Shown here one piece after another: positions 1-64,000 of a stretch of DNA of 64,000 bases. A program made the position numbers and the translations under genes. The stretch is from an uncultured Pseudomonadales bacterium. GTDB taxonomy: Bacteria; Patescibacteriota; Microgenomatia; UBA1400; PJMF01. Position 1 is the stretch's first letter; the number at the start of each line of letters is the position of its first letter. The notes beneath the pieces were generated by a model. That model had not been told where the DNA came from. It saw nothing but the letters and a program-made list of their open reading frames with translations, and did no database searches. The DNA lies in NCBI GenBank assembly GCA_964625685.1, contig CAZVBO010000001.1, forward strand, positions 153,570 to 217,569, given 5' to 3'.

Positions 1-646
1 CATTGTGAAATTTTAATTTAGTAATATCAAATACTACTGCATCTGGTTTCATCACATACCAATTGATATTTAAACCGAGTAGTTTGGTGAGACGAACCAG
101 TGCATGCCGCATCAGAGCTACTCCACCACCTTGAGGGGTAGCACTGATAAAGGCTAAGGATCGTTTGCCAAAACGATGGGCTTGCTCCAACAAAAATTGG
201 AATTCTTCTGGCTGGGTCACATGTTCGTAGTTGGATAAATCCACTAATTCCGAAATGACCACTTTGCCATTTTTCTTAATTCGGGCATTGTGAGAATCGT
301 CATCATTAAAATAGCTAATCGCAATTTCCGCAGCTTTTTGACTGATTTCAGCTCGAGAACCATGAAGATCTTTGGTGCGAACCGGCACAATATCCAAGTC
401 TAGCCATAATCGGGAATAAAGTTGTTTCCACGGTGCTTTGCCATGAATGCCAACTGCCACAATTTTAGTGTGATTAGCTTTCATATAATGCCTGGCCCAT
501 GACAGAAAACTAGCTGTAGCGGTGGTAGCTGATGTAGCTGTTTCTTGAGCCAAAATCACCTGTTTTTTCGATATTAAAGTAATATGAAATGAATCTTTAA
601 AAAAATGCACACCGGCGTAGACGGACTGGATGGAGGATGGTTTCAT
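1..646 (-). CDS. Glycosyltransferase family 4 (trehalose synthase TreT / sucrose-synthase-like), N-terminal part; the 3' end runs off the window
   Basis: The reverse-strand translation starts with ATG at 646 and contains TPQGGGVALMRHALVRL, matching the N-terminal GGGVAE...L.SLVPL motif of TreT-like GT4 enzymes. The frame is open to position 1. Confidence 0.5.
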   Translation of the reverse strand, partial: MKPSSIQSVYAGVHFFKDSFHITLISKKQVILAQETATSATTATASFLSWARHYMKANHTKIVAVGIHGKAPWKQLYSRLWLDLDIVPVRTKDLHGSRAEISQKAAEIAISYFNDDDSHNARIKKNGKVVISELVDLSNYEHVTQPEEFQFLLEQAHRFGKRSLAFISATPQGGGVALMRHALVRLTKLLGLNINWYVMKPDAVVFDITKLKFHN

Positions 647-803
647 AATGAGATCTCCAGTTAGACAAATGTCTAGACACTTAATATTTTTTTCGGGCAG
701 TCGTGAAAGTTTACGTTGCTGTGAAGTAATTCAATGCATGAACAAAACTATTCCTCTTTTTATCCTACCATATGAATTGTGAAGGTTGGGAAAGAATTTC
801 CCG

Positions 804-1076
804 CTAGATCTCAAGCAGGACGGAAAGTTTCATATTTAAAACACTTGCTAGGCGTTTTAAAAACGAAAGTGAAGGAGTGGTTTTAGCATTTTCAACTCGA
901 GAAATAACTGACTGTTTAGTGTGAAGCTTTTTAGCAAGTGCTTGTTGGCTTAGACCTGATTTAAGACGTGCTTCAATAATAGTTCGAGCAATTTGATATT
1001 CAAGTTCTGTTTCTTTGAGGGATAGTTGAACCTGTTTGTTTTTGAGTAGCTGGAGTTTATGTTGTTGCCAATTCAT
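804..1076 (-). CDS. HTH XRE-family antitoxin (HigA-like)
   Basis: A 90-aa ORF with an XRE helix-turn-helix (LSQQALAKKLHTKQSVISRVEN), lying immediately downstream of a RelE/HigB-like gene in the same orientation. Confidence 0.6.
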   Translation of the reverse strand: MNWQQHKLQLLKNKQVQLSLKETELEYQIARTIIEARLKSGLSQQALAKKLHTKQSVISRVENAKTTPSLSFLKRLASVLNMKLSVLLEI

Positions 1077-1113
1077 ATTTTTATATTATCACAATTTTGC
1101 TATAAAAACAACC

Positions 1114-1440
1114 TTATAACGTTGAGTAGTACTTATACCTTCTTAAAGCAATCCTTAAATCGGCTTGACTCATTTTTTGCTGTTTTTTGATAAATCCATG
1201 GAGAAGAACAATTTGTTTCTGCGGAAGTGTCATGAATAGGATCCTGATGTTATCCTGGCCTAGGATTCTAAGTTCCCAAAGAGGAGTTTTTATAATTTTC
1301 TTGGTATGTGGTGGCCCTAAACATATTCCAAATTCTTCGAGTAATGAAAAGGTATGAATAAGCTTTGCTTGAGTTTTAACTGGAAGATTATTTATGAAGT
1401 CATATACAGGATATGACTTATTTGGTAACTGATAGTACAA
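1114..1440 (-). CDS. RelE/ParE-superfamily toxin (HigB / Gp49-like)
   Basis: A 108-aa protein of the small RelE-fold toxin type. The toxin-first then HTH antitoxin order is the HigBA arrangement. Confidence 0.55.
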   Translation of the reverse strand: MYYQLPNKSYPVYDFINNLPVKTQAKLIHTFSLLEEFGICLGPPHTKKIIKTPLWELRILGQDNIRILFMTLPQKQIVLLHGFIKKQQKMSQADLRIALRRYKYYSTL

Positions 1441-1587
1441 AATTTGTCACTTTATCGACATGGTTAAAAGATAATGACATACAGTAGTTACAAAAAGATG
1501 ACTTTCCTACTCTGGACATTTATGCTCAAGTATTTCATAATTTTTCGTTCCTCTTTTGGTATTTAGACAGTCCAATGTGTAGAAAGT

Positions 1588-2181
1588 GTGCCGAGTATGT
1601 TACAAATTTTTCTTGATGTGGAAACACAAAAAACTTTTGAAGAAGTGGGTGGTTATTTCCCTGAAAGATTGGGTATTTCTTTTGTCGGAGTTTGCCTTCG
1701 TGAAGGTAGTAGTGGACCGGGTGAAATGCAGGGCTATTTTGAGCAAGATTTACCCAACCTTTTTCCCTTGTTAGAAAAAGCTGACGTAGTAGTAGGTTTT
1801 AATATCGATGCATTTGATATGCCCACCTTTATTCCTTATTACAAGGCCGATATCTCTCGAATTCCAACGTTGGATGTGATGATGCGAATTAAAGATAGCG
1901 TGGGGCATCGGATTAAATTGGATAATGTGGCTCAAGAAACTCTCGGAGTAGGCAAATCAGGAGATGGGCTCGATGCTATTAAATACTACCGAAATGGTCA
2001 GTTAGAATTATTACGTGATTATTGTCAGCAAGATGTCGCTGTTACTCGAGATGTGTATGATTATGGAGTCCAAAAAGGCCAAGTCAAATTTCGTAATAAA
2101 TGGAACCGATTGATTGAAGCCCCAGTTGATTTTAGTTTTGTTCCTCAAAAGGATGATGGGATTCAAATGAGTTTACTCTAG
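1588..2181 (+). CDS. DEDD-type 3'-5' exonuclease (RNase H-like fold)
   Basis: FLDVETQ near the N-terminus is exonuclease motif I of the DnaQ-like family. A later ...D...Y...D pattern fits the same fold. Confidence 0.45.
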   Translation: MPSMLQIFLDVETQKTFEEVGGYFPERLGISFVGVCLREGSSGPGEMQGYFEQDLPNLFPLLEKADVVVGFNIDAFDMPTFIPYYKADISRIPTLDVMMRIKDSVGHRIKLDNVAQETLGVGKSGDGLDAIKYYRNGQLELLRDYCQQDVAVTRDVYDYGVQKGQVKFRNKWNRLIEAPVDFSFVPQKDDGIQMSLL

Positions 2182-2231
2182 AATTCCAAAATCCTAGCTC
2201 CAAAATCAAAAATCCAGTTATAATACGCAGT

Positions 2232-2780
2232 ATGGCTGACTTACAATCGTATCCAGCAAAAATCTGTTTGACTGCTTCAGGTACTTTAATTTACCATAAT
2301 AAAATTTTATTGATTAAACACAAAAAAGTTCAATTATGGATGTGTCCCGGTGGACATATGGAACCTAACGAACTGCCTCACCAAGCCGCCGAACGAGAGT
2401 TCTGGGAAGAGACCGGAATTAAAGTAAAAGCACTTCATTATGGTTTTCAACCTGACAATGCTCTTACCGAATTCTTACCCATTCCGATCTCAACTAATCT
2501 ACACTGGGTGTCTCAGGAAAACTATCAACGTCGTCTTAAAAATCCATCTCATTTTCAAGCCGAGGAAATGTGGGTAAAAGGTTGTGAGCAACATTACAAT
2601 CAAAATTACCTAGTTGAGCCGCTAGCCGGAGTAGATTTTTCGCAAAATGTAGAAGAAACCGATGGCATTGCTTGGTTCTCCCAAGATGAAATCTCTGAGC
2701 TAAAAACGGGAGCTCAAATTCAATTAGAAATTAGGAATGCTTTTGAAAAGTATCACCACTATGTCACTGACCATTCATAA
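2232..2780 (+). CDS. NUDIX hydrolase
   Basis: Nudix box GGHMEPNELPHQAAEREFWEETGI (GX5EX7REUXEEXGU). Confidence 0.8.
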   Translation: MADLQSYPAKICLTASGTLIYHNKILLIKHKKVQLWMCPGGHMEPNELPHQAAEREFWEETGIKVKALHYGFQPDNALTEFLPIPISTNLHWVSQENYQRRLKNPSHFQAEEMWVKGCEQHYNQNYLVEPLAGVDFSQNVEETDGIAWFSQDEISELKTGAQIQLEIRNAFEKYHHYVTDHS

Positions 2781-3543
2781 TCTCCAAGCCAAAATTGATG
2801 ATAAGCAGATTCTTAAAGGAGTGGATCTTGAAGTAAATAAAGGTGAAATTCACGCCATCATGGGTCCAAATGGTTCTGGTAAATCCACTTTGGCTAATGT
2901 CTTAGCAGGCAACCCTTTTTATAAAATCCAAACTTCAAATTCCCTGCCTGCGCAGGCAGGCAAAATTCAAAAAGAGGAGATGACTCTCGACGGAATAGAT
3001 TTGCTGGACTTGTCTCCTGATGAGAGAGCCCAACGAGGCTTATTTTTAGCTTTTCAATACCCAGTAGAAGTTCCTGGTGTTAGTGTCGAACGATTCCTGC
3101 GGGAAGCCTATCGAGCTCGAATAGGTGAAACAGCAAAAAAAATGTCAGCTCTCGAATTTCGCCAGTATGTTGAGGGTTTGGCAGAAGAACTGCATGTTAA
3201 ACCAGAATTGCTGAAGCGCGGCCTAAATGAGGGTTTTAGTGGAGGTGAGAAAAAGAGATTAGAAATTTTGCAAATGGCAGTCTTACAGCCTGAGTATGCC
3301 ATCTTAGATGAAACAGATTCTGGGTTAGACATTGATGCAATCAAGGCTGTTGCTGATGGTGTCAAAACCGTTATCAAAAAATACCAAACTGGAGTAATCA
3401 TTATTACTCATTATCAACGAATTCTTGATTATATTCAGCCTGATTTTGTGCATGTGATGATTGATGGGCAAATTGTAAGAAGTGGTGATTTTAGCTTGGT
3501 AGGTGAATTGGAAAGTAGTGGCTATGGGAATTTAAAGGCTTAA
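2761..3543 (+). CDS. sufC: Fe-S cluster assembly ATPase SufC
   Basis: Walker A GPNGSGKST, ABC signature FSGGEKKR and Walker B ILDETDSGLD. The gene lies directly upstream of sufB. The start was chosen at the internal ATG (MSLTIHNL) to avoid overlap with the NUDIX gene. Confidence 0.9.
   Translation: MSLTIHNLQAKIDDKQILKGVDLEVNKGEIHAIMGPNGSGKSTLANVLAGNPFYKIQTSNSLPAQAGKIQKEEMTLDGIDLLDLSPDERAQRGLFLAFQYPVEVPGVSVERFLREAYRARIGETAKKMSALEFRQYVEGLAEELHVKPELLKRGLNEGFSGGEKKRLEILQMAVLQPEYAILDETDSGLDIDAIKAVADGVKTVIKKYQTGVIIITHYQRILDYIQPDFVHVMIDGQIVRSGDFSLVGELESSGYGNLKA
2943..2960. repeat. 18-bp perfect palindrome CCTGCCTGCGCAGGCAGG inserted in-frame within sufC
   Basis: The exact palindrome recurs at 14073-14090 and 53503-53520. 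Here it encodes the extra segment SLPAQAGKI in the loop after the Walker A region. Confidence 0.8.
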
Positions 3544-3546
3544 GTT

Positions 3547-4974
3547 ATGTCTCGGTTTGCTCAAAAACATACTCCTAAATTTGACCCTCAAAAAAATGAT
3601 AAGTATGAGTTTGGTTTTTCGTATCCGACGGCTGCATATAAGTATATTTCTCAACCAGGCCTCAATGAGCAAGTGGTTAGAGAAATTTCTCATCTGAAAG
3701 CAGAACCAGAATGGATGCTGAAGTACCGTCTCCAAGCTTTGAAATTATTTGAAGCGAAAGCGATGCCAATGTGGGGGGCGGATCTGACAGCGATTGATTT
3801 TGACAAAATTCATTACTATCTACGACCTACGGACACTCAGGTTGATTCGTGGGAAAAGGTTCCCCCTGAAGTTAAAGCCACTTTTGATAAACTGGGTATC
3901 CCAGAAGCCGAGAGAACTGTTTTAGCAGGAGTTAAAGCCCAATATGATAGTGAAGTGGTGTATGGCTCATTACAAAATGTGTGGGCGAAAGACGGTGTGA
4001 TTTTTTTATCGATGGATGAAGGCTTGAAGCAATATCCAGATTTGGTTAAAGAGTATTTTGGAAAAGTGATTCCTCATGGTGATAATAAATTTGCAGCTTT
4101 GAATTCTGCCGTTTGGTCAGGTGGCTCTTTTGTGTATGTCCCAAAAGGCGTTCATGTCAAAATGCCGCTCCAAACTTACTTTCGAATCAATGCCGCTAAT
4201 GCAGGTCAGTTTGAGCGAACTTTGATTATTGTAGATGAAGGAGCGTCTGTCCATTACATCGAAGGTTGTACCGCGCCTAGTTTTGCCAGTAGTTCTCTTC
4301 ATTCAGCAGTCGTAGAAATTTTTGTTAAAAAAGGGGCTCGTTGTCAGTACACCACCGTTCAGAATTGGTATAAAAATGTATACAACTTAGTGACAAAGCG
4401 TTCGTATGTGGAAGAAGAAGGCCAAATGATTTGGACTGATTTCAACATGGGTAGTCAAGTGACCATGAAGTACCCTAGTTTTATTTTGGCGGGCAAAGGG
4501 GCCAAAGGTGAAGTGCTGTCGATGGCTTTGGCGGGAAAAGGTCAGCATCAGGATACTGGTTCCAAAGCAATCCATTTAGCCCCTTATACCAGTTCAACCA
4601 TTATTTCTAAGTCTATTAGTAAAGATGGTGGCCGCACCAGCTATCGGGGGTTGGTCAATGTGGGGCCACATGCTCACCATAGCCAGAATACGGTGGTCTG
4701 TGATGCTTTATTACTTGACCCACAATCTCGGTCAGATACCTATCCGACTGAAAAAATTTTTAATTCAAATGTCGCTGTGCAACATGAAGCTACCGTTTCT
4801 AAAATTGGAGATGACCAGCTTTTTTATTTAATGAGTCGTGGGATTGGTGAGGAAGCGGCTCGTAAAATGATTGTGAATGGCTTTATTGATGACTTGGTCA
4901 AAAAACTACCTTTAGAGTATGCGGTAGAGATGAATCGATTAATTGACTATGAGATGGAGGGGTCGATAGGATAG
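3547..4974 (+). CDS. sufB: Fe-S cluster assembly protein SufB
   Basis: A 475-aa protein with SufB/SufD beta-helix core motifs, sitting between sufC and the sufD-like gene. Confidence 0.9.
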   Translation: MSRFAQKHTPKFDPQKNDKYEFGFSYPTAAYKYISQPGLNEQVVREISHLKAEPEWMLKYRLQALKLFEAKAMPMWGADLTAIDFDKIHYYLRPTDTQVDSWEKVPPEVKATFDKLGIPEAERTVLAGVKAQYDSEVVYGSLQNVWAKDGVIFLSMDEGLKQYPDLVKEYFGKVIPHGDNKFAALNSAVWSGGSFVYVPKGVHVKMPLQTYFRINAANAGQFERTLIIVDEGASVHYIEGCTAPSFASSSLHSAVVEIFVKKGARCQYTTVQNWYKNVYNLVTKRSYVEEEGQMIWTDFNMGSQVTMKYPSFILAGKGAKGEVLSMALAGKGQHQDTGSKAIHLAPYTSSTIISKSISKDGGRTSYRGLVNVGPHAHHSQNTVVCDALLLDPQSRSDTYPTEKIFNSNVAVQHEATVSKIGDDQLFYLMSRGIGEEAARKMIVNGFIDDLVKKLPLEYAVEMNRLIDYEMEGSIG

Positions 4975-4989
4975 GAGGTGGCGTCATTT

Positions 4990-5066
4990 TGTCATTCCGG
5001 CGGAGGCCGGAATCTATAATATTTTTGCAAAATAAGGTATGGATGCCGACTTTCGTCGGGATGACA
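4990..5066. repeat. MITE-like palindromic element, copy 1 (subfamily B)
   Basis: Sequence TGTCATTCCGGCGGAGGCCGGAATC...GATGCCGACTTTCGTCGGGATGACA. It has TGTCAT/ATGACA termini and two internal hairpins, and is intergenic between sufB and the sufD-like gene. Confidence 0.75.
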
Positions 5067-5079
5067 TTTTAAAGCAACT

Positions 5080-5571
5080 ATGAAACAGAGCAAAATTATT
5101 CTTTCCACAGATGAAGAGAAAACAGTTATTCTCAAAGAATCGGGAGAATATGTATTTGAGTTGACTGGCCCTGGGGCTGAGTTAGAAGTGAAAGGGACCT
5201 TTTTAGCTAAGGATAAAGAAAACCAAGAAATCATTGTGATTATTCGACATTTAGCGCCTCATACTCGGGCTAACACAGTCCTCAAAGGTGTGGCTCAAGA
5301 TAAAGGTCAACTAAGGTTTGTCGGTCGAATTATCATTGATAAAAATTGTGGTGATACCCAATCATTTTTGGAGGAACGGGTATTATTGTTGTCAGATGAG
5401 GCTAAAGCCGAAACGGTCCCAGATTTAGAAATTGAAAGTGATGATGTCAAATGTTCTCATGCGGCCTCGATTAGTCGAATTCCCGACGAGCAGCTATTTT
5501 ATCTTCAAAGCCGAGGAGTGAGTAGGTCACAGGCTGAAAAAATGATTGTAGAGGGGTTTCTCAAGGTTTAG
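5080..5571 (+). CDS. Short SufD-like protein (SufBD family C-terminal domain)
   Basis: A 163-aa ORF after sufB whose C-terminus (QLFYLQSRGVSRSQAEKMIVEGF) parallels the SufB C-terminus (QLFYLMSRGIGEEAARKMIVNGF). Confidence 0.6.
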   Translation: MKQSKIILSTDEEKTVILKESGEYVFELTGPGAELEVKGTFLAKDKENQEIIVIIRHLAPHTRANTVLKGVAQDKGQLRFVGRIIIDKNCGDTQSFLEERVLLLSDEAKAETVPDLEIESDDVKCSHAASISRIPDEQLFYLQSRGVSRSQAEKMIVEGFLKV

Positions 5572-5607
5572 TGATGAGTCATTTTCCGCTGTTGTATAAT
5601 CAAGGGT

Positions 5608-6858
5608 ATGTTTGACGCCAATCAACTTCACTCTGATTTTCCAATTTTGACCCAAGAAATACATGGATTTCCTTTAGTGTATTTGGATAATGCAGCTACT
5701 TCACAAAAACCTCAGTCCGTCATTGATGCTGTTGTTCATTATTATACTCATGACAATGCCAATGTTCATCGAGGAGTACATACTTTATCTGACCGGGCCA
5801 CTCGTTTTTTTGAAGAAAGTCGGCACACCATTACCCAATTTGTAGGAGCTCAGCCTCAAGAATTGATTCTGACTCGAAATACCACAGAAGCTTTGAATGG
5901 GGTTGCATATGGTTGGGCAGACCAACACTTAAGTCTTGGTGATGTTGTTTTAACAACTCTGATGGAACATCATGCTAATTTGGTTCCCTGGCAAGAGGTT
6001 TGTAAACGAACTGGGGCAGTTTTAGAATTTGTGAACATGACTGATGATGGCTTATTAGATCGTGCAGATTTTCAACAAAAGATTCAGAATTCTCGAATAA
6101 AACTGGTGACTTTAACTCATATTTCTAATACTTTGGGAACGGTTAATCCCATTGAAGAATTAATTGCAGAAGTTCGATCAACTTATGGAGAAAAAGTGAA
6201 AGTGGTCATTGATGGAGCTCAAGCTGTGCCTCACCTGCCAGTTAATTTTGATTTACTTGATGCTGATTTTTATGCGTTTAGTGGGCACAAAATGTTAGGT
6301 CCAATGGGAATAGGTGGTTTGTTAGTTAAACAACGCTTAATTGAATCAGGTGAATTTCAACCGTGGTTATTTGGAGGTGGCATGATTGATGAAGTTCATC
6401 AGTCTCAAACCACTTTTCACCCTGATCCAGAGGAAAGATTTGTAGCTGGCACTCCTGATGTGGCATCTGCGGTGGGACTAGCTGAAGCTTGTCGATACTT
6501 AACTGATTTGGGAATGACTCAAGTGAAACAGCATGATCAGGATTTAGTGCAGTATACTTATCAGCAACTTTTAGCAATTCCTGAGGTTCAACTCGTAGGG
6601 TCGAACCCGCTCGATCACCCTGATATTAGACTGGGTTCGGTGGCTTTTCTGTATCAAGGAATTCATGCTCACGATGTAGCTCAGATTTTAGATAGTCAAG
6701 GTATAGCGGTTCGTTCCGGTCACCATTGTTGTATGCCGCTTCATCAAAAAATGGGGTGGCAGGCGACAGTGCGGGCTAGTTTTCAAGTTTATAATACTCG
6801 AGATGATGTAGATCGATTAGTTGAAGGACTGGGAAAAGTGAAAGAGGTGTTTCGATAA
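5608..6858 (+). CDS. sufS: Cysteine desulfurase SufS (class V aminotransferase)
   Basis: FSGHKMLGPMGIGGL contains the PLP lysine, plus HHANLVPWQ. A C-terminal RSGHHC is consistent with the active-site Cys loop. Confidence 0.85.
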   Translation: MFDANQLHSDFPILTQEIHGFPLVYLDNAATSQKPQSVIDAVVHYYTHDNANVHRGVHTLSDRATRFFEESRHTITQFVGAQPQELILTRNTTEALNGVAYGWADQHLSLGDVVLTTLMEHHANLVPWQEVCKRTGAVLEFVNMTDDGLLDRADFQQKIQNSRIKLVTLTHISNTLGTVNPIEELIAEVRSTYGEKVKVVIDGAQAVPHLPVNFDLLDADFYAFSGHKMLGPMGIGGLLVKQRLIESGEFQPWLFGGGMIDEVHQSQTTFHPDPEERFVAGTPDVASAVGLAEACRYLTDLGMTQVKQHDQDLVQYTYQQLLAIPEVQLVGSNPLDHPDIRLGSVAFLYQGIHAHDVAQILDSQGIAVRSGHHCCMPLHQKMGWQATVRASFQVYNTRDDVDRLVEGLGKVKEVFR

Positions 6859-6885
6859 TTGTTGTGTAGGTGTAATGTGTAAAGT

Positions 6886-7269
6886 GTGAGTGAAAATATG
6901 AAAAAAACTCTTAATTCCTATAAAGAACTTGATGTATATAAGAAATCAATTATTTTAGTGAGTTCAATTTACCAACTAACTAGAATGTTTCCTGAAGAAG
7001 AAAAATATGGTTTGATTTCTCAAATGAGAAGAGCTGCAGTATCAATTCCACTGAATATAGCTGAAGGAGCAAAAAGACAGACAACAAAAGAATTTATCCA
7101 TTTTTTTGTATGTAGCGAGTGGCTCCTGTTCTGAGATACAAGCAATATTTGATGTTGTCTCCGCTTTAACAATGGTTGATGAAAATATTAAGAGTGAATA
7201 TGAACAAAAGCTAGAGGAAATTGCTCGAATGTTAAACGGTTTAATTCATAGTTTAAAGGCTAAACGATA
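6886..7269 (+). pseudogene. Four-helix-bundle protein (TIGR02436-like), interrupted by a +1 frameshift in a T7 run near 7100-7106
   Basis: The 82-aa ORF ends ...EFIHFFVCSEWLLF*. Shifting one base at the T7 run restores the family-typical continuation IHFLYVASGSCSEIQAIFDV...IHSLKAKR, ending at 7269. Confidence 0.5.
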
Positions 7270-7301
7270 GGGACACTAAAACACATACACTATTCACTAA
7301 G

Positions 7302-7673
7302 ATGCCCGATTTATACCAAGAAACCATCATTGAAGAATTTAAGTATCCTCGCAATAAAGGTACATTAGCCGGCGCTGATCAAGTACTACATGGCGAAAAT
7401 GCGAGTTGCGGGGATGAATTAACCGTTTATCTTAAAATGAACTCCCAAGGTCGCATTGAACAGCTCCTGTGGGAAGGGAATGGTTGTGCTATCAGTCAAG
7501 CAGCCATGAGTTTACTCAGTAACTATATTTTACAAAATAAATTATCACTTCCAGAAATTCGACAGCTGAATGAGAAAACATTATTAGATCTCTTAGGCTT
7601 AGATGAGATTAATCCAGGTCGAGAAAAATGTCTGATGATTGCTTTAAAAACTATTCAGAAAGCAGTGAAATAG
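7302..7673 (+). CDS. sufU: SufU/IscU-like Fe-S scaffold (NifU N-terminal domain)
   Basis: A 123-aa protein with conserved Cys in GENASCGDEL and EGNGCAISQA, in SUF operon context. Confidence 0.7.
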   Translation: MPDLYQETIIEEFKYPRNKGTLAGADQVLHGENASCGDELTVYLKMNSQGRIEQLLWEGNGCAISQAAMSLLSNYILQNKLSLPEIRQLNEKTLLDLLGLDEINPGREKCLMIALKTIQKAVK

Positions 7674-7682
7674 CTGCCCTCT

Positions 7683-8237
7683 ATGCACATTTTCGTCGGC
7701 TCCACTAATCCCGTCAAAATTAACGCAGTTATTCAGGCTGCCAGTGAAACATGGCCAGCGGTACAAGTTGAAGGATATGAGGTTGAAAGTGGTGTTGCTG
7801 ATCAGCCACGAAGTGATGAGGAAACCAAACAAGGGTCAATTAATCGAGCAAAAAATGTTTTATCAGTAGCAACAAAATTTGGTAATAAAGATGAAGTTCT
7901 TGGAATAGGTTTAGAGGGTGGGGTGTTTGAGAATAAACAGGGGGAAATGTGGTCCACGGTGTGGGTAAGTGTGGTAGATCAAGAAGATAATGTCTTTAGT
8001 TCAAATGGAGCCCGATTTTTAGTTCCATCTATAGTGGCAGACAGAATCCGACAGGGTGAAGAAATGGGTCCAATTATTGCAGAAGTGGTGGGTGAACATG
8101 ATGTGCGAAGTAAGCAAGGTATGATTGGTGTAATCACTAAAAACTTTGTAGATAGAACTGAAGAATACATGAGTATAGCTAAGCTGGCACTCGGGTTGTG
8201 GTACGGTCGACACTGGTTAGATGAACTTTCCAGCTGA
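7683..8237 (+). CDS. Non-canonical purine NTP phosphatase (YjjX/DUF84 family)
   Basis: The N-terminus MHIFVGSTNPVKINAV and the overall 184-aa architecture match inosine/xanthosine triphosphatase-like proteins. Confidence 0.55.
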   Translation: MHIFVGSTNPVKINAVIQAASETWPAVQVEGYEVESGVADQPRSDEETKQGSINRAKNVLSVATKFGNKDEVLGIGLEGGVFENKQGEMWSTVWVSVVDQEDNVFSSNGARFLVPSIVADRIRQGEEMGPIIAEVVGEHDVRSKQGMIGVITKNFVDRTEEYMSIAKLALGLWYGRHWLDELSS

Positions 8238-8272
8238 TTTCACTATTTCCTAATCTAAAAATTTATCTTATA

Positions 8273-8989
8273 TTGATGGTTATGAATAAACCTGGAGTTT
8301 ACTCAGCCAGATTTGAAGAAAAGCAGATTCATAACGATAAATATTGGCAATTTTCCTTCGAGTTTACTGAACCTCATGAAATGAGTTTTCAGGCAGGGCA
8401 GTATGTGTCAGTGGCAGTTGATGACGTGGGTCATCGTCGCTCTTATTCTATTTGTAGTCGACCCGATATTGAACATGGCTTTGAACTCTTGATTGATATG
8501 GAAATTAATGGTCTGGGAGTAAACTATTTCAGGAACCTAGAATTTGGACAGGAGATTAAGCTGATTGGACCAATGGGTCAGTTTGTGATTCAAGATAATC
8601 AAGATGACCAATTGATTTTGATCGCTACTGGATCAGGAATTGCTCCCTTTCATAGTATGCTTTTGGATTTGTTGCAAGTAAAAGGAGAAACTCGACCCAT
8701 TACTCTTTATTGGGGACTAAGATTTGTGAATCAACTTTTTTGGCAAGATGAATTTGAGGAATTGGCTCAACTGTATTCCAATTTTTCATTTTATCCAGTA
8801 GTTTCTAAACCTACACCCGAATGGACATTATCTACAGGTCACGTAACTGATCTACTAGATATTCACGAGTTTAGTCCTCAGGCCGGATTTTATATCTGTG
8901 GAAATACTCATATGATTCAAGATGTGATGGCCACGTTACAAAAACATCAATTTCAACCATCTCAGATGTATCACGAAAAGTTTTTTTAA
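8273..8989 (+). CDS. Ferredoxin-NADP reductase-like FAD/NAD(P)-binding oxidoreductase
   Basis: RRSYSICS (the RxYS FAD motif) and ATGSGIAPF (the NAD(P) GxGxxP motif). Confidence 0.7.
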   Translation: MMVMNKPGVYSARFEEKQIHNDKYWQFSFEFTEPHEMSFQAGQYVSVAVDDVGHRRSYSICSRPDIEHGFELLIDMEINGLGVNYFRNLEFGQEIKLIGPMGQFVIQDNQDDQLILIATGSGIAPFHSMLLDLLQVKGETRPITLYWGLRFVNQLFWQDEFEELAQLYSNFSFYPVVSKPTPEWTLSTGHVTDLLDIHEFSPQAGFYICGNTHMIQDVMATLQKHQFQPSQMYHEKFF

Positions 8990-9004
8990 TAATAATTTTC
9001 TGTT

Positions 9005-9313
9005 TTGGACAGAAAGGGTATCATGCCAGACCAAATTTCTTCATCACCAACACCTGCTTCTACGCCCGTAGCTACTACTCATCAGGTAGGAAAGTATAAA
9101 GTTGAAGTTATTCGAGAGAAATGTATTGGAGCTGCCAGTTGTGTGGCTATTGCTCCCGGTACTTTTGAGCTTGATGAAGAAAACATTGCTAAGATAATTT
9201 CTCAAGATGGAGATGATGATGAAACTCAGCTCTTAGGTGCTCAAAGTTGCCCTACGGCGGCTATTATTGTGACTGATACCGAAACTGGAGAACAAGTGTG
9301 GCCTAAAGAATAA
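9005..9313 (+). CDS. Small ferredoxin (single Fe-S cluster)
   Basis: CIGAASC ... CPTAAI cysteine spacing, directly downstream of the FNR-like gene. Confidence 0.6.
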   Translation: MDRKGIMPDQISSSPTPASTPVATTHQVGKYKVEVIREKCIGAASCVAIAPGTFELDEENIAKIISQDGDDDETQLLGAQSCPTAAIIVTDTETGEQVWPKE

Positions 9314-9349
9314 ATTAATAGATACATTTGATAATATAGGGGAAACTTT

Positions 9350-9982
9350 ATGAAAAACTTACCACTCCTCATAGGAACACTACTTGGTACCTTTGCTCTT
9401 ATATTTGGAGTTGTTTTTTTCTTCTCTAAAAGCAGTGAGGTTACGGCTGATCCAACTTTAGTTCAAGGAAATATGAACCATGTTAAAGGGAATCAAGACA
9501 GTAATATTGTCGTAGTGGAATTTAGTGATTTTCAGTGTCCGGCGTGTGCCGCAACTCAACCCTATATTGACCAAATTTACCAGGATTATCAAGATAAAAT
9601 TAAGTTTGTTTATCGTCATTTTCCCTTGCACAGTCTTCATCCAAATGCTCAGTTAGCTGCCCAAGCAGCTGAAGTGGCAGCTGAGGAAGGTAAGTTTTGG
9701 GAATACCATGATTTGCTTTTTGCCAATCAGAGTGATTGGGAGAATTTGAGTGGAGATGAACTGTTAGAAAAGTTTTCAGCATATGCACAGCAATTACAGA
9801 TTGACAAAACTCTATTCTCAGAGAGAATAGAATCAGACCAGATCAAGCAACGAGTCCAAAGCGATGAGCAAGCGGCTTTACAACTTGGTCTGAATAGTAC
9901 GCCAACATTTTTTGTAAATGATCGTAAAGTACCTGCCCCAGAAATACGGTCTACTATAGACTCGCTTTTGACAAATGAATAA
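9350..9982 (+). CDS. DsbA/BdbD-like thiol:disulfide oxidoreductase, membrane anchored
   Basis: An N-terminal TM segment and the CPAC active site in FSDFQCPACAATQP. Confidence 0.75.
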   Translation: MKNLPLLIGTLLGTFALIFGVVFFFSKSSEVTADPTLVQGNMNHVKGNQDSNIVVVEFSDFQCPACAATQPYIDQIYQDYQDKIKFVYRHFPLHSLHPNAQLAAQAAEVAAEEGKFWEYHDLLFANQSDWENLSGDELLEKFSAYAQQLQIDKTLFSERIESDQIKQRVQSDEQAALQLGLNSTPTFFVNDRKVPAPEIRSTIDSLLTNE

Positions 9983-9985
9983 AAG

Positions 9986-10510
9986 TTGAAAAGGGGCACC
10001 ATGAAAAAATTTATTCCATTTATTTTCCCGGCAGCAGCCATCTTAATCATCTTGATTCTGGCTTTCCGCTGGTACAGCATGAGGACGAGCCAAACGGAGA
10101 CTCCGGCTCCTTTTGCAGAAGGAGTGGAGATTGAGAACTTGACTGACACAGAAGAAAATGAAGTAGCTCGAGGAGTAGGTGACTACAAATCAGTTGAAAT
10201 GAGTAATAGTAGTGAGAATGAGACCGATTTAGGCACCATTCGCTATGAAATTAAGGATGGTAAAGTTCGCTTGTCAGTTTTGGCAACTTTGCCCGAATTA
10301 ACCGATGGCGGAGTCTATCAGGTTTGGTTTAAAGAAGTCAATGGAGAAGCCATTCGTAAGGCTTTCACTTTAGAGATGAGTAAGGGCGGCTATATCGGTA
10401 GCGCTTCTATTTCCAGTGAAGTTTTACCTTTCGAAGTCATTGTTAGCAAAGAGATGACTCAAGATGATACTTTAGAGGAAACTGTATTAAGTGGGACAGT
10501 TTCAGAATAA
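9986..10510 (+). CDS. Hypothetical membrane-anchored protein
   Basis: A 174-aa ORF with an N-terminal TM helix and no recognisable family. Confidence 0.4.
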   Translation: MKRGTMKKFIPFIFPAAAILIILILAFRWYSMRTSQTETPAPFAEGVEIENLTDTEENEVARGVGDYKSVEMSNSSENETDLGTIRYEIKDGKVRLSVLATLPELTDGGVYQVWFKEVNGEAIRKAFTLEMSKGGYIGSASISSEVLPFEVIVSKEMTQDDTLEETVLSGTVSE

Positions 10511-10655
10511 ACCATTTTTCTCAAGGAGTAAGAATTACTCCTTGAAGCGGTAGCCAAGTATGGTAGGCTTAAAGGCAAGCACATTTAAAAAGTGCCCAGT
10601 AAATAGTAACAATTTCATCTCTTCCTCAGGAGGTTGAGAGAAAAAAGGAGAATGT

Positions 10656-10880
10656 ATGGCAAATGCTAGCGCATACAGTTATACCAATAAGAAAGGTCAA
10701 ACCTACTACCTTCACACTCGAGAAGTGACCTTAAAGAATGGTCGTGTACAACGAATTTACTTTTTCGCCCGAGACATTCGTGAAGGTTCTTTAGATGCTG
10801 TGCCTGCTGGTTATGTAGTCGTTGAAACCAAGCGAACTGGTATGCCTGTTTTGAAAAAAGAAGCTCCCAAAGCTAACTAA
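10656..10880 (+). CDS. Hypothetical small protein
   Basis: A 74-aa ORF with an upstream RBS (AGGAG) and a strong terminator immediately after it. Confidence 0.4.
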   Translation: MANASAYSYTNKKGQTYYLHTREVTLKNGRVQRIYFFARDIREGSLDAVPAGYVVVETKRTGMPVLKKEAPKAN

Positions 10881-10902
10881 TTTTTCTTAAGTTAAAATAG
10901 AA

Positions 10903-10930
10903 TTCCCCCGAGTCAAACTCGGGGGGTTTT
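10903..10930 (+). terminator. Rho-independent terminator
   Basis: CCCCCGAGTCAAACTCGGGGGG followed by TTTTT. Confidence 0.65.
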
Positions 10931-10969
10931 TGTACTACGAATTCAAGGGGAACTCGGTACAATAAGATC

Positions 10970-11290
10970 ATGGACACAGAATTAGCGCACCAAGTTAGAC
11001 AAAATTTAAAGCAAGTCATTGATCCAGAATTGAATATTGATATTGTTAGTTTGGGGTTGGTCTATGATGTCCAAGTAGTGACCGAGCCTAAACTAGATAT
11101 CTATATTACCTTAACCCTAACGACCCCAGGTTGCCCTTTAGCTGGAGTTTTTGATACGATGATTACTGATGCTTTACAAACTATTCCAGGGATTGATGCG
11201 GAAAATGATATCCATCTACAGCTGACTTTTGACCCTCCCTGGGTACCTGATATGATGAGCGAAGAAGCAAAAGCAGAATTAGGTATGTAA
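10970..11290 (+). CDS. DUF59 / SufT-like Fe-S assembly protein
   Basis: A 106-aa MIP18/DUF59 fold protein with the TLTTPGCP motif. Confidence 0.7.
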   Translation: MDTELAHQVRQNLKQVIDPELNIDIVSLGLVYDVQVVTEPKLDIYITLTLTTPGCPLAGVFDTMITDALQTIPGIDAENDIHLQLTFDPPWVPDMMSEEAKAELGM

Positions 11291-11304
11291 AAGAGGAATA
11301 TGCT

Positions 11305-11748
11305 ATGACTCTTTATTTAGGGAGCGATCATGGGGGGTTTGTTGCTAAGGAATCACTGAAAATGTGGCTTGAGCAGCAGGGATATCAAGTTACTGATTGT
11401 GGGGCTTATCAATTGGATCGAAGTGATGACTATCCTGATTTTGCTTTTAAAGTAGCTCAGTCAGTCGCCCAAGATCAAACAGCTTATGGTATTTTAATTT
11501 GCCGATCAGGTGGGGGAATGGCCATTACAGCCAATAGGATCTCAGGAATCAGGGCCATTGAAGGATATAGTGAAAATAGTGTCCAACACGGTCGCCAAGA
11601 TAATAATGCGAATGTTTTAACCTTAGCTGGTGACTGGTTATCACTCGACCAAATGCAGCAGATGATTACTCTTTTTATAAAAACTCCTTTCTCGGAAGAG
11701 GAAAGGCATCAGCGACGGATTCAGAAAATTGAAAGCTATACTTTATGA
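11305..11748 (+). CDS. rpiB: Ribose-5-phosphate isomerase B
   Basis: GSDHGGF ... ILICRSGGGMAITANR, the RpiB/LacAB family signature. Confidence 0.85.
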   Translation: MTLYLGSDHGGFVAKESLKMWLEQQGYQVTDCGAYQLDRSDDYPDFAFKVAQSVAQDQTAYGILICRSGGGMAITANRISGIRAIEGYSENSVQHGRQDNNANVLTLAGDWLSLDQMQQMITLFIKTPFSEEERHQRRIQKIESYTL

Positions 11749-12434
11749 AAATTTATCCTAGTATTTTGACCGATTCCATGACAACTTTGACCAATCAGGT
11801 TGAAGCAGTCAAGAATGTACCACATATTTCGACTATTCAAATTGATGTGATTGATGGTTATTTTGCTGATAATTTGACGATTACTCCCTCTGATCTTTAT
11901 GAAGTAGATTTTGGAGAGTTAACCATCGATTTTCACCTGATGACGGAAGAGCCTCTTGATTTTGTCTATGAGTTTTTAGAACCTAAAGAGGAATTGCCAG
12001 TTCGAGCAGTAATTGCTCAAGTGGAAAAAATGAGTCATCAACTCCCTTTTGTAGAAGAAGTGAAAAGCCATCAATGGAAAGTAGGATTTTCGTTGGATTT
12101 ATTTACGCCACTGTCGGCAATTGATCAAGTGTTATGGTCGCAACTTGATATTATTCAACTGATGGCTGTTGAGGCTGGACATCAGGATCAAGCTTTTAAG
12201 AATCAAGTTATTGAAAAAGTTACTCAGCTGAATCAATCTGGACGAGTATCAGATACTACTGAAGTGATTGTAGATGGTGGAGTTAACCTTAAGACAGTGC
12301 ATGATTTAGTAACTGCTGGAGTGTCCAGTATCGCGGTGGGTTCACAACTCTGGAATTCCACCGATTTAAGTGAAACTGTTGAACAATTAATGAATGCTGA
12401 AAAGCCGGAAACTGCCCATGAAGACACAGATTAG
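11745..12434 (+). CDS. rpe: Ribulose-phosphate 3-epimerase
   Basis: The N-terminus IYPSILTDSMTTL (the ...PSILSAD... motif) and a TIM-barrel layout of about 229 aa. Confidence 0.75.
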   Translation: MKIYPSILTDSMTTLTNQVEAVKNVPHISTIQIDVIDGYFADNLTITPSDLYEVDFGELTIDFHLMTEEPLDFVYEFLEPKEELPVRAVIAQVEKMSHQLPFVEEVKSHQWKVGFSLDLFTPLSAIDQVLWSQLDIIQLMAVEAGHQDQAFKNQVIEKVTQLNQSGRVSDTTEVIVDGGVNLKTVHDLVTAGVSSIAVGSQLWNSTDLSETVEQLMNAEKPETAHEDTD

Positions 12435-13038
12435 AGTCCCCCAAACCAAACGAACTTGTACTATTAAAAATGTAGCTATGTTTGGGAGTGCTGATATTGA
12501 CGAATTACATCCTCTCTATCAGGAAGCTTTCAAAATTGCCCGTTATTTGGCCTATCATGGCAAAGTGATTGTTAATGGTGGAGGTCCAGGAGTAATGGAT
12601 GCTTCGACTAAAGGAGCTCAAGCTGGTGGGGGAAAAACCATTGGAGTGACTTTTTATCCGAAAGATATGCCTGAATTTGAAGGTCGTTTCAATGACAATA
12701 AGGTAGATAAAGAGATCAAAACGGCCAACTATATTGAGCGGATGTTTGGGTTGATGGATCACGCAGATATTTTTGTTTGTTTTCAAGGGGGAACAGGAAC
12801 TTTGAGTGAGTGGACCACTGCTTGGTTGTTGGCTCATCTCTATTATGGAAATCATAAACCACTGATTTTATACGGTGGGTTTTGGCACAAGGTGATGGAT
12901 GTCATCATTGAGAACTTTTTTATTGGAGAAAAAGAACAAACTGTGTATCGAATTGCCGAAAATGAAGAAGAATTAATTGCGGCAATGAATGCATTTGAAG
13001 AGGAGTTGGAGCAACGATGCCAACTGCCTCGGGAATAG
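12418..13038 (+). CDS. LOG-family protein (cytokinin riboside 5'-monophosphate phosphoribohydrolase-like)
   Basis: GGGPGVMDA and FQGGTGTLSEW, the LOG/TIGR00730 motifs. The start is uncertain (12418 or 12478). Confidence 0.7.
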   Translation: MKTQIRVPQTKRTCTIKNVAMFGSADIDELHPLYQEAFKIARYLAYHGKVIVNGGGPGVMDASTKGAQAGGGKTIGVTFYPKDMPEFEGRFNDNKVDKEIKTANYIERMFGLMDHADIFVCFQGGTGTLSEWTTAWLLAHLYYGNHKPLILYGGFWHKVMDVIIENFFIGEKEQTVYRIAENEEELIAAMNAFEEELEQRCQLPRE

Positions 13039-13039
13039 T

Positions 13040-13954
13040 ATGCAAAAAGTTATTACTATTGGTTCTTCACTAGTTGATATCTTTGTCAAATCTGATGATT
13101 TCCAACTTCAGAAAACAGACAAGGGGGTAATGCTGTGTCAACAATATGGGGATAAGGTAGAATTGGATAGTTTTGATGTTTTTTCCGGAGGAGGAGCCAG
13201 TAATACAGCGGTAGGTTTTAAAAGAATGGGCTTTGATGCCTCTGTGATCAGTGAAACTGGGCGAGATATGTGGGCACAGTTTGTGATCAATGATTTTACC
13301 AAAGAACGAGTCAACGTTAATTTAATTATCCGCGAAAAAAAAGAAATCACTGGCGGTTCTGTAATTTTATTAGGAAAAGATGGGGGCCGAACCGTGATGG
13401 TACATCGAGGAGCTTCTTCGATGTTAGATCCTCATGATGTTCCAGTGGATCAGTTAAAAGAAGTAGATTGGGTTCATCTCACTAACACAGATGGTCAACT
13501 TAAGACGTTGTCACTTATTTTCCAAACGGTGGCAGAAGGTTCTGTGGGTTTATCCTGGAATCCAGGGAAAAAAGATATTAAACTATTAGTCGAAAATAAA
13601 TTAGCCATTCCTGAAAATGCTGTCGAAATTTTTCTGGTCAATCGAGAAGAATGGCAAATGTTGGAACCAAAGCAGGACGAGTTGTTCAATAAAATGAGAG
13701 TCATTGTGATCACCCACTCTCGGTTGGGTGGCCAAGTTTTTAAAGAAAAGAGTTTAGTAGTGGAGTATGACGTGGATGAAGTCAAAGCTATTGACGAAAC
13801 GGGAGCTGGAGATGCTTTTGGGGTAGGTTTTATTGCAGCCTATCTAAAAAACAAAGATCTTGAAGAGTGTTGTGAATGGGGAAAGAAAAATTCAGCCAGT
13901 GTCGTTCAACACTTAGGAGCCAAGGCGGGGCTATTATATAAAGAGAATCTCTAG
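13040..13954 (+). CDS. PfkB-family carbohydrate kinase (ribokinase-like)
   Basis: GGGASNTAVG (the N-terminal GG motif) and DETGAGDAFGVGF (the C-terminal ATP motif). Confidence 0.8.
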   Translation: MQKVITIGSSLVDIFVKSDDFQLQKTDKGVMLCQQYGDKVELDSFDVFSGGGASNTAVGFKRMGFDASVISETGRDMWAQFVINDFTKERVNVNLIIREKKEITGGSVILLGKDGGRTVMVHRGASSMLDPHDVPVDQLKEVDWVHLTNTDGQLKTLSLIFQTVAEGSVGLSWNPGKKDIKLLVENKLAIPENAVEIFLVNREEWQMLEPKQDELFNKMRVIVITHSRLGGQVFKEKSLVVEYDVDEVKAIDETGAGDAFGVGFIAAYLKNKDLEECCEWGKKNSASVVQHLGAKAGLLYKENL

Positions 13955-14063
13955 GGAGATAAAGGCTTAAAGGGTAAAGCCAGTAATCCCCTTTTCTAAA
14001 AGGGGCATCAAACGAGTGAAACGAACCTGATGGGGTATTCAATAAGTCACTTAAACACCTCTA

Positions 14064-14122
14064 TCTGGCTTTCCTGCCTGCGCAGGCAGGCGCCAGATGT
14101 CTCCTCTTTAATAAGAGGAGAT
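14064..14122. terminator. Twin palindromes between convergent genes; the first contains the CCTGCCTGCGCAGGCAGG unit
   Basis: ATCTGGCTTTCCTGCCTGCGCAGGCAGGCGCCAGAT followed by TCTCCTCTTTAATAAGAGGAGA. They lie between the 3' ends of the PfkB kinase (+) and the Lon-like ATPase (-). Confidence 0.5.
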
Positions 14123-14149
14123 TGCAAAAAATTTGAAATTTTTTGACAA

Positions 14150-15277
14150 TTAATACTGTGGCAAAAAGATTTTAGAATTTTCGGGCGTAATTACTACCTC
14201 TGGGTAACCCTTTTCAACGATAATTCGCGCTGCTTTTCGAACTGCTGTTTGCAAGGTTCGTTGTAGGGTACGAATTCCAGCATCATAGCCTAAAGGACGA
14301 GTAATTTGAGGCCAGAGAGTAGAATCAATCACAAATTGTTCTGGTTTTAAACCAGCTTCTTTGAGGAGCTTGGGTAAAATATACTTTTGAGCAATGGTAA
14401 TTTTTTCTTGATCAGTATAGGAAGGCATGGAAATTTTTTCCATACGGTCCATCACAGCCGTTACAATGTTGGTGGTATTGTTAGCAGTAGCTAAGAAAAT
14501 GGCGTGAGATAAGTCCACTGGATAGTCAATATAGGTATCTCGAAAGGCATGATTCTGAGCTGGATCAAGCAATTCGACTAGAACTCCCATGATATCCATT
14601 CTGGCTTCATCGCTGACCCGGTCTATTTCATCAAGTAAAATTACTGGATTTCGGACCCCAGCTTCACACAAACCCTTAATGACTCGACCCGGTTCAGCCC
14701 CTAATAAGAGGCGAGATTGACCTCTCAATTCATGGGCAGAGCCCATCCCTCCAAAAGGAATTCGGATAATCTTTCGACCAAGTGCTTCTGCTAAGGAGAA
14801 TGCAAAGGTGGTTTTTCCTGTTCCAACTAAACCCACTAGTAGTAGAATTGGGGCTCGAAACTCACCACTTTCACTTTGGGACTGTTTTAACTTCAGCACA
14901 GAAATGTATTCAAGAAATCGATCTTTGACTTCCTGCATCCCAAAATGGTTGGCATCAAAAACTTGCTTGGCTTTAGTAATATCGAGTTCGTCTGTGGTCT
15001 CTGCTTCCCAGGGAAATTTGAGAACCCATTCAATATATCGAGATACTTTTTCGTACTTCTCATCATAGTTTCCCAATTCAGCTGATCTTTCGAGAGCTAC
15101 AATGTCTCGTTGAGCTTTGAGTCTCATCTCTGGTGGAATATGAGCTCGAGCCAATTGATCACGTAAATCGGCAATTTCAGAAGCGAGAATTTTTTTATAG
15201 TTAGTAGAGCTGGTAGGCATATTAGATGCTTCTATCATACCTGAGGAGGGGTTAAAATTCCAAGTTCCAAATACCAA
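14150..15277 (-). CDS. Lon-like AAA+ ATPase without S16 protease domain
   Basis: Walker A GLVGTGKTT, Walker B ILLDEIDR, and Lon-type sensor and lid motifs (DRMEKISMPSYTDQEKITIAQKY, GIRTLQRTLQ). The ORF terminates right after the AAA lid. No protease S16 Ser-Lys dyad region is encoded. Confidence 0.7.
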   Translation of the reverse strand: MVFGTWNFNPSSGMIEASNMPTSSTNYKKILASEIADLRDQLARAHIPPEMRLKAQRDIVALERSAELGNYDEKYEKVSRYIEWVLKFPWEAETTDELDITKAKQVFDANHFGMQEVKDRFLEYISVLKLKQSQSESGEFRAPILLLVGLVGTGKTTFAFSLAEALGRKIIRIPFGGMGSAHELRGQSRLLLGAEPGRVIKGLCEAGVRNPVILLDEIDRVSDEARMDIMGVLVELLDPAQNHAFRDTYIDYPVDLSHAIFLATANNTTNIVTAVMDRMEKISMPSYTDQEKITIAQKYILPKLLKEAGLKPEQFVIDSTLWPQITRPLGYDAGIRTLQRTLQTAVRKAARIIVEKGYPEVVITPENSKIFLPQY

Positions 15278-15370
15278 ATCCAGGTTCAGGATGACGTCCT
15301 TTATTGAAGCCTGTAAGTTTGGAATTTATATTTCTCTTCTCTCTAGTATATAATGGGGTTGTGTTTGATC

Positions 15371-16030
15371 ATGTCTGAAATAGCTATGGCGAAAAATGAA
15401 AAGAAATTAGCTGAACTGAAGCAACTCCATCAAGAATTGGAAAAGCTTGCTGCTGCCAAAAAGTTGCCTTTAGCCCAGCAAGCAACTGACATTGTTCCAG
15501 GAGAAGGAAACAGTAATGCAGAGGTAATGCTGATTGGTGAAGCTCCGGGATACTATGAATCAGTCCAGCGTAGACCTTTTGTGGGGCGATCGGGGCAACT
15601 ACTACGACAAACCCTCAATGAAGTGGGTTTACCAGAATCAGAAGTATATATTTCTAATATTGTCAAAATTCGACCACCAGAAAATCGAGATCCAGTTCCC
15701 AAAGAGATTAATGGCTTTAGACCATTTCTAGACCAGGAAATTGAGATTATCAATCCGACTTTGATGGTGACACTGGGTCGGTATAGTATGGCTAAGTTTT
15801 TACCGGATGTGAAAATTTCCCAAGTTCATGGACGGCTGCACAAGGTAAAATGGAAAAACCAAAATTTATTTGTTTTACCTATGTATCATCCGGCTGCAGC
15901 TTTACGAAGCACTCAAGTCAAAAATCAGTTTTTGGCAGATTTTGCTAAAATTCAAAAAATAGTTAAGTGGATTGAAGGGCAAGAGGATATACTGAAGCTT
16001 GAGGATCAAGTGAAGGAGGCTTTGTTGTGA
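15371..16030 (+). CDS. Uracil-DNA glycosylase, family 4
   Basis: GEAPGYYESVQRRPFVGRSGQLL is the family-4 UDG motif (GEAPG...F.G.AG.LL). TATAAT at about 15346 is just upstream. The start is uncertain (15371 or 15386). Confidence 0.75.
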   Translation: MSEIAMAKNEKKLAELKQLHQELEKLAAAKKLPLAQQATDIVPGEGNSNAEVMLIGEAPGYYESVQRRPFVGRSGQLLRQTLNEVGLPESEVYISNIVKIRPPENRDPVPKEINGFRPFLDQEIEIINPTLMVTLGRYSMAKFLPDVKISQVHGRLHKVKWKNQNLFVLPMYHPAAALRSTQVKNQFLADFAKIQKIVKWIEGQEDILKLEDQVKEALL

Positions 16031-16833
16031 TTATTGCGATTTTTGTGATTCCTATCTTAGCCATCATTAGTGCTGTTCTCCTGTTTAAGTTTAATGGCAA
16101 ACGGTCCATTCTTAAGTTTGACTTTGTCCAATTTATTTATGCTTTTGTTATTACTCCCATTTTATTCGTGTGGTTAAAGTATTTTCTGTTCTATATCCTC
16201 AAACAGGAGTTATCCTTGAGATTATCACTCAATGAGTTATTTCTAGCTGACACGATTTTAAGTGTAATTCTCTTATATGTTTCTTTCTTTATTGTGATTC
16301 ACTCTTTAACGAAAACCTTTAATTTAAATCGACAGAATGATCCACTATACGATATGGTGGCTCATTCTGAATATTTGCATCTTAATTTGTCACACCTGGC
16401 GATCTATGCGGGAAGTATGTTTGTAGCTACTTTACTTTCCCTGTCCAACTTGGCGGTTCCCTTGGCGATTGAAAACACAAGAAATAGTTTTTATGCCATT
16501 TTTGGATTTGGATTATTGGGAGGGATAGCGAGTTTTATGGGAATTTGGAAATATGATTCTCCTGATCCCAATTTTATGAGAATTATGAAGTTGCTGCTGG
16601 CATTTTTCTTTTTGATTCATGCTGTGGCATATTTTTGGTTTGATCCAGGATTTAATACCAGCTATATTTTGTTTTGGTTTGTTTTTGCTCTCTATATGGC
16701 TACTATGTTTATGTCACTCTTTGCCGAACGACCAGAAAAGAAAATGAAAATTTTTCGGCGGATGCCATTCCAAATCAACCCCATGAAACCAAAATATTAT
16801 TTAGCAATTTTAAAAAGAATTATTTATAAATAG
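16027..16833 (+). CDS. Hypothetical polytopic membrane protein
   Basis: A 268-aa ORF with about 7 predicted TM helices, translationally coupled to the UDG gene. Confidence 0.5.
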   Translation: MIIAIFVIPILAIISAVLLFKFNGKRSILKFDFVQFIYAFVITPILFVWLKYFLFYILKQELSLRLSLNELFLADTILSVILLYVSFFIVIHSLTKTFNLNRQNDPLYDMVAHSEYLHLNLSHLAIYAGSMFVATLLSLSNLAVPLAIENTRNSFYAIFGFGLLGGIASFMGIWKYDSPDPNFMRIMKLLLAFFFLIHAVAYFWFDPGFNTSYILFWFVFALYMATMFMSLFAERPEKKMKIFRRMPFQINPMKPKYYLAILKRIIYK

Positions 16834-16841
16834 GAGTTTTT

Positions 16842-18512
16842 ATGTCTCAGTTACGATTGTTACCTTTGGGAGGTATGGGTAAGGTTACCCAAAATATGTA
16901 TGCCTATGAATATGAAAATGAAATTTTGTTATTTGACTGTGGGATTGGTTTCCCCGATGTTCAAATGCTCGGAGTCGATGTTTTGATCCCTGATATTAGT
17001 TATCTCCTTAAAAAGCTTGACTCAGGATCCAAGATTGTGGGGATGGTGTTGTCACATGGTCATGATGATCATATTGCCGCTACACCCTATCTTTTGCCAA
17101 GTCTACCAGAATTTCCCATTTATGCATCTCCCCTCACGGCCGGTTTTGCCCGAAATCGAATGGCAGAGAGTGAAGCCGCTGGTCGAGAAATTATCGTCTT
17201 AAAAGACAAACAACCAGTCAAGATTAGCAGTTTTTTTGAAATAGAGTCATTTGCCGTGACTCATTCTGTACCTGATACCAAACATTTTGCTATTAGAACT
17301 CCGGAAGGAGTAATTTATCATGGGACTGATTTTAAACTTGATCCCAATCCGGTAGATGGAGTGGTAACTGACGTCGAACACATTGCTCAAATTGGTAAAG
17401 AAGGGGTTCGATTGATGTTGATGGATTGTTTGCGAGTAGAAAGAAATGAATGGGTCAAATCAGAATCGACTGTCGGTCCGGTCATTGAGAAGGAAATGAT
17501 GAGTACCCAGGGGAAGTTTGTCATTACCTTAATGAGTTCCCATATTCATCGAATTCAACAAGTAATCAATGCGGCCGTAGAAGAAAAGAGAAAAGTGGTT
17601 TTTATTGGTCGCTCTGTTGAACAAAATGTGGAGGTAGCTCTAGAATTAAATAAACTTCACATTCCAGATGGAGTCATGGTCAATAAGAAACATATTGAAG
17701 ATTATCCTGATCATGAGCTCTGTATTGTGATTGCTGGAAGTCAGGGACAAGAAGGATCTTCGTTGGTTCGCGCTATTTATGGCGAACATCCAGTGATTAC
17801 CATTAAACAGCATGACAAGGTTGTTTTTTCGGCTGATGCTATTCCTGGGAATGAAATTCCTTACTACTCATCAATTGATGAATTAGCTCGTAATGGAGTA
17901 GAGGTAATTTACCCTGATATTTCACCTGATATTCATCAGTCAGGACATGCTAGTGCTCCAGAACAACAGGAATTATTACGGTTAGTACAACCCCAGTATG
18001 TGATGCCTATTGGCGGAGCAGACCGACACCGGGTTTTATTTAAACACGGGGTGGCGGAAGAAGTTGGTTTAAGTTCTGACCAAGTTTTACTACCAGAACA
18101 AGGTGAAGTTATTGGTTTAACCAAAGATAGCCGGCCTCAAGTGGTCGAAAAAGTAAGTTTGAAAGCCTTGAATGTAGATGGACTAGGGATCGGAGATGTA
18201 GGTCCAGTAGTGTTGTCTGATCGGAAGACTTTAAGTAATTCCGGAATTATTGTGCTGATTATTCCTCGAACTAAAGGACAACTTGATTTAGCCAATCTGG
18301 CTGTAATCTCACGAGGCTTCGTCTTTATGAAAGAGGCAGACGAGGTGGTAAAGTATATCAAAGATCAGACAGTCCAAATTATCAATGACTTAGGTGCAAA
18401 AGCCAAGGATGATGACATTAAAAGGGCTTTGGAAAAACGTTTAGGAAAGCGTATTCATAAGGTTATTCAACGTGAACCAATTATTTTACCTGTGATTTTG
18501 AGTACTCAATAA
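16842..18512 (+). CDS. rnj: Ribonuclease J
   Basis: Metallo-beta-lactamase HGHDDH motif, a beta-CASP region and an RNase J C-terminal domain, 556 aa. Confidence 0.9.
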   Translation: MSQLRLLPLGGMGKVTQNMYAYEYENEILLFDCGIGFPDVQMLGVDVLIPDISYLLKKLDSGSKIVGMVLSHGHDDHIAATPYLLPSLPEFPIYASPLTAGFARNRMAESEAAGREIIVLKDKQPVKISSFFEIESFAVTHSVPDTKHFAIRTPEGVIYHGTDFKLDPNPVDGVVTDVEHIAQIGKEGVRLMLMDCLRVERNEWVKSESTVGPVIEKEMMSTQGKFVITLMSSHIHRIQQVINAAVEEKRKVVFIGRSVEQNVEVALELNKLHIPDGVMVNKKHIEDYPDHELCIVIAGSQGQEGSSLVRAIYGEHPVITIKQHDKVVFSADAIPGNEIPYYSSIDELARNGVEVIYPDISPDIHQSGHASAPEQQELLRLVQPQYVMPIGGADRHRVLFKHGVAEEVGLSSDQVLLPEQGEVIGLTKDSRPQVVEKVSLKALNVDGLGIGDVGPVVLSDRKTLSNSGIIVLIIPRTKGQLDLANLAVISRGFVFMKEADEVVKYIKDQTVQIINDLGAKAKDDDIKRALEKRLGKRIHKVIQREPIILPVILSTQ

Positions 18513-18818
18513 AACTGCCTCTTGCGACCTGAGCAGAATCATGATAGAAATATCCTATAATAATTTATTATAGTGCTTATTCTTGAAGAAAGTTGACTTG
18601 AATAAAAAAGTTGATATTTGGACTTCGGGCCGAAACCATTTACAATAGGCATGTAGCAAAATAAAGAAAATGTTTACTTATGTCATCTTTTAGCCATTTT
18701 AGATATTTGTTTCTTTCTCATTTAGCATGGCTAAAATCGTCATCGAAAATACCTAAAATGTCTCAAAATCTGATCATAATTAATACATTTTTTATTTCAC
18801 TACAAGCCTAAAGAGCCT

Positions 18819-20981
18819 ATGGGAAGACGGAAGAAACGCAAACCAATTAAACTGAAAATTAAGTCCGAAACTATTTACACAGTGGTAGGGCTATTTTTGA
18901 TTGTCTTAGGGGTCTTAATTTTGGTTTCTTTCTCTGGTCAAGGTGTTATTTTGCAACGGATGAATGATTACCTCGTGTTAAAGCTAGGGCTATCAATGAT
19001 CTTTTTACCGTTTGTCTTTATTTCTGCTGGTTTAGTCATGTTTCAAACCAAATGGGCTTGGTCTAAGCCTCATGTACTGTTGGGCACATTGATTATGATG
19101 ATGGGTGTCTTGGGTCTAGCTCGATCAGGCAGTATTGGCCTGAGTACCTATGAGAATTTAGCCCGGTTAGTTTCACCTTATGGAGCAGTAGCCATTTTTG
19201 CCTTTTTCTTTTTAAGTGGTCTATTTGTGATGATGCAGTTATCTATTACTGAGCTGATTGAGTTTTTGTCAAAACTATTCAATCGTCCCCGTAAAGCAGA
19301 TGTGGCTCCTGTTGCTGAAGATGACACTCAGAAACTGAAAGGCTTTAAAATTCCGAAACTCAGTTTGAACTTAGGGAAAAAAGAACCAGCTTTCACCGTC
19401 AATGATAACTCAGCAGTTCCAGTTGATGCTAAATTGATGGATGGAACGGCGGTTGTCGATGCCAAACCAGCTATGGGTAAAGGTGATGATTTAGGTGAAG
19501 GTACTATTCAAACCCCTGACACCGCTAATTTGATTTGGGAATACCCACCGTTATCCTTATTATCATCTTCCACCGGTGGTAAAGCTGACCGGGGTGATGT
19601 GAAGCAAAATGCTCAGACCATTGAAAATACGCTTGATTCTTTTGGAATTCGAGCCAAAGTAGTAGAAGTTAATAATGGTCCTTCGGTAACTCAATATGCC
19701 TTAGAGATTGCTAAAGGTACAAAGTTATCGAAGTTAACTGGGTTGTCCACTGACTTAGCTTTAGCTTTAGCAGCGCCTACCGGGCAAATCAGAATTGAGG
19801 CTCCCATTGCTGGTCGGTCACTGGTGGGTATTGAAGTCCCCAATAACTCGGCTCAATATGTGACTCTGAGAACCATGTTAAGCTCAGATACGATGCGGAA
19901 GCATAAATCCAAATTAGCCGTAGCTCTCGGTATTAATGTGGCAGGGAAACCAATTATTGTCGATATTGCGAATATGCCTCATGTTTTGATTGCTGGTGCT
20001 ACTGGATCTGGAAAATCTGTCTGTGTGAACTCATTTTTGTGTTCCATGTTATTCCGAGCCAGCCCAGCCGAAGTTAAGTTTATTTTAGTTGATCCGAAAC
20101 GAGTGGAACTAACTGGTTACAATGATATTCCTCATTTGTTGACGCCAGTGATTGTTGATCCTCCTAAGGTGGTGTCCGCTTTGAAATGGGCGACGGCCGA
20201 AATGGATCGTCGTTACAAGCAGTTAGCTGAAGTGGGTGTAAAGAATATTGCTGGTTATAACGAATTGGCTGGTTTTGTAGCCATGCCAAATATCGTGATT
20301 GTGATTGATGAATTAGCCGATATTATGTTGTTTGCGCCGTCTGAGGTAGAAGAAAGTGTCACCCGAATTGCTCAAATGGCTCGGGCGGTAGGAATTCACT
20401 TAGTGTTGGCTACCCAGCGTCCTTCGGTGGATGTTATTACCGGTTTGATTAAAGCCAACGTGCCGACTCGGATTGCCTTTAACGTGTCTTCGATGATGGA
20501 TTCTCGAGTTATTTTGGATGGACCCGGAGCAGAAAAATTGCTAGGAAGAGGAGATATGCTCTATATTCCTCCAGACCAAGCGAAACCAAGTCGGATTCAA
20601 GGTACTTTTGTGTCAGATCAAGAAGCACATAGTTTGATTGAATTCATTAAGTCTCAAGGTCAAAAACCAAATTATGAGGAAGATATTACGACGAAGTATA
20701 AGGCCAATACGGTCAAAGGTGGAGTGGGTGGTGATACGAGTGGGGGGGCTGAAGATCGAGATCCGCTGTTTAATGAAGCGGTGAAATTGTTCTCTCAATA
20801 TGACAAAGCTTCGTCTTCACTGATTCAGCGACGACTTTCAGTAGGATATGCTCGAGCAGCTCGCATCTTGGATCAACTCTATGAAGCAGGTATGGTCGGC
20901 CCTTCTGAGGGCAGTAAGCCTCGCGAAATTAATCACACGGTGTTGAAACAATACTTGGGTAGTTTAGAGAGTATGGAGTAG
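18819..20981 (+). CDS. ftsK: DNA translocase FtsK/SpoIIIE
   Basis: N-terminal TM helices, Walker A GATGSGKS, and a winged-helix gamma domain (LIQRRLSVGYARAARILDQL). Confidence 0.9.
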   Translation: MGRRKKRKPIKLKIKSETIYTVVGLFLIVLGVLILVSFSGQGVILQRMNDYLVLKLGLSMIFLPFVFISAGLVMFQTKWAWSKPHVLLGTLIMMMGVLGLARSGSIGLSTYENLARLVSPYGAVAIFAFFFLSGLFVMMQLSITELIEFLSKLFNRPRKADVAPVAEDDTQKLKGFKIPKLSLNLGKKEPAFTVNDNSAVPVDAKLMDGTAVVDAKPAMGKGDDLGEGTIQTPDTANLIWEYPPLSLLSSSTGGKADRGDVKQNAQTIENTLDSFGIRAKVVEVNNGPSVTQYALEIAKGTKLSKLTGLSTDLALALAAPTGQIRIEAPIAGRSLVGIEVPNNSAQYVTLRTMLSSDTMRKHKSKLAVALGINVAGKPIIVDIANMPHVLIAGATGSGKSVCVNSFLCSMLFRASPAEVKFILVDPKRVELTGYNDIPHLLTPVIVDPPKVVSALKWATAEMDRRYKQLAEVGVKNIAGYNELAGFVAMPNIVIVIDELADIMLFAPSEVEESVTRIAQMARAVGIHLVLATQRPSVDVITGLIKANVPTRIAFNVSSMMDSRVILDGPGAEKLLGRGDMLYIPPDQAKPSRIQGTFVSDQEAHSLIEFIKSQGQKPNYEEDITTKYKANTVKGGVGGDTSGGAEDRDPLFNEAVKLFSQYDKASSSLIQRRLSVGYARAARILDQLYEAGMVGPSEGSKPREINHTVLKQYLGSLESME

Positions 20982-21036
20982 GAGAAATTCACTCTTTTCT
21001 TTTGAATAAAATTATCCTATAATAATCATCTTACAT

Positions 21037-21443
21037 GGGGATGTATTGCTTTGACGTAATACGCACTTTAACATCTGCAAACCGTCTTTGATCAAAGACG
21101 TTAAACAGGTCACTTACAATAACTGGCAATATGCTCAGTAAAGTCCGTGATATGGCTGGTAGAGCTTTAGCTGCTATCAATCCATTCATGGATCCAAATT
21201 TTGCTTCCGTAGAAGCTTAACTAGGCATTCATGCTTTTACTCTCACTGATGGTAAAGTATGGGTGAAAACTCAGTCAGTGTGACATGAGTAAATTGGTAC
21301 GATTGCTCATTAAGATATAGTACCGGGGAAGGAGACACAGTTTGTTGTTTTACTGGCTTTTTCTTTAGACTCAAAGAACAACTAAGTTTGTAGATGATGT
21401 TATTTTGACTATTGCGGACGCGGGTTCATTACTCGCCATCTCC
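21037..21443 (+). ncRNA. ssrA: tmRNA (ssrA)
   Basis: The 5' GGGGAUGUAUUGCUUUGACG and 3' GGACGCGGGUUCAUUACUCGCCAUCUCCA match the E. coli tmRNA ends (GGGGCUGAUUCUGGAUUCGACG ... GGACGCGGGUUCAACUCCCGCCAGCUCCACCA). The acceptor GGGGAUG pairs with CAUCUCC. An internal ALAA-encoding GCUUUAGCUGCU is present. A promoter-like TTGAAT/TATAAT lies just upstream. Confidence 0.8.
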
Positions 21444-21484
21444 ACACTTCGACTTAATTTTCTTTCTTTACGAAGAAACTTGCT

Positions 21485-22324
21485 CTATATATTTTTATTA
21501 AAATATCTAATATATCTACCTAACTTAGGGTTTGAAATAATATTATACTGTTTAAGCTTCTGTATGAAAGAAAGATAAAAAATAAAAAGAGTTATTAGTT
21601 CCATCTCAATATCGTCACTAGTTTGACCTAAAAGTAAATCGTAACTATGAGAATTTTTTCTTATAAAACTATTAGAACCTGATAGATTGACATGGGTGAA
21701 GTCAGAGAGAAATCTATATACAATTTGATATTGATGTTCAAAAGGATGGAATGCGTTCTTATTTTTCTTCCCTTTTTGTCTCCTATCAGCAATTCGTGCT
21801 CTTTCTAGAAGATTCTTTTCAAAGAATGTTGCGTTTTCAAGATCTTTCTTTTTGCTAAACCTAAGACCTTTTTCTCTAAGCTTATTCAAGTCATAGTTAA
21901 TTTTTTTTCTCATGTTATTGAGCATATTTGGCGACAGAATTGAATTTTCTGTAACCCAAGGATATTTATTAGAAAATTTTTCCATTTCTTCGACATGTCC
22001 TAGCTTTTCGAAACTGTCATGCATAATTAGTGCAAAAAGTCGATTGTTGCTATTGTGACTTAAAAAATAACCCATGTTTATCCATACCTCAAGCATAGCT
22101 CGTAATAGAACTAAAGCAGGTTTTGGTCTAAACTGGCTACAAAGTTCAAAGACAGCTTCACCATAACTATGAATAACACCAAAATTTTGAAGAAGATAAA
22201 TTTGCTTTAGCGTTAATTGACTTACATATATTTTTTTGTTATCAAAGGTATGAATACTCGATTTCATCATATCTCTAATTATTTTTTGTAATTCTAAAGT
22301 TTCAGGAGTGTGTTGTAGCTGCAT
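21485..22324 (-). CDS. Hypothetical protein in a markedly AT-rich gene adjacent to tmRNA
   Basis: A 279-aa ORF with no recognisable family. Its composition is visibly more AT-rich than the flanks, and it lies immediately 3' of ssrA. Confidence 0.5.
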   Translation of the reverse strand: MQLQHTPETLELQKIIRDMMKSSIHTFDNKKIYVSQLTLKQIYLLQNFGVIHSYGEAVFELCSQFRPKPALVLLRAMLEVWINMGYFLSHNSNNRLFALIMHDSFEKLGHVEEMEKFSNKYPWVTENSILSPNMLNNMRKKINYDLNKLREKGLRFSKKKDLENATFFEKNLLERARIADRRQKGKKNKNAFHPFEHQYQIVYRFLSDFTHVNLSGSNSFIRKNSHSYDLLLGQTSDDIEMELITLFIFYLSFIQKLKQYNIISNPKLGRYIRYFNKNI

Positions 22325-22374
22325 ACAATTATTGAAAAAATTAGTCGAAATAAATGATAGTTATAGTATATTAT

Positions 22375-23022
22375 CTAGCTCCCGTGTGCCAAAGTAACTC
22401 CAATTACTGTTTTCGCTCCATATTTTTTCAAAACTTTAGCACATTCATTTAAAGTGGTGCCGGTGGTAGTCACATCATCAATAATCATAATTGACTTGTC
22501 TTTGATTAATTGAAGCTCAATCTTTTGATCTAATTCAAAAATATCCTTAAGGTTACTGAGGCGTTTCTCTTTATCGTGTAGTGAGGCTTGATTGACGGTG
22601 TGTCTGGTGCGAATTAATAGATTTAGATAGGGAATATCTTGTTGTCGGCTCACTTCTTGAGCCATCATTTCTGCTTGATTAAAACCGCGATCCTTTTGAC
22701 GTTTTGGATGCAAGGGAACACTGGTGATGAGATCGACAGTGGGCAAGTTCATAGTGTAATCAATCAACTGACCGGCAAATGTAGCGAGCCCTTTGACATG
22801 ACTGTACTTCATTTCTTTAATGAGATTGGAGATGGGGAAACCGTAGTGGGCGCAGGAAAGCAACTGATCTAAAGAGATATCATCCAGTTTTAAAGTAATG
22901 GGCAAGGTAAAAAAATGAATTTGTTCGTAACAGTTTTGACAGAGATAGGTGAAGGGCTTGCTGCAACCGACGCAGAAGCGGGGAAAGAGGAGTTCTTGGA
23001 GGATTTTCCAAAGGGATTTCAC
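22375..23022 (-). CDS. ComFC-like phosphoribosyltransferase (double zinc ribbon plus PRTase)
   Basis: CVGCSKP...CQNCYEQ zinc ribbon and IIDDVTTTGTTL PRPP-binding motif. Confidence 0.75.
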   Translation of the reverse strand: MKSLWKILQELLFPRFCVGCSKPFTYLCQNCYEQIHFFTLPITLKLDDISLDQLLSCAHYGFPISNLIKEMKYSHVKGLATFAGQLIDYTMNLPTVDLITSVPLHPKRQKDRGFNQAEMMAQEVSRQQDIPYLNLLIRTRHTVNQASLHDKEKRLSNLKDIFELDQKIELQLIKDKSIMIIDDVTTTGTTLNECAKVLKKYGAKTVIGVTLAHGS

Positions 23023-23200
23023 TTTGTTAACTAACTCATTTCTGTATCAAAATTAAAATAAATTTTCTCGCTTTATTCCTTCGTAAATCTCGCCGATGGA
23101 AGTAATACTCACCATGCAATCTATAGCCAGATCGGCTCAGACTCAGTCATTCATCGAAAAAATTTATTTTTTATTTTACCGACCAAAAGTGACAAAGAAG

Positions 23201-24925
23201 TTACTTTGTTTTTTCTGTTTCCAGAAGTTGTTGTAGTTGTAGGACATTTGGATCGTGAGGAAATTCGTGTCGAAGAACTTCGATCAATTTTTGGGCACGG
23301 TCATATTTTTCTTGGAGGAGATAAATTTTAATCAAGGGAATATAGGAAAGATAAAATTGAGGACTCATTCTGAGAACGGTTTCAAATTCTTGTATTGCTT
23401 CATCATACTTGCCCAAACTCGCATATTCGTTGCCTAAATTATGATGGGTTTGGGGATAAATATCCGATAGTCGAATGGCGGCTTGGTACTGTTCAATGGC
23501 TAGTTCGCTTTGGCGTTTTTCTGAATACGCCATAGCTAAATTATTATGAATTCGGGCTGATTCAGTATATTGAAGTAGATGGGTGTAAAGAGAGATGGGA
23601 CTTCGCCACAACCAGTTTTGATGGAGGGTGAGTAAACAGAGTGTAATTATAAAGATAGAAGTGATGCCATAAATAGATTTTCGCAAGAAAGTCATTCGTG
23701 ATAACAGGGATAAAGGGATAAAGGGGGAAAGCAATTGAAAAAGTCGGAACCAAAAGAGCCAAAAACCTACCATGGGCACATAAAGCCAATGTTCATACAT
23801 TAAGCCATTGATGGGAATAATGCCACTGACGGGGGTGAGGCCAATAGCAAACCAGAGTGCTCCAAAAAGAAGCCACACTTTTTTCGTTTGGCGATATTCC
23901 CAGATACTGAGCCCGATAATAATTAGAGTGAGGGCAATTGTCGCCACTAATAGTGGCGGCACTGGTTGCGTCACCAGATCAACATTCCGATCCATATATA
24001 AGGGATGTGGCCAGAACAGAAGTTTGAAGTACTGCCAGAGCACTGAATTAAAGGTCATTAATCGAACCCAGAGATGAGTCGTATAGAGATTGGTTTCTCC
24101 ATAGAGGTTAAAGGAATTGCTAAAGTTGAGGACAGTGGCTCTCAGTCCCATATAACCTACTGCAATCAAAAATTGACTACAAAAATAGAGGAGATGTGAA
24201 ACATGTTTTTTGAAAAAAGATAGTAAGTTTTGCCAACCAACTTGATGAATGCCAACCACCAAGATAACTAAAAATTGCAAACCTAAAGTCATAATGCCTA
24301 TTTCTTTAGAGAAGATACTCGCTATGTAAGCTAAGGAAGAGAAGATGAGCAAACTTACTTTACCGAATTGAAGTGTTTCGTTGTACAGGTTGATACTTAT
24401 TTTTTTGTGTCTAAACGAAAGAGATAATAAGTATAAAGATAAAAAAGCAAAAAAAGTGTAGAGTGAGTCACCACGCGAGTTCATATACACCACGGCTTCA
24501 GTTTGAAGTGGATGGATCAGAAAAATCAGAGAGACTAAAAATGGTAAGTTCAAGAAAGGTTTTCTTTTGTAGTCAAAACTCAATTCAATCAAAATCAAAA
24601 AAAGAAAGATTCCACTTGTGGTATGTAGCAAGGTGTTGGTTAAATGAAAACCGAATGGTCTCAATCCCCAGATAGCATGGTCAATAGCAAAGCTGAGTGT
24701 GGTAAGTGGCCGGTAATAGTCACTTTGTTCACCAGCTCCAGCAATAGTATTGGTGGAAAAAATTTTAGAAATATTTGCAGTTAGCACATACTCATTGCGA
24801 TAAATGAATTGTTCGTCATCCCAGACAAACTGATTACCAAAAGAAGGTAAGTAGAGTAGAAAACCTATCAAGACGAGTAAAAGTAACTGTTTTTTGAGCA
24901 CGTGAACAGAATACCATGTTTTCAA
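23201..24925 (-). CDS. Polytopic membrane protein with C-terminal TPR repeats (GT-C / PMT_2-like glycosyltransferase architecture)
   Basis: More than 10 TM helices followed by TPR motifs (AIEQYQAAIRLSD..., LGKYDEAIQEFETVLRMSP). Confidence 0.55.
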   Translation of the reverse strand: MKTWYSVHVLKKQLLLLVLIGFLLYLPSFGNQFVWDDEQFIYRNEYVLTANISKIFSTNTIAGAGEQSDYYRPLTTLSFAIDHAIWGLRPFGFHLTNTLLHTTSGIFLFLILIELSFDYKRKPFLNLPFLVSLIFLIHPLQTEAVVYMNSRGDSLYTFFAFLSLYLLSLSFRHKKISINLYNETLQFGKVSLLIFSSLAYIASIFSKEIGIMTLGLQFLVILVVGIHQVGWQNLLSFFKKHVSHLLYFCSQFLIAVGYMGLRATVLNFSNSFNLYGETNLYTTHLWVRLMTFNSVLWQYFKLLFWPHPLYMDRNVDLVTQPVPPLLVATIALTLIIIGLSIWEYRQTKKVWLLFGALWFAIGLTPVSGIIPINGLMYEHWLYVPMVGFWLFWFRLFQLLSPFIPLSLLSRMTFLRKSIYGITSIFIITLCLLTLHQNWLWRSPISLYTHLLQYTESARIHNNLAMAYSEKRQSELAIEQYQAAIRLSDIYPQTHHNLGNEYASLGKYDEAIQEFETVLRMSPQFYLSYIPLIKIYLLQEKYDRAQKLIEVLRHEFPHDPNVLQLQQLLETEKTK

Positions 24926-24958
24926 GGGGGAATGATATAATAACGATTGTACTTTCTT

Positions 24959-25014
24959 GGTCGATTAGCTCAGTTTCCCGCAGAGCGGGACCAGCCTCTG
25001 GCTGGGGTTAGACC
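24959..25014 (+). repeat. Pseudo-tRNA fragment (a copy of the first 17 nt of tRNA-Val) with an inserted double-hairpin mini-element
   Basis: GGTCGATTAGCTCAGTT [TCCCGCAGAGCGGGA][CCAGCCTCTGGCTGG] GGTTAGACC. The same double hairpin recurs at 63287-63316. Confidence 0.5.
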
Positions 25015-25056
25015 TGTTGTCAGACAGACACACGATATAGACTTGGTTAAGTATAA

Positions 25057-25130
25057 GGTCGTATAGCTCAGTTGGTTAGAGCGCGCCGTTCACATCGGCG
25101 AGGTCTCTGGTTCGAGTCCAGATACGACCA
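25057..25130 (+). tRNA. tRNA-Val (anticodon CAC)
   Basis: A cloverleaf with GGTCGTA/TACGACC acceptor, D arm, anticodon loop TTCACAT and T arm CTGGTTCGAGTCCAG. CCA is not encoded. Confidence 0.85.
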
Positions 25131-25145
25131 CATTTCCTGATATTT

Positions 25146-25171
25146 CAGGTTCGAGTCCTGAATCGAGCACT
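25146..25171 (+). repeat. Degenerate direct duplicate of the tRNA-Val 3' end (T arm plus acceptor)
   Basis: CAGGTTCGAGTCCTGAATCGAGCAC compared with tRNA CTGGTTCGAGTCCAGATACGACCAC (about 21 of 25 identical), 15 nt downstream of the tRNA. Confidence 0.5.
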
Positions 25172-26224
25172 TTAAATCAATCCAAACTTCTCAAAAACTT
25201 GTCTCACATCTTCACTACTATTCGCTTTGACTAACTCAATTCTGATTTCTCGCGCATTTTCAATGCCTTTGATATACCAACCCAAATGTTTCCGCATGGG
25301 GAAAAAGCCATATTTTTCATCTTGGCCATAGGTTTGTTCATAAAGCTGAGCATGTTCGAGAGCAATCTGCGCCATCTGATGAGCTGGATGTTCACTTGGT
25401 TGTTGTTCAAAGACAAAGGGATTTCCAAAGCTGGCTCGGCCAATTAAGACCCCATCAGTATGGTATTGTTCTGATTTCTTGATACCATCTTGGTAGGATT
25501 GCACATCTCCATTGCCCAAGATTAGAGTATCTGTTTGGTGAATTAACTCGGCTGCTTGGGCAATATACTCCCACTGAGCTTGACCAGTATAGGCCTGGCG
25601 GAGAGTACGGCCATGAATGCCAATGATACTGGGTTCCATTTCCAGTAGTGTGGGGATCCACTCATCAATGACAGGCTGATCGTACCCAATGCGTGTTTTG
25701 ACCGAGATAGGTGGAGGAGTAAAGACAGTTGATTCTTGATGTCTTTGCTCTACGACTCGCCAAATATTTTCAGTAATATCTTTGCAGTCTCGACTTCTTT
25801 TACCATTAAGATAGTCCTGAACACCAGCTTTGGTTTGGCGAATAATTTCTTGTGCGAGCTGGGGAGTTTTAATCAATGAAGCTCCAGCACCGGAATGAGC
25901 GACACTTTTGGCAGGACAACCCATGTTAATATCAATGCCATCAAAACCTAGTTCACATAAAACTATAGCTGTTTGTCGAAAAAAATCAGGAGTCGTCCCG
26001 TAAATTTGAGCAATGATGGGATGTTGAGTTTCATCAAGTAAGAAATCTTTGAGTAACCGGTCGGCGCCATGACAAACCCCTTCGACACTGGTAAATTCAG
26101 TATAGATGACATCGGGGCAGCCGTACTTTTTAGTAATGGCCCGAAAAGGATAATCAGTCACTCCATCCATGGGAGAGAGACCGATAATCGGTAAAGATAG
26201 CTGGTGCCAAAAATCATTTTTCAC
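25172..26224 (-). CDS. dus: tRNA-dihydrouridine synthase
   Basis: MDGVTDYPFR N-terminus, catalytic NMGCP and a TIM-barrel FMN-binding layout. Confidence 0.85.
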   Translation of the reverse strand: MKNDFWHQLSLPIIGLSPMDGVTDYPFRAITKKYGCPDVIYTEFTSVEGVCHGADRLLKDFLLDETQHPIIAQIYGTTPDFFRQTAIVLCELGFDGIDINMGCPAKSVAHSGAGASLIKTPQLAQEIIRQTKAGVQDYLNGKRSRDCKDITENIWRVVEQRHQESTVFTPPPISVKTRIGYDQPVIDEWIPTLLEMEPSIIGIHGRTLRQAYTGQAQWEYIAQAAELIHQTDTLILGNGDVQSYQDGIKKSEQYHTDGVLIGRASFGNPFVFEQQPSEHPAHQMAQIALEHAQLYEQTYGQDEKYGFFPMRKHLGWYIKGIENAREIRIELVKANSSEDVRQVFEKFGLI

Positions 26225-26282
26225 AAAGGGGATTATACAGCAGTTTTATGTGAATATTGAGTAATTGGTGTTTGAAAATTCT

Positions 26283-28043
26283 CTATGATTCAATATCGTT
26301 CAGAATTTGGAGTAACGTTTGGTAAGCATGATTTGTCATTGCAAAGTGATAGACTTCAAGATATTGAGCAAGAAGTGGTTTGTAACGAGATACATTATTT
26401 TCGGTGGCAGTTTCCGCAAATTGGGCAATGCGGTCGATTCGCAGGAAAGCATATTCTTTTTTAAATTGGTGTTGTGAATGTAATTCATGAAGTAAGTAAC
26501 GAAAGTCAGTATAAGTCGTCTCTGTTTGATAAAAACTAGGACCTTCCTTTTGGTAATTGAGGTGAAGCTGTGTGACTTCCGGACCAATTTCTAGTGATTG
26601 ATTGAGTAAAGTGGGATTGGCTTGCTGATCATAAGCAATTAAGGTGAGGTCCACCAACGACATTTTGCTTTGACTAAATTCAAGAGTGTAAATATCACTG
26701 GTTGGTTTAGGAATGAGATAAAGATAATAGAGTGAAGTGGAACGATGATTACTGTCGACATCATCTTGAATTCTTTCTGTAAAGTTCTGAGTGGGAATAA
26801 TCTGATCAACACTATTTTTGACAGTGAGTGTTATGTTTGATTTTGAACCTATTAAAATGTAACTTAGATCAGTATGGCTGGGAGTAAACAGCCGACTGGA
26901 TAAAATTTCCGGATATTGGCTTAAAAATCTTCGATCATAAATCGGATCACTGGTATAAATATCGGTTTGGTCAGCCGTGTAACCCTTTCCCATAAAAAAA
27001 TGGTCTCTCATTTGTAAGATAAACGGTTGGTCAAGATTAATTAAATCTAGATAATTTTGGAAAGTGGGATCAAGATTGACAGTGTACTCCAGTTTCGGTG
27101 TATTTAGGACTGTACTCATTTGGTAAGTCAGCCGGGTGGCCGCTAACCAATTGACTAATCCCTGCCCAATATATCCATCCGGTTGACTTTTTAACCAGGT
27201 GTTGAGATTCGCTGGGTTCATTGGTGACTGATCTGGCAACTGATTAATTCCGTGATAATTCAGAATTGAAGCCAGTGAAGAGAGAGCACAGCCCCAATGA
27301 TAAATGGAGGGATGATTCGACCAAGTACTGGCTGAATCATATTCGTCAAAGGCCCACTGGCTGTCTGATTGTTTAAACTGAGTCAGTGGTAATATTTTCC
27401 CGTAATCTCTATCATCGAGTGATTGAACGATAATATTATCCCAGTAAATTACAGTGGGATAAGCAGCTCCCGTACTGGCTTTTAACCCAACTTTTCCACC
27501 AGTTCCATCCCAAGTAGGATCAATTCCTTCATAAATTTGTTCGTCATTCAGATAAATAGTCAGTACTTCGTCATGAAGTTCTAAAGCAATTTGATTTACC
27601 TCCCCCTCTTTTAAACTAAAAGCAAAACCTTTTTCAAAGGCAGCTTGGCCATTAGTAGCTTTAAACCAGTAGCCACCGTTCGCTACAATATGAATTTCTT
27701 GCCAGTTATTTTCATCTTGGTAACGAAATGAAATATTTCGATCAATACCTTCAGCTGGAAAAAAGTCAAACTGGTAGCGAATATTGATCCACTCCTGGTT
27801 CCAATATTCATCTTTCGGCACCAGTTCAATGATCTGGTAAGGACGGGGAATCGTAGCTGTTAAATGGTTGTCAATAACTGCCCAATAGCTATCATTGCCT
27901 CGGGTGCTATTCCATTTTTCTAAACCATTTTCAAAACTGTCAGTAAACAGTACTGTTTCGGCATGTACTTTTGGAACAGGCTGTGTGAGCATACAATATG
28001 CTAGGAGCAGAAAAAGAGGAAACAACCTTTTTCTGATTTTCAT
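26283..28043 (-). CDS. Secreted protein: N-terminal lectin/CBM-like domain plus a possible papain-like (C39-like) domain
   Basis: A signal peptide and YHWGCALSSLASILNYHG, resembling a C39_2-type Cys motif. The assignment is weak. Confidence 0.4.
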   Translation of the reverse strand: MKIRKRLFPLFLLLAYCMLTQPVPKVHAETVLFTDSFENGLEKWNSTRGNDSYWAVIDNHLTATIPRPYQIIELVPKDEYWNQEWINIRYQFDFFPAEGIDRNISFRYQDENNWQEIHIVANGGYWFKATNGQAAFEKGFAFSLKEGEVNQIALELHDEVLTIYLNDEQIYEGIDPTWDGTGGKVGLKASTGAAYPTVIYWDNIIVQSLDDRDYGKILPLTQFKQSDSQWAFDEYDSASTWSNHPSIYHWGCALSSLASILNYHGINQLPDQSPMNPANLNTWLKSQPDGYIGQGLVNWLAATRLTYQMSTVLNTPKLEYTVNLDPTFQNYLDLINLDQPFILQMRDHFFMGKGYTADQTDIYTSDPIYDRRFLSQYPEILSSRLFTPSHTDLSYILIGSKSNITLTVKNSVDQIIPTQNFTERIQDDVDSNHRSTSLYYLYLIPKPTSDIYTLEFSQSKMSLVDLTLIAYDQQANPTLLNQSLEIGPEVTQLHLNYQKEGPSFYQTETTYTDFRYLLHELHSQHQFKKEYAFLRIDRIAQFAETATENNVSRYKPLLAQYLEVYHFAMTNHAYQTLLQILNDIES

Positions 28044-28070
28044 GATGCTATCTAAACATGGGAAAGTTAC

Positions 28071-29216
28071 GTGAAGATGAAACAGAATTTATCACTTTTA
28101 TTTGTCAATCAGTCTTTAAGCATGGGTGGAGCAGAAGTGTTTGATCGAGATCTGTTGATATTGTTAAAACAACAGGGATTCCAAATTCAAGTCATCACCA
28201 ATAGCATCCCTTTTGCTCAGGTTTTAGAGAAAGAAAAAATTAAGGTAGTTCATCAACCCATTGTGATTGACATGGTGGGTGATTGGAAAGGACTTCTTAA
28301 GGCGGTATTCCTGTGGCCATTTTTTGTATTCAGATATGGCATGTTTCTCTTTAAAAACCGGCATAGTATTGATGGAGTATTAATGAGTGGATTCCCGGAA
28401 AAAATTTTGGTAACACCACTTGCTAAGTGGTTGTCTCTACCGGTAATTTGGTTTGAGTTTGGGCCGATGGATGAACTTTTCAAAAAATTTAAAGGATTGC
28501 CAAAAATTCTTTATGACCAAGTTACTCCTTTAGTTGATCAGGTGATTGTGCCCAGTCAAAAAACAACAAAATCTTTACTGGCGACAACCAATTTTCATGT
28601 TTCGAAAATAGCATTTATACCCTGTGGTCGAATGATTCATCTGCAATCATATCGACGAGTTACCAAAGACAAAGTGCCAACATTGGTTTGTGTTTCTCGT
28701 TTAGAACCGGGGAAAGGCCAAGACCTTTTACTTCAAGCTTTTGCTAAAGTGCATCAGCATTATCCTCAAGTCCAGTTGAAAATTGTGGGTCAAGGCGATT
28801 TCTTACCACACTTACGACATCTTGCTCACTCACTCAAACTTGATCCAGTAGTTCATTTTCAGGACTGGGTAAAAGATCCTTTAGTTGAAATGCGAAAAGC
28901 TCAAATTGTAGTTTTTCCTTCGATGTGGGAGTTGGAAGGTTTTGGACTGGCAGTGATCGAAGCTATGGCTATGCAGCGCCCAGTGGTGGCTTTTAATCGG
29001 GCACCAACCAATGAAATTATTGTACACAATCGGACGGGATTATTAGCAACTCCAGGGGATGTTGAGGATTTAGCCTCTAAAATTATTCAACTTTTGGAAG
29101 ACACAGTTTTACAAAAAGAATTAGCGCAAGCAGCAGTGAGTACATTTGAGAAACAATATCAACTATCAAAGTTACTGCCTGACTATATAATGTTGTTTAA
29201 GAAATATTTTACCTAA
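28071..29216 (+). CDS. Glycosyltransferase family 4
   Basis: C-terminal EGFGLAVIEAMAMQRPVVA is the GT4 E-X7-E region. Confidence 0.8.
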   Translation: MKMKQNLSLLFVNQSLSMGGAEVFDRDLLILLKQQGFQIQVITNSIPFAQVLEKEKIKVVHQPIVIDMVGDWKGLLKAVFLWPFFVFRYGMFLFKNRHSIDGVLMSGFPEKILVTPLAKWLSLPVIWFEFGPMDELFKKFKGLPKILYDQVTPLVDQVIVPSQKTTKSLLATTNFHVSKIAFIPCGRMIHLQSYRRVTKDKVPTLVCVSRLEPGKGQDLLLQAFAKVHQHYPQVQLKIVGQGDFLPHLRHLAHSLKLDPVVHFQDWVKDPLVEMRKAQIVVFPSMWELEGFGLAVIEAMAMQRPVVAFNRAPTNEIIVHNRTGLLATPGDVEDLASKIIQLLEDTVLQKELAQAAVSTFEKQYQLSKLLPDYIMLFKKYFT

Positions 29217-29219
29217 ATT

Positions 29220-30179
29220 ATGACAACTCGTCGTCATCAGCTCACAGTAATCATTACTGTCTTCAATGAAGAACAGACCATTACCAGATTGTTAGACAGT
29301 TTGAGTCACCAAATTTTACAGCCAGCTGAAGTTATTTTTACAGATGGAGGTTCAACTGACAGGACGGTTCAATTAATTAAAACCTGGTCAAAAAAGCAAT
29401 CATTTCCGGTTTCAGTCTACAGTCAAAAACTGAATAGAAGCCAAGGAAGAAATTTGGGAATTGCTAAAGCAAAGTTTAATTGGATTGCCATTACGGATGC
29501 GGGTTGTATCCCACATCGAAATTGGTTGCACCAACTTGTTAGACCTTTGTTAGAAAAAAAATCACTCAACAGCGAATATGAAATAATCGCGGGGTACTAT
29601 GATTCGGCCGCTCAGAATAATTTTGAAGAAGCGGTCGTCCCCTATGTATTGGTCATGCCCGAGCGAGTGAATCCAAATGATTTTTTGCCATCTACCCGAT
29701 CAGTTTTATTTCATAAAAAAGTGTGGGAATTAGGGGGCGGTTTCGATGAAAGTTTAGAACTATCAGAGGATCTTGAGTTTTTTCGTCGAATAAAAAAACA
29801 ATTGCCACAAGTAAAGTTTATTTTCTCAGAAAATGCCAAAGTGAGTTGGTTACCTCGCCAAAACTTAGTGGAATTTTGGCAGATGATTCATAGTTTAGCA
29901 GCTGGAGATATCAAAGCTCATATTTATCGACCTAAAGTGGGACTTATTTTTGGTCGCTATGGGTTGGCGATCATATTAATAGGGTTGGGACTGTGGTTTC
30001 AATTTTCTTTCAAATGGTTGTTAACTCTAGGCGTATTCGGATTAATTTTGTATAGTGCTTGGGCTACTAAAAAAAATATCAAATATGTGCCTCATGGTTG
30101 GTATTGGTTGCCTATCCTGCAAATAGTAGCTGACATGGCCGTCATGAGTGGAACAGTGGTGGGTTTTAGCAAAAGGTAA
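29220..30179 (+). CDS. Glycosyltransferase family 2 with C-terminal TM helices
   Basis: LTVIITVFNEE...FTDGGSTD...ITDAGC is the GT2 A-fold. Confidence 0.75.
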   Translation: MTTRRHQLTVIITVFNEEQTITRLLDSLSHQILQPAEVIFTDGGSTDRTVQLIKTWSKKQSFPVSVYSQKLNRSQGRNLGIAKAKFNWIAITDAGCIPHRNWLHQLVRPLLEKKSLNSEYEIIAGYYDSAAQNNFEEAVVPYVLVMPERVNPNDFLPSTRSVLFHKKVWELGGGFDESLELSEDLEFFRRIKKQLPQVKFIFSENAKVSWLPRQNLVEFWQMIHSLAAGDIKAHIYRPKVGLIFGRYGLAIILIGLGLWFQFSFKWLLTLGVFGLILYSAWATKKNIKYVPHGWYWLPILQIVADMAVMSGTVVGFSKR

Positions 30180-30196
30180 AAAGGTAAAATAGGTAA

Positions 30197-31288
30197 ATGA
30201 TGCCCCCAAAAGCTTCTTCATCATTGCTAGCTGGGATCCAACTGATGGGGTGGATTTTCATTCTGTTGATGTTTTTCGCGGAAAGTATTTTTTATCCTGG
30301 ATTTATTCAACTTCATATGGGGATAAATTTGGCTGTTTTGGGAGCACTCATAGTTATCGCTGAGTGGATTTTTTACTGGTGGTCTCAACCAGCATGGGCG
30401 TCTGTTGTCAGTAAATTCATTTTAAAATATGTTTTCCCAGGATTAAGTTTGATATCTGTATGGTTGGGATTGCTTGAACAAACTCATTTCCCAAATTATG
30501 TTTTTAGCACGTTTCATCTTCATCCCAGCATGTTTGCGTGGTTAGTTTTGATCGTGGGTGTGACGGGAATCAGTTTGTTGCCACTCAAAAATTGGCGTCT
30601 GCATGTAAAACAATGGCTGACTTGGTTACCAATGTACGTTGCTCTATTTTTATTACCATTGGCTGCCAATCATTTCTCTCTTTTCATGCAATTTGGCAAT
30701 GAGGATAGTTGGGTAGAGTATGGAACCTTTGGAGCATTTGTAGTGACTGCAATTCTTTCGGTCAAAATTATCCGTGAGTTGTGGCAACACCATGCTCGTG
30801 ATAGTATTTCGATTCTTCTGGCAGGTTGTATTTTAATGGGTGCAATTTTTAGTGCCGGAGAAGAAATTTCTTGGGGGCAACGACTCTTACATTTGTCTGT
30901 TCCTGCAGAATTTGAGGAAGAGAATGTTCAGCAAGAAATCAATATACATAATTTGAGGATCTTTATGGCTGATGATGGTTTTTACTATTTACAACCGATT
31001 ACAGCTATTTACTTATTAATCAGTTTTTATGCCTTAGTATTTTGGATGATTTCGCCTAAACTTCAAAAGTTATTCCCTCAATTTTCTCAGGCAATTCAGT
31101 TGATTACACCTCCACAATGGGTTATAGGTTATTTTTTGCCTATTTTTATCTATTCGCTGTTGCGAATTTTTACGGGGCCGCTGACGTATAAAGTCTGGGA
31201 AGAATTGGCTGAACTGTATTTTGCCATCGGGGTTGTGATTTTTGTTGGTAACTTTACCTTTTTCTCTTTCCAGAGTAAAATACAATGA
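30197..31288 (+). CDS. Hypothetical polytopic membrane protein
   Basis: A 363-aa ORF with about 10 TM helices, located in the glycosylation cluster. Confidence 0.45.
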   Translation: MMPPKASSSLLAGIQLMGWIFILLMFFAESIFYPGFIQLHMGINLAVLGALIVIAEWIFYWWSQPAWASVVSKFILKYVFPGLSLISVWLGLLEQTHFPNYVFSTFHLHPSMFAWLVLIVGVTGISLLPLKNWRLHVKQWLTWLPMYVALFLLPLAANHFSLFMQFGNEDSWVEYGTFGAFVVTAILSVKIIRELWQHHARDSISILLAGCILMGAIFSAGEEISWGQRLLHLSVPAEFEEENVQQEINIHNLRIFMADDGFYYLQPITAIYLLISFYALVFWMISPKLQKLFPQFSQAIQLITPPQWVIGYFLPIFIYSLLRIFTGPLTYKVWEELAELYFAIGVVIFVGNFTFFSFQSKIQ

Positions 31289-31295
31289 TTATTGA

Positions 31296-31480
31296 GCCTT
31301 CATAGTTTAACGGATAGAACAAAGGTTTGCCTGCCCGCAATGCCGTGAAGCGTCTATAGTTTAAGGGATAGAACAATGGTTTGCGGAACCATTAATCCAG
31401 GTTCGAGTCCTGGTAGACGCACAGACTAAGGCAGGCGGGCGGAACCTTCGATCCAGGTTCGATTCCTGGTGAGGGCACCA
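31296..31480 (+). tRNA. tRNA-Gly (anticodon GCC) interrupted at position 37/38 by about 111 nt that contain tRNA-Arg. The 5' exon is 31296-31331 and the 3' exon is 31443-31477 (+CCA)
   Basis: The 5' half GCCTTCA-TA-GTTTAACGGATAGAAC-A-AAGGT-TTGCC pairs with the 3' half ACCTT-CGAT-CCAGGTTCGATTCCTGG-TGAGGGC-A-CCA. The acceptor has 7 of 7 pairs and the anticodon stem AAGGT/ACCTT. The flanking intervening sequence forms a roughly 9-bp helix that sequesters the anticodon. Confidence 0.5.
31350..31421 (+). tRNA. tRNA-Arg (anticodon GCG as read) nested inside the tRNA-Gly intervening sequence
   Basis: A perfect 7-bp acceptor GCGTCTA/TAGACGC, D arm GTTT..AGAAC, anticodon stem ATGGT/ACCAT with loop TTGCGGA, and T arm CCAGGTTCGAGTCCTGG. 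Confidence 0.75.
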
Positions 31481-31570
31481 TAGTTAATTTCCAAAATCCA
31501 AATTTCAGAATTTATTAATGAACCATCTGGATTGGAAAATTGAATTTTGGTTTTTGGATTTTGAAATGGA

Positions 31571-31657
31571 GGCGGAGTGCCGGAGTGGTCTAACGGGCTG
31601 GTCTCGAAAACCACGCGATCCGCAAGGGTCACTAGGGTTCGAATCCCTACTCCGCCG
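31571..31657 (+). tRNA. tRNA-Ser (anticodon CGA), type II with a long variable arm
   Basis: Acceptor GGCGGAG/CTCCGCC, anticodon loop CTCGAAA, variable arm GATCCGCAAGGGTC and T arm TAGGGTTCGAATCCCTA. Confidence 0.75.
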
Positions 31658-31684
31658 CGTAGAAACTGAAACAGCTTTCTCAAC

Positions 31685-31739
31685 TGGTTCGAATCTCTCC
31701 GAGTCTAACGACTCGTAGAGTCGGAGACCCTACTCCGCC
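31685..31739 (+). repeat. Partial duplicate of the tRNA-Ser(CGA) 3' end, interrupted by a 33-nt hairpin
   Basis: GGTTCGAATC [TCTCCGAGTCTAACGACTCGTAGAGTCGGAGA] CCCTACTCCGCCGCC compared with the tRNA's GGTTCGAATCCCTACTCCGCCGCG. Confidence 0.5.
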
Positions 31740-32257
31740 GCCTGGTAGATTCCGATGGTTTTTTGGACAAAGTGATATTGATTCAATGTTTCTTGATCAA
31801 GTTGAATATTACCTCCTTCAGTAAAAACTAGCCATCCTCCAGGTAAGATAATTTCAGAAATAGCTTTAAATAGGTCTTTATAGGCTGCAGGATTATTCAA
31901 TACATAATCCAGTCTTAGAAGTGTTATCAAATTAAATTTATGTCCTCTTTCTGTGGCTTGTCTTATAAAATGAACCATATCCATCGAAACTTGTTTTACT
32001 TTGTCAGATGCTACCTTGGGATTAAGATCGACAGCGGTAATATTTTCCTGCGGAATCTGTAAAAGACGAGCTAATTCTAGTTCAGCGATTCCTGTTCCAC
32101 AAGCTAATGCCAAATATGACGTTGCGGCATTAGCTTCAAAATTTAAGTCCCTCAAGGCTTCAGCAAAAAACCCTACCATTTCAAAAGAGACTGCTTGTTG
32201 GTTATTTTCTGGTAGATCAGGTCTAAAAAACAGTGAACTCAGTTCGTCTGGAGTCAT
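31730..32257 (-). CDS. Putative class I SAM-dependent methyltransferase
   Basis: LACGTGIAELE (glycine-rich motif I) and VDLNP (motif II-like). The similarity is weak. Confidence 0.45.
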   Translation of the reverse strand: MTPDELSSLFFRPDLPENNQQAVSFEMVGFFAEALRDLNFEANAATSYLALACGTGIAELELARLLQIPQENITAVDLNPKVASDKVKQVSMDMVHFIRQATERGHKFNLITLLRLDYVLNNPAAYKDLFKAISEIILPGGWLVFTEGGNIQLDQETLNQYHFVQKTIGIYQAAE

Positions 32258-32383
32258 ATCGTAGGGAGTATATTAACTATCAATTATAGAAAATTATATA
32301 TTAAAACAAATGGCAGTAGATATTACGTTTAGTTTATTCTAAAGTAAAGCATAGCGTATGATTATTTATAATAAAGGTATGGT

Positions 32384-32755
32384 ATGAATAAGAATGAACG
32401 TGGAAAAATCCCTTATAAAGCTGACCTTAATCCACTGGAAAGAGTTCTTTCAATAATTATGTCATTCTGGTCAGCAGAAAGGCGTCAAAGAATGGCTGTG
32501 AATATGGCCCGTAGCTCAGTGAGTTCTCGTTTAAAGGCATTTGGATTGAGAGACTTATTCGAAATAGAGAGTCGTCCACTTACAAATGGTGATTTACAAG
32601 TAGAAATTTCTCCCCTTAGAGAGTTAACTGCTGAAGAGAAGGTACTTCTTCAGGAATTTGCTCGAAAATCTGATATTGACCAATATTCGTGGAAAAAAAT
32701 TAAGACAGGAAATCAATTTCATTACAGACTCTCTAGAGATAGAAGATTATCGTAA
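32384..32755 (+). CDS. Hypothetical protein
   Basis: A 123-aa ORF with no recognisable family. Confidence 0.4.
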   Translation: MNKNERGKIPYKADLNPLERVLSIIMSFWSAERRQRMAVNMARSSVSSRLKAFGLRDLFEIESRPLTNGDLQVEISPLRELTAEEKVLLQEFARKSDIDQYSWKKIKTGNQFHYRLSRDRRLS

Positions 32756-32762
32756 ATACCTG

Positions 32763-33398
32763 ATGAATTTGCAGCCTTCCCAACTCCTTTCATTTTACAA
32801 ACAGGCAGAAAAACTCAAACTGACTTTACGACACAGTTGGTTAAGTGACGGTGTACGACAAGAAAGTGTGGCCGAACACACCTGGATGATGGCACTGATG
32901 GCATTGGTTTTACTCCCTAAAATGAATGTCAAACTTGATCTGCTGAAAGTATTGAAAATGATTATTCTGCATGATTTGGCTGAAGCGAAAACGGCTGACA
33001 TGCCAGTCTGGGAAGGGGTAGTGAATAAACAGCAGAAAGCTAAAGCTGAAAAAGAAGCGATTGATCAACTACTGGGAACATTGGATGAACAGACCAAACA
33101 AGAATTGTTAGAAATCTGGGAAGAGTATGAAGAGAGAACCTCTCTTGAATCTAAGTTGGTGAAAGTGATTGATACTTTAGATGTCATTGTGCAGCATAAC
33201 GTGGCTCCCATTGAAACTTGGGATGATAATGACTATTTATGGCAGTTATCTCCCCTACAAGATAGCTTCTTTGATTTTGATATCTTCTTTCGCATGACTA
33301 AAAATGAGATTGATGCTTGGTCAATTAAGAAAGTGAAGGCCGCTGGTGGATTAGCAAAACTTGATCAAGCAGAAATAGCTAAACGTTCTTCCAAGTAA
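32763..33398 (+). CDS. HD-domain phosphohydrolase (YfbR-like 5'-deoxynucleotidase family)
   Basis: ESVAEHTW ... ILHDLAEAKTADMP is the H...HD...D metal-binding pattern of YfbR-type HD proteins. Confidence 0.65.
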   Translation: MNLQPSQLLSFYKQAEKLKLTLRHSWLSDGVRQESVAEHTWMMALMALVLLPKMNVKLDLLKVLKMIILHDLAEAKTADMPVWEGVVNKQQKAKAEKEAIDQLLGTLDEQTKQELLEIWEEYEERTSLESKLVKVIDTLDVIVQHNVAPIETWDDNDYLWQLSPLQDSFFDFDIFFRMTKNEIDAWSIKKVKAAGGLAKLDQAEIAKRSSK

Positions 33399-33440
33399 AT
33401 TATTTTTTACAACCCACTTTAGTTTTGTTTAAGATAAATT

Positions 33441-33680
33441 ATGAAAATATGTAACTTTTGTGGTAGATGTTTTCTTTCCTGGCTGATTCCTTTTATAGTT
33501 TCTCTCTTTTTTTATAACAGATCGGGTGAGTTGGTAATTGATGTGTTTTTGTTTAAGTCGATTATGATTGTAACCGGAGCACTCATTTCACTCGTTTTAA
33601 TACCATTACTTTTTCAAAAGATTGAAAATCATTATCTGAGAGAAAGTGTAATTATTGGGTTTATCTGGTTAGCAATTTAG
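33441..33680 (+). CDS. Hypothetical small membrane protein
   Basis: A 79-aa ORF with two TM helices. Confidence 0.3.
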   Translation: MKICNFCGRCFLSWLIPFIVSLFFYNRSGELVIDVFLFKSIMIVTGALISLVLIPLLFQKIENHYLRESVIIGFIWLAI

Positions 33681-33885
33681 ATATAGTAATTTTATTACCC
33701 ATGTCAGGTTTATCTTTTTCAGCATACTTTGCTCAAATTGGATTGCGCTACTTAGTGGTTCCTCTTACTTGTTTGACCGTTGGGTTGACTTTACATCACC
33801 ACCATCATTCTCAGTAACACTATTTTTGGTAAGCGAAAAAAAGCGGTTGTTGATATAATTTGATCATTCTTATCGAGGTATATGT

Positions 33886-34578
33886 ATGCGAATTCGACCG
33901 CACAAAATCTCCTGTATTATTCCTGTTTTTAATGAAGCTAAAACATTAACTTTGGTGGCAGAGACTGTTCTCCAGAGTAAGTGGTTAGATGAAGTTATTT
34001 TCATTAATGATGGTTCTACTGATAAATCAGATCAAATTCTTGATCGATTTCGGTCGCATCCCAAATGTACTATATTTTCAACTTCCCAAAATAAAGGAAA
34101 AGGTTGGGCGGTTTCACTCGGTATTTCTGAAGCTAAGTATGATTTAGTGTTACTGTGTGATGCTGATCTGCAGAACTTGCAAGGAACCCATTTAAAACAA
34201 CTGATTGAAACTTTAAAAAAACATCATTGTGCGATGGTTATCGCCAGTCGGAATCCCCTGGATAGCCGAGTAGCACGAGCTTTTGCTTGGGTCTCCGGGG
34301 AAAGAATTTTTTATCGGAAGAATTTGCGTCCCGAATACTTGTTATTGATGAAAGAAGCTGGCAATGGCATGGAGCAGATTATTAACTTTGTCCATCGACG
34401 GAAAAAGGTAGAATTTGTAGTATCAGACGGGGTGGATCACGTCTTGAAGTATCAAAAAGGCTCATGGCAAGATTGGTCCAGTGGCTATGCTAAGGAATCA
34501 TGGCAGTTTTTGAAAACAGAAGCCAAATTACGCCAGATTCAGCTCAAATTAAAAGTGAATGATTGGTTATTTGGCTAA
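33886..34578 (+). CDS. Glycosyltransferase family 2 (polyprenol-phosphate sugar synthase-like)
   Basis: ISCIIPVFNEAKTL...FINDGSTDKS...LLCDADL is the DPM-synthase-like GT2 core. Confidence 0.75.
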   Translation: MRIRPHKISCIIPVFNEAKTLTLVAETVLQSKWLDEVIFINDGSTDKSDQILDRFRSHPKCTIFSTSQNKGKGWAVSLGISEAKYDLVLLCDADLQNLQGTHLKQLIETLKKHHCAMVIASRNPLDSRVARAFAWVSGERIFYRKNLRPEYLLLMKEAGNGMEQIINFVHRRKKVEFVVSDGVDHVLKYQKGSWQDWSSGYAKESWQFLKTEAKLRQIQLKLKVNDWLFG

Positions 34579-35325
34579 TTATTTTCCTTCAAGAGGAATG
34601 TGTGTTTCCAGCCACTCGGCTGCTTTATCAAAATAGGTGGGTTGGGGTTTTTGATTGATTAAAACTTCAGAGAGGAGTTCCGTCAGAGCCTCTTCTTCAA
34701 TTCCGTTCAACAATAAGGTGATACGATTCGGGAAGCGACCAATTTCGATATACATGACCCGTTGATCTAATTTAGTTTCAAACCAAAACCGGCCCATTTC
34801 CTCCCAGTAGTAAAGTTGCTCATCGATATGAATTCCCCAAGTGGTAATCTTATTGTGAACTTCTTGAGGTGGAATCGAGTTCATTACATAGGACAAAAAG
34901 CCAATCGAAATGACTACGGCAATCGGTAAAAATTGTCCGGCAAAGAACAAAATCAGGGAGATTAAAACCACAATGGCAATAATAGTGCGATAGTATTGCT
35001 GATCACGTTTTTTAAAGGGACGACTGGGAGCATCCCACTCCACAATCAGTTCTTCCGGAACAGGCGTAAATTGGCCGGGAAAGGTTTCTGATTCCCGGAA
35101 GGCCGTGTTAGGGTTATTGTAATCTTGAGTCGTTGGCTGAGGTTCAGTTGAGGGCATTTCCTCGTCAGCGGGGGAAGGTTGATAAGGTTGAGGATTAGTT
35201 GGTGGTTCAGGCAGGGAAGTAGTAACAGGGGGTTCTGGAGTAGGCTCAGTTCGTTGCAAACGACGCTGTCGAAGCTGTTCTAAATAGGCTAGAGAAGAGA
35301 GTGGTCCGGAAGCGGAATCTGCCAT
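34579..35325 (-). CDS. Hypothetical membrane protein with a Pro-rich N-terminal region
   Basis: A 248-aa ORF with PEPPVTTSLPEPPTNPQPYQPSP low-complexity sequence, then 2 TM helices, then a globular C-terminal domain. Confidence 0.4.
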   Translation of the reverse strand: MADSASGPLSSLAYLEQLRQRRLQRTEPTPEPPVTTSLPEPPTNPQPYQPSPADEEMPSTEPQPTTQDYNNPNTAFRESETFPGQFTPVPEELIVEWDAPSRPFKKRDQQYYRTIIAIVVLISLILFFAGQFLPIAVVISIGFLSYVMNSIPPQEVHNKITTWGIHIDEQLYYWEEMGRFWFETKLDQRVMYIEIGRFPNRITLLLNGIEEEALTELLSEVLINQKPQPTYFDKAAEWLETHIPLEGK

Positions 35326-35438
35326 AATTTAAGTTTACCCTAATCCAGGCAGTTTTTTCTAGTATTGAAAGCTATCTGAGATTGACTGTTTAAGAGGAGT
35401 TAGGTATATTTTGATGTTATTTGATAACTTAACATAAT

Positions 35439-36023
35439 ATGGATGCATCAGAAAAAGTAACCACTCAACCAGAAACTGTTCGGAAGTTTCCTAAGTCAGC
35501 TATTACTCCAGGGGAATTGTTTGAAAACTTGAATAAAGATGTTCCACCTATAGCATCTTTACTGAAGGCATCTGTTTCTTTTTTCTTGATTCAACAATTT
35601 TCGATACGACAAAAAGACCATCACCTAAGAGAATTTTTTAAATTTTTTACTCTCGATTTCTTAAATTCCACTGAATCACAATTAGGGAATATGCTCCTGT
35701 ATATTTTTTTGGTTAGTGTGGGTACACTTTATGCGTCATTTCCTATGATTCTCTTGAAGGAGTTAAGTGATAGTACACAGTTACTTGATTTAACGGTAAA
35801 CTCCGGAGGTGAAATGTCGTCTTATCTATGGAGTTTAGTTGTAGTGGCGATGGGAATGTTTTTAATTGGAGAAAGAGTTAAACCCAATTACGAATTGATT
35901 GACAGTTATACCAAAAAAATTTTAGAAAATGACCAGGCTACAATAAAAAAAGATGGATTTTTAAAAATATCTAACACAGATGGAAAATGCGGCAAGATTA
36001 GCTTTAGCGAATTACTTGAGTGA
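35439..36023 (+). CDS. Hypothetical membrane protein
   Basis: A 194-aa ORF with 3-4 hydrophobic segments. Confidence 0.35.
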   Translation: MDASEKVTTQPETVRKFPKSAITPGELFENLNKDVPPIASLLKASVSFFLIQQFSIRQKDHHLREFFKFFTLDFLNSTESQLGNMLLYIFLVSVGTLYASFPMILLKELSDSTQLLDLTVNSGGEMSSYLWSLVVVAMGMFLIGERVKPNYELIDSYTKKILENDQATIKKDGFLKISNTDGKCGKISFSELLE

Positions 36024-36234
36024 GGCTGATGTCTATGTGTCAAGAACCTATCCATCAGTTAGTCATAACTTCCTTTATGAACTTACTCACTTTGTAGTTT
36101 TTACTTTGCTTAATAATAAATGGTAAGAAAAGTTACCATCCAAAACATAACTGTATACCAGCTATTTGGGGATCTTAACCAACCAACATGAGAACAAACT
36201 GAGAATTTTACCTTTGGTGAGATATGATATTGAT

Positions 36235-36570
36235 ATGAATGAAAATCGATTAAAAGTTCTATTTGTTTGTTCTCATAATCAGTGGCGAAGTCCTACAGCT
36301 GAAAAATTCTATGCTAGGGATGATAGGCTGGAAGTACGATCAGCCGGAACTAGCAGTTGTGCTCGGCATACTATTTCTATTCGTGATGTTAAATGGGCTG
36401 ACCTGATTTTGTGTATGGAATCAAAACATGTAGAACTGTTGAAACAACGATTTTCTGCTTTACCAGAGATAGAATCACTCGATATTTCCAATGAGTATCA
36501 TTATGGTGACTTAGAATTGATTGAAGAAATCTATGTAAAAACAGAATTGATTTTAGAAGGCCTAGTTTAA
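36235..36570 (+). CDS. Low-molecular-weight protein-tyrosine phosphatase / ArsC-like (LMWPc fold)
   Basis: VLFVCSHNQWRSPTAE is the CX5R(S/T) P-loop. A downstream D likely corresponds to the DP general-acid motif. Confidence 0.65.
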   Translation: MNENRLKVLFVCSHNQWRSPTAEKFYARDDRLEVRSAGTSSCARHTISIRDVKWADLILCMESKHVELLKQRFSALPEIESLDISNEYHYGDLELIEEIYVKTELILEGLV

Positions 36571-37023
36571 GACTAGAATACTTAAATTAAGAATGCCGGC
36601 GAAACTGACCCACAAGATATACGGTAACAGCAGATAAGCCGCCCATTTGTCTTGGCGGAGACTTCGGCGAATCAAGACCACGATTGAAATCCACAAAGCG
36701 ATGATGCCGACTAAGCCCAAGAGTGGTGATTGTAAACCAAAGAAGAGAACTGACCACAGAATATTAAGTCCCAGTTGGATAAAAAAGAGTTTGATAATTG
36801 GCTGTTTCTTTTTGCCTTTTTTGATCCAAAACAGATACAAAAAAATTCCCATTAAGGCGTAGAGCGTAGTCCAAACTGGGGCAAACACCCAACTGGGAGG
36901 GGTAATAGTAGGTTTATTCAAAGTGTTATACCAAGTAGGAATATTGGGGGACGTGAAAAGTGAACCTGAGATTCCAGCAATTTGAGTTAAAGCGATGGCG
37001 CCAAAGAATTTTTTAAGATGCAT
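36562..37023 (-). CDS. tspO: TspO/MBR family tryptophan-rich sensory protein
   Basis: A 153-aa protein with 5 TM helices and W-rich conserved segments (WYNTLNKP, WVFAPVWTTLY). Confidence 0.8.
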   Translation of the reverse strand: MHLKKFFGAIALTQIAGISGSLFTSPNIPTWYNTLNKPTITPPSWVFAPVWTTLYALMGIFLYLFWIKKGKKKQPIIKLFFIQLGLNILWSVLFFGLQSPLLGLVGIIALWISIVVLIRRSLRQDKWAAYLLLPYILWVSFAGILNLSILVLN

Positions 37024-37195
37024 GAGACTCCTTTTTTGTATACTTCATTGTATCCATAAAGAGAGTGGCGATACAAGCCTTTTTTCTATTTTCTTTTCAG
37101 ATCCAGGCTTGATATTATAGTGATTGAGATCCCGAAATAAATTCGGGATGACAGTTTCTTAGTTTCAATTGTCATGCTGAACTTGTTTCAGCATC

Positions 37196-38470
37196 TTGAT
37201 ATTAATGATTGTGAAATTTATGAACATTCGACACATTTTACTGTGGTTTGGTTTATTATTCATTGCCTCACTCCTTCGTTTATGGCATTTAGACAGCTTA
37301 CCAGCGGTGGTTCACCGAGATGAGGCCTCGATTGGCTATAATGCTTATGCGATTGCTCAGACCGGCCACGATGAACATGGAGTGAGGTATCCGATTAATT
37401 TCCAAGCTTTTGGAGAGTATAAACTACCGGGTCTCATTTACTTGACAGTGCCTTTTGTGAAAATACTGGGACTCAATGAATGGTCCGTGCGATTGCCCAC
37501 AGCTCTTGCAGCTTTGCTCTGTTTGCCTGCTCTTTTTGGGTTAACAAAGGAAATGGGGTTTTCAAAGAAAGTGACTTGGCTAAGTCTGATTTTACTCACT
37601 TTTTCTTTTTGGCACATCACTCAAGCCCGGAATGCCTACGAACCAATGATCGGTTTACTCCTCAGTTTAGTGGCATTGAGTAGCTGGCTAAAAGGTTTGA
37701 AAAAAGGTCGATGGTTTATCTTATCACTGGTGGCATATGGATTAAGTTGCTGGTTTTATAATGTGCCCTGGTTACTTCTGCCGTTAGTATTTGGAGTTTG
37801 GAGTTTCATTGACTGGTTTCATCAACGAGGTAGCATTCGTTCAAAACTCCTGGCTCTCATTGCCGTAGGATTGGTAGCCCTAAGTGTAGGTTGGATATTG
37901 AGCGGAGTGAATGCCAGCCGGAGTGGGACTACCGTTTTTAGTAATCCCGAATTAATTGAAGAATCACAAACGTTAGTTCATGCTGGTTTAGTGGGCGGGT
38001 TGCCTTCGATTATTGCTCGAGGGGCACAGTATAAATTGGTTTTGGCGATAGTTAAAATCGGTCAGGGTTATTTAGCATCATTTAGTCCAACCTATCTTTT
38101 CTTTACTGGTGATGGCAATGCTTGGCATAATTTACAGTCGATTCAACTAGGGAATATGAATCCGGTTTTACTTGTTTGGATTGGGATCGGATTGTGGGGA
38201 GTAATTTCACAGTTAAAACAAAAATCCCACCAGTTATTATTAAGTTATCTGTTGTTAAGTCCAGTCTTAAGTGCGGTGACCGTCGACGCTCCAATTACCA
38301 ATCGATTGCTGGATTTCCATGTAGCGTTAATTATCGTTGCCGCCGTTGGTTTGAGCTGGTTGTGGGAAAGAACAAAACTTAACCAGTGGGCAAAAGGAGT
38401 TTTCATTACGTCGTTGATAGTGTATGTGGGGTTTGTTTGTTTATTTATTGAAAGATATCTTTATTTTTAA
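37196..38470 (+). CDS. GT39/ArnT-like (PMT_2) membrane glycosyltransferase, N-terminal main part
   Basis: HRDEASIGYNAYAIAQTGHDEHG...FGEYKLPGLIY is typical of GT-C family 39. Confidence 0.7.
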   Translation: MILMIVKFMNIRHILLWFGLLFIASLLRLWHLDSLPAVVHRDEASIGYNAYAIAQTGHDEHGVRYPINFQAFGEYKLPGLIYLTVPFVKILGLNEWSVRLPTALAALLCLPALFGLTKEMGFSKKVTWLSLILLTFSFWHITQARNAYEPMIGLLLSLVALSSWLKGLKKGRWFILSLVAYGLSCWFYNVPWLLLPLVFGVWSFIDWFHQRGSIRSKLLALIAVGLVALSVGWILSGVNASRSGTTVFSNPELIEESQTLVHAGLVGGLPSIIARGAQYKLVLAIVKIGQGYLASFSPTYLFFTGDGNAWHNLQSIQLGNMNPVLLVWIGIGLWGVISQLKQKSHQLLLSYLLLSPVLSAVTVDAPITNRLLDFHVALIIVAAVGLSWLWERTKLNQWAKGVFITSLIVYVGFVCLFIERYLYF

Positions 38471-39008
38471 TCAGGTATTGCATCCCTTTTGGAATCCAGG
38501 AGTCAAGACACTCGTCCAGGAAGTGAATCAGCGTCAAGCGGAATACGATCAAATTTATGTCACTTCCGATTTAGAGTTGGGCTACATTTTTTTTGCTTTT
38601 TATACTCCCTTTGAGCCCAGTCAGTTTGCCGCAGAAGCAGAACGATATACCTCCGGGTTTGATCAAGTTGGCCGATTTCAAAAATTTTCTTTTGCTCGGT
38701 TTCCGGTTGAGTGGCGCAGTTTTTCTTTAGAAACAATTGGGAGTGTTTTTTATGATGATGTGGATAGAGTGCTGATTGTTGACCGGGGTAAAACAAGTGA
38801 ACAAATGAAAAAGGATCTAGAAATTACTGATTGGAGAGGTAATATACAATGGACTTTGTGGTCGGTAAGTGTAGATGAAGTATTGGCTCAGTTGAAAGCA
38901 TTACCGATGACTGAAGAGCGACAAGTGGAGATAGAGTATTTAGAATCGTGTCAGGCGGGGTGGTGTGATCGAGAATTGCTACCCGAGACTGGAAAAAGTA
39001 ATTACTAA
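38424..39008 (+). CDS. Probable C-terminal periplasmic domain of the preceding GT39-like gene, read in a different frame (frameshift at the T5 run around 38455-38462)
   Basis: Removing one T from CTTTATTTTTAAT joins ...ERYLYF to NQVLHPFWNPG.... The combined length of about 605 aa is typical for this family. Confidence 0.5.
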   Translation: MWGLFVYLLKDIFIFNQVLHPFWNPGVKTLVQEVNQRQAEYDQIYVTSDLELGYIFFAFYTPFEPSQFAAEAERYTSGFDQVGRFQKFSFARFPVEWRSFSLETIGSVFYDDVDRVLIVDRGKTSEQMKKDLEITDWRGNIQWTLWSVSVDEVLAQLKALPMTEERQVEIEYLESCQAGWCDRELLPETGKSNY

Positions 39009-39042
39009 GTGTTCGTAGTTTCATTTTGATAACAAATTATTA

Positions 39043-39116
39043 TGTCATCCTCGCGCACGCGGGGATCTGGGATATTGGTTGTGTTTTTCCAGATTCCCGC
39101 TTTCGCGGGAATGACA
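39043..39116. repeat. MITE-like palindromic element, copy 2 (subfamily A)
   Basis: TGTCATCCTCGCGCACGCGGGGATCTGGGA...CCAGATTCCCGCTTTCGCGGGAATGACA. Confidence 0.75.
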
Positions 39117-39124
39117 AATAGAAG

Positions 39125-39634
39125 TTAGTACTTCCGACTATCATACGCCCAGTGGAGAAGGGCTTGGCGTTGTTTACGGCGGCAGTCAAAGTCACCTGTA
39201 TGGCAGTTGGCTTTGAGTTGACCTAAGTGGCGGCGAAAGGCTTTCCAACGGTTAATTTGACGTTCATCTTCGTTTGGAATTCTTCTCCCCATGTAATATC
39301 GGCAGTACCATTGGAACCAACCTCGGGGATCTTCCTCATAAATCCAACCTTTTTGTTGCCAGACGGAGAGGGGTTGGCTGGCGTTGATTTTGAAAAAGTT
39401 GAGTGCTGGGTCGTGAAATTCGTGGCAAAGTTTAGCTTTAGTGTACCAGTCAGCAGGAAACTCTTTAGCACAATCAGTCATATACTTGCCACCAAAGACA
39501 CCCAGTTCGAGCATTTGTTGGGGGATGAGATCAGGTTTGAAGTCTGAGTCAAAGTGTTTGCCCATCGGTTCATTGAGCACATATTTATAATTGCGTTGCA
39601 TCAGGTCATTGACGACCACAATTTGGTTTGCCAT
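39125..39634 (-). CDS. Hypothetical Cys/Trp-rich protein, possibly Zn-binding
   Basis: A 169-aa ORF (GWFQWYCRYYMGRR, CHTGDFDC) with no family recognised. It is flanked by a MITE copy and tRNA-Ser. Confidence 0.5.
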   Translation of the reverse strand: MANQIVVVNDLMQRNYKYVLNEPMGKHFDSDFKPDLIPQQMLELGVFGGKYMTDCAKEFPADWYTKAKLCHEFHDPALNFFKINASQPLSVWQQKGWIYEEDPRGWFQWYCRYYMGRRIPNEDERQINRWKAFRRHLGQLKANCHTGDFDCRRKQRQALLHWAYDSRKY

Positions 39635-39677
39635 AGCTTAACTTTATGGGAAATGGAGTGGGTGGTAAAGAGAAGAG

Positions 39678-39762
39678 CGGAGGTGAAGAGATTCGAACTC
39701 TTGAACCCAATAAAGGGTCTGGTTTTCAAGACCAGTGCAATTGACCGCTATGCGACACCTCC
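39678..39762 (-). tRNA. tRNA-Ser (anticodon TGA), type II
   Basis: Reverse strand GGAGGTG...CTGGT-CTTGAAA-ACCAG, variable arm GACCCTTATTGGGTTC and T arm AAGAGTTCGAATCTCTT-CACCTCC-G. Confidence 0.8.
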
Positions 39763-39880
39763 AATTGCCATATTTTATCATCTCTCTTGAGTTTATACAG
39801 CTATAAAGACTATCTGAGCATTTGAATTAGTTGCTTGGATTTTACAGACAAAGTCAGAAAGATAGTATAGAATACAAACT

Positions 39881-40165
39881 ATGATTACTCTCACTTTTGC
39901 TTCAATTATCGGTGTTTTAACTGTGGGAGTTGGATTGCTGGTGAAGCTGTTAGGTTTTCCTGATCAGTTCTTAAAAAATTACCGCCGAAAATCAACGGAA
40001 GGACTGTCAGCCGTTTTTTACTATCTAGCTTTTGTGTCATATATCCTGTGGACTATTCATGGCATTTTGGCAAATGATTGGGTAGTTATTTTAGGCCAGG
40101 GCGTAGGTGTTTTAACTACGGGAGCTATCGTGTGCCAATTACTATTGTATAGAAATAAGGAATAA
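39881..40165 (+). CDS. Hypothetical small membrane protein
   Basis: A 94-aa ORF with 3 TM helices. Confidence 0.35.
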   Translation: MITLTFASIIGVLTVGVGLLVKLLGFPDQFLKNYRRKSTEGLSAVFYYLAFVSYILWTIHGILANDWVVILGQGVGVLTTGAIVCQLLLYRNKE

Positions 40166-40169
40166 GAAC

Positions 40170-40514
40170 ATGGGTATTCAAGTTGAATTTAATCCAGATT
40201 TAGCTTTGCGAAATATGAATGCTTACAAAGATGGAGAACGACAAATTGAGGAGTGTATTCCTGAAAAAATTGAAGTGGGACAAGAATACGATTTCTTAAA
40301 AAAGGGTCAACGGAATTATTGGTTGATGGGAGAAATTCCACTGCTAGAAACCAAGGGGAATGGTAATTTGTCCAAACCAAAAGCCAGTATTATGATCCTA
40401 GAAGCTATTCATTTTCTCCAAAATAATGAAGTCTATACCAGAGGGAAATATCGAGTAATCGAAGTATTTAATGATGATGACATGATTCACTTTAATGGTT
40501 TTGCAAAAGTATAA
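40170..40514 (+). CDS. Hypothetical protein
   Basis: A 114-aa ORF with an RBS-like upstream sequence. Confidence 0.4.
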   Translation: MGIQVEFNPDLALRNMNAYKDGERQIEECIPEKIEVGQEYDFLKKGQRNYWLMGEIPLLETKGNGNLSKPKASIMILEAIHFLQNNEVYTRGKYRVIEVFNDDDMIHFNGFAKV

Positions 40515-40528
40515 ACTAGAAGTTTATT

Positions 40529-40671
40529 ATGACTATTCGTCCTGCTCAACTCACTGACCAAGATACTGTTTTACAATTATTGGATGAATTTTGAACAGTG
40601 CTCACGGTTTTTATCAAAAATATGGATTTGAGAGTAAAGCCCAGCGATTTGTTAAGCCATTAGAAAAGTAA
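40529..40671 (+). pseudogene. GNAT acetyltransferase remnant (internally deleted)
   Basis: MTIRPAQLTDQDTVLQLLDEF-stop, then AHGFYQKYGFESKAQRFVKPLEK-stop. HGFYQKYGF is the GNAT motif B / C-terminal signature, but only about 45 codons remain. Confidence 0.5.
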
Positions 40672-41083
40672 GTTTAGACATTCTAAAGAGTAAAAAACAT
40701 TTTAATACTGGTGTTTCCTTCAAAAATGCTATACTGAGTATATGCAAAAAATAAAAATTGAACAACAAGCCGTGTGCGGCGGCTTTTGGTTTGCCGCATG
40801 GATGTTTACCATTGGGATTCTTGATCTCAGTTTTTGGCAAGGAGTAATCGGCATCATTATTTGGCCATATTACTTGGGTCATGCCTTAACAGCATGGCTG
40901 TAATGTCTTCAATTTTCAGCCAGAGTTTATAATACACATTTAATAAGTATTAACTATAGGCTTTTAGCCTGGTATAATACGTATTCAACAAAGGTATTGA
41001 AATTAGACTGAGTAGTTACTTTGTCACCAAGTTTCTACCCTAACTTCATCTAATCTTTGTAAAATTAAAGGAAAATCAATTCC

Positions 41084-41284
41084 ATGACCGTCGAACAAGA
41101 CACACGCCAGCAATCCGGAATTCATTCAGCTCCTCGCAGAAATGAAGGTCCTCGGTTAGAAGATCCAAAAGTCAATAAAGCACAACTTGATCGTGTCCAA
41201 AGAGAATTCTTTCTGGGAATAATTAAAATTGGAGTGCCGGTAGGGATGGCTTTGACAATTCTGAAAGCATTACATCTTCTCTGA
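41084..41284 (+). CDS. Hypothetical small protein with a C-terminal TM helix
   Basis: A 66-aa ORF with an RBS GGAAAA upstream. Confidence 0.3.
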   Translation: MTVEQDTRQQSGIHSAPRRNEGPRLEDPKVNKAQLDRVQREFFLGIIKIGVPVGMALTILKALHLL

Positions 41285-41287
41285 ATT

Positions 41288-41557
41288 TTATTTATCTTCT
41301 GTGCGTCGATTATGTTCAATTTTCTCAATAGTTGTTGATGGATCAACATCAAGGGTTTCATCAGGCTGAACTTCTTCTCGGGGAACTTTTCCACTTTCAT
41401 AGTCGTGAATAATATCTTGAGTTGCCTCTTGAATAAGCTGAGGCAGTTCTTTTTGAAACTGGGCGGCAAATTCTTGTTCAAATTGTTCTCCCTTGGTGCC
41501 CCACTGCGTATCTTTTTGAATAAAGAGACTGTAGAAAGCTTTCAGCTTTGTCCACAA
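41288..41557 (-). CDS. Hypothetical protein
   Basis: An acidic 89-aa ORF. Confidence 0.3.
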   Translation of the reverse strand: MWTKLKAFYSLFIQKDTQWGTKGEQFEQEFAAQFQKELPQLIQEATQDIIHDYESGKVPREEVQPDETLDVDPSTTIEKIEHNRRTEDK

Positions 41558-41575
41558 CAGATATCTAAAGTGATA

Positions 41576-43849
41576 CTATACATAGACAGGTGAGAGCAAG
41601 AATTTATAGTCAGGACGGAAAGATCCATCAAGTTGTTCCACATGATTTTTAAGTGTTCCATACACTCCAAAGAAAAACTCATTAAAGAGAAACACCGTTA
41701 AGGCATAGGGAATGACTGTTTCTAAACCAGCTATAGGATCTTCTTCTAGACCAACATTGACTGCATCAGCGGCAATTTTGGTCATAATAAATAACAGCAC
41801 AAAGGGAAAAGTTTGCTGATATATTACATCCATTTGCACAAATTTATCGAGTCGGTGTAGAAAGTTAAATAGAACCATATTGTAGATATTAAATGATTTG
41901 TTCCAGCGCAGTTGTTGTTTTAACCAGTCAGCATATGATTCAGGGCAGTCTGTCCAGACAGCACTATCTGGATTAAAGAGTGATTCGTAACCTCGTTCTA
42001 TCATTCTGGTCGAAATTTCCCGATCATCTCCAAATGTAGCCCGACCGGCCACATGGGTGAAGAAATACCAATCAGGGAGAATTTCGCCCAGCATGTCACT
42101 ATCCATGTAGACCCACGGTCCGGACATACAGGTAACTTCACCTGATTCTGATTGAGCAGCACGTTCTTTAAAGAAAGCATACCAATAGCGTTGATACGTC
42201 ATTTCAGTTAACAAATTGGTGTCTCTTGTTTCTACTCTGACATCTCCGGTAATTGAACCAGCATTGGGATGAGCCTGTTTCATCAACTCAGAATTTAAAA
42301 CTGCCAAAGGATCAGAGATCTGTGTATCACTATCAATATTGAGAATTCGATCATGTTTGAAATCTGGTAATTCAGCAATGTTTAAGTTGGCAATCATCTG
42401 ACTTAATTTACCTCTGAAATTAGCTCTGGCCTCTTTTTTCTCCTGCCTGGACATTGTTTTATCTTGTCTTAAATATTCGTTAAACTGGGCATAGTATTGC
42501 TTTTCGAGTTGATCTAGGTAGCCCCGACCCATAGCAGCCGCAAAGCCCATCGCCATAGCTTCTCGTTTACCCCGAGATGGTTGAGCTAATAAAACGGCTT
42601 GACATTCGTTTCGACCTTCGGTTTGATTTACTTGATTGACAATGGCTTGAATTTGAGCAAATTCTTGTTGTTTTGCCGGTGAGCCGTTGGGATCATCGTT
42701 GTAGACCACAAAAGCAGTAGTGACAGGATAGGCTTGGTCTTTGACTGACAAGAGTAATTCCTGAATACTTCCAGGTTCTACCTGATAAGATGGGATTACC
42801 ACTGCGACAGTAGGTGGATTGGGCCCAATTTTTTCATCAATGACTTTTTGGGCAATGTTATTCAAAATATAATCACGGTTAACCTCATAGCCGTATTGAT
42901 GAAGTTTCACAATATATCGATCCACTAATGATTGATAATCGGGATTTTTACTTGCTTTAAAACCGACTTTAATTAAAAACTCATCCCAGCCTAAATTTTG
43001 ATCTAGAATTTTTTGAGCTTCTTGAAAAAGTTCTTGGTCATTGGGATCAAGTTCACGAATAAAGTACTGAAAAGTTTCAATTAGTGGTTCTCGATTATAA
43101 GAACGAGCGCGCTTATTCCAGCGTTCAGCTCGTTCAGTTTGCCAGACGTTCCGCCCAATCGCAGCCATTCCATAGATTGACAAGAAAAAAACGAATTGTT
43201 CACTCAAACGACCAATTTCTACTCCGATATCTAAGATCGTTCCTCCAATAGCAGCAATTCCCAACATCACAATCAGAAATAAAAACCAACGTTCCTTAAG
43301 TGTAGCAAAAAGAGGGACGGTTTCAGTTTCAGCCTGATGTTGTTTGAGCTGAGTAAACCAATCAGGAATTTCACTAGAGGAGAAAACTTCTTCAAAATTG
43401 GTAAAGGCTGTTTGGTCAATCGGAATGACTTTAATGGCAAGTTCTGATTGAAGTTGAGCTAAGAGCTGCCCATCAATGCTGCTGGGTAACGGTAAAACAT
43501 TTTGTTGGGAATTATCCTTAGCATACCCAATATTTTTAAGAAATTGTACAATTTGAGTTTGTTGTGCATGAAAGTCGAATATTGTTTCCGCGCTAAAGAG
43601 ATTCTCGATAAGTTCTGGATCAACTAAAGAATAGTTAACTTGCTTTGCCTCCCTTGATTTTTGGCGGTAATCAGTGGCTAAGTCAGGGTCTTTTTTTTCA
43701 TTTCGAGCTACGATAGCTTGACGACGCCAATAGACCGACTGCAGTAGTGCAATATCCATGTCAGGAAACTCTGTAAAATCAGGAATTTCACCAGTTCGTA
43801 AATAGGCGATAAGTTCAGGGGAGAGTTGTTCGGAATGAGAAGTTGGCAT
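41576..43849 (-). CDS. Processive family-2 glycosyltransferase (cellulose/chitin/hyaluronan-synthase-like) with a large N-terminal extension
   Basis: VVIPSYQVEP..., DSDTQ (DxD) and QQLRWNKS (the Q(Q/R)xRW motif), with TM helices both N- and C-terminal to the catalytic domain. Confidence 0.7.
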   Translation of the reverse strand: MPTSHSEQLSPELIAYLRTGEIPDFTEFPDMDIALLQSVYWRRQAIVARNEKKDPDLATDYRQKSREAKQVNYSLVDPELIENLFSAETIFDFHAQQTQIVQFLKNIGYAKDNSQQNVLPLPSSIDGQLLAQLQSELAIKVIPIDQTAFTNFEEVFSSSEIPDWFTQLKQHQAETETVPLFATLKERWFLFLIVMLGIAAIGGTILDIGVEIGRLSEQFVFFLSIYGMAAIGRNVWQTERAERWNKRARSYNREPLIETFQYFIRELDPNDQELFQEAQKILDQNLGWDEFLIKVGFKASKNPDYQSLVDRYIVKLHQYGYEVNRDYILNNIAQKVIDEKIGPNPPTVAVVIPSYQVEPGSIQELLLSVKDQAYPVTTAFVVYNDDPNGSPAKQQEFAQIQAIVNQVNQTEGRNECQAVLLAQPSRGKREAMAMGFAAAMGRGYLDQLEKQYYAQFNEYLRQDKTMSRQEKKEARANFRGKLSQMIANLNIAELPDFKHDRILNIDSDTQISDPLAVLNSELMKQAHPNAGSITGDVRVETRDTNLLTEMTYQRYWYAFFKERAAQSESGEVTCMSGPWVYMDSDMLGEILPDWYFFTHVAGRATFGDDREISTRMIERGYESLFNPDSAVWTDCPESYADWLKQQLRWNKSFNIYNMVLFNFLHRLDKFVQMDVIYQQTFPFVLLFIMTKIAADAVNVGLEEDPIAGLETVIPYALTVFLFNEFFFGVYGTLKNHVEQLDGSFRPDYKFLLSPVYV

Positions 43850-43977
43850 AAAGTCGATTCTGTTACATACAGTTTGATCTAGGTATTACATATTATATAC
43901 AGATTAAAAATTGATGCTACACCAGTTTTTCAGATACAGGAGTTCTCATTTATGGCTCAATCGCGTAAGATAATAGT

Positions 43978-46149
43978 ATGTGGCAATGGAGTAAATTTTT
44001 GACGAGTAGCAGATGGATTATGCTCTTTTTTGTGGGAGCCACGGCTATCGGTTCGCTTACCACTTTTGTCTTATTAGAGAAAAATAACGCCACCGATCCA
44101 GTTACCCCTGAAGTTATCCATAGCTTGTCAAATCGACTTACTGCCTTAGAAACTCAACCAACTGGCACTTCTTCAAATAATGAGGAGAGGAGTTCTACTG
44201 TTCCTACCAGAGATACTGAAACCAGTTCAGTGGCTCCATTTACCCGTACTATTATTGAGAATGTCACTAAACTCATTCCAACTAATGAAGTTTTAAAGCT
44301 GGATGATGAAGTGGTACTAACTACAGCTAATTTAAACGATTTATTGCCTGGGGCTGAGGGAGGTAATCCTCTTTATTTTGATAGTGAAAATTGGGCCACA
44401 GCGACCCATATTTATCTTAATGATGGCCAATTGGGGATTGGTCGCCAAACTGATAAAACGTTAGAAGTGGGTGGAGATACGCATATTGTAGGCACGTTGA
44501 TTATTGATAATCCGAAAGACAGTCATTTAATAGAACTTACTCCCAGAGGAAATACTGGTTATTTATCCTCAAGTGGCGGAGCGCTTTATCTGAACAATAC
44601 CTACAATATTGGTTCGGGAATAGGTATTTTCTCTGATGCTGGTGCTGAAGCTGAAGGCAACATGATTAATATTAAAGTTGATAATCCGCTTTTTAATCAG
44701 GCAGCATTCTACATGAACTATGATGGAACCTCGAATGCAGTTGAAATTCGAGCTAATACCAATGACCGCTCTTCCAATGCCCTCAGTCTAACTAATTTTA
44801 ATCAGCTAGATAGTGGTCTGGGAGTCATTGGCTATGAACTTGATCGAGGATCAATTAAAGTTTCTCATTACGGTTATGGGAGTGATTCCTCCGCATCAGG
44901 CCTTTCGATTGATCTTCAAGGAACTGGTACAGCCGCTCAAGGCATTTATGTTAATTCAACCGCCATAGGAGGAACTAGTGGTAAATTATTAAGACTCCGA
45001 AATGAATCTATCGATCGATTTGTAGTGGATAATCGTGGTTCTTTATCTTTAGGAGCGGCTGGTACGGATACCTCTATTACTAAAATTGGAAATAATGCGG
45101 ATGATCAATTTTTTGTGGGAACAAATGGAGCCTTTCGAGTCCAACGATCGGTCACAGACTCAGAAGCTTTCCGAGTTCAAGTGGCAGGAGATACCTATGG
45201 CCGCTGGCTGGGTACTGCTGATGGAAAATTGAAATGGAGTAGTGGTCATGATGATTATGACGTGGTGATGCAACGGACAGCTGCTAATACTTTGACTTTA
45301 CTAGGAGGAACATTTGAAGCTAAATCACTTGCGGTGAATAGTGACGTCATGAAATGGACAGCGAGTGATGGCTCGAGACTTGGAAGAGTGGTAGAAACCA
45401 GTGGTGGACATGGGTGGTTTGAGGTGGATGATAGCTCAGGCAATGCCAAAATTGTCTTTCGAGCTGATGGGGGAAATAATTATGTGAATAGTGGGAATTT
45501 TGGAGTGGGCTTAACTACTTTTGGCACAAATGCTAATCGGGTTTTAGGCATTGCTAATGGAACGGCTCCCACGACTTCTATTGCTGATGGAGTCCAACTG
45601 TTTGCTGCAGATTATGACATGGGTGATGGTACAGTCACCAGTGAGTTATTAGTTCGGGATGAGGATGGTAACGTAACTACTCTCTCTCCACACAACTTCT
45701 CTCTCTTACCTGAGGAGAATCAGGCTGATATGGATTGGACATATTATTCTGAGAAAAATGGAAAAGCGATAAACGTTAATATGGCACAGGTAGTTCGATT
45801 GGTCGAACAATTGACTGGTCAACAATTACTTTACATGAAAGATTTGCAATCTGGAGAATCTCTGAGACAGCTTTCACTCCCAGGTGATTCCCCTTTTCAA
45901 ACAGCAACACCTTCCGCAATAGTTCAACCACCGACTCTACGTGGTCAAGTAGTCATACCAATTGATACGATAGAAGTAAGAGTCGAATTTCCCTCTGCTT
46001 TTGAATCTGATCCAATCATAACTGTTACCCCACTTAATTTCATAAGTGGTTCTTATCGTATCCAAAAAAATCAACAGTCTTTTACACTGCAGCTTCAACA
46101 GCCTCAAAGCGAAGAAGTGAGATTTGACTGGATGGCTATCCAAAAGTAG
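43978..46149 (+). CDS. Large membrane-anchored surface protein, Gly/Ser/Thr/Asn-rich beta-rich repeats
   Basis: A 723-aa protein with an N-terminal TM anchor, a Thr/Ser-rich linker and then repetitive G/N/S/T-rich segments reminiscent of beta-helix or fibre proteins. Confidence 0.5.
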   Translation: MWQWSKFLTSSRWIMLFFVGATAIGSLTTFVLLEKNNATDPVTPEVIHSLSNRLTALETQPTGTSSNNEERSSTVPTRDTETSSVAPFTRTIIENVTKLIPTNEVLKLDDEVVLTTANLNDLLPGAEGGNPLYFDSENWATATHIYLNDGQLGIGRQTDKTLEVGGDTHIVGTLIIDNPKDSHLIELTPRGNTGYLSSSGGALYLNNTYNIGSGIGIFSDAGAEAEGNMINIKVDNPLFNQAAFYMNYDGTSNAVEIRANTNDRSSNALSLTNFNQLDSGLGVIGYELDRGSIKVSHYGYGSDSSASGLSIDLQGTGTAAQGIYVNSTAIGGTSGKLLRLRNESIDRFVVDNRGSLSLGAAGTDTSITKIGNNADDQFFVGTNGAFRVQRSVTDSEAFRVQVAGDTYGRWLGTADGKLKWSSGHDDYDVVMQRTAANTLTLLGGTFEAKSLAVNSDVMKWTASDGSRLGRVVETSGGHGWFEVDDSSGNAKIVFRADGGNNYVNSGNFGVGLTTFGTNANRVLGIANGTAPTTSIADGVQLFAADYDMGDGTVTSELLVRDEDGNVTTLSPHNFSLLPEENQADMDWTYYSEKNGKAINVNMAQVVRLVEQLTGQQLLYMKDLQSGESLRQLSLPGDSPFQTATPSAIVQPPTLRGQVVIPIDTIEVRVEFPSAFESDPIITVTPLNFISGSYRIQKNQQSFTLQLQQPQSEEVRFDWMAIQK

Positions 46150-46167
46150 ATACAGTAAAATAACTTC

Positions 46168-47226
46168 ATGGATTCACCTATTCGAATTTTATTTTTGACT
46201 CGTCTCTACCTCCCTCATCAGGGAGGAGTAGAACGTCACATCCAGCAATTGATCCAACATTTGCCGAAGTCGAAATATGAGATTACGCTCGTGGCAGAGC
46301 AAGATAATGAAACTGAAAAGTTAATTGAAAAGATGGACGGAGTTACGATTTATCGAATTCCTCTTCCAGGGCAGCAGTCAAATAAGTGGTCAATTTGGCA
46401 GTGGTGGTGGCAACACCGCTCTTTGCTATTTGAGAGTGATATTATTCACATTCATGATGTCTTTTTTTGGATTTTACCCTTTTTTCCTTGGCTAAAGCTT
46501 TTGCGTAAAAAAGTTTTTATGACTTTCCATGGCTACGAAGGGAATCAAAATCCTCGCTGGAATCAAAAATGGTGGCATTGGTTGGCTGGAAAGTTGAGCA
46601 ATGGGAATATCTGTATTGGGAGTTTCCACCAACCATGGTATGGAGTTAAACCGGATATCATTTCTTATGGGGCAGTTGAGCCAATAGACTCTTCAAAGAC
46701 AAAGCCCCCTACCCATTTATCTTCTCCGCTCAAGATTATTTTTGTTGGCCGATTAGCCGAGGATACTGGTTTGATGACTTATTTAACCGCTCTGAAAAAA
46801 CTGAACCTGGATCATAAATTTCATTTAGATGTGTATGGTAATGGTTCTGATTTAGCCAAAGCCAAAAAATTGGTAGAACAACAGAAATTACCAGTCTCTT
46901 TTAAGGGATTTATTCCCTCTGCTGAAATTCCTTGGCATCGCTATCAGCTCGCTTTTGTTTCTCAGTATTTATCAATCCTGGAGGCTATGTCCGCCGGGTT
47001 ACCCATTATTGCTTATGCGGGTTTTGAACTAAAATATGATTATTTAGCCAGAACTCCTTTTGCTCAGTGGATTAAAATCACGCGTTCAACCAATGAAATA
47101 AATCAAGCCATTTCTCAAGCTGTAGCTTCTACTTGGGCTGATAATGTTAGTCAAAGTCAAAATTGGGCTAATCAACAAACCTGGCAAAAACTTGCTACTC
47201 AATATCAATACTTATGGAAAAATTAA
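46168..47226 (+). CDS. Glycosyltransferase family 4-like
   Basis: N-terminal RLYLPHQGGVERHIQQL (GT4 N-domain) with a Glycos_transf_1-like C-terminal half. Confidence 0.6.
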   Translation: MDSPIRILFLTRLYLPHQGGVERHIQQLIQHLPKSKYEITLVAEQDNETEKLIEKMDGVTIYRIPLPGQQSNKWSIWQWWWQHRSLLFESDIIHIHDVFFWILPFFPWLKLLRKKVFMTFHGYEGNQNPRWNQKWWHWLAGKLSNGNICIGSFHQPWYGVKPDIISYGAVEPIDSSKTKPPTHLSSPLKIIFVGRLAEDTGLMTYLTALKKLNLDHKFHLDVYGNGSDLAKAKKLVEQQKLPVSFKGFIPSAEIPWHRYQLAFVSQYLSILEAMSAGLPIIAYAGFELKYDYLARTPFAQWIKITRSTNEINQAISQAVASTWADNVSQSQNWANQQTWQKLATQYQYLWKN

Positions 47227-47262
47227 TTGTCAAACCAGCATTTTGGTGGTTATAATAACACA

Positions 47263-47539
47263 TATGAATACTCAACTTCTCAAAAAAAAACTGACTCCTT
47301 TAGTGATGTGGTCGATTAAAAACCACTGGATTTTTTTGGTATTGCTGATTGGAGTGCAGTACCTGACAGGTGAACAAATGACGGAACCAAAAGCCTTTAT
47401 TCCGTTATCGGCTCCGATGGCTTTGCAGATTCATTCGGTACTTGGCAAACTAATTTTATTAGGAACCGCTGCCTTATTTTTAGATAAAATGTACTTACTC
47501 TGGTTACGTCGTCGACCCGCCACTCCTACTCAGCCCTAA
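47263..47539 (+). CDS. Hypothetical small membrane protein
   Basis: An internal-start version of the 131-aa ORF with 2 TM helices. Confidence 0.3.
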
Positions 47540-48620
47540 CCGAGTGATCTAAATATTGATGGAAAAATCTGACAGTGCGTTGCATCGCCAAACTAAAGTT
47601 TGACCCGGAAATATTGTGACCACCACTGGGATATTCATAAAACTGATGGGGAATATCTGTTTCATCAAGTAACCGATTTAAGTTGCGACTATATTCAATA
47701 TTGACCGTCTCATCATTCACTGCGTGGTGTAATTCAATTGCACCTGAAATATCACTTAAATAGTTGGTAGGAATAATGGGTGACCATAAGGGGTTATCAG
47801 GAGTTACTTCACCTAAAATATCTCGCAAACTTTGCCGGCGTTGTTGACCAGAAGGACTGGCTTGAGAGGGTCGGTCAGCCCAAGGCTGATCAGCCCTGGG
47901 CTGATACGAAGGATCATGAAGGCCATATTCTTGTAAGTCTTGATAGGTGTAACCAGCACCGGCCCAGATCACGACAGCTGGAATATTTGGTTTGACTGCC
48001 CAAGCACGGAAAACCACATTCCCGGCCATACTATGTCCCCACAGCCCAATTTGGGTAGCATTCACAAAATTTGCATTTTGCAATGCACTGTAGGCGTTGA
48101 GTGTGTCAATGATATACCCGGATGAATAATAGGCTCCACTGGGATCACCTTCAGACTCAGCGTGTCCCCGCAAATCAATCTTAAACACCACAAAGCCATT
48201 TCGGGCTAAATAGTCAACATAATCTACATACCTTTCTGTAGTTTCATACTGTTGAGGAGGAATGTAACCGTGCACAAACACAATCGCTGGCCACCCTCCG
48301 TCAGGCATTTCTCCTGTAGGCTGAGTTAACAGGCCATTGATTTTCAATCCTTCTGATTGATAGCTGGTCAAATAGGCTGTGTAATTAGGATGTTGACTTT
48401 GAACAGTTAATTCATCCAATTGACTCTGATAGGTCTTTCCCCTGAGGTAAGGAATCGACATTTCCACAATTGGGAGAGGAGTGGGCATGACTCTTTCTGC
48501 TACCTTAGAAAAAGTTGAGGAAATGGAACCTGAGTTTGAAGAAGGAGATTGAGCAGAGAAATAATACATTCCCATTCCTAAACCAATCACTATAATCAAG
48601 AAAAGAAGTATTTTTTTCAT
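47526..48620 (-). CDS. Secreted alpha/beta hydrolase (S9 / dienelactone-hydrolase-like)
   Basis: A signal peptide and GLWGHSMAG (GxSxG nucleophile elbow). Confidence 0.7.
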   Translation of the reverse strand: MKKILLFLIIVIGLGMGMYYFSAQSPSSNSGSISSTFSKVAERVMPTPLPIVEMSIPYLRGKTYQSQLDELTVQSQHPNYTAYLTSYQSEGLKINGLLTQPTGEMPDGGWPAIVFVHGYIPPQQYETTERYVDYVDYLARNGFVVFKIDLRGHAESEGDPSGAYYSSGYIIDTLNAYSALQNANFVNATQIGLWGHSMAGNVVFRAWAVKPNIPAVVIWAGAGYTYQDLQEYGLHDPSYQPRADQPWADRPSQASPSGQQRRQSLRDILGEVTPDNPLWSPIIPTNYLSDISGAIELHHAVNDETVNIEYSRNLNRLLDETDIPHQFYEYPSGGHNISGSNFSLAMQRTVRFFHQYLDHSVRAE

Positions 48621-49807
48621 AGAAGATTTGTTTTCCAGTAAGGTTGAGAATTGTACTTAGTAGCGGTAGCAAAGGCTTCTACAGCCGCCCCATTTTGATC
48701 CTGTTTTTGTAAAATGAGACCGTTCAGATAATGAAGCTCAGCATAGGCTCGATTGCCACCATTTAAAATTTGATCAGCTAATTGATGAAACTGTTGATAT
48801 TGCTCTAGCTGGTAGTAAGCTAATAGTGGTTCGAGTTGATACCACAAGGCTCGATGAGGTAAACGATCAGCTACTGTTTCATAGGCCATAACTGCATTTT
48901 CATACTGTCCGAGATGATAGTAAGCCACAGACTGATTGAGGCTGGCATAAGCATTTTGGGGATTTTGTTCTAGTTGTTGTTGAGTTTGATTCAAGGCTAT
49001 GTTCCAGGTCTGAGATTCGCTCAGTAAATTTCCTAATGCTTGTTCAACTTGGGCTTGTTTGGCTGGAGTCACTAAGACTAAAAATTCATTATTAAATGGT
49101 TGCCAGAGTTGCTCAAACTGCTGATAGGTATAGGCAATATCTTTGCCCTGATAAGAATCATCCTGAATTAAAATTTGTTGGGTTTGGTCGTAGCCTTTGA
49201 CTACACGGTAATGCCCGATGTCATCATCAGCCGTTAATAAAGTCCGGGTGATAACTGGTAAATCTAATGCGACTAGAGCTTCTAACTGTTCAATAGTCCC
49301 AGCAGGACGATGATAAGCAAGCAAATCGTACTCTTGAGCTTTTGCCGCGAGTTCACTCAGCGACACCGATTTGTCATCATTATCTCCTTGAGGATTTTGG
49401 TAGGGTCGTAAAGCTTGGCCTAATGATTGTTGGGTTTCATCGATGCCAAAATAGGATAAAGCCATCGTCAGAGAGGCTGGTCCGCAATTATTAAAAGTTT
49501 GGAACATTTGTTTGCCACCCGACAAGGTTTTAGAACGTGGAATAACTCTAGGTGATGGAGCTAAGGGAGATGAAAGAGGTTGCGGGGGAGGTTTAGCCGA
49601 ATCTGCCTCAGTTAAGGGAGTGGGACTTGAAAGTGGAGTTGAGGGAGTGAGACGTGTTGATTGCCAAAAAGTCCAACTAATCCCTAAGCCTATGATAATC
49701 AAGCCAATTCCTCCTAACGGGAGTAACCAGTGAACTCTGCTTTTTGATACAGAAGAACCTGCTGATTGAGTTTGATTTTCTAGTTGAATTGGAGGGTCAT
49801 TTTCCAT
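48617..49807 (-). CDS. Membrane-anchored peptidase C39-like domain protein with C-terminal TPR-like repeats
   Basis: NNCGPASLTMALSYFG is the C39_2 catalytic Cys motif. It is preceded by a Pro-rich linker and a TM helix. Confidence 0.6.
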   Translation of the reverse strand: MENDPPIQLENQTQSAGSSVSKSRVHWLLPLGGIGLIIIGLGISWTFWQSTRLTPSTPLSSPTPLTEADSAKPPPQPLSSPLAPSPRVIPRSKTLSGGKQMFQTFNNCGPASLTMALSYFGIDETQQSLGQALRPYQNPQGDNDDKSVSLSELAAKAQEYDLLAYHRPAGTIEQLEALVALDLPVITRTLLTADDDIGHYRVVKGYDQTQQILIQDDSYQGKDIAYTYQQFEQLWQPFNNEFLVLVTPAKQAQVEQALGNLLSESQTWNIALNQTQQQLEQNPQNAYASLNQSVAYYHLGQYENAVMAYETVADRLPHRALWYQLEPLLAYYQLEQYQQFHQLADQILNGGNRAYAELHYLNGLILQKQDQNGAAVEAFATATKYNSQPYWKTNLL

Positions 49808-49915
49808 TCAGGACATGATATCAGAAATGCAGTCTAAAAGATTCAGAAATGCGTAAGGAATTACAAAAAGTAATAAATACTTTACATTTTGTAAAAAATA
49901 GTATACAATTCCTGT

Positions 49916-50308
49916 ATGAAAAAAATAAACGTGAGTTCAACCTCTTATAAAACAATTCGGATTATTGTATCGATGTATGTGGCAGCTGTAGTTTCATCAG
50001 CAGTGGTGTCAGAAAATTTCATGTTGGCTTTGGCAGGTGTCATTAGTGGCATGTTAGTAATCTGGTTGGCCAAGAAACGAACCAAAACCATTACTGCAGA
50101 CGAAATGATTTTGACTGTATCGGGCAAGGCAGCTCGGATTACCTATTCTCTGACTACTATTTCTTTAGCCTTAGTTTCAGTCTTGCTGATGTTTTTAGCT
50201 AAAGAACCTTTTCCCAAAGCCTTAGGAATTATCTTTAGTTATTTGGCGTTGGCCATGATGGTGGTGTATTCAATTCTGTATAAATACTTGATGAAACAAC
50301 AATCATAA
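49916..50308 (+). CDS. Small membrane protein (DUF2178-like partner of an XRE regulator)
   Basis: A 130-aa ORF with 4 TM helices, immediately followed by a 64-aa HTH gene. Confidence 0.4.
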   Translation: MKKINVSSTSYKTIRIIVSMYVAAVVSSAVVSENFMLALAGVISGMLVIWLAKKRTKTITADEMILTVSGKAARITYSLTTISLALVSVLLMFLAKEPFPKALGIIFSYLALAMMVVYSILYKYLMKQQS

Positions 50309-50313
50309 TCTGT

Positions 50314-50508
50314 ATGACGAACACGATTCGAATTTTACGAGCGGAAAAAGGGATGACTCAAGAAGATTTAGCCAATCGAGTGGGAGTGACTCGCCAGACC
50401 ATTCTGGCAATCGAAAAGAATAAATATGTGCCATCACTGGAACTTGCCTTTAAAATTGCTCGACTCTTTCATAAAAATGTAGAGGAGGTTTTTGAGTATG
50501 AAAAATAA
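50314..50508 (+). CDS. HTH XRE-family transcriptional regulator
   Basis: MTQEDLANRVGVTRQTILAIEKNKYVPSLELAFKIARLF. Confidence 0.7.
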   Translation: MTNTIRILRAEKGMTQEDLANRVGVTRQTILAIEKNKYVPSLELAFKIARLFHKNVEEVFEYEK

Positions 50509-50872
50509 TTTTTTATTTTTGATAGGAATAGGTATTTTTTCGTTCTTTATACTGTTTATAGCGAGTACGACTTGGATTGAAATGGCAGTAGAAGAAAATT
50601 GCAAAGAAGCGGTTTCAGTGTATGGAGGTGACTGTGTAGAAGCGTTGTCGGCAGAAGTTACTGATGAACAGGCTTCTTTTCATGATCGAAATGATGCCAC
50701 TTGGTCTTTGGGTCAGCTCGGTGACAAACGGGCTTTGCCAGTTTTAGAATCACTCCAAAATGGTGATGAAACTCAGACCAAATATAATACTCAACTTTCA
50801 CAATATGAATTGAAGAAAGCCATAAATTTATTAAAATCTGGATTCAATTTAACAAGACCTTTTCGCTGGTAG
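50492..50872 (+). CDS. Hypothetical membrane-anchored protein
   Basis: A 126-aa ORF with an N-terminal TM helix. Confidence 0.35.
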   Translation: MSMKNNFLFLIGIGIFSFFILFIASTTWIEMAVEENCKEAVSVYGGDCVEALSAEVTDEQASFHDRNDATWSLGQLGDKRALPVLESLQNGDETQTKYNTQLSQYELKKAINLLKSGFNLTRPFRW

Positions 50873-50912
50873 CACAATTGTTTTATGTTAAGGAATAGTT
50901 TACGATTAAAGT

Positions 50913-51482
50913 ATGACCTTTCTGGTAGGAGTACTATTTCTCGGACTGTTGGCAATTATTCTTTATTTAGCTCATCAAAGTGTTCAAGTTGTAAGCCAAT
51001 TATCACCTGTTGATGACTTGCAACCCATTGATGAACTTGAGACTCAGTGGAGTGAGTTCTATGGCAAAAGAGACTACATGATGTCTCAGGCAGAACACAC
51101 TTTATTTTACTTACTTTGTCAGTTATATGCCGATCAGTACTTCATTTTTCCTCAAGTAAAATTAGATAAAATTTTTTATGTTAAATCTCCTTTTAAATAC
51201 CAACATCAATATCTGAATCATATTGATCGAAAGTCAGTTGATTTTTTATTGTGTCAGAAAAATCCAGTTAGACCTGTGGTGGCGATTGAACTAGATGATC
51301 ATTCTCATCAAACTGAAAAGAGGAAAGCCAGAGATAAATTTGTAGAGGCTTTATTTTCTACCACTCAACTACCTTTGGTTCGTATTCCTTGTCAACCAGT
51401 TTATGCTTTAGAAGCATTAAAAGAATGTATTGATCCGAGTTTGAGTTTATGTCAATCGGAAGTAACAATTAGAGATTACTAA
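50913..51482 (+). CDS. DUF2726-like protein (PD-(D/E)xK nuclease fold)
   Basis: FPQVKLDKIF ... VDFLLCQK ... VVAIELDDHSH ... RDKFVEALF matches the DUF2726 core (FP.V.L..., IELDD.SH). It has an N-terminal TM helix. Confidence 0.55.
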   Translation: MTFLVGVLFLGLLAIILYLAHQSVQVVSQLSPVDDLQPIDELETQWSEFYGKRDYMMSQAEHTLFYLLCQLYADQYFIFPQVKLDKIFYVKSPFKYQHQYLNHIDRKSVDFLLCQKNPVRPVVAIELDDHSHQTEKRKARDKFVEALFSTTQLPLVRIPCQPVYALEALKECIDPSLSLCQSEVTIRDY

Positions 51483-51702
51483 AATCTTCTTCTGGAATGT
51501 CAAAGTTTTCTAACTCAGTATTAATCGTATTAATATCGGTTGAGTCGGAGACATCTTGTTGCAGGACAGGATCACTACCCGTGGGTTGAATTTCGTCGGT
51601 TTGCATCATTGATGCATCTTCAGGTTTAGGTTGGTTGAGAGAGCATCCGGTTAAGATCAAGCCAGAAGCTAAGATGATCCCCAAGAAAGTAAGTTTTTTC
51701 AT
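51469..51702 (-). CDS. Small lipoprotein
   Basis: A signal peptide with lipobox LTGCS. Confidence 0.4.
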   Translation of the reverse strand: MKKLTFLGIILASGLILTGCSLNQPKPEDASMMQTDEIQPTGSDPVLQQDVSDSTDINTINTELENFDIPEEDFSNL

Positions 51703-51711
51703 AAAGTTCCT

Positions 51712-52296
51712 TTATTGAGCTGCTTGAATAAGAGTTGTTGTAGCACTGCGAAGACTTTGAAGTGCGCTTTGAAAATCGGCTCGAGCTGCCATTGCTAAAT
51801 CTCGGGCAGCTAGAGCCTGGTCTCGTTGTTCCTCATATTTGTCGGGATCAACGGCTTCAAATTGAGCTACTGCTTTTGCCCCTTTGTCACTGGCACTCGC
51901 AATCAAACTTCGAGCAGTGGCGATGTCAGCTTTAGCTTCACTGGTATCTGTCCCATTTTGTGACATCTCTGCTATCTTGGCATCAAGTCGATCAGCAAAT
52001 TTGGTGAGTGAATCAGTATAGTATTGAAATCTTCTCTCTAACCGGTAGGCATGACTTTGGGCAATCGTAGACCGTCGCTGTTGCATAGTATCTTGAACAT
52101 TGTCTCGCATCTCTTGCCGGTTTTCTTGGATATCAGTTCGTGTTTCTTGTCTGTCTTGTTGAAGTTCTTCTCTATTTTCTATTCTTTGATCCACTCGTTC
52201 TTGGCGAGGGGTTTGAGCAGCAGTAGTTAGGGGGAGTAATAGGGAGCTTGCCAGCAAGGTGCTAACTACCCCTAAGGTTAGAGAAAGTTTTGGCAT
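51712..52296 (-). CDS. Secreted coiled-coil protein
   Basis: A signal peptide followed by a Q/R/E-rich heptad-like sequence. Confidence 0.4.
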   Translation of the reverse strand: MPKLSLTLGVVSTLLASSLLLPLTTAAQTPRQERVDQRIENREELQQDRQETRTDIQENRQEMRDNVQDTMQQRRSTIAQSHAYRLERRFQYYTDSLTKFADRLDAKIAEMSQNGTDTSEAKADIATARSLIASASDKGAKAVAQFEAVDPDKYEEQRDQALAARDLAMAARADFQSALQSLRSATTTLIQAAQ

Positions 52297-52457
52297 ACGT
52301 CCTTTCGGGTTATTTTATAAATATCTCAATTCTTCCTGAGTTTCAACTGAGATTAGAATGACTCCTTCTTTTCTTTTCAACATAAAAAATGAGTTAGAGT
52401 TGTGTAAGGATTGATTTACAGCTGACATTTATAATTAATTTTTATCATAATAGAGAT

Positions 52458-53471
52458 ATGATTTCGAAAGTAATTGGCACCTGTGTGGCTGGAGCGGCGG
52501 TAGCCGGAACTATGTATTGGAACCATTGGTCGGCTCGTCATGGTGATGTAGTAGCACCTACTCCAGATACATCTGATGAAGTAACTGAAACGAGTCCTTC
52601 GCCCTCGCCTTTTCCGACTCCCACACCGGTAACTGATCTAAAATGGGGGGCCTATGTAGGTTGGCAGGAAGGAGCCTTAGCCCAATTTGAATCTTTAGTA
52701 GGCAAGCCAGTCGACATGGTGGCTGATTTTGTTCATTGGGGGAATGAACGTGATTTTCCAATGCAGTATGCAGAAATTGCCCGGGATCAGGAGAAGGTTC
52801 TAGTGATCTATTGGGAAGTAAAAGACTATAATTTTGAGGGACCGAATGATCCTCGTTTTAGTTATGATGCTATTTTAGCTGGAAATTGGGATAGCTATAT
52901 TGATCAGTTTGCGGCAGATGCGGCTGTTTATGATGGACCAGTAATTTTACTACCATTTAATGAAATGAATGATAATGTTTCTCCGTGGAGTGGTACCCAA
53001 AATGGCAATTCTCCGGAAAAACATATCTTAGCCTTTCGTTATTTGAGAGATCGATTTCGCACTGTAGCCCCCAATGTTAAGTTTGGGTGGGCAGTGAACA
53101 GTTTATCAGTGCCTGATGAGCCGGGTAATAAGATTGAGGAATATTATCCTGGTTCTGAGTATGTTGATTATGTAGGAGTGGATGGTTTTAATTTTGGTGA
53201 TCCGTGGCAATCTTTTGATGAGGTTTTCGCTCCGGCTTTATCAGTCTTAGTTCAGTATCAAAAACCGATTTATCTTTTTTCGATGGGATCACGAGATGGG
53301 AGTCAAAAAGCCGAGTGGATCAGAGAAGGTTTAGGTCAAGCGGTCCATCACTACCCGGTTTCTGGATGGATTTGGTTTAATGAGAATAAGAGTGAGAATG
53401 GGGAGTATGATTGGCGGGTGAATTCTGATCCGGCTTCATTAAATGCGTTTAGAGAAGTGATTCCGGAGTAA
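52458..53471 (+). CDS. Glycoside hydrolase, clan GH-A (GH26-like)
   Basis: A (beta/alpha)8-type layout with WG.Y, a NE acid/base candidate in LLPFNEMND, and W-rich substrate-binding segments. Confidence 0.45.
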   Translation: MISKVIGTCVAGAAVAGTMYWNHWSARHGDVVAPTPDTSDEVTETSPSPSPFPTPTPVTDLKWGAYVGWQEGALAQFESLVGKPVDMVADFVHWGNERDFPMQYAEIARDQEKVLVIYWEVKDYNFEGPNDPRFSYDAILAGNWDSYIDQFAADAAVYDGPVILLPFNEMNDNVSPWSGTQNGNSPEKHILAFRYLRDRFRTVAPNVKFGWAVNSLSVPDEPGNKIEEYYPGSEYVDYVGVDGFNFGDPWQSFDEVFAPALSVLVQYQKPIYLFSMGSRDGSQKAEWIREGLGQAVHHYPVSGWIWFNENKSENGEYDWRVNSDPASLNAFREVIPE

Positions 53472-53489
53472 ATGGGAAGTCACAGTCTT

Positions 53490-53581
53490 CGTCATCCTCG
53501 CGCCTGCCTGCGCAGGCAGGAATGCGGTGATCTGGAATGGCACAACCAATTTTCCAGATTCCCGTGTACACGGGAATGACA
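53490..53581. repeat. MITE-like palindromic element, copy 3 (subfamily A, carries the CCTGCCTGCGCAGGCAGG palindrome)
   Basis: GTCATCCTCGCGCCTGCCTGCGCAGGCAGGAATGCGGTGATCTGGAATGG...CCAGATTCCCGTGTACACGGGAATGACA. Confidence 0.75.
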
Positions 53582-53658
53582 AGCAAATGAGGTTTTACTT
53601 GTGGGTTTTATTTTCTTACTTGCATCAGTTTTGCTGTAAGTAACATAAGCGAGTAGTT

Positions 53659-55457
53659 TTAAAACAAGGCAATTCCCTCAGTTACTGTTTTAACAGGTAC
53701 ACTACTGGCATTGAGGTAATCGACTATATTTTGCAACATACCGGGTGTAGTCCCATAATCACTGTCGCTGGTATCTACTTGATGAAAGGTGAGGATCAAC
53801 CAGGTGTGATTGGCTTTGGCAGTGTCAATCCAGGATTTAACTTCATCCAAGGTAGTGGTGGACTCAATATTTTGAGTCAGTAAGCCATAACGGTCGGTTG
53901 ATTTAGTGTTATAACCTACTTGGACAGTTCGGGCTGAGGTTAAACCTGAGTCTTGGGCGAACTGTTCAATTTGAGCATTATAGTCTCCATAAGGATAGGC
54001 GAGGCTACGAATTTGACTAATACCAATTTGAGTTAAGTCTAAATTAGCTCCGCTAATCTGTTCTTGGGCGGCGCTGGGCTCAATCGAGATGAGGGAAGGG
54101 TGAGTTTCGGTATGATTTCCAATCTCGTGACCTGCTGTTTGCATGGCTAAAATTTGATCTTTAGTCACATAGGTGTTAATACCGAGTGAAGCGTTATCAA
54201 GAGTGAGATAGCCTACCGAATCAAGCAAGTGGAAAACAGTCACTGACTTGGCATCAACTGGCACATAGAAAGTTCCAGTGAAATCTGCCCAAGTAGCTGA
54301 GGCCTGAGCAGTGCCAACATCATCATAGTAGACAGTGTTATCAGTTCGGGTAATCTGCACTACGACTCGGGTTTCGGTGTCACTTTGATATTGATCACTG
54401 AAAGTGTAGATTTGATCAACCAGAACTGGGACATCAGCAAAGTACCACTTAGCGTCTCCATCGGTCCAACTTGACATTTCGACTTTGACCGCCTTAGAGT
54501 CACTGACTCCGGTGACTGGATAAGAGAAAGTGGCAGTGTTGGTTCCCCAATTACCGGTAAACCAATCGTCGGGTTGGTTATTACTATCGGCATCAATCTC
54601 CAATTCATTATTTTCCGGATTGGCATATTGATTGAGTTTGGTCACGATGTAAAAGGTTCCTTTAACTCCAGCATTGTTGAGAATGGGCATAACTTCTTCA
54701 TAGTGGGACAACCACCATCATCAAAGGTCAGTGAGACAAAGCCTTCATCGAATGTATCTGCACTAGGACTCGGGCTGGGTTCTACTGACGGGCTAGGAGT
54801 TGGCTCTAGACTGGGAGAGGGTGAAGGTTCGGGAGTTGGTTCAACCGAAGGGCTAGGAGTTGGTGAGGGGCTGGGAAAAGGAGTTGGAGATGGTTCTGGT
54901 TCTGATACTGAAGAAAGTGAGTAGTTATCAACTACTAAGGTGCCTTTGGTACTCAACACATGAAGCATAGTCATCGAGACTGTCCCTGCAGGTGGAGTAA
55001 AGTTTACGGTGGTTGTTTGCCAGGTTGAAGATCTAGGGAGAGCTTGTAATTGAACATACACTAATTGCCCATTACTTTTTCGGTATTGAGCGATGATGTA
55101 AGTTCTAGCTGTTGAAGTATAGCTATCTTGAAATACGTACTCCTCACCTGGATTAACGGGCACATCTTGAAATTGCCACTTCGCATCTCCACTACGATAG
55201 CTAGTGATTTTGACTTGAGCAGCTTTTTGCCCGTTCACTCCAGCCACAGGGTAGGTGAAAGAAGCATTGTTACTCCCCCATTTGTCTTTAATCCAAAAGT
55301 CAGGATTATTATCAAAATTGGCATCTACTTCAAAAGAAGGATTGAGGATGGCATTGTTGCCTTCAGCTAAAGCATGACTACTAAAGATTCTTCCCAGAGC
55401 CAATAATGATAAAAAGAAGAATGATACTAGTGGCATGATTTTAATGGGGTTCTTCAT
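53659..55457 (-). pseudogene. Secreted polysaccharide deacetylase (NodB/CE4) with two CBM-like domains; a single-base frameshift near 54705-54712 splits it into 326-aa and 350-aa ORFs
   Basis: The upstream ORF ends LTFDDGG (NodB motif 1 TFDDG). The downstream ORF continues SHYEEVMPILNNAGVKGTFY and later HTETHPSL and LAYPYGDYN. Restoring one T (GGTGGTTG to GGTTGGTTG) gives TFDDGWLSHYEE. Confidence 0.65.
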
Positions 55458-56004
55458 ATAAAAGGTGGGCTGGTGTTTCAGCACAAGAAGCCAGTTCTTG
55501 GCTATATTTACTTTGTAGTGAATGTAAGATTTGCAAATTCTGTTCAGCCGAACCGCTATAATTTTCGATTCCCATACTCTGAGCCAAAGCAACTCTAGAT
55601 TCAAAGTTAGCTTTTTCTCCAAGAGTTTTTAGATAGTTCACCACCGAATTAGTTTTTTGAAGAACTTGAAGTTGGTCATAGAGCTCACAATTGATATCAG
55701 TTATGCCTAAAACCACACTTGAATTTACAACTTCTGGATCTTGCTGAGTGTTATCGGCTAAAGTTGAAAACTTATCTGGTGAAACTTGAAGTTCGGACTG
55801 AGCTGGTAACTGAGATTGGCTTGCTAAGAACTTGCTTTGATTTTTCACTTCTTGGACTTCCTGATTCAATTCATGAATTTCACTCGCTAATAAAATAGGT
55901 GAAGAATGCTTTTCGGTGACAACAGCATAAACAATACTACTCGCACTTGGTAAAATAACCAGGGAAACTAACGAGACGATGGTGAGACCATGATGATATT
56001 TCAT
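55444..56004 (-). CDS. Secreted hypothetical protein
   Basis: A 187-aa ORF with a signal peptide, Q/S-rich. Confidence 0.4.
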
Positions 56005-56109
56005 AAATCTAGAATTTTATCCGATGTAAATACATTTTTACTTTATGTGAGGCAATAATAGCCAGGTGAATTACTACGGAAAATCCAAATAAAGGCATGA
56101 ATGGCATAA

Positions 56110-57136
56110 TTAGACGTACTCCATATGTTTTCTCTCTGGTTTAAACCATTGTAAGGTTCTTTTTTTCCAGAGTGCTTCTACTACAAACTGTTCTAAGAAA
56201 ATGTAGGCGTTCACATAGAGTAAGAACATACAAGGAATGGGAACGAGGATAAGATCCCACCGTTTGGCTTTATGAGCTGCCCAGACACCAAACACAAAAG
56301 CAGCGAGCATGTAGCTTAACAGTAACCAAATTCCTAACCAGATATTTAAAATGGGAACAATAAACATCAAAATGGAAAAAGTCACCCCTTCGACATAGAT
56401 GAGTGAAAGCTCAAACGCTTTGACGGGATGTTCAATGATGTGGTGGTGTTTGAGTAAGTTTTGCCAGCCACCTCCATACCAACGACGCATTTGATTAATA
56501 TAAGAAGAAAGAGTACTGGGGTCTTGAGTATAGGAAATGATTCGGCGATCATAAATAATTTTGAGACGCTTGTGATGGAGTTTATAGGTAAAGTCTAAAT
56601 CTTCAGTAATCGTATCGTGATCAAAGCTAATATGATCTTTGAAGGCTTGAGTTCGAAAGGCACTGGCTGCACCCGGCATCACAAACATGTAATTCAAATA
56701 GCTTTGAGCCAACTTATGAATATTTTGTCCTATGGTGTATTCAAAGGCTCGACACAGAGTTAACCAGTTATAGGGAAGACTAGATACGTAACCAGAAACA
56801 GCGACCACACTTTTTTCTGCAAAATCTTTGGCGATAAGTTCACCAAATCGATGGTCTAGAATGGTATCCGCATCGGTAGTAACGACAACGTCTCCAGTTA
56901 CAAACTGCAATCCATATTCTTGAGCATGACTTTTATTACCAGTATTTTGGGGAGTTTTTTAACAACTATTTTTTTTGTTGAGCATACTTACGTAAAATCT
57001 TGGCCGTTCCATCAGTTGAAGAGTCATTGACGAAGACCAACTGGTCAAATGGTCGGGTTTGATGAAGGCACGATTGAATACAAGCTTCGACCGTTTGTTC
57101 TTCATTATAGACCGGTACGAGAATCGAAATTTCCAT
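56110..57136 (-). pseudogene. Family-2 glycosyltransferase split into an N-terminal 79-aa piece and a C-terminal 266-aa piece at A8 and A6 homopolymer runs (56955-56985)
   Basis: N piece ILVPVYNEE...FVNDSSTDGT. C piece GDVVVTTDADTILD (DxD) plus C-terminal TM helices. Two frame changes are needed to join them. Confidence 0.55.
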
Positions 57137-57299
57137 AAATAAAAGTAGTAAATTTGGTGTATCTACAGGCAAATATAGGTTCTCACGGAAACAAATGTGT
57201 GTCAATTACACATCAATCTTTTGGACAGGTTTTTATTACAATTTTTTGTCGCTTTAATTGGTGAAAGTATAATTACGGAAGTAATCTTTGCAAAAATGT

Positions 57300-58163
57300 T
57301 TAGGTAAATTCAGCTAAACTCGGTTCAATGTTGACTGTTGGCGTCCATTGGTTGATCAAAGTATTAGTTTGAAATTGAGGTAAGTGTTGGTGATACGGTA
57401 CTGATTCTGGATTTTGATAAAAAATTCCTAGCGGAAATTTTTCAGTTTCTAAGGAACGAGTCAAAGCGGCCATTTTATCTTGAGGATTATGATTAACTTC
57501 GGTTAAATCGTAAATTCTTTCGGCAAACCAAGGATGGGTATGATCTTTATTAAAGGTTGGACACAACTGCATAACGTCTACCAAAGCAAAGCCTGAATGG
57601 GTAATAGCAGCTTTCATTAATTGAAGTAATTGTGGAATTTTGGCACTATACCCACGAGAGACAAAACTGGCATTGGCTGCTAGAGCCATATGAATTGGAT
57701 TAAATGGAGTATCAATTACCCCAAACGGAGTGGATTTAGTTTTCGTACCTTCATCGGTAGTAGGTGAACTTTGACCCGTAGTTAAACTGTATCGTTCATT
57801 ATTATGAATAATTAAAGTCAAGTCATGATTCCCCCGAGCTACAGATAAAAAGTGACTTAAGCCTTCACCATACATATCACCGTCACCTGCAATCACAATA
57901 ATTTTCAGATTATGATTGGCTAGCTTAGCTCCCAAAGCACTGGCCAAAGCTCGACCATGAAGTCCATGGAAGCCATAGCAGGTGTTAAAGTCAGCCATAT
58001 TGCCGCTACAACCAATCCCATAAAAGATAACCGTATTCTCAGCTTCCAACTCCAGTTCCGTAATCGCCTTTTGTAAAGTGTTGAGAATTAAAAAATCACC
58101 GCAACCTGGGCACCAGGTTGGAGCAATGGGTGATTTAATAGAAGCGGCAGTAAAACAAGACAT
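57300..58163 (-). CDS. korB: 2-oxoacid:ferredoxin oxidoreductase, beta subunit (TPP-binding)
   Basis: WCPGCGD and the GDG...NN TPP-binding motif. Confidence 0.85.
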   Translation of the reverse strand: MSCFTAASIKSPIAPTWCPGCGDFLILNTLQKAITELELEAENTVIFYGIGCSGNMADFNTCYGFHGLHGRALASALGAKLANHNLKIIVIAGDGDMYGEGLSHFLSVARGNHDLTLIIHNNERYSLTTGQSSPTTDEGTKTKSTPFGVIDTPFNPIHMALAANASFVSRGYSAKIPQLLQLMKAAITHSGFALVDVMQLCPTFNKDHTHPWFAERIYDLTEVNHNPQDKMAALTRSLETEKFPLGIFYQNPESVPYHQHLPQFQTNTLINQWTPTVNIEPSLAEFT

Positions 58164-58166
58164 AGA

Positions 58167-59906
58167 TTATTGAGTTAAATTAGCTAGTAATTCGGTAATA
58201 TCTTCCACATAAAAGGGGCGACCATCATAACGACGAATATGATGATTAAACGTAAGGCCAGTTTCTTGACGAATTAACTTTTCCGCCTGACCTGATCCAT
58301 TTCCTTCTACCATCACCAGCATTTTGGCTTGTTGAGTCAATTTGGTGAAACTTTCAACCGGAAACGGCCATAAGCACGGCAGATGAATTACATTCACACT
58401 GGGTTGTTGACTTGATCTCTCAGTAAGTAACTGAGATAAGACATTGACTGTTGATCCCCAACTGACTAAGGTAATATCCGCAGTTTCTGGGCCTAACACC
58501 ACTGGTTGAGGAAGCTCAGCTTGAATCCCGTCCAGTTTGTGGGCTCGTTTTTCCACTTGATGAATGGTCATAGCAGCATCTTCAGTGGCAAAACCAAACT
58601 GATCATGTTCATATGAGTTGGTCAACTGTAAACCATGCGCTTGTCCGGGAACAGATCTGGGTGAAATTCCATTTTTGGTGAGTTGATAGCGACGGAAAGA
58701 GTCATCTTCAGGCAGCTTGTCCACCATACTTTGGTGAGGTGAATGAGCTTCAACCTTAGGGGTGGTCATGGTTTGATGTGACTCCAAAATAAATTTGTCA
58801 CTCAAAATGAAAACTGGAATTTGATATTTCTCAGCTAAATAAAATGCCTTTTTGGCCAATTCAAAGTGCTCTTCGACTGTTCCGGGGGTTAGGACCACTC
58901 GTTGAATGTCTCCATGACCAGCTGTTAATACGAAACTGAGATCAGCTTGTTCAGTCCAAGTAGGCAGACCAGTGGCGGGGCCTTTACGTTGGGCTTCTAA
59001 AATTACCAGTGGAATCTCCGCAATACTGGCAAAGGAAACTCCTTCAACCATTAGTGCAAATCCGCCGCCGGAGCTACCAGTCATAGCCCGAACTCCAGCA
59101 AAGGAAGCACCCAACGCATTATTAATGGCTGCAATTTCATCTTCGGCGTGTTTGACCACTAAGGGGTAGTTTTTTTGTTGGTCAGCTAAAAAGTGGAGCA
59201 GGCCAGATGCGGGGGTCATGGGATAAGCTGAGTAGAACTGAACCCCTGCTTGAATTGCTCCCAAGCCAATGGCTTCATTTCCCGAAATTAAAATTTTATC
59301 ATCTGCCTGGGTGGGGATCGTCATCAACGGTTTGCCCAACTGTTGAGCTGCTTGAAACCCAGCTTCTAAAGCCTTGAGATCTGCTTCCACAATTTCATCC
59401 TTTTTATCAGCAAACTCATCTCGGACAGCTTGCCGAGCAATCTCCATATCAAAGCCTAAAAAGTAGGCGGTGACCCCTAAGACCACGATATTCATGGCTA
59501 ATAAGTTTCCGGTCACATCTTTCGAAATGGTATAAAAAGGGACCTGCAAAAACTGTCCGTGGGGAATGTCGTATTTGGTAATGTCTACCGGGATCGCGTT
59601 GGTGTTATAGATGATAATGGTTTGATCGGTGGTTTCATCCTTATGTTCTGTTAAACCTTCTGGCCCGAGTGTAATCAGGAGATCTAGATTACGTTTCTGA
59701 CAGAGAGCAGATTGGCTATTGGCAAAAACTTGTCCTGTCTGATGTCCTCCTTTGATGAGAGAGGGGTACTCTAAGTAGTCAAAGGCATTGAGACCATGAC
59801 GTTTACAGATTTTAGCGACCATTTTGGACAGGGCCATCACCCCTTCACCGGCTTTACCGGCGATTTTCCAATTTAAAGAAACGGGAGAGTTAGTAGCTTC
59901 TGTCAT
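58167..59906 (-). CDS. korA: 2-oxoacid:ferredoxin oxidoreductase, alpha subunit with an N-terminal gamma-like domain
   Basis: The N-terminal 180 aa resemble the POR/KOR gamma domain (IAGKAGEGV). They are followed by the alpha-subunit transketolase-like domains. Confidence 0.8.
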   Translation of the reverse strand: MTEATNSPVSLNWKIAGKAGEGVMALSKMVAKICKRHGLNAFDYLEYPSLIKGGHQTGQVFANSQSALCQKRNLDLLITLGPEGLTEHKDETTDQTIIIYNTNAIPVDITKYDIPHGQFLQVPFYTISKDVTGNLLAMNIVVLGVTAYFLGFDMEIARQAVRDEFADKKDEIVEADLKALEAGFQAAQQLGKPLMTIPTQADDKILISGNEAIGLGAIQAGVQFYSAYPMTPASGLLHFLADQQKNYPLVVKHAEDEIAAINNALGASFAGVRAMTGSSGGGFALMVEGVSFASIAEIPLVILEAQRKGPATGLPTWTEQADLSFVLTAGHGDIQRVVLTPGTVEEHFELAKKAFYLAEKYQIPVFILSDKFILESHQTMTTPKVEAHSPHQSMVDKLPEDDSFRRYQLTKNGISPRSVPGQAHGLQLTNSYEHDQFGFATEDAAMTIHQVEKRAHKLDGIQAELPQPVVLGPETADITLVSWGSTVNVLSQLLTERSSQQPSVNVIHLPCLWPFPVESFTKLTQQAKMLVMVEGNGSGQAEKLIRQETGLTFNHHIRRYDGRPFYVEDITELLANLTQ

Positions 59907-60150
59907 GTCACAGGTACTATAGTATATTTTTGGTTGATTGCAAAGCAGAGAAGAAAGTTACTGGTGACTAGATTCATAGGTCGCAACCAACGAGGAACGC
60001 TGCGGAGTGATATCTTTTTGGTGTCGTTCGATCCCCAAAAAGATCACGTCCTTCACTTATTGCTAGGTTAACAATCTCATAACAAGAGTGTTTATCCAAG
60101 AAAATTAATTTTTTTTGAACACTTTCCATTCATTATTTGTTAGTCAGATT

Positions 60151-60230
60151 CGTCATCCTCGCGAAAGCGGGGATCTGGGAAATAAACAGTTTAGTAGTTT
60201 TTACAGATTCCTGCTTTCGCAGGAATGACA
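60151..60230. repeat. MITE-like palindromic element, copy 4 (subfamily A)
   Basis: CGTCATCCTCGCGAAAGCGGGGATCTGGGA...CAGATTCCTGCTTTCGCAGGAATGACA. Confidence 0.75.
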
Positions 60231-60261
60231 TATCAATAATCTTTGAAGTTTCTAGGCAAGA

Positions 60262-60320
60262 CACTAAACGTTAGCCATTTAGATTTTGGAATTTGGACTT
60301 TGAAATTTAGACTTTGAAAT
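60262..60320. repeat. Short AT-rich tandem repeats (GACTTTGAAATTTRG, 3-4 units) in the divergent promoter region
   Basis: GATTTTGGAATTTGGACTTTGAAATTTAGACTTTGAAATTTGGATTTTG. A related inverted arrangement occurs at 31478-31560 and a weaker one at 2186-2215. Confidence 0.5.
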
Positions 60321-60347
60321 TTGGATTTTGCCCACTATACTAGAGGA

Positions 60348-61280
60348 ATGTCTGTAGTTTTGTCGGTTCAGGGTTTGACCAAAATTTACCAGCCGGAAAA
60401 AAAGAGTGATCACCCATTTGTGGCGGTGGATGATGTCAGTTTTGAGTTACATAATGGTGAAATCTTAGGATTTCTAGGTCCAAATGGAGCAGGTAAATCG
60501 ACTACTATCTCGATGTTGCTTGGGGTGACCACACCTACTGCAGGTTCCATTACGTATTTTGGAAAGGACTTTAGTCAACATCGATCAGAAATTTTGCAGC
60601 AGGTGAATTTTGCCAGTACCTATATCAAAATGCCTTGGCGCTTGTCTGTCTTAGAAAATTTACGAGTCTATGCTCGGTTTTACGGGGTCACGGAATCACA
60701 GTTTTTAAGAAGATCAGAAAAGTTTTTGTCGTATTTTGGAGTATGGAATCAGCGTCACAAAACCATGAATAATTTATCGGCAGGTCAAGTAACCCGAGTA
60801 ATGTTGGCCAAAGCCTTTATTCCTCATCCGCGAGTGGTATTACTTGATGAGCCAACTGCATCACTAGATCCAGATATCGCCCATCAAGTTCGTCAATTTG
60901 TCAAAACCCAACAGCAAGAGTTTCACACTAGTATTCTTTATACTTCTCATAATATGGATGAAGTTACTGAATTATGTGAGCGGGTAATTTTCTTAAAGTC
61001 AGGGAAAATTGTAGCAGTAGATACGCCTCAAAATTTAGCAGCCTCAATTTCGACTGCTAAAATGAGACTCCAAGTTAAAGATGGGTTAAAACGAACCGCT
61101 CGGTTTGCCAAAGAACAAGGTTTAGAGGCACAAATCGTCGACCGGGAAATTGAAATTTTACTGGATGAGGATAAAATTGCTGATTTTTTGAGTCAACTGG
61201 CTGCTCACAAAATTACCTACACCCAGATTAGTATTGCGAAACCTACGTTGGAAGATTACTTCCTGAGTATGTCTTTATAA
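60348..61280 (+). CDS. ABC transporter ATP-binding protein (ABC-2 type)
   Basis: GPNGAGKST, LSAGQ and LLDEPTASLD. Confidence 0.85.
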   Translation: MSVVLSVQGLTKIYQPEKKSDHPFVAVDDVSFELHNGEILGFLGPNGAGKSTTISMLLGVTTPTAGSITYFGKDFSQHRSEILQQVNFASTYIKMPWRLSVLENLRVYARFYGVTESQFLRRSEKFLSYFGVWNQRHKTMNNLSAGQVTRVMLAKAFIPHPRVVLLDEPTASLDPDIAHQVRQFVKTQQQEFHTSILYTSHNMDEVTELCERVIFLKSGKIVAVDTPQNLAASISTAKMRLQVKDGLKRTARFAKEQGLEAQIVDREIEILLDEDKIADFLSQLAAHKITYTQISIAKPTLEDYFLSMSL

Positions 61281-61282
61281 CT

Positions 61283-62077
61283 ATGAAATCAATCGTTCAT
61301 AAAAACCACCTGCAAGCTTTTTTCTTGCGTCACTTGTATCCACTGCGACGTGACTTTGATTTGTTAAGTGACATGATTTATTGGCCCATTATTGATACTT
61401 TACTCTGGGGAATTACGGGCCAGTGGCTGGTTGATACATCGGGAAATCAGAGTCTAATTTCGGCCATTTTATTAGGACTGGTGATTTGGAACATTATTTG
61501 GCGAGCCCAATCAGAAGTGTCTCGCAATTTAATTGATGAAATTTGGAATAACAATTTAGTTAATTTATTTTCGACCCCGCTAAGTATTACTGAATGGATT
61601 ATTGGAGTGACTGCTTTGTCTATTTTGAAAACGATGGTGACTTTGGGAGTACTGGCAGTTGCTATTAGTTTGTTGTATCACATTGGAATTTTCCAGTTGA
61701 GTTGGTGGTTTTTACTCTTCTTTATTGGAGCAACTATTACGGGTTGGTGGATAGGTTTTATTTCAGCTGGAGTGGTATTGCGCTATGGACCTAAATATCA
61801 GACCGTAGTATGGACTTTCCCCGGAATTTTAGCGCCCTTTAGTGCCATTTATTTCCCAGTCGATAAATTACCAATGTGGGGACAAATGATCAGTAAAGTA
61901 GTCCCTACCAGTTATATTTTGGAAACTATGCGTTCTGTTTTGTTTCAACAATCAATTTCAAGTTCACTGTTGATAGTCAGTTTTGGTTTAAATTTCTTGT
62001 ACTTGGGTTTGGCTTTATGGTTTTTTGTAAAAAGTTTTGACTACAGTAAAAATCTCGGATTGGGGAGGTTTGATTAA
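61283..62077 (+). CDS. ABC-2 family transporter permease
   Basis: 6 TM helices, translationally coupled to the ATPase. Confidence 0.7.
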   Translation: MKSIVHKNHLQAFFLRHLYPLRRDFDLLSDMIYWPIIDTLLWGITGQWLVDTSGNQSLISAILLGLVIWNIIWRAQSEVSRNLIDEIWNNNLVNLFSTPLSITEWIIGVTALSILKTMVTLGVLAVAISLLYHIGIFQLSWWFLLFFIGATITGWWIGFISAGVVLRYGPKYQTVVWTFPGILAPFSAIYFPVDKLPMWGQMISKVVPTSYILETMRSVLFQQSISSSLLIVSFGLNFLYLGLALWFFVKSFDYSKNLGLGRFD

Positions 62078-62152
62078 TTAAATCAAACTTTTTACTTGAA
62101 TAGGAACTTGAATCTTTATCCAGTATTTGTACAATAAGCGGCATACATACAA

Positions 62153-62303
62153 TATCCTTCAGGGTCGGGTGAAATTCCCAACCGGCGGTAATTCCACAGT
62201 TTTTGGAACAGCCCGCGAGCGCTCTGTAGTTACATACTTCGGAGGTCAAGCAGATCTGGTGAAATGCCAGAGCCGACGGTAAAGTCCGGATGAAAGAAGG
62301 TTC
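62153..62303 (+). promoter_or_regulatory. FMN riboswitch (RFN element) aptamer
   Basis: GGGUGAAAUUCCCAACCGGCGGUA, AGCCCGCGAGC and GCCGACGGUAAAGUCCGGAUGAAAGAAGG closely match the B. subtilis ribD RFN (GGGUGAAAUUCCCGACCGGCGGUAGUAAAGC...AGCCCGUGACC...GCCGACAGUGAAAGUCUGGAUGGGAGAAGG). The P1 helix is CCUUC/GAAGG. Confidence 0.85.
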
Positions 62304-62360
62304 AATAACACTTAGTTGGTAAGTGTTATTGTTGATAGTGAATTCATAATTCACTTTTCT
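62304..62360 (+). terminator. Riboswitch expression platform: a 10-bp hairpin (62304-62330), then an intrinsic terminator GTGAATTCATAATTCAC-TTTTCT (62338-62360)
   Basis: AATAACACTTagttggtAAGTGTTATT, then GTGAATTcatAATTCAC followed by a T run, then RBS GGAG and ATG at 62391. Confidence 0.6.
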
Positions 62361-62390
62361 GAAAATTCCCCCTGAAGAAAATGGAGCAAA

Positions 62391-63281
62391 ATGAAACTCA
62401 AACGTTTGAGTGGAAGTTTAATTGTAATGGCAGCGGCCTTGTGGGCCTTTGATGGGATTTTACGGCGAAGTCTGTATCATTTACCGGCGGTAACGATTGT
62501 ATTTTATGAACATCTAGTCGGCTCAGTATTACTGACTCCAGTAGCTTACTCGCTTTTCAAAAAGGAGAAAATTACTAAAGAGATTTTACAATTGGCTATT
62601 CCGATTGCTTTGTTCGGTGGTTTACTGGGGACACTGTTTATTACGACGGCGTTGATTAAAGTCCAATATATTCCGTTTAGTGTGGTTTTTCTGATTCAAA
62701 AAACTCAGCCTATTTTTGCTATTTTAACGGCTGCTGTTTTGCTGAAGGAAAAAATTACTTCCCGTTTTATTCGTTGGGCTGCTTTAGCCTTAGTCTCTGT
62801 GTTCTTTGTGTCGTTTAAAAATGGCGTAGTCCATTTTGATATTCCTGGGACTATCACTGCGGCTTTATTCTCCTTAGGAGCATCATTTTTCTGGGGGATT
62901 TCGACTACTTTAGGCAAGATGTTGGTAGAGAAAGTCTCTGATACCATGGCCACCACACTCAGGTTCTATCTATCCACAGTCTTGGCATTTATGACAGTGT
63001 TTTTGTTGGGTTCTCAAGCCAGTTTGCTAACGGTGGGTGGGGCTGATATTACCAAGTTAATCATGATTGGTTTTTCAACGGGTTTACTGGCTATGTGGTT
63101 GTACTATAAAGGTTTGAAGAATACACCAGTGAAAGTAGCAACTATTTTGGAATTAACTTTCCCCTTGTTAGCGGTTTTTGTGGATATGTTTTTGTACAAA
63201 ACTTTCCTTGCCCCCAGTCAGTACCTTGCGGCTGCTGTTTTAATGTTTGCGATGTATCAGGTGGGGAAGCAGAATAACTAA
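62391..63281 (+). CDS. EamA/DMT-family transporter under FMN riboswitch control, putative riboflavin importer (RibN/ImpX-like)
   Basis: A 296-aa protein with 10 TM helices and two EamA-like halves. The FMN riboswitch is directly upstream. The family assignment is from topology and the function is inferred from the riboswitch. Confidence 0.65.
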   Translation: MKLKRLSGSLIVMAAALWAFDGILRRSLYHLPAVTIVFYEHLVGSVLLTPVAYSLFKKEKITKEILQLAIPIALFGGLLGTLFITTALIKVQYIPFSVVFLIQKTQPIFAILTAAVLLKEKITSRFIRWAALALVSVFFVSFKNGVVHFDIPGTITAALFSLGASFFWGISTTLGKMLVEKVSDTMATTLRFYLSTVLAFMTVFLLGSQASLLTVGGADITKLIMIGFSTGLLAMWLYYKGLKNTPVKVATILELTFPLLAVFVDMFLYKTFLAPSQYLAAAVLMFAMYQVGKQNN

Positions 63282-63286
63282 TGGTT

Positions 63287-63316
63287 TCCCTCAGAGAGGG
63301 ATCAGCCTCTGGCTGA
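63287..63316. repeat. Double-hairpin mini-element (second copy)
   Basis: TCCCTCAGAGAGGGA-TCAGCCTCTGGCTGA compared with TCCCGCAGAGCGGGA-CCAGCCTCTGGCTGG at 24976-25005. Compensatory changes keep both stems intact. Confidence 0.6.
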
Positions 63317-63350
63317 AATGTTTAGTGTTTATTGGTTAATTGTGTTGCAT

Positions 63351-63385
63351 TGTCATTCCGGCGACGGCCGGAATCCATAATGTTG
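63351..63385. repeat. MITE-like element, left half only (subfamily B)
   Basis: TGTCATTCCGGCGACGGCCGGAATCCATAATG is near-identical to the left arm at 4990-5021. No matching right arm is seen. Confidence 0.55.
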
Positions 63386-63598
63386 GGATTAGTCAAAGTT
63401 TTTTCCCGTAGTATGGTCTCCCGTCTGCCAGGGGGTGGCATTCAGTGATATTTCTTACAATTACGTTTTTCATTGAAATCCCTCTCCCCATCATTATAAA
63501 TACCTCTGTCTTGCTTGCTCAGATAGGTTTGTGTAGGGTGATCAAAAAAGAACTTTTCTGTTGTGAGGACAAGAGAGACAGTGTAAACTTTGGTATAT

Positions 63599-64000
63599 AT
63601 GACGAAACACTGGCTGGAAAAAATATTAGGTATTTTTCTGATTGGTTTTTTACTTTTTTCAAGATTCTTTTTTCTCAATCGGATTCCAGCAACTTTAACT
63701 CATGATGAAATGGTTTATGCCATTCAAGCTCGATCGTTTGCCCTGCAAGGAACAACTTTAGATCAACGCCAACATTTTTGGGATCTCAAACCAGTTCATA
63801 TTATGTATGCGGAATGGCCAGCTCAAGTTATGACTGTAGGGATGTTAGTGAGTCATCACCCCTTACTTTCAGCACATTTAGTGTCGGTTGTGATGGGAGT
63901 CACCTTACCAATTTTATTAGGTTGGTTAACTTGGAATATTTGGCGACGTAAAGATGCGTCACTAGCGGTATTTGCGGTGATGGTTTTTAGTCCACTTTTC
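63599..64000 (+). CDS. GT39/ArnT-like membrane glycosyltransferase, N-terminal part (runs off the window)
   Basis: MTKHWLEKILGIFLIGFLLFSRFFFLNRIPATLTHDEMVYAIQARSFALQG parallels LRLWHLDSLPAVVHRDEASIGYNAYAIAQTG of the 37196 gene. The frame is open to the window end. Confidence 0.6.
   Translation, partial: MTKHWLEKILGIFLIGFLLFSRFFFLNRIPATLTHDEMVYAIQARSFALQGTTLDQRQHFWDLKPVHIMYAEWPAQVMTVGMLVSHHPLLSAHLVSVVMGVTLPILLGWLTWNIWRRKDASLAVFAVMVFSPLF

What the first reader, a model, noticed from the sequence alone, without database searches (positions are those of the whole stretch)
62153..63281. FMN riboswitch controlling an EamA/DMT transporter: a predicted riboflavin uptake system
The leader has all the RFN hallmark segments and a terminator-type expression platform (10-bp hairpin, then GTGAATTCATAATTCAC-UUUU). 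The only downstream gene is a 10-TM EamA-family transporter. EamA/DMT riboflavin importers (RibN, ImpX types) are known FMN-riboswitch targets. No riboflavin biosynthesis genes are in the window, consistent with an auxotroph that salvages riboflavin.
Basis: partly seen in the sequence, partly recalled or inferred. Interest (0 to 1): 0.7.

Follow-up and report, generated by a model that had tools for sequence, protein, structure and literature searches.

The report
FMN riboswitch controlling ImpX-type riboflavin importer
A textbook vitamin-B2-sensing RNA switch sits in front of a membrane transporter related to a proven bacterial riboflavin importer. This known arrangement is seen here in an uncultivated, reduced-genome (CPR/Patescibacteria) bacterium that probably gets its riboflavin from outside.

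Summary
A full-length canonical FMN riboswitch (RF00050, 117.7 bits, E 8e-27) lies at 62151-62305. All eight FMN-contact nucleotides are intact. It is followed by a single 296-aa, two-EamA-domain, roughly 10-TM transporter gene (62391-63281).

The transporter is a distant (34% identity, end to end) member of the ImpX family, the Fusobacterium riboflavin importer validated by complementation. I identified the F. vincentii impX locus with the published primers and its own riboswitch.

Family context ties the protein to riboflavin independently. Of 80 species-level relatives, all Patescibacteria, 54 have a riboflavin kinase gene beside it (4 fused). Ten carry the same riboswitch (two more sub-threshold). 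Two sit next to ribE/ribH genes.

No rib genes occur in the 64-kb window, but auxotrophy cannot be tested from it.

The second hairpin has 8 bp with 2 G-C pairs, is followed by only UUUC, and is not followed by a U run in the 85%-identical relative. The conserved feature is a segment just 5' of the Shine-Dalgarno (62370-62377) that is complementary to the aptamer's 5' strand. This suggests an FMN-OFF switch acting mainly on translation.

Verdict: a new member of a known kind, of modest interest.

The parts
62108..62135 (+). Promoter-like site, TTGAAT - 16 nt - TACAAT. It would start the transcript about 62142, some 10 nt before the aptamer.
   Evidence: Consensus scan, the only sigma-70-like site in 61900-63600. 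A pattern match only.
62151..62305 (+). FMN riboswitch aptamer (RF00050), complete. P1 is CCUUC 62156-62160 paired with GAAGG 62296-62300.
   Evidence: 117.7 bits, E 8e-27. All eight FMN-contact nucleotides are conserved.
62157..62164 (+). Switching segment X (CUUCAGGG): the P1 5' strand plus J1/2, including G10 and G11. It can pair either with the P1 3' strand or with Z.
   Evidence: It is the best of all 144 aptamer 12-mers for pairing with the platform (-14.6 kcal/mol). 1 of 500 shuffles of the platform reached that energy (p = 0.002).
62303..62331 (+). Hairpin 1, 12 bp, immediately 3' of P1. It is followed by UUGAUAG.
   Evidence: -12.5 kcal/mol, z -5.6, 0/200 shuffles. A hairpin at this position recurs in relatives.
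62337..62359 (+). Hairpin 2 (AGUGAAUU-CAU-AAUUCACU, 8 bp, 2 G-C) plus UUUC.
   Evidence: Seen in the folds. It was not reported by the terminator scan. L085 has a hairpin here but no U run.
62370..62377 (+). Segment Z (CCCUGAAG), the perfect complement of X, at -21 to -14 from the start codon. It lies between a pyrimidine tract (UUUCU...UUCC, 62356-62369) and the Shine-Dalgarno.
   Evidence: X:Z pairs in the unconstrained MFE and centroid. It is conserved at -24 to -6 in L085, L088, L013, L014 and L021. The A/G at X position 9 is matched by U/C in Z in 8 of 9 loci and by a G.U pair in L013.
62383..62386 (+). Shine-Dalgarno GGAG, 4 nt before the ATG.
   Evidence: Read directly from the sequence.
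62391..63281 (+). ImpX-family DMT (2 x EamA, about 10 TM) transporter, a predicted riboflavin importer. Monocistronic.
   Evidence: Pfam. 34% identity over the full length to F. vincentii ImpX, pairwise E 1e-45. 50 invariant columns are shared with ImpX.
63302..63316 (+). Terminator-like hairpin 21 nt after the stop codon (TCAGCC-TCT-GGCTGA). The next gene starts about 63600.
   Evidence: Terminator scan. The tail has few T, so this is only suggestive.

Best explanation
This is a self-contained flavin-salvage unit made of a promoter, a canonical FMN-sensing riboswitch and one gene for an ImpX-family drug/metabolite-type (EamA x2) secondary transporter that imports riboflavin.

When cellular FMN is high it binds the aptamer and locks the 5' strand (CUUCAGGG) into P1 and the ligand pocket, and expression of the importer falls (OFF switch). 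When FMN is low, the same 5' strand instead pairs with its complement CCCUGAAG just upstream of the Shine-Dalgarno. This unfolds the aptamer and keeps the ribosome-binding region out of weak local inhibitory pairings (UUUCU:AGAAA, UUCC:GGAG, UUGUU:AGCAA), so the importer is made.

Shown: the aptamer and its binding-site nucleotides; homology to validated ImpX; the riboflavin-linked context of the family; the non-random, conserved X:Z complementarity.

Inferred: the substrate and direction of transport; OFF logic in this particular leader; and that control is mainly translational rather than by termination.
For: Aptamer: RF00050 at 117.7 bits, with all FMN contacts conserved.

Homology to ImpX:
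- tblastn against 7.3 Gb of PLSDB records gave only two hits at E<=1e-3. The best is one locus in a 2.1-Mb F. vincentii chromosome.
- That locus is bracketed by the published impX primers, 3 mismatches each (primers from PMC4418817).
- It has its own RF00050 (118 bits) and encodes an EamA x2 protein.
- ImpX of F. nucleatum rescued an E. coli ribB auxotroph at low riboflavin (PMC4418817).

Family context in 80 species-level loci from GTDB genomes, all Patescibacteria MAGs:
- A riboflavin kinase is fused (4), immediately downstream (29), upstream on the same strand (19) or adjacent on the opposite strand (2).
- 8 of 8 neighbours tested are PF01687 at 88-100 bits.
- In L084 and L068 a 109-aa kinase overlaps the transporter start by 7 nt.
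- RF00050 lies directly upstream in 10 of 80 loci, plus L077 at 64 bits.
- It is also upstream in the closer relatives L085, L086, L088 and L095.
- In L027 the transporter is the last gene of aptamer-ribE-ribH-ribA.

OFF logic:
- In L086 (71% identity) the P1 3' strand GAAGGGAG is itself the Shine-Dalgarno, 4 nt before the ATG.
- In L032 and in ImpX (L090), X is complementary to the 5' arm of a canonical terminator.

Flavoenzymes encoded in the window, so FMN/FAD are needed: Dus and an FNR-like protein.
Against: - No experiment exists on this protein or RNA.
- Identity to ImpX is only 34%, and no phylogeny with other DMT subfamilies (including RibN) was made.
- The window protein itself has no kinase neighbour and no flavokinase anywhere in the 64 kb.
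- The predicted inhibitory pairings around the SD are weak. A thermodynamic proxy (platform alone against Z blocked) changes mean SD accessibility only from 0.64 to 0.76 here, and goes the wrong way in two relatives.
- In L095, Z lies about 130 nt from the start codon, so the 'Z next to SD' layout is not universal.
Confidence: 0.8

Rival explanations
1. The importer and the FMN-OFF logic are the same, but control is by transcription attenuation: FMN binding lets hairpin 2 (62337-62355) plus its U tract act as an intrinsic terminator.
For: A hairpin followed by UUUU/UUUC exists. Several relatives and ImpX itself have clear hairpin-plus-U6-7 terminators after the aptamer: L016, L037, L032, L013, L095 and L090. 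The impX riboswitch is described as transcriptional (PMC11014391).
Against: Hairpin 2 has only 2 G-C pairs and 3-4 U, and it was not called by the terminator scan. Hairpins 1 and 2 form in both the unconstrained and the platform-only folds, so nothing couples them to the aptamer state. The complement of the switching strand lies 3' of the putative terminator, so it cannot be its antiterminator. The U tract is not conserved in L085.
Confidence: 0.2
2. The transporter is an exporter or detoxifier of flavins or flavin breakdown products, switched ON by a flavin. This would resemble the variant FMN riboswitches of Clostridioides difficile. Many EamA proteins are exporters.
For: The EamA family contains many exporters (general knowledge). 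Taken naively, X:Z pairing next to the SD in the FMN-free state could hinder ribosome binding, which would give ON logic.
Against: The aptamer keeps all the guanosines (G10, G11, G32, G62, G84) whose G-to-A change defines the variant classes (PMC6298564). The closest characterised homologue is an importer (PMC4418817). Fusion or translational coupling to riboflavin kinase in 52 of 80 relatives makes sense for uptake-and-trap, not for export. L086, L032 and L090 have unambiguous OFF layouts.
Confidence: 0.05
3. The substrate is a flavin other than free riboflavin (FMN, FAD, or a precursor such as lumazine). Alternatively the protein is a broad-specificity DMT carrier whose link to the riboswitch is lineage-specific.
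For: Substrate specificity cannot be read from the sequence. 26 of 80 relatives have no kinase neighbour, and 18 of 80 have no riboflavin-related neighbour at all. Two loci place it beside ribE/ribH.
Against: A kinase that acts on riboflavin being the dominant neighbour or fusion partner points to unphosphorylated riboflavin as the imported species. ImpX supports growth on riboflavin (PMC4418817).
Confidence: 0.1

Closest known systems
ImpX riboflavin transporter of Fusobacterium nucleatum / F. vincentii, with its FMN riboswitch (the RNA crystallised as PDB 3F2Q)
   Same: The protein has two EamA domains, about 300 aa, 34% identity end to end and shared motifs (QKxQPxFA, LLKEK, T..EL.FP......D). 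Both are monocistronic genes directly behind a canonical RF00050 aptamer. In both, the aptamer's 5' strand (P1 5' plus J1/2) has a complement in the expression platform.
   Different: In ImpX that complement is the 5' arm of a strong terminator (ACCCGAAUU...AAUUUGGGU plus U7). Here it sits next to the Shine-Dalgarno and has no terminator partner. ImpX was reported only in Proteobacteria, Firmicutes and Fusobacteria, and only in species that also make riboflavin (PMC4418817). This one is in a Patescibacteria genome with no rib genes in 64 kb. The CPR clade has an RR motif (R25 R26) that ImpX lacks.
RibN (Rhizobium, Ochrobactrum, Vibrio)
   Same: A riboflavin importer of the DMT/EamA type (COG0697). 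It is under an FMN riboswitch in alpha-proteobacteria (PMC4418817; PMC6298564).
   Different: It is restricted to Proteobacteria according to PMC4418817. I could not obtain a RibN sequence with these tools, so the relationship is untested. No proteobacterial plasmid-borne DMT gene reached E<=1e-3.
Variant FMN riboswitches, subtypes 1 and 2 (Atilho et al. 2019, PMC6298564)
   Same: The same six-helix architecture, also upstream of transporter genes.
   Different: The variants replace the phosphate/ribityl-contacting G residues with A, reject FMN, are ON switches and control efflux pumps. The window RNA keeps every one of these G residues.
RibU (ECF S-component), PnuX/RibM, RfnT, RibXY, RibZ
   Same: Functional analogues: riboflavin uptake genes that are commonly FMN-riboswitch targets (PMC4418817).
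   Different: They are unrelated protein folds or families. The window protein matches only EamA.
LicB choline transporter (PDB 7B0K), the nearest solved structure by sequence
   Same: DMT superfamily. The profile match covers residues 31-293 (E 5e-8).
   Different: A different substrate and only a remote relationship. It is useful solely as a fold reference.

Membership tests
FMN riboswitch (Rfam RF00050) | Covariance-model score above the curated gathering threshold over the whole model | tested here: met
   117.7 bits against 66.2, model positions 1-138, E 8e-27.
FMN riboswitch (Rfam RF00050) | Ligand-contact nucleotides G10, G11, G32, A48, G62, G84, A85, A99 (numbering of 3F2Q) | tested here: met
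   All eight have the expected base at window 62162, 62163, 62184, 62218, 62253, 62275, 62276 and 62290. They were mapped through the F. vincentii impX aptamer, where the numbering is self-consistent.
FMN riboswitch (Rfam RF00050) | An expression platform whose alternative pairing competes with P1 | tested here: inconclusive
   X:Z complementarity is significant and conserved. The element it regulates (SD or terminator) is not resolved, and the accessibility proxy is weak.
FMN riboswitch (Rfam RF00050) | Binds FMN and changes gene expression | not testable with these tools
   Needs in-line probing or ITC and reporter assays.
ImpX riboflavin transporter family | DMT architecture: two EamA domains, about 10 TM, about 300 aa | tested here: met
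   PF00892 x2 in both the window protein and ImpX. Ten hydrophobic segments.
ImpX riboflavin transporter family | Specific sequence relationship to validated ImpX rather than to generic DMT paralogues | tested here: met
   The ImpX locus is the single hit in the 2.1-Mb F. vincentii chromosome, and one of only two hits in 7.3 Gb, at E<=1e-3. 34% identity over 99% of the length. All 80 CPR relatives are 32-40% identical to ImpX over the full length. Caveat: no tree with outgroups and no genome-wide reciprocal best hit.
ImpX riboflavin transporter family | FMN riboswitch upstream of a monocistronic gene (PMC4418817) | tested here: met
   The next gene starts about 320 nt downstream.
ImpX riboflavin transporter family | Confers riboflavin uptake (rescue of E. 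coli ribB) | not testable with these tools
   Experimental.
RibN riboflavin transporter family | Orthology to R. leguminosarum / V. cholerae RibN | not tested
   No RibN sequence was obtainable. Only the shared Pfam family (EamA) is known.
Variant FMN riboswitch (subtype 1/2) | G-to-A changes at phosphate/ribityl contact positions | tested here: not met
   All contact G residues are retained, so this RNA is not a variant.

The most novel reading that the evidence does not exclude
In Patescibacteria the ImpX-type carrier may be half of a dedicated 'import-and-trap' module with a small monofunctional riboflavin kinase. The two are translationally coupled in most lineages and fused into one polypeptide in some (Komeilibacteria-type, 424 aa). 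In a minority, including this window's lineage, an FMN riboswitch stands in front of the transporter, usually with no kinase gene beside it.

This would make ImpX the main, possibly sole, flavin entry route in organisms that lack the pathway. That is the opposite of the published observation that ImpX occurs only in riboflavin prototrophs. The transporter-kinase fusion would also be an undescribed domain architecture. I found no paper describing it in the held library.
Probability: 0.45. Interest if true: 0.45.

Novelty: new member of a known kind. Interest (0 to 1): 0.3.

Why it matters
It gives a concrete, testable candidate for how CPR/Patescibacteria acquire vitamin B2. These are reduced-genome, mostly uncultivated bacteria thought to depend on other cells, so the candidate is useful for designing media and interpreting cross-feeding.

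It extends the validated ImpX family into a new superphylum. It also challenges the earlier statement that ImpX occurs only alongside de novo synthesis.

The near-universal pairing with a riboflavin kinase in relatives is strong guilt-by-association evidence. It could be used to annotate more than 300 species-level genomes that are currently labelled only 'DMT family transporter'.

For riboswitch biology it is an ordinary canonical FMN element. The only mildly instructive point is a platform in which the usual antiterminator complement has moved next to the ribosome-binding site.

Tried and rejected
- NCBIfam gave only a far sub-threshold TIGR00950 match (61 against 230 bits), so no named equivalog exists.
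- The first fusion protein I looked up (P0113) returned no DNA because the sample file was too large. I used the GTDB loci instead.
- A thermodynamic proxy for SD accessibility (platform alone against Z blocked) gave small and inconsistent shifts. I do not use it as support.
- The metagenome scan with the single protein returned only six loci, too few for a covariation model of the platform. I therefore built no covariance model.
- The listing of cluster members gave no accession or organism name for the window protein. Taxonomy rests on the names of homologues.
- I considered the variant-FMN / efflux reading and rejected it on the binding-site nucleotides.
- I considered a regulated terminator at hairpin 1 or 2 and found no alternative pairing that would couple either to the aptamer.
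- RibN could not be compared because no sequence was available.
- Literature searches for CPR plus riboflavin transporter or riboswitch, and for kinase-transporter fusions, found nothing specific. Absence from the held library is not proof of novelty.

Full report
**Observation**

A gathering-threshold Rfam scan of the whole window finds one riboswitch. It is RF00050 (FMN) at 62151-62305 on the + strand, at 117.7 bits (threshold 66.2), E 8e-27, covering model positions 1-138 with no truncation. Every highly conserved consensus position is matched.

The FMN-contacting nucleotides of the F. nucleatum structure are G10, G11, G32, G62 and G84 for ribityl/phosphate, and A48, A85 and A99 for the isoalloxazine ring (PMC6298564). 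I anchored the numbering on the F. vincentii impX aptamer, where all eight identities fit. They map to window positions 62162, 62163, 62184, 62218, 62253, 62275, 62276 and 62290, and all are conserved. The RNA is therefore a canonical FMN sensor. It is not one of the G-to-A variant classes that reject FMN and switch on efflux pumps.

A promoter-like TTGAAT-16-TACAAT lies at 62108-62135. The only gene downstream is ORF 62391-63281 (296 aa), preceded by GGAG at 62383-62386. A terminator-like hairpin follows at 63302-63316, and then a 320-nt gap. Pfam sees two EamA domains (107 bits). Hydropathy gives about ten membrane segments.

**What the transporter is**

The protein collection returns more than 1000 relatives. 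The named ones are 'DMT family transporter' from Pacebacteria, Komeilibacteria and the Patescibacteria group. A scan of one genome per GTDB species found 325 genomes encoding a relative. The best 80 loci are all Patescibacteria MAGs, although some carry wrong automatic labels.

tblastn of the window protein against 7.3 Gb of PLSDB records gave only two hits at E<=1e-3. The better one (117 bits, 34% identity over 99% of the query) lies in a 2.1-Mb Fusobacterium vincentii chromosome that is deposited as a 'plasmid'.

- Both primers published for cloning F. nucleatum impX match that locus with 3 mismatches each, at L090 2037-2056 and 3411-3431 (primers from PMC4418817).
- Between them lie an RF00050 aptamer (118 bits) and a 299-aa EamA x2 ORF.

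That ORF is therefore the ImpX orthologue. ImpX from F. nucleatum rescued an E. coli ribB auxotroph at low riboflavin (PMC4418817). The pairwise alignment with the window protein runs end to end (E 1e-45). Fifty columns are invariant across ImpX and eight CPR proteins, including QKxQPxF, LLKEK and T..EL.FP......D. All 80 CPR proteins are 32-40% identical to ImpX.

I conclude that the window protein is a distant member of the ImpX family. COG0697 (DMT) genes are already listed among the common FMN-riboswitch targets (PMC6298564).

**Independent links of the family to riboflavin**

(i) Riboflavin kinase. Several relatives of about 424 aa carry a C-terminal PF01687 riboflavin-kinase domain. tblastn with that domain shows a kinase next to the transporter in 54 of the 80 species loci:

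| Arrangement | Loci |
|---|---|
| Fused in frame | 4 |
| Separate ORF immediately downstream | 29 |
| Upstream on the same strand | 19 |
| Adjacent on the opposite strand | 2 |

Eight of eight neighbours tested are PF01687 at 88-100 bits. In L084 and L068 a 109-aa kinase overlaps the transporter start by 7 nt.

(ii) Riboswitch. RF00050 sits directly upstream, on the same strand, in 10 of the 80 loci. L077 adds one more at 64 bits, just under threshold. The closer relatives also carry it: L085 (85% identity), L086 (71%), L088 (67%) and L095 (69%).

(iii) rib genes. In L027 (Levyibacteriota) the transporter is the last gene of an FMN-like aptamer-ribE-ribH-ribA cluster. In L078 it follows flavokinase-ribE-ribH.

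At least 60 of the 80 loci, or 62 counting the two sub-threshold aptamers, carry at least one of these links. A kinase that phosphorylates riboflavin as the dominant partner argues that free riboflavin is what enters, and that it is trapped as FMN.

**The window's own context**

Pfam hits, precomputed or run here, for most ORFs of 120 aa or more show no riboflavin biosynthesis gene and no flavokinase. tblastn with CPR RibE, RibH, RibA and the kinase domain finds nothing in the 64 kb. Flavin-dependent enzymes are encoded (Dus and an FNR-like reductase), so the cell needs FMN/FAD.

Whether the organism is an auxotroph cannot be decided from 64 kb. L027 and L078 show that some CPR keep part of the pathway.

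**How the switch probably works**

The family shows several platform layouts, and the ones that can be read unambiguously are all OFF.

- In L086 the P1 3' strand GAAGGGAG is itself the Shine-Dalgarno, 4 nt from the ATG.
- In L032 and in ImpX (L090) the aptamer's 5' strand is complementary to the 5' arm of a strong terminator, which is the classical antiterminator arrangement.

In the window, P1 is followed by two local hairpins: 62303-62331 (12 bp, -12.5 kcal/mol) and 62337-62355 (8 bp, 2 G-C, then UUUC). Both persist in every fold, whether or not the aptamer is formed. Nothing couples either hairpin to ligand binding. The terminator scan did not call the second one. In the 85%-identical L085 the equivalent hairpin has no U tract.

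What is conserved is CCCUGAAG at 62370-62377, 6 nt upstream of the SD. It is the perfect complement of CUUCAGGG (62157-62164), which is the P1 5' strand plus J1/2 and includes G10 and G11.

- This pairing is chosen in the unconstrained MFE and centroid.
- Only 1 of 500 platform shuffles reached its energy (p = 0.002).
- It is the best of all 144 aptamer 12-mers against the platform.
- The same 5' segment ranks first in 7 of 14 riboswitch loci, and the first 20 or so nucleotides rank first in 10 of 14.
- Its partner lies at -24 to -6 from the start codon in L085, L088, L013, L014 and L021.
- Where the aptamer has G instead of A at position 9, the partner has C instead of U (L021, L032, L090). 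L013 has a G.U pair.

Because X contains ligand-pocket nucleotides, X:Z and FMN binding are mutually exclusive.

The most economical model is as follows. With FMN bound, X is locked, and the pyrimidine tract 62356-62369 together with 62329-62333 can form weak pairings over 62376-62389 (UUUCU:AGAAA, UUCC:GGAG, UUGUU:AGCAA), which lowers initiation. Without FMN, X:Z forms, overlaps those pairings and frees the SD. In L095 an 8-nt anti-SD (UAUUUUCC) complementary to GGAAAAUA at the SD directly overlaps Z, which fits this scheme.

The weakness is quantitative. The inhibitory helices here are A-U rich and marginal, and my accessibility proxy changes little (0.64 to 0.76 here, and the wrong direction in two relatives). 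I put about 0.45 on mainly translational control through X:Z, about 0.2 on termination, and the remainder on mixed or other mechanisms (Rho, RNA stability). I put about 0.85 on OFF logic overall.

**Rivals for function**

An exporter or ON-switch reading is disfavoured (0.05) for four reasons. The binding pocket is intact. The closest characterised relative is an importer. The kinase fusions make sense for uptake. The close relatives have OFF layouts. A different flavin substrate cannot be excluded by sequence (0.1).

**Comparison with what is known, and novelty**

An FMN riboswitch in front of a monocistronic impX has been described since the comparative-genomics work summarised in PMC4418817, and the impX aptamer is the structural archetype of the class. 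The window is a new member of that known kind.

What differs:

- The host is Patescibacteria, whereas ImpX was reported in Proteobacteria, Firmicutes and Fusobacteria.
- The platform is non-terminator-like.
- At family level, the pairing or fusion with riboflavin kinase is pervasive. I did not find it described in the held literature.

These points make it useful for annotation and for CPR physiology, but not surprising to a specialist. Interest 0.3.

Noticed in passing
window 4991-5014(+), 39092-39115(-), 53557-53580(-), 60152-60175(+), 60206-60229(-), 63352-63375(+): There are six intergenic copies of a REP-like hairpin, GTCATTCC-N-GCGANNGC-N-GGAATC, where 0 are expected by chance. The stems differ by compensatory substitutions. 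One copy lies 70 nt after the transporter's stop, and two lie upstream of the neighbouring ABC operon. A similar element (GTCATCCTGAGGGGCATAGCCCGAAGGATC) sits in the riboswitch leaders of L037 and L016. Rfam does not recognise it.
   Followed up: partly
L020, L025, L031, L043 (GTDB loci); proteins P0088, P0090, P0091, P0097, P0108, P0113, P0115: These are natural fusions of the ImpX-like transporter with a C-terminal riboflavin kinase domain (PF01687), about 424 aa. P0113 has only 70 nt upstream, so it has no riboswitch. I found no description of this architecture in the held literature.
   Followed up: partly
L027 450-3463 (Candidatus Levyibacteriota MAG JACPAR010000017.1): A sub-threshold FMN-like aptamer (52 bits, P1 poorly matched) precedes ribE (Lum_binding), ribH (DMRL synthase), ribA (GTP cyclohydrolase II) and then the ImpX-like transporter. 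This is a CPR genome with part of the riboflavin pathway and the transporter in one cluster. L078 (Nomurabacteria) has flavokinase-ribE-ribH-transporter.
   Followed up: partly
L016 69-188 and L077 2165-2325: The FMN aptamers upstream of the transporter have an atypical J1-2/P2 (CGGCGAGGCGAGG-AAUUCC instead of UCAGGGCAGGGUGAAAUUCCC). L077 scores 64.1 bits, just below the gathering threshold. They may be a divergent subtype, and their ligand-contact positions were not examined.
   Followed up: no
window 60276-60325: About 3.5 tandem copies of a 14-nt unit (GGACTTTGAAATTT) run into the TTG start of the ABC ATPase gene (60321).
   Followed up: no
window 21037-21447; 25057-25130; 31350-31421; 31571-31657; 39678-39762(-): A tmRNA (95 bits, with large insertions relative to the model) and four tRNA genes.
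   Followed up: no
window 60321-62077: An ABC-2 type exporter pair (DrrA-like ATPase plus ABC2 membrane protein) lies immediately upstream of the riboswitch. The same neighbours occur in the 85%-identical relative L085 but not in L086 or L088, so the pair is probably unrelated to flavin transport.
   Followed up: partly
PLSDB record NZ_CP084075.1 (L090): A 2.1-Mb Fusobacterium vincentii chromosome is filed as 'plasmid pSB055A' with one annotated feature. This was fortunate here, because it supplied the ImpX locus.
   Followed up: yes
window 63600-64000 (+), continuing beyond the window: The next gene downstream encodes a 626-aa membrane protein with no Pfam hit in the precomputed table. Its N-terminus looks like a dolichyl-phosphate-mannose or ArnT-type glycosyltransferase, judged by eye only.
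   Followed up: no
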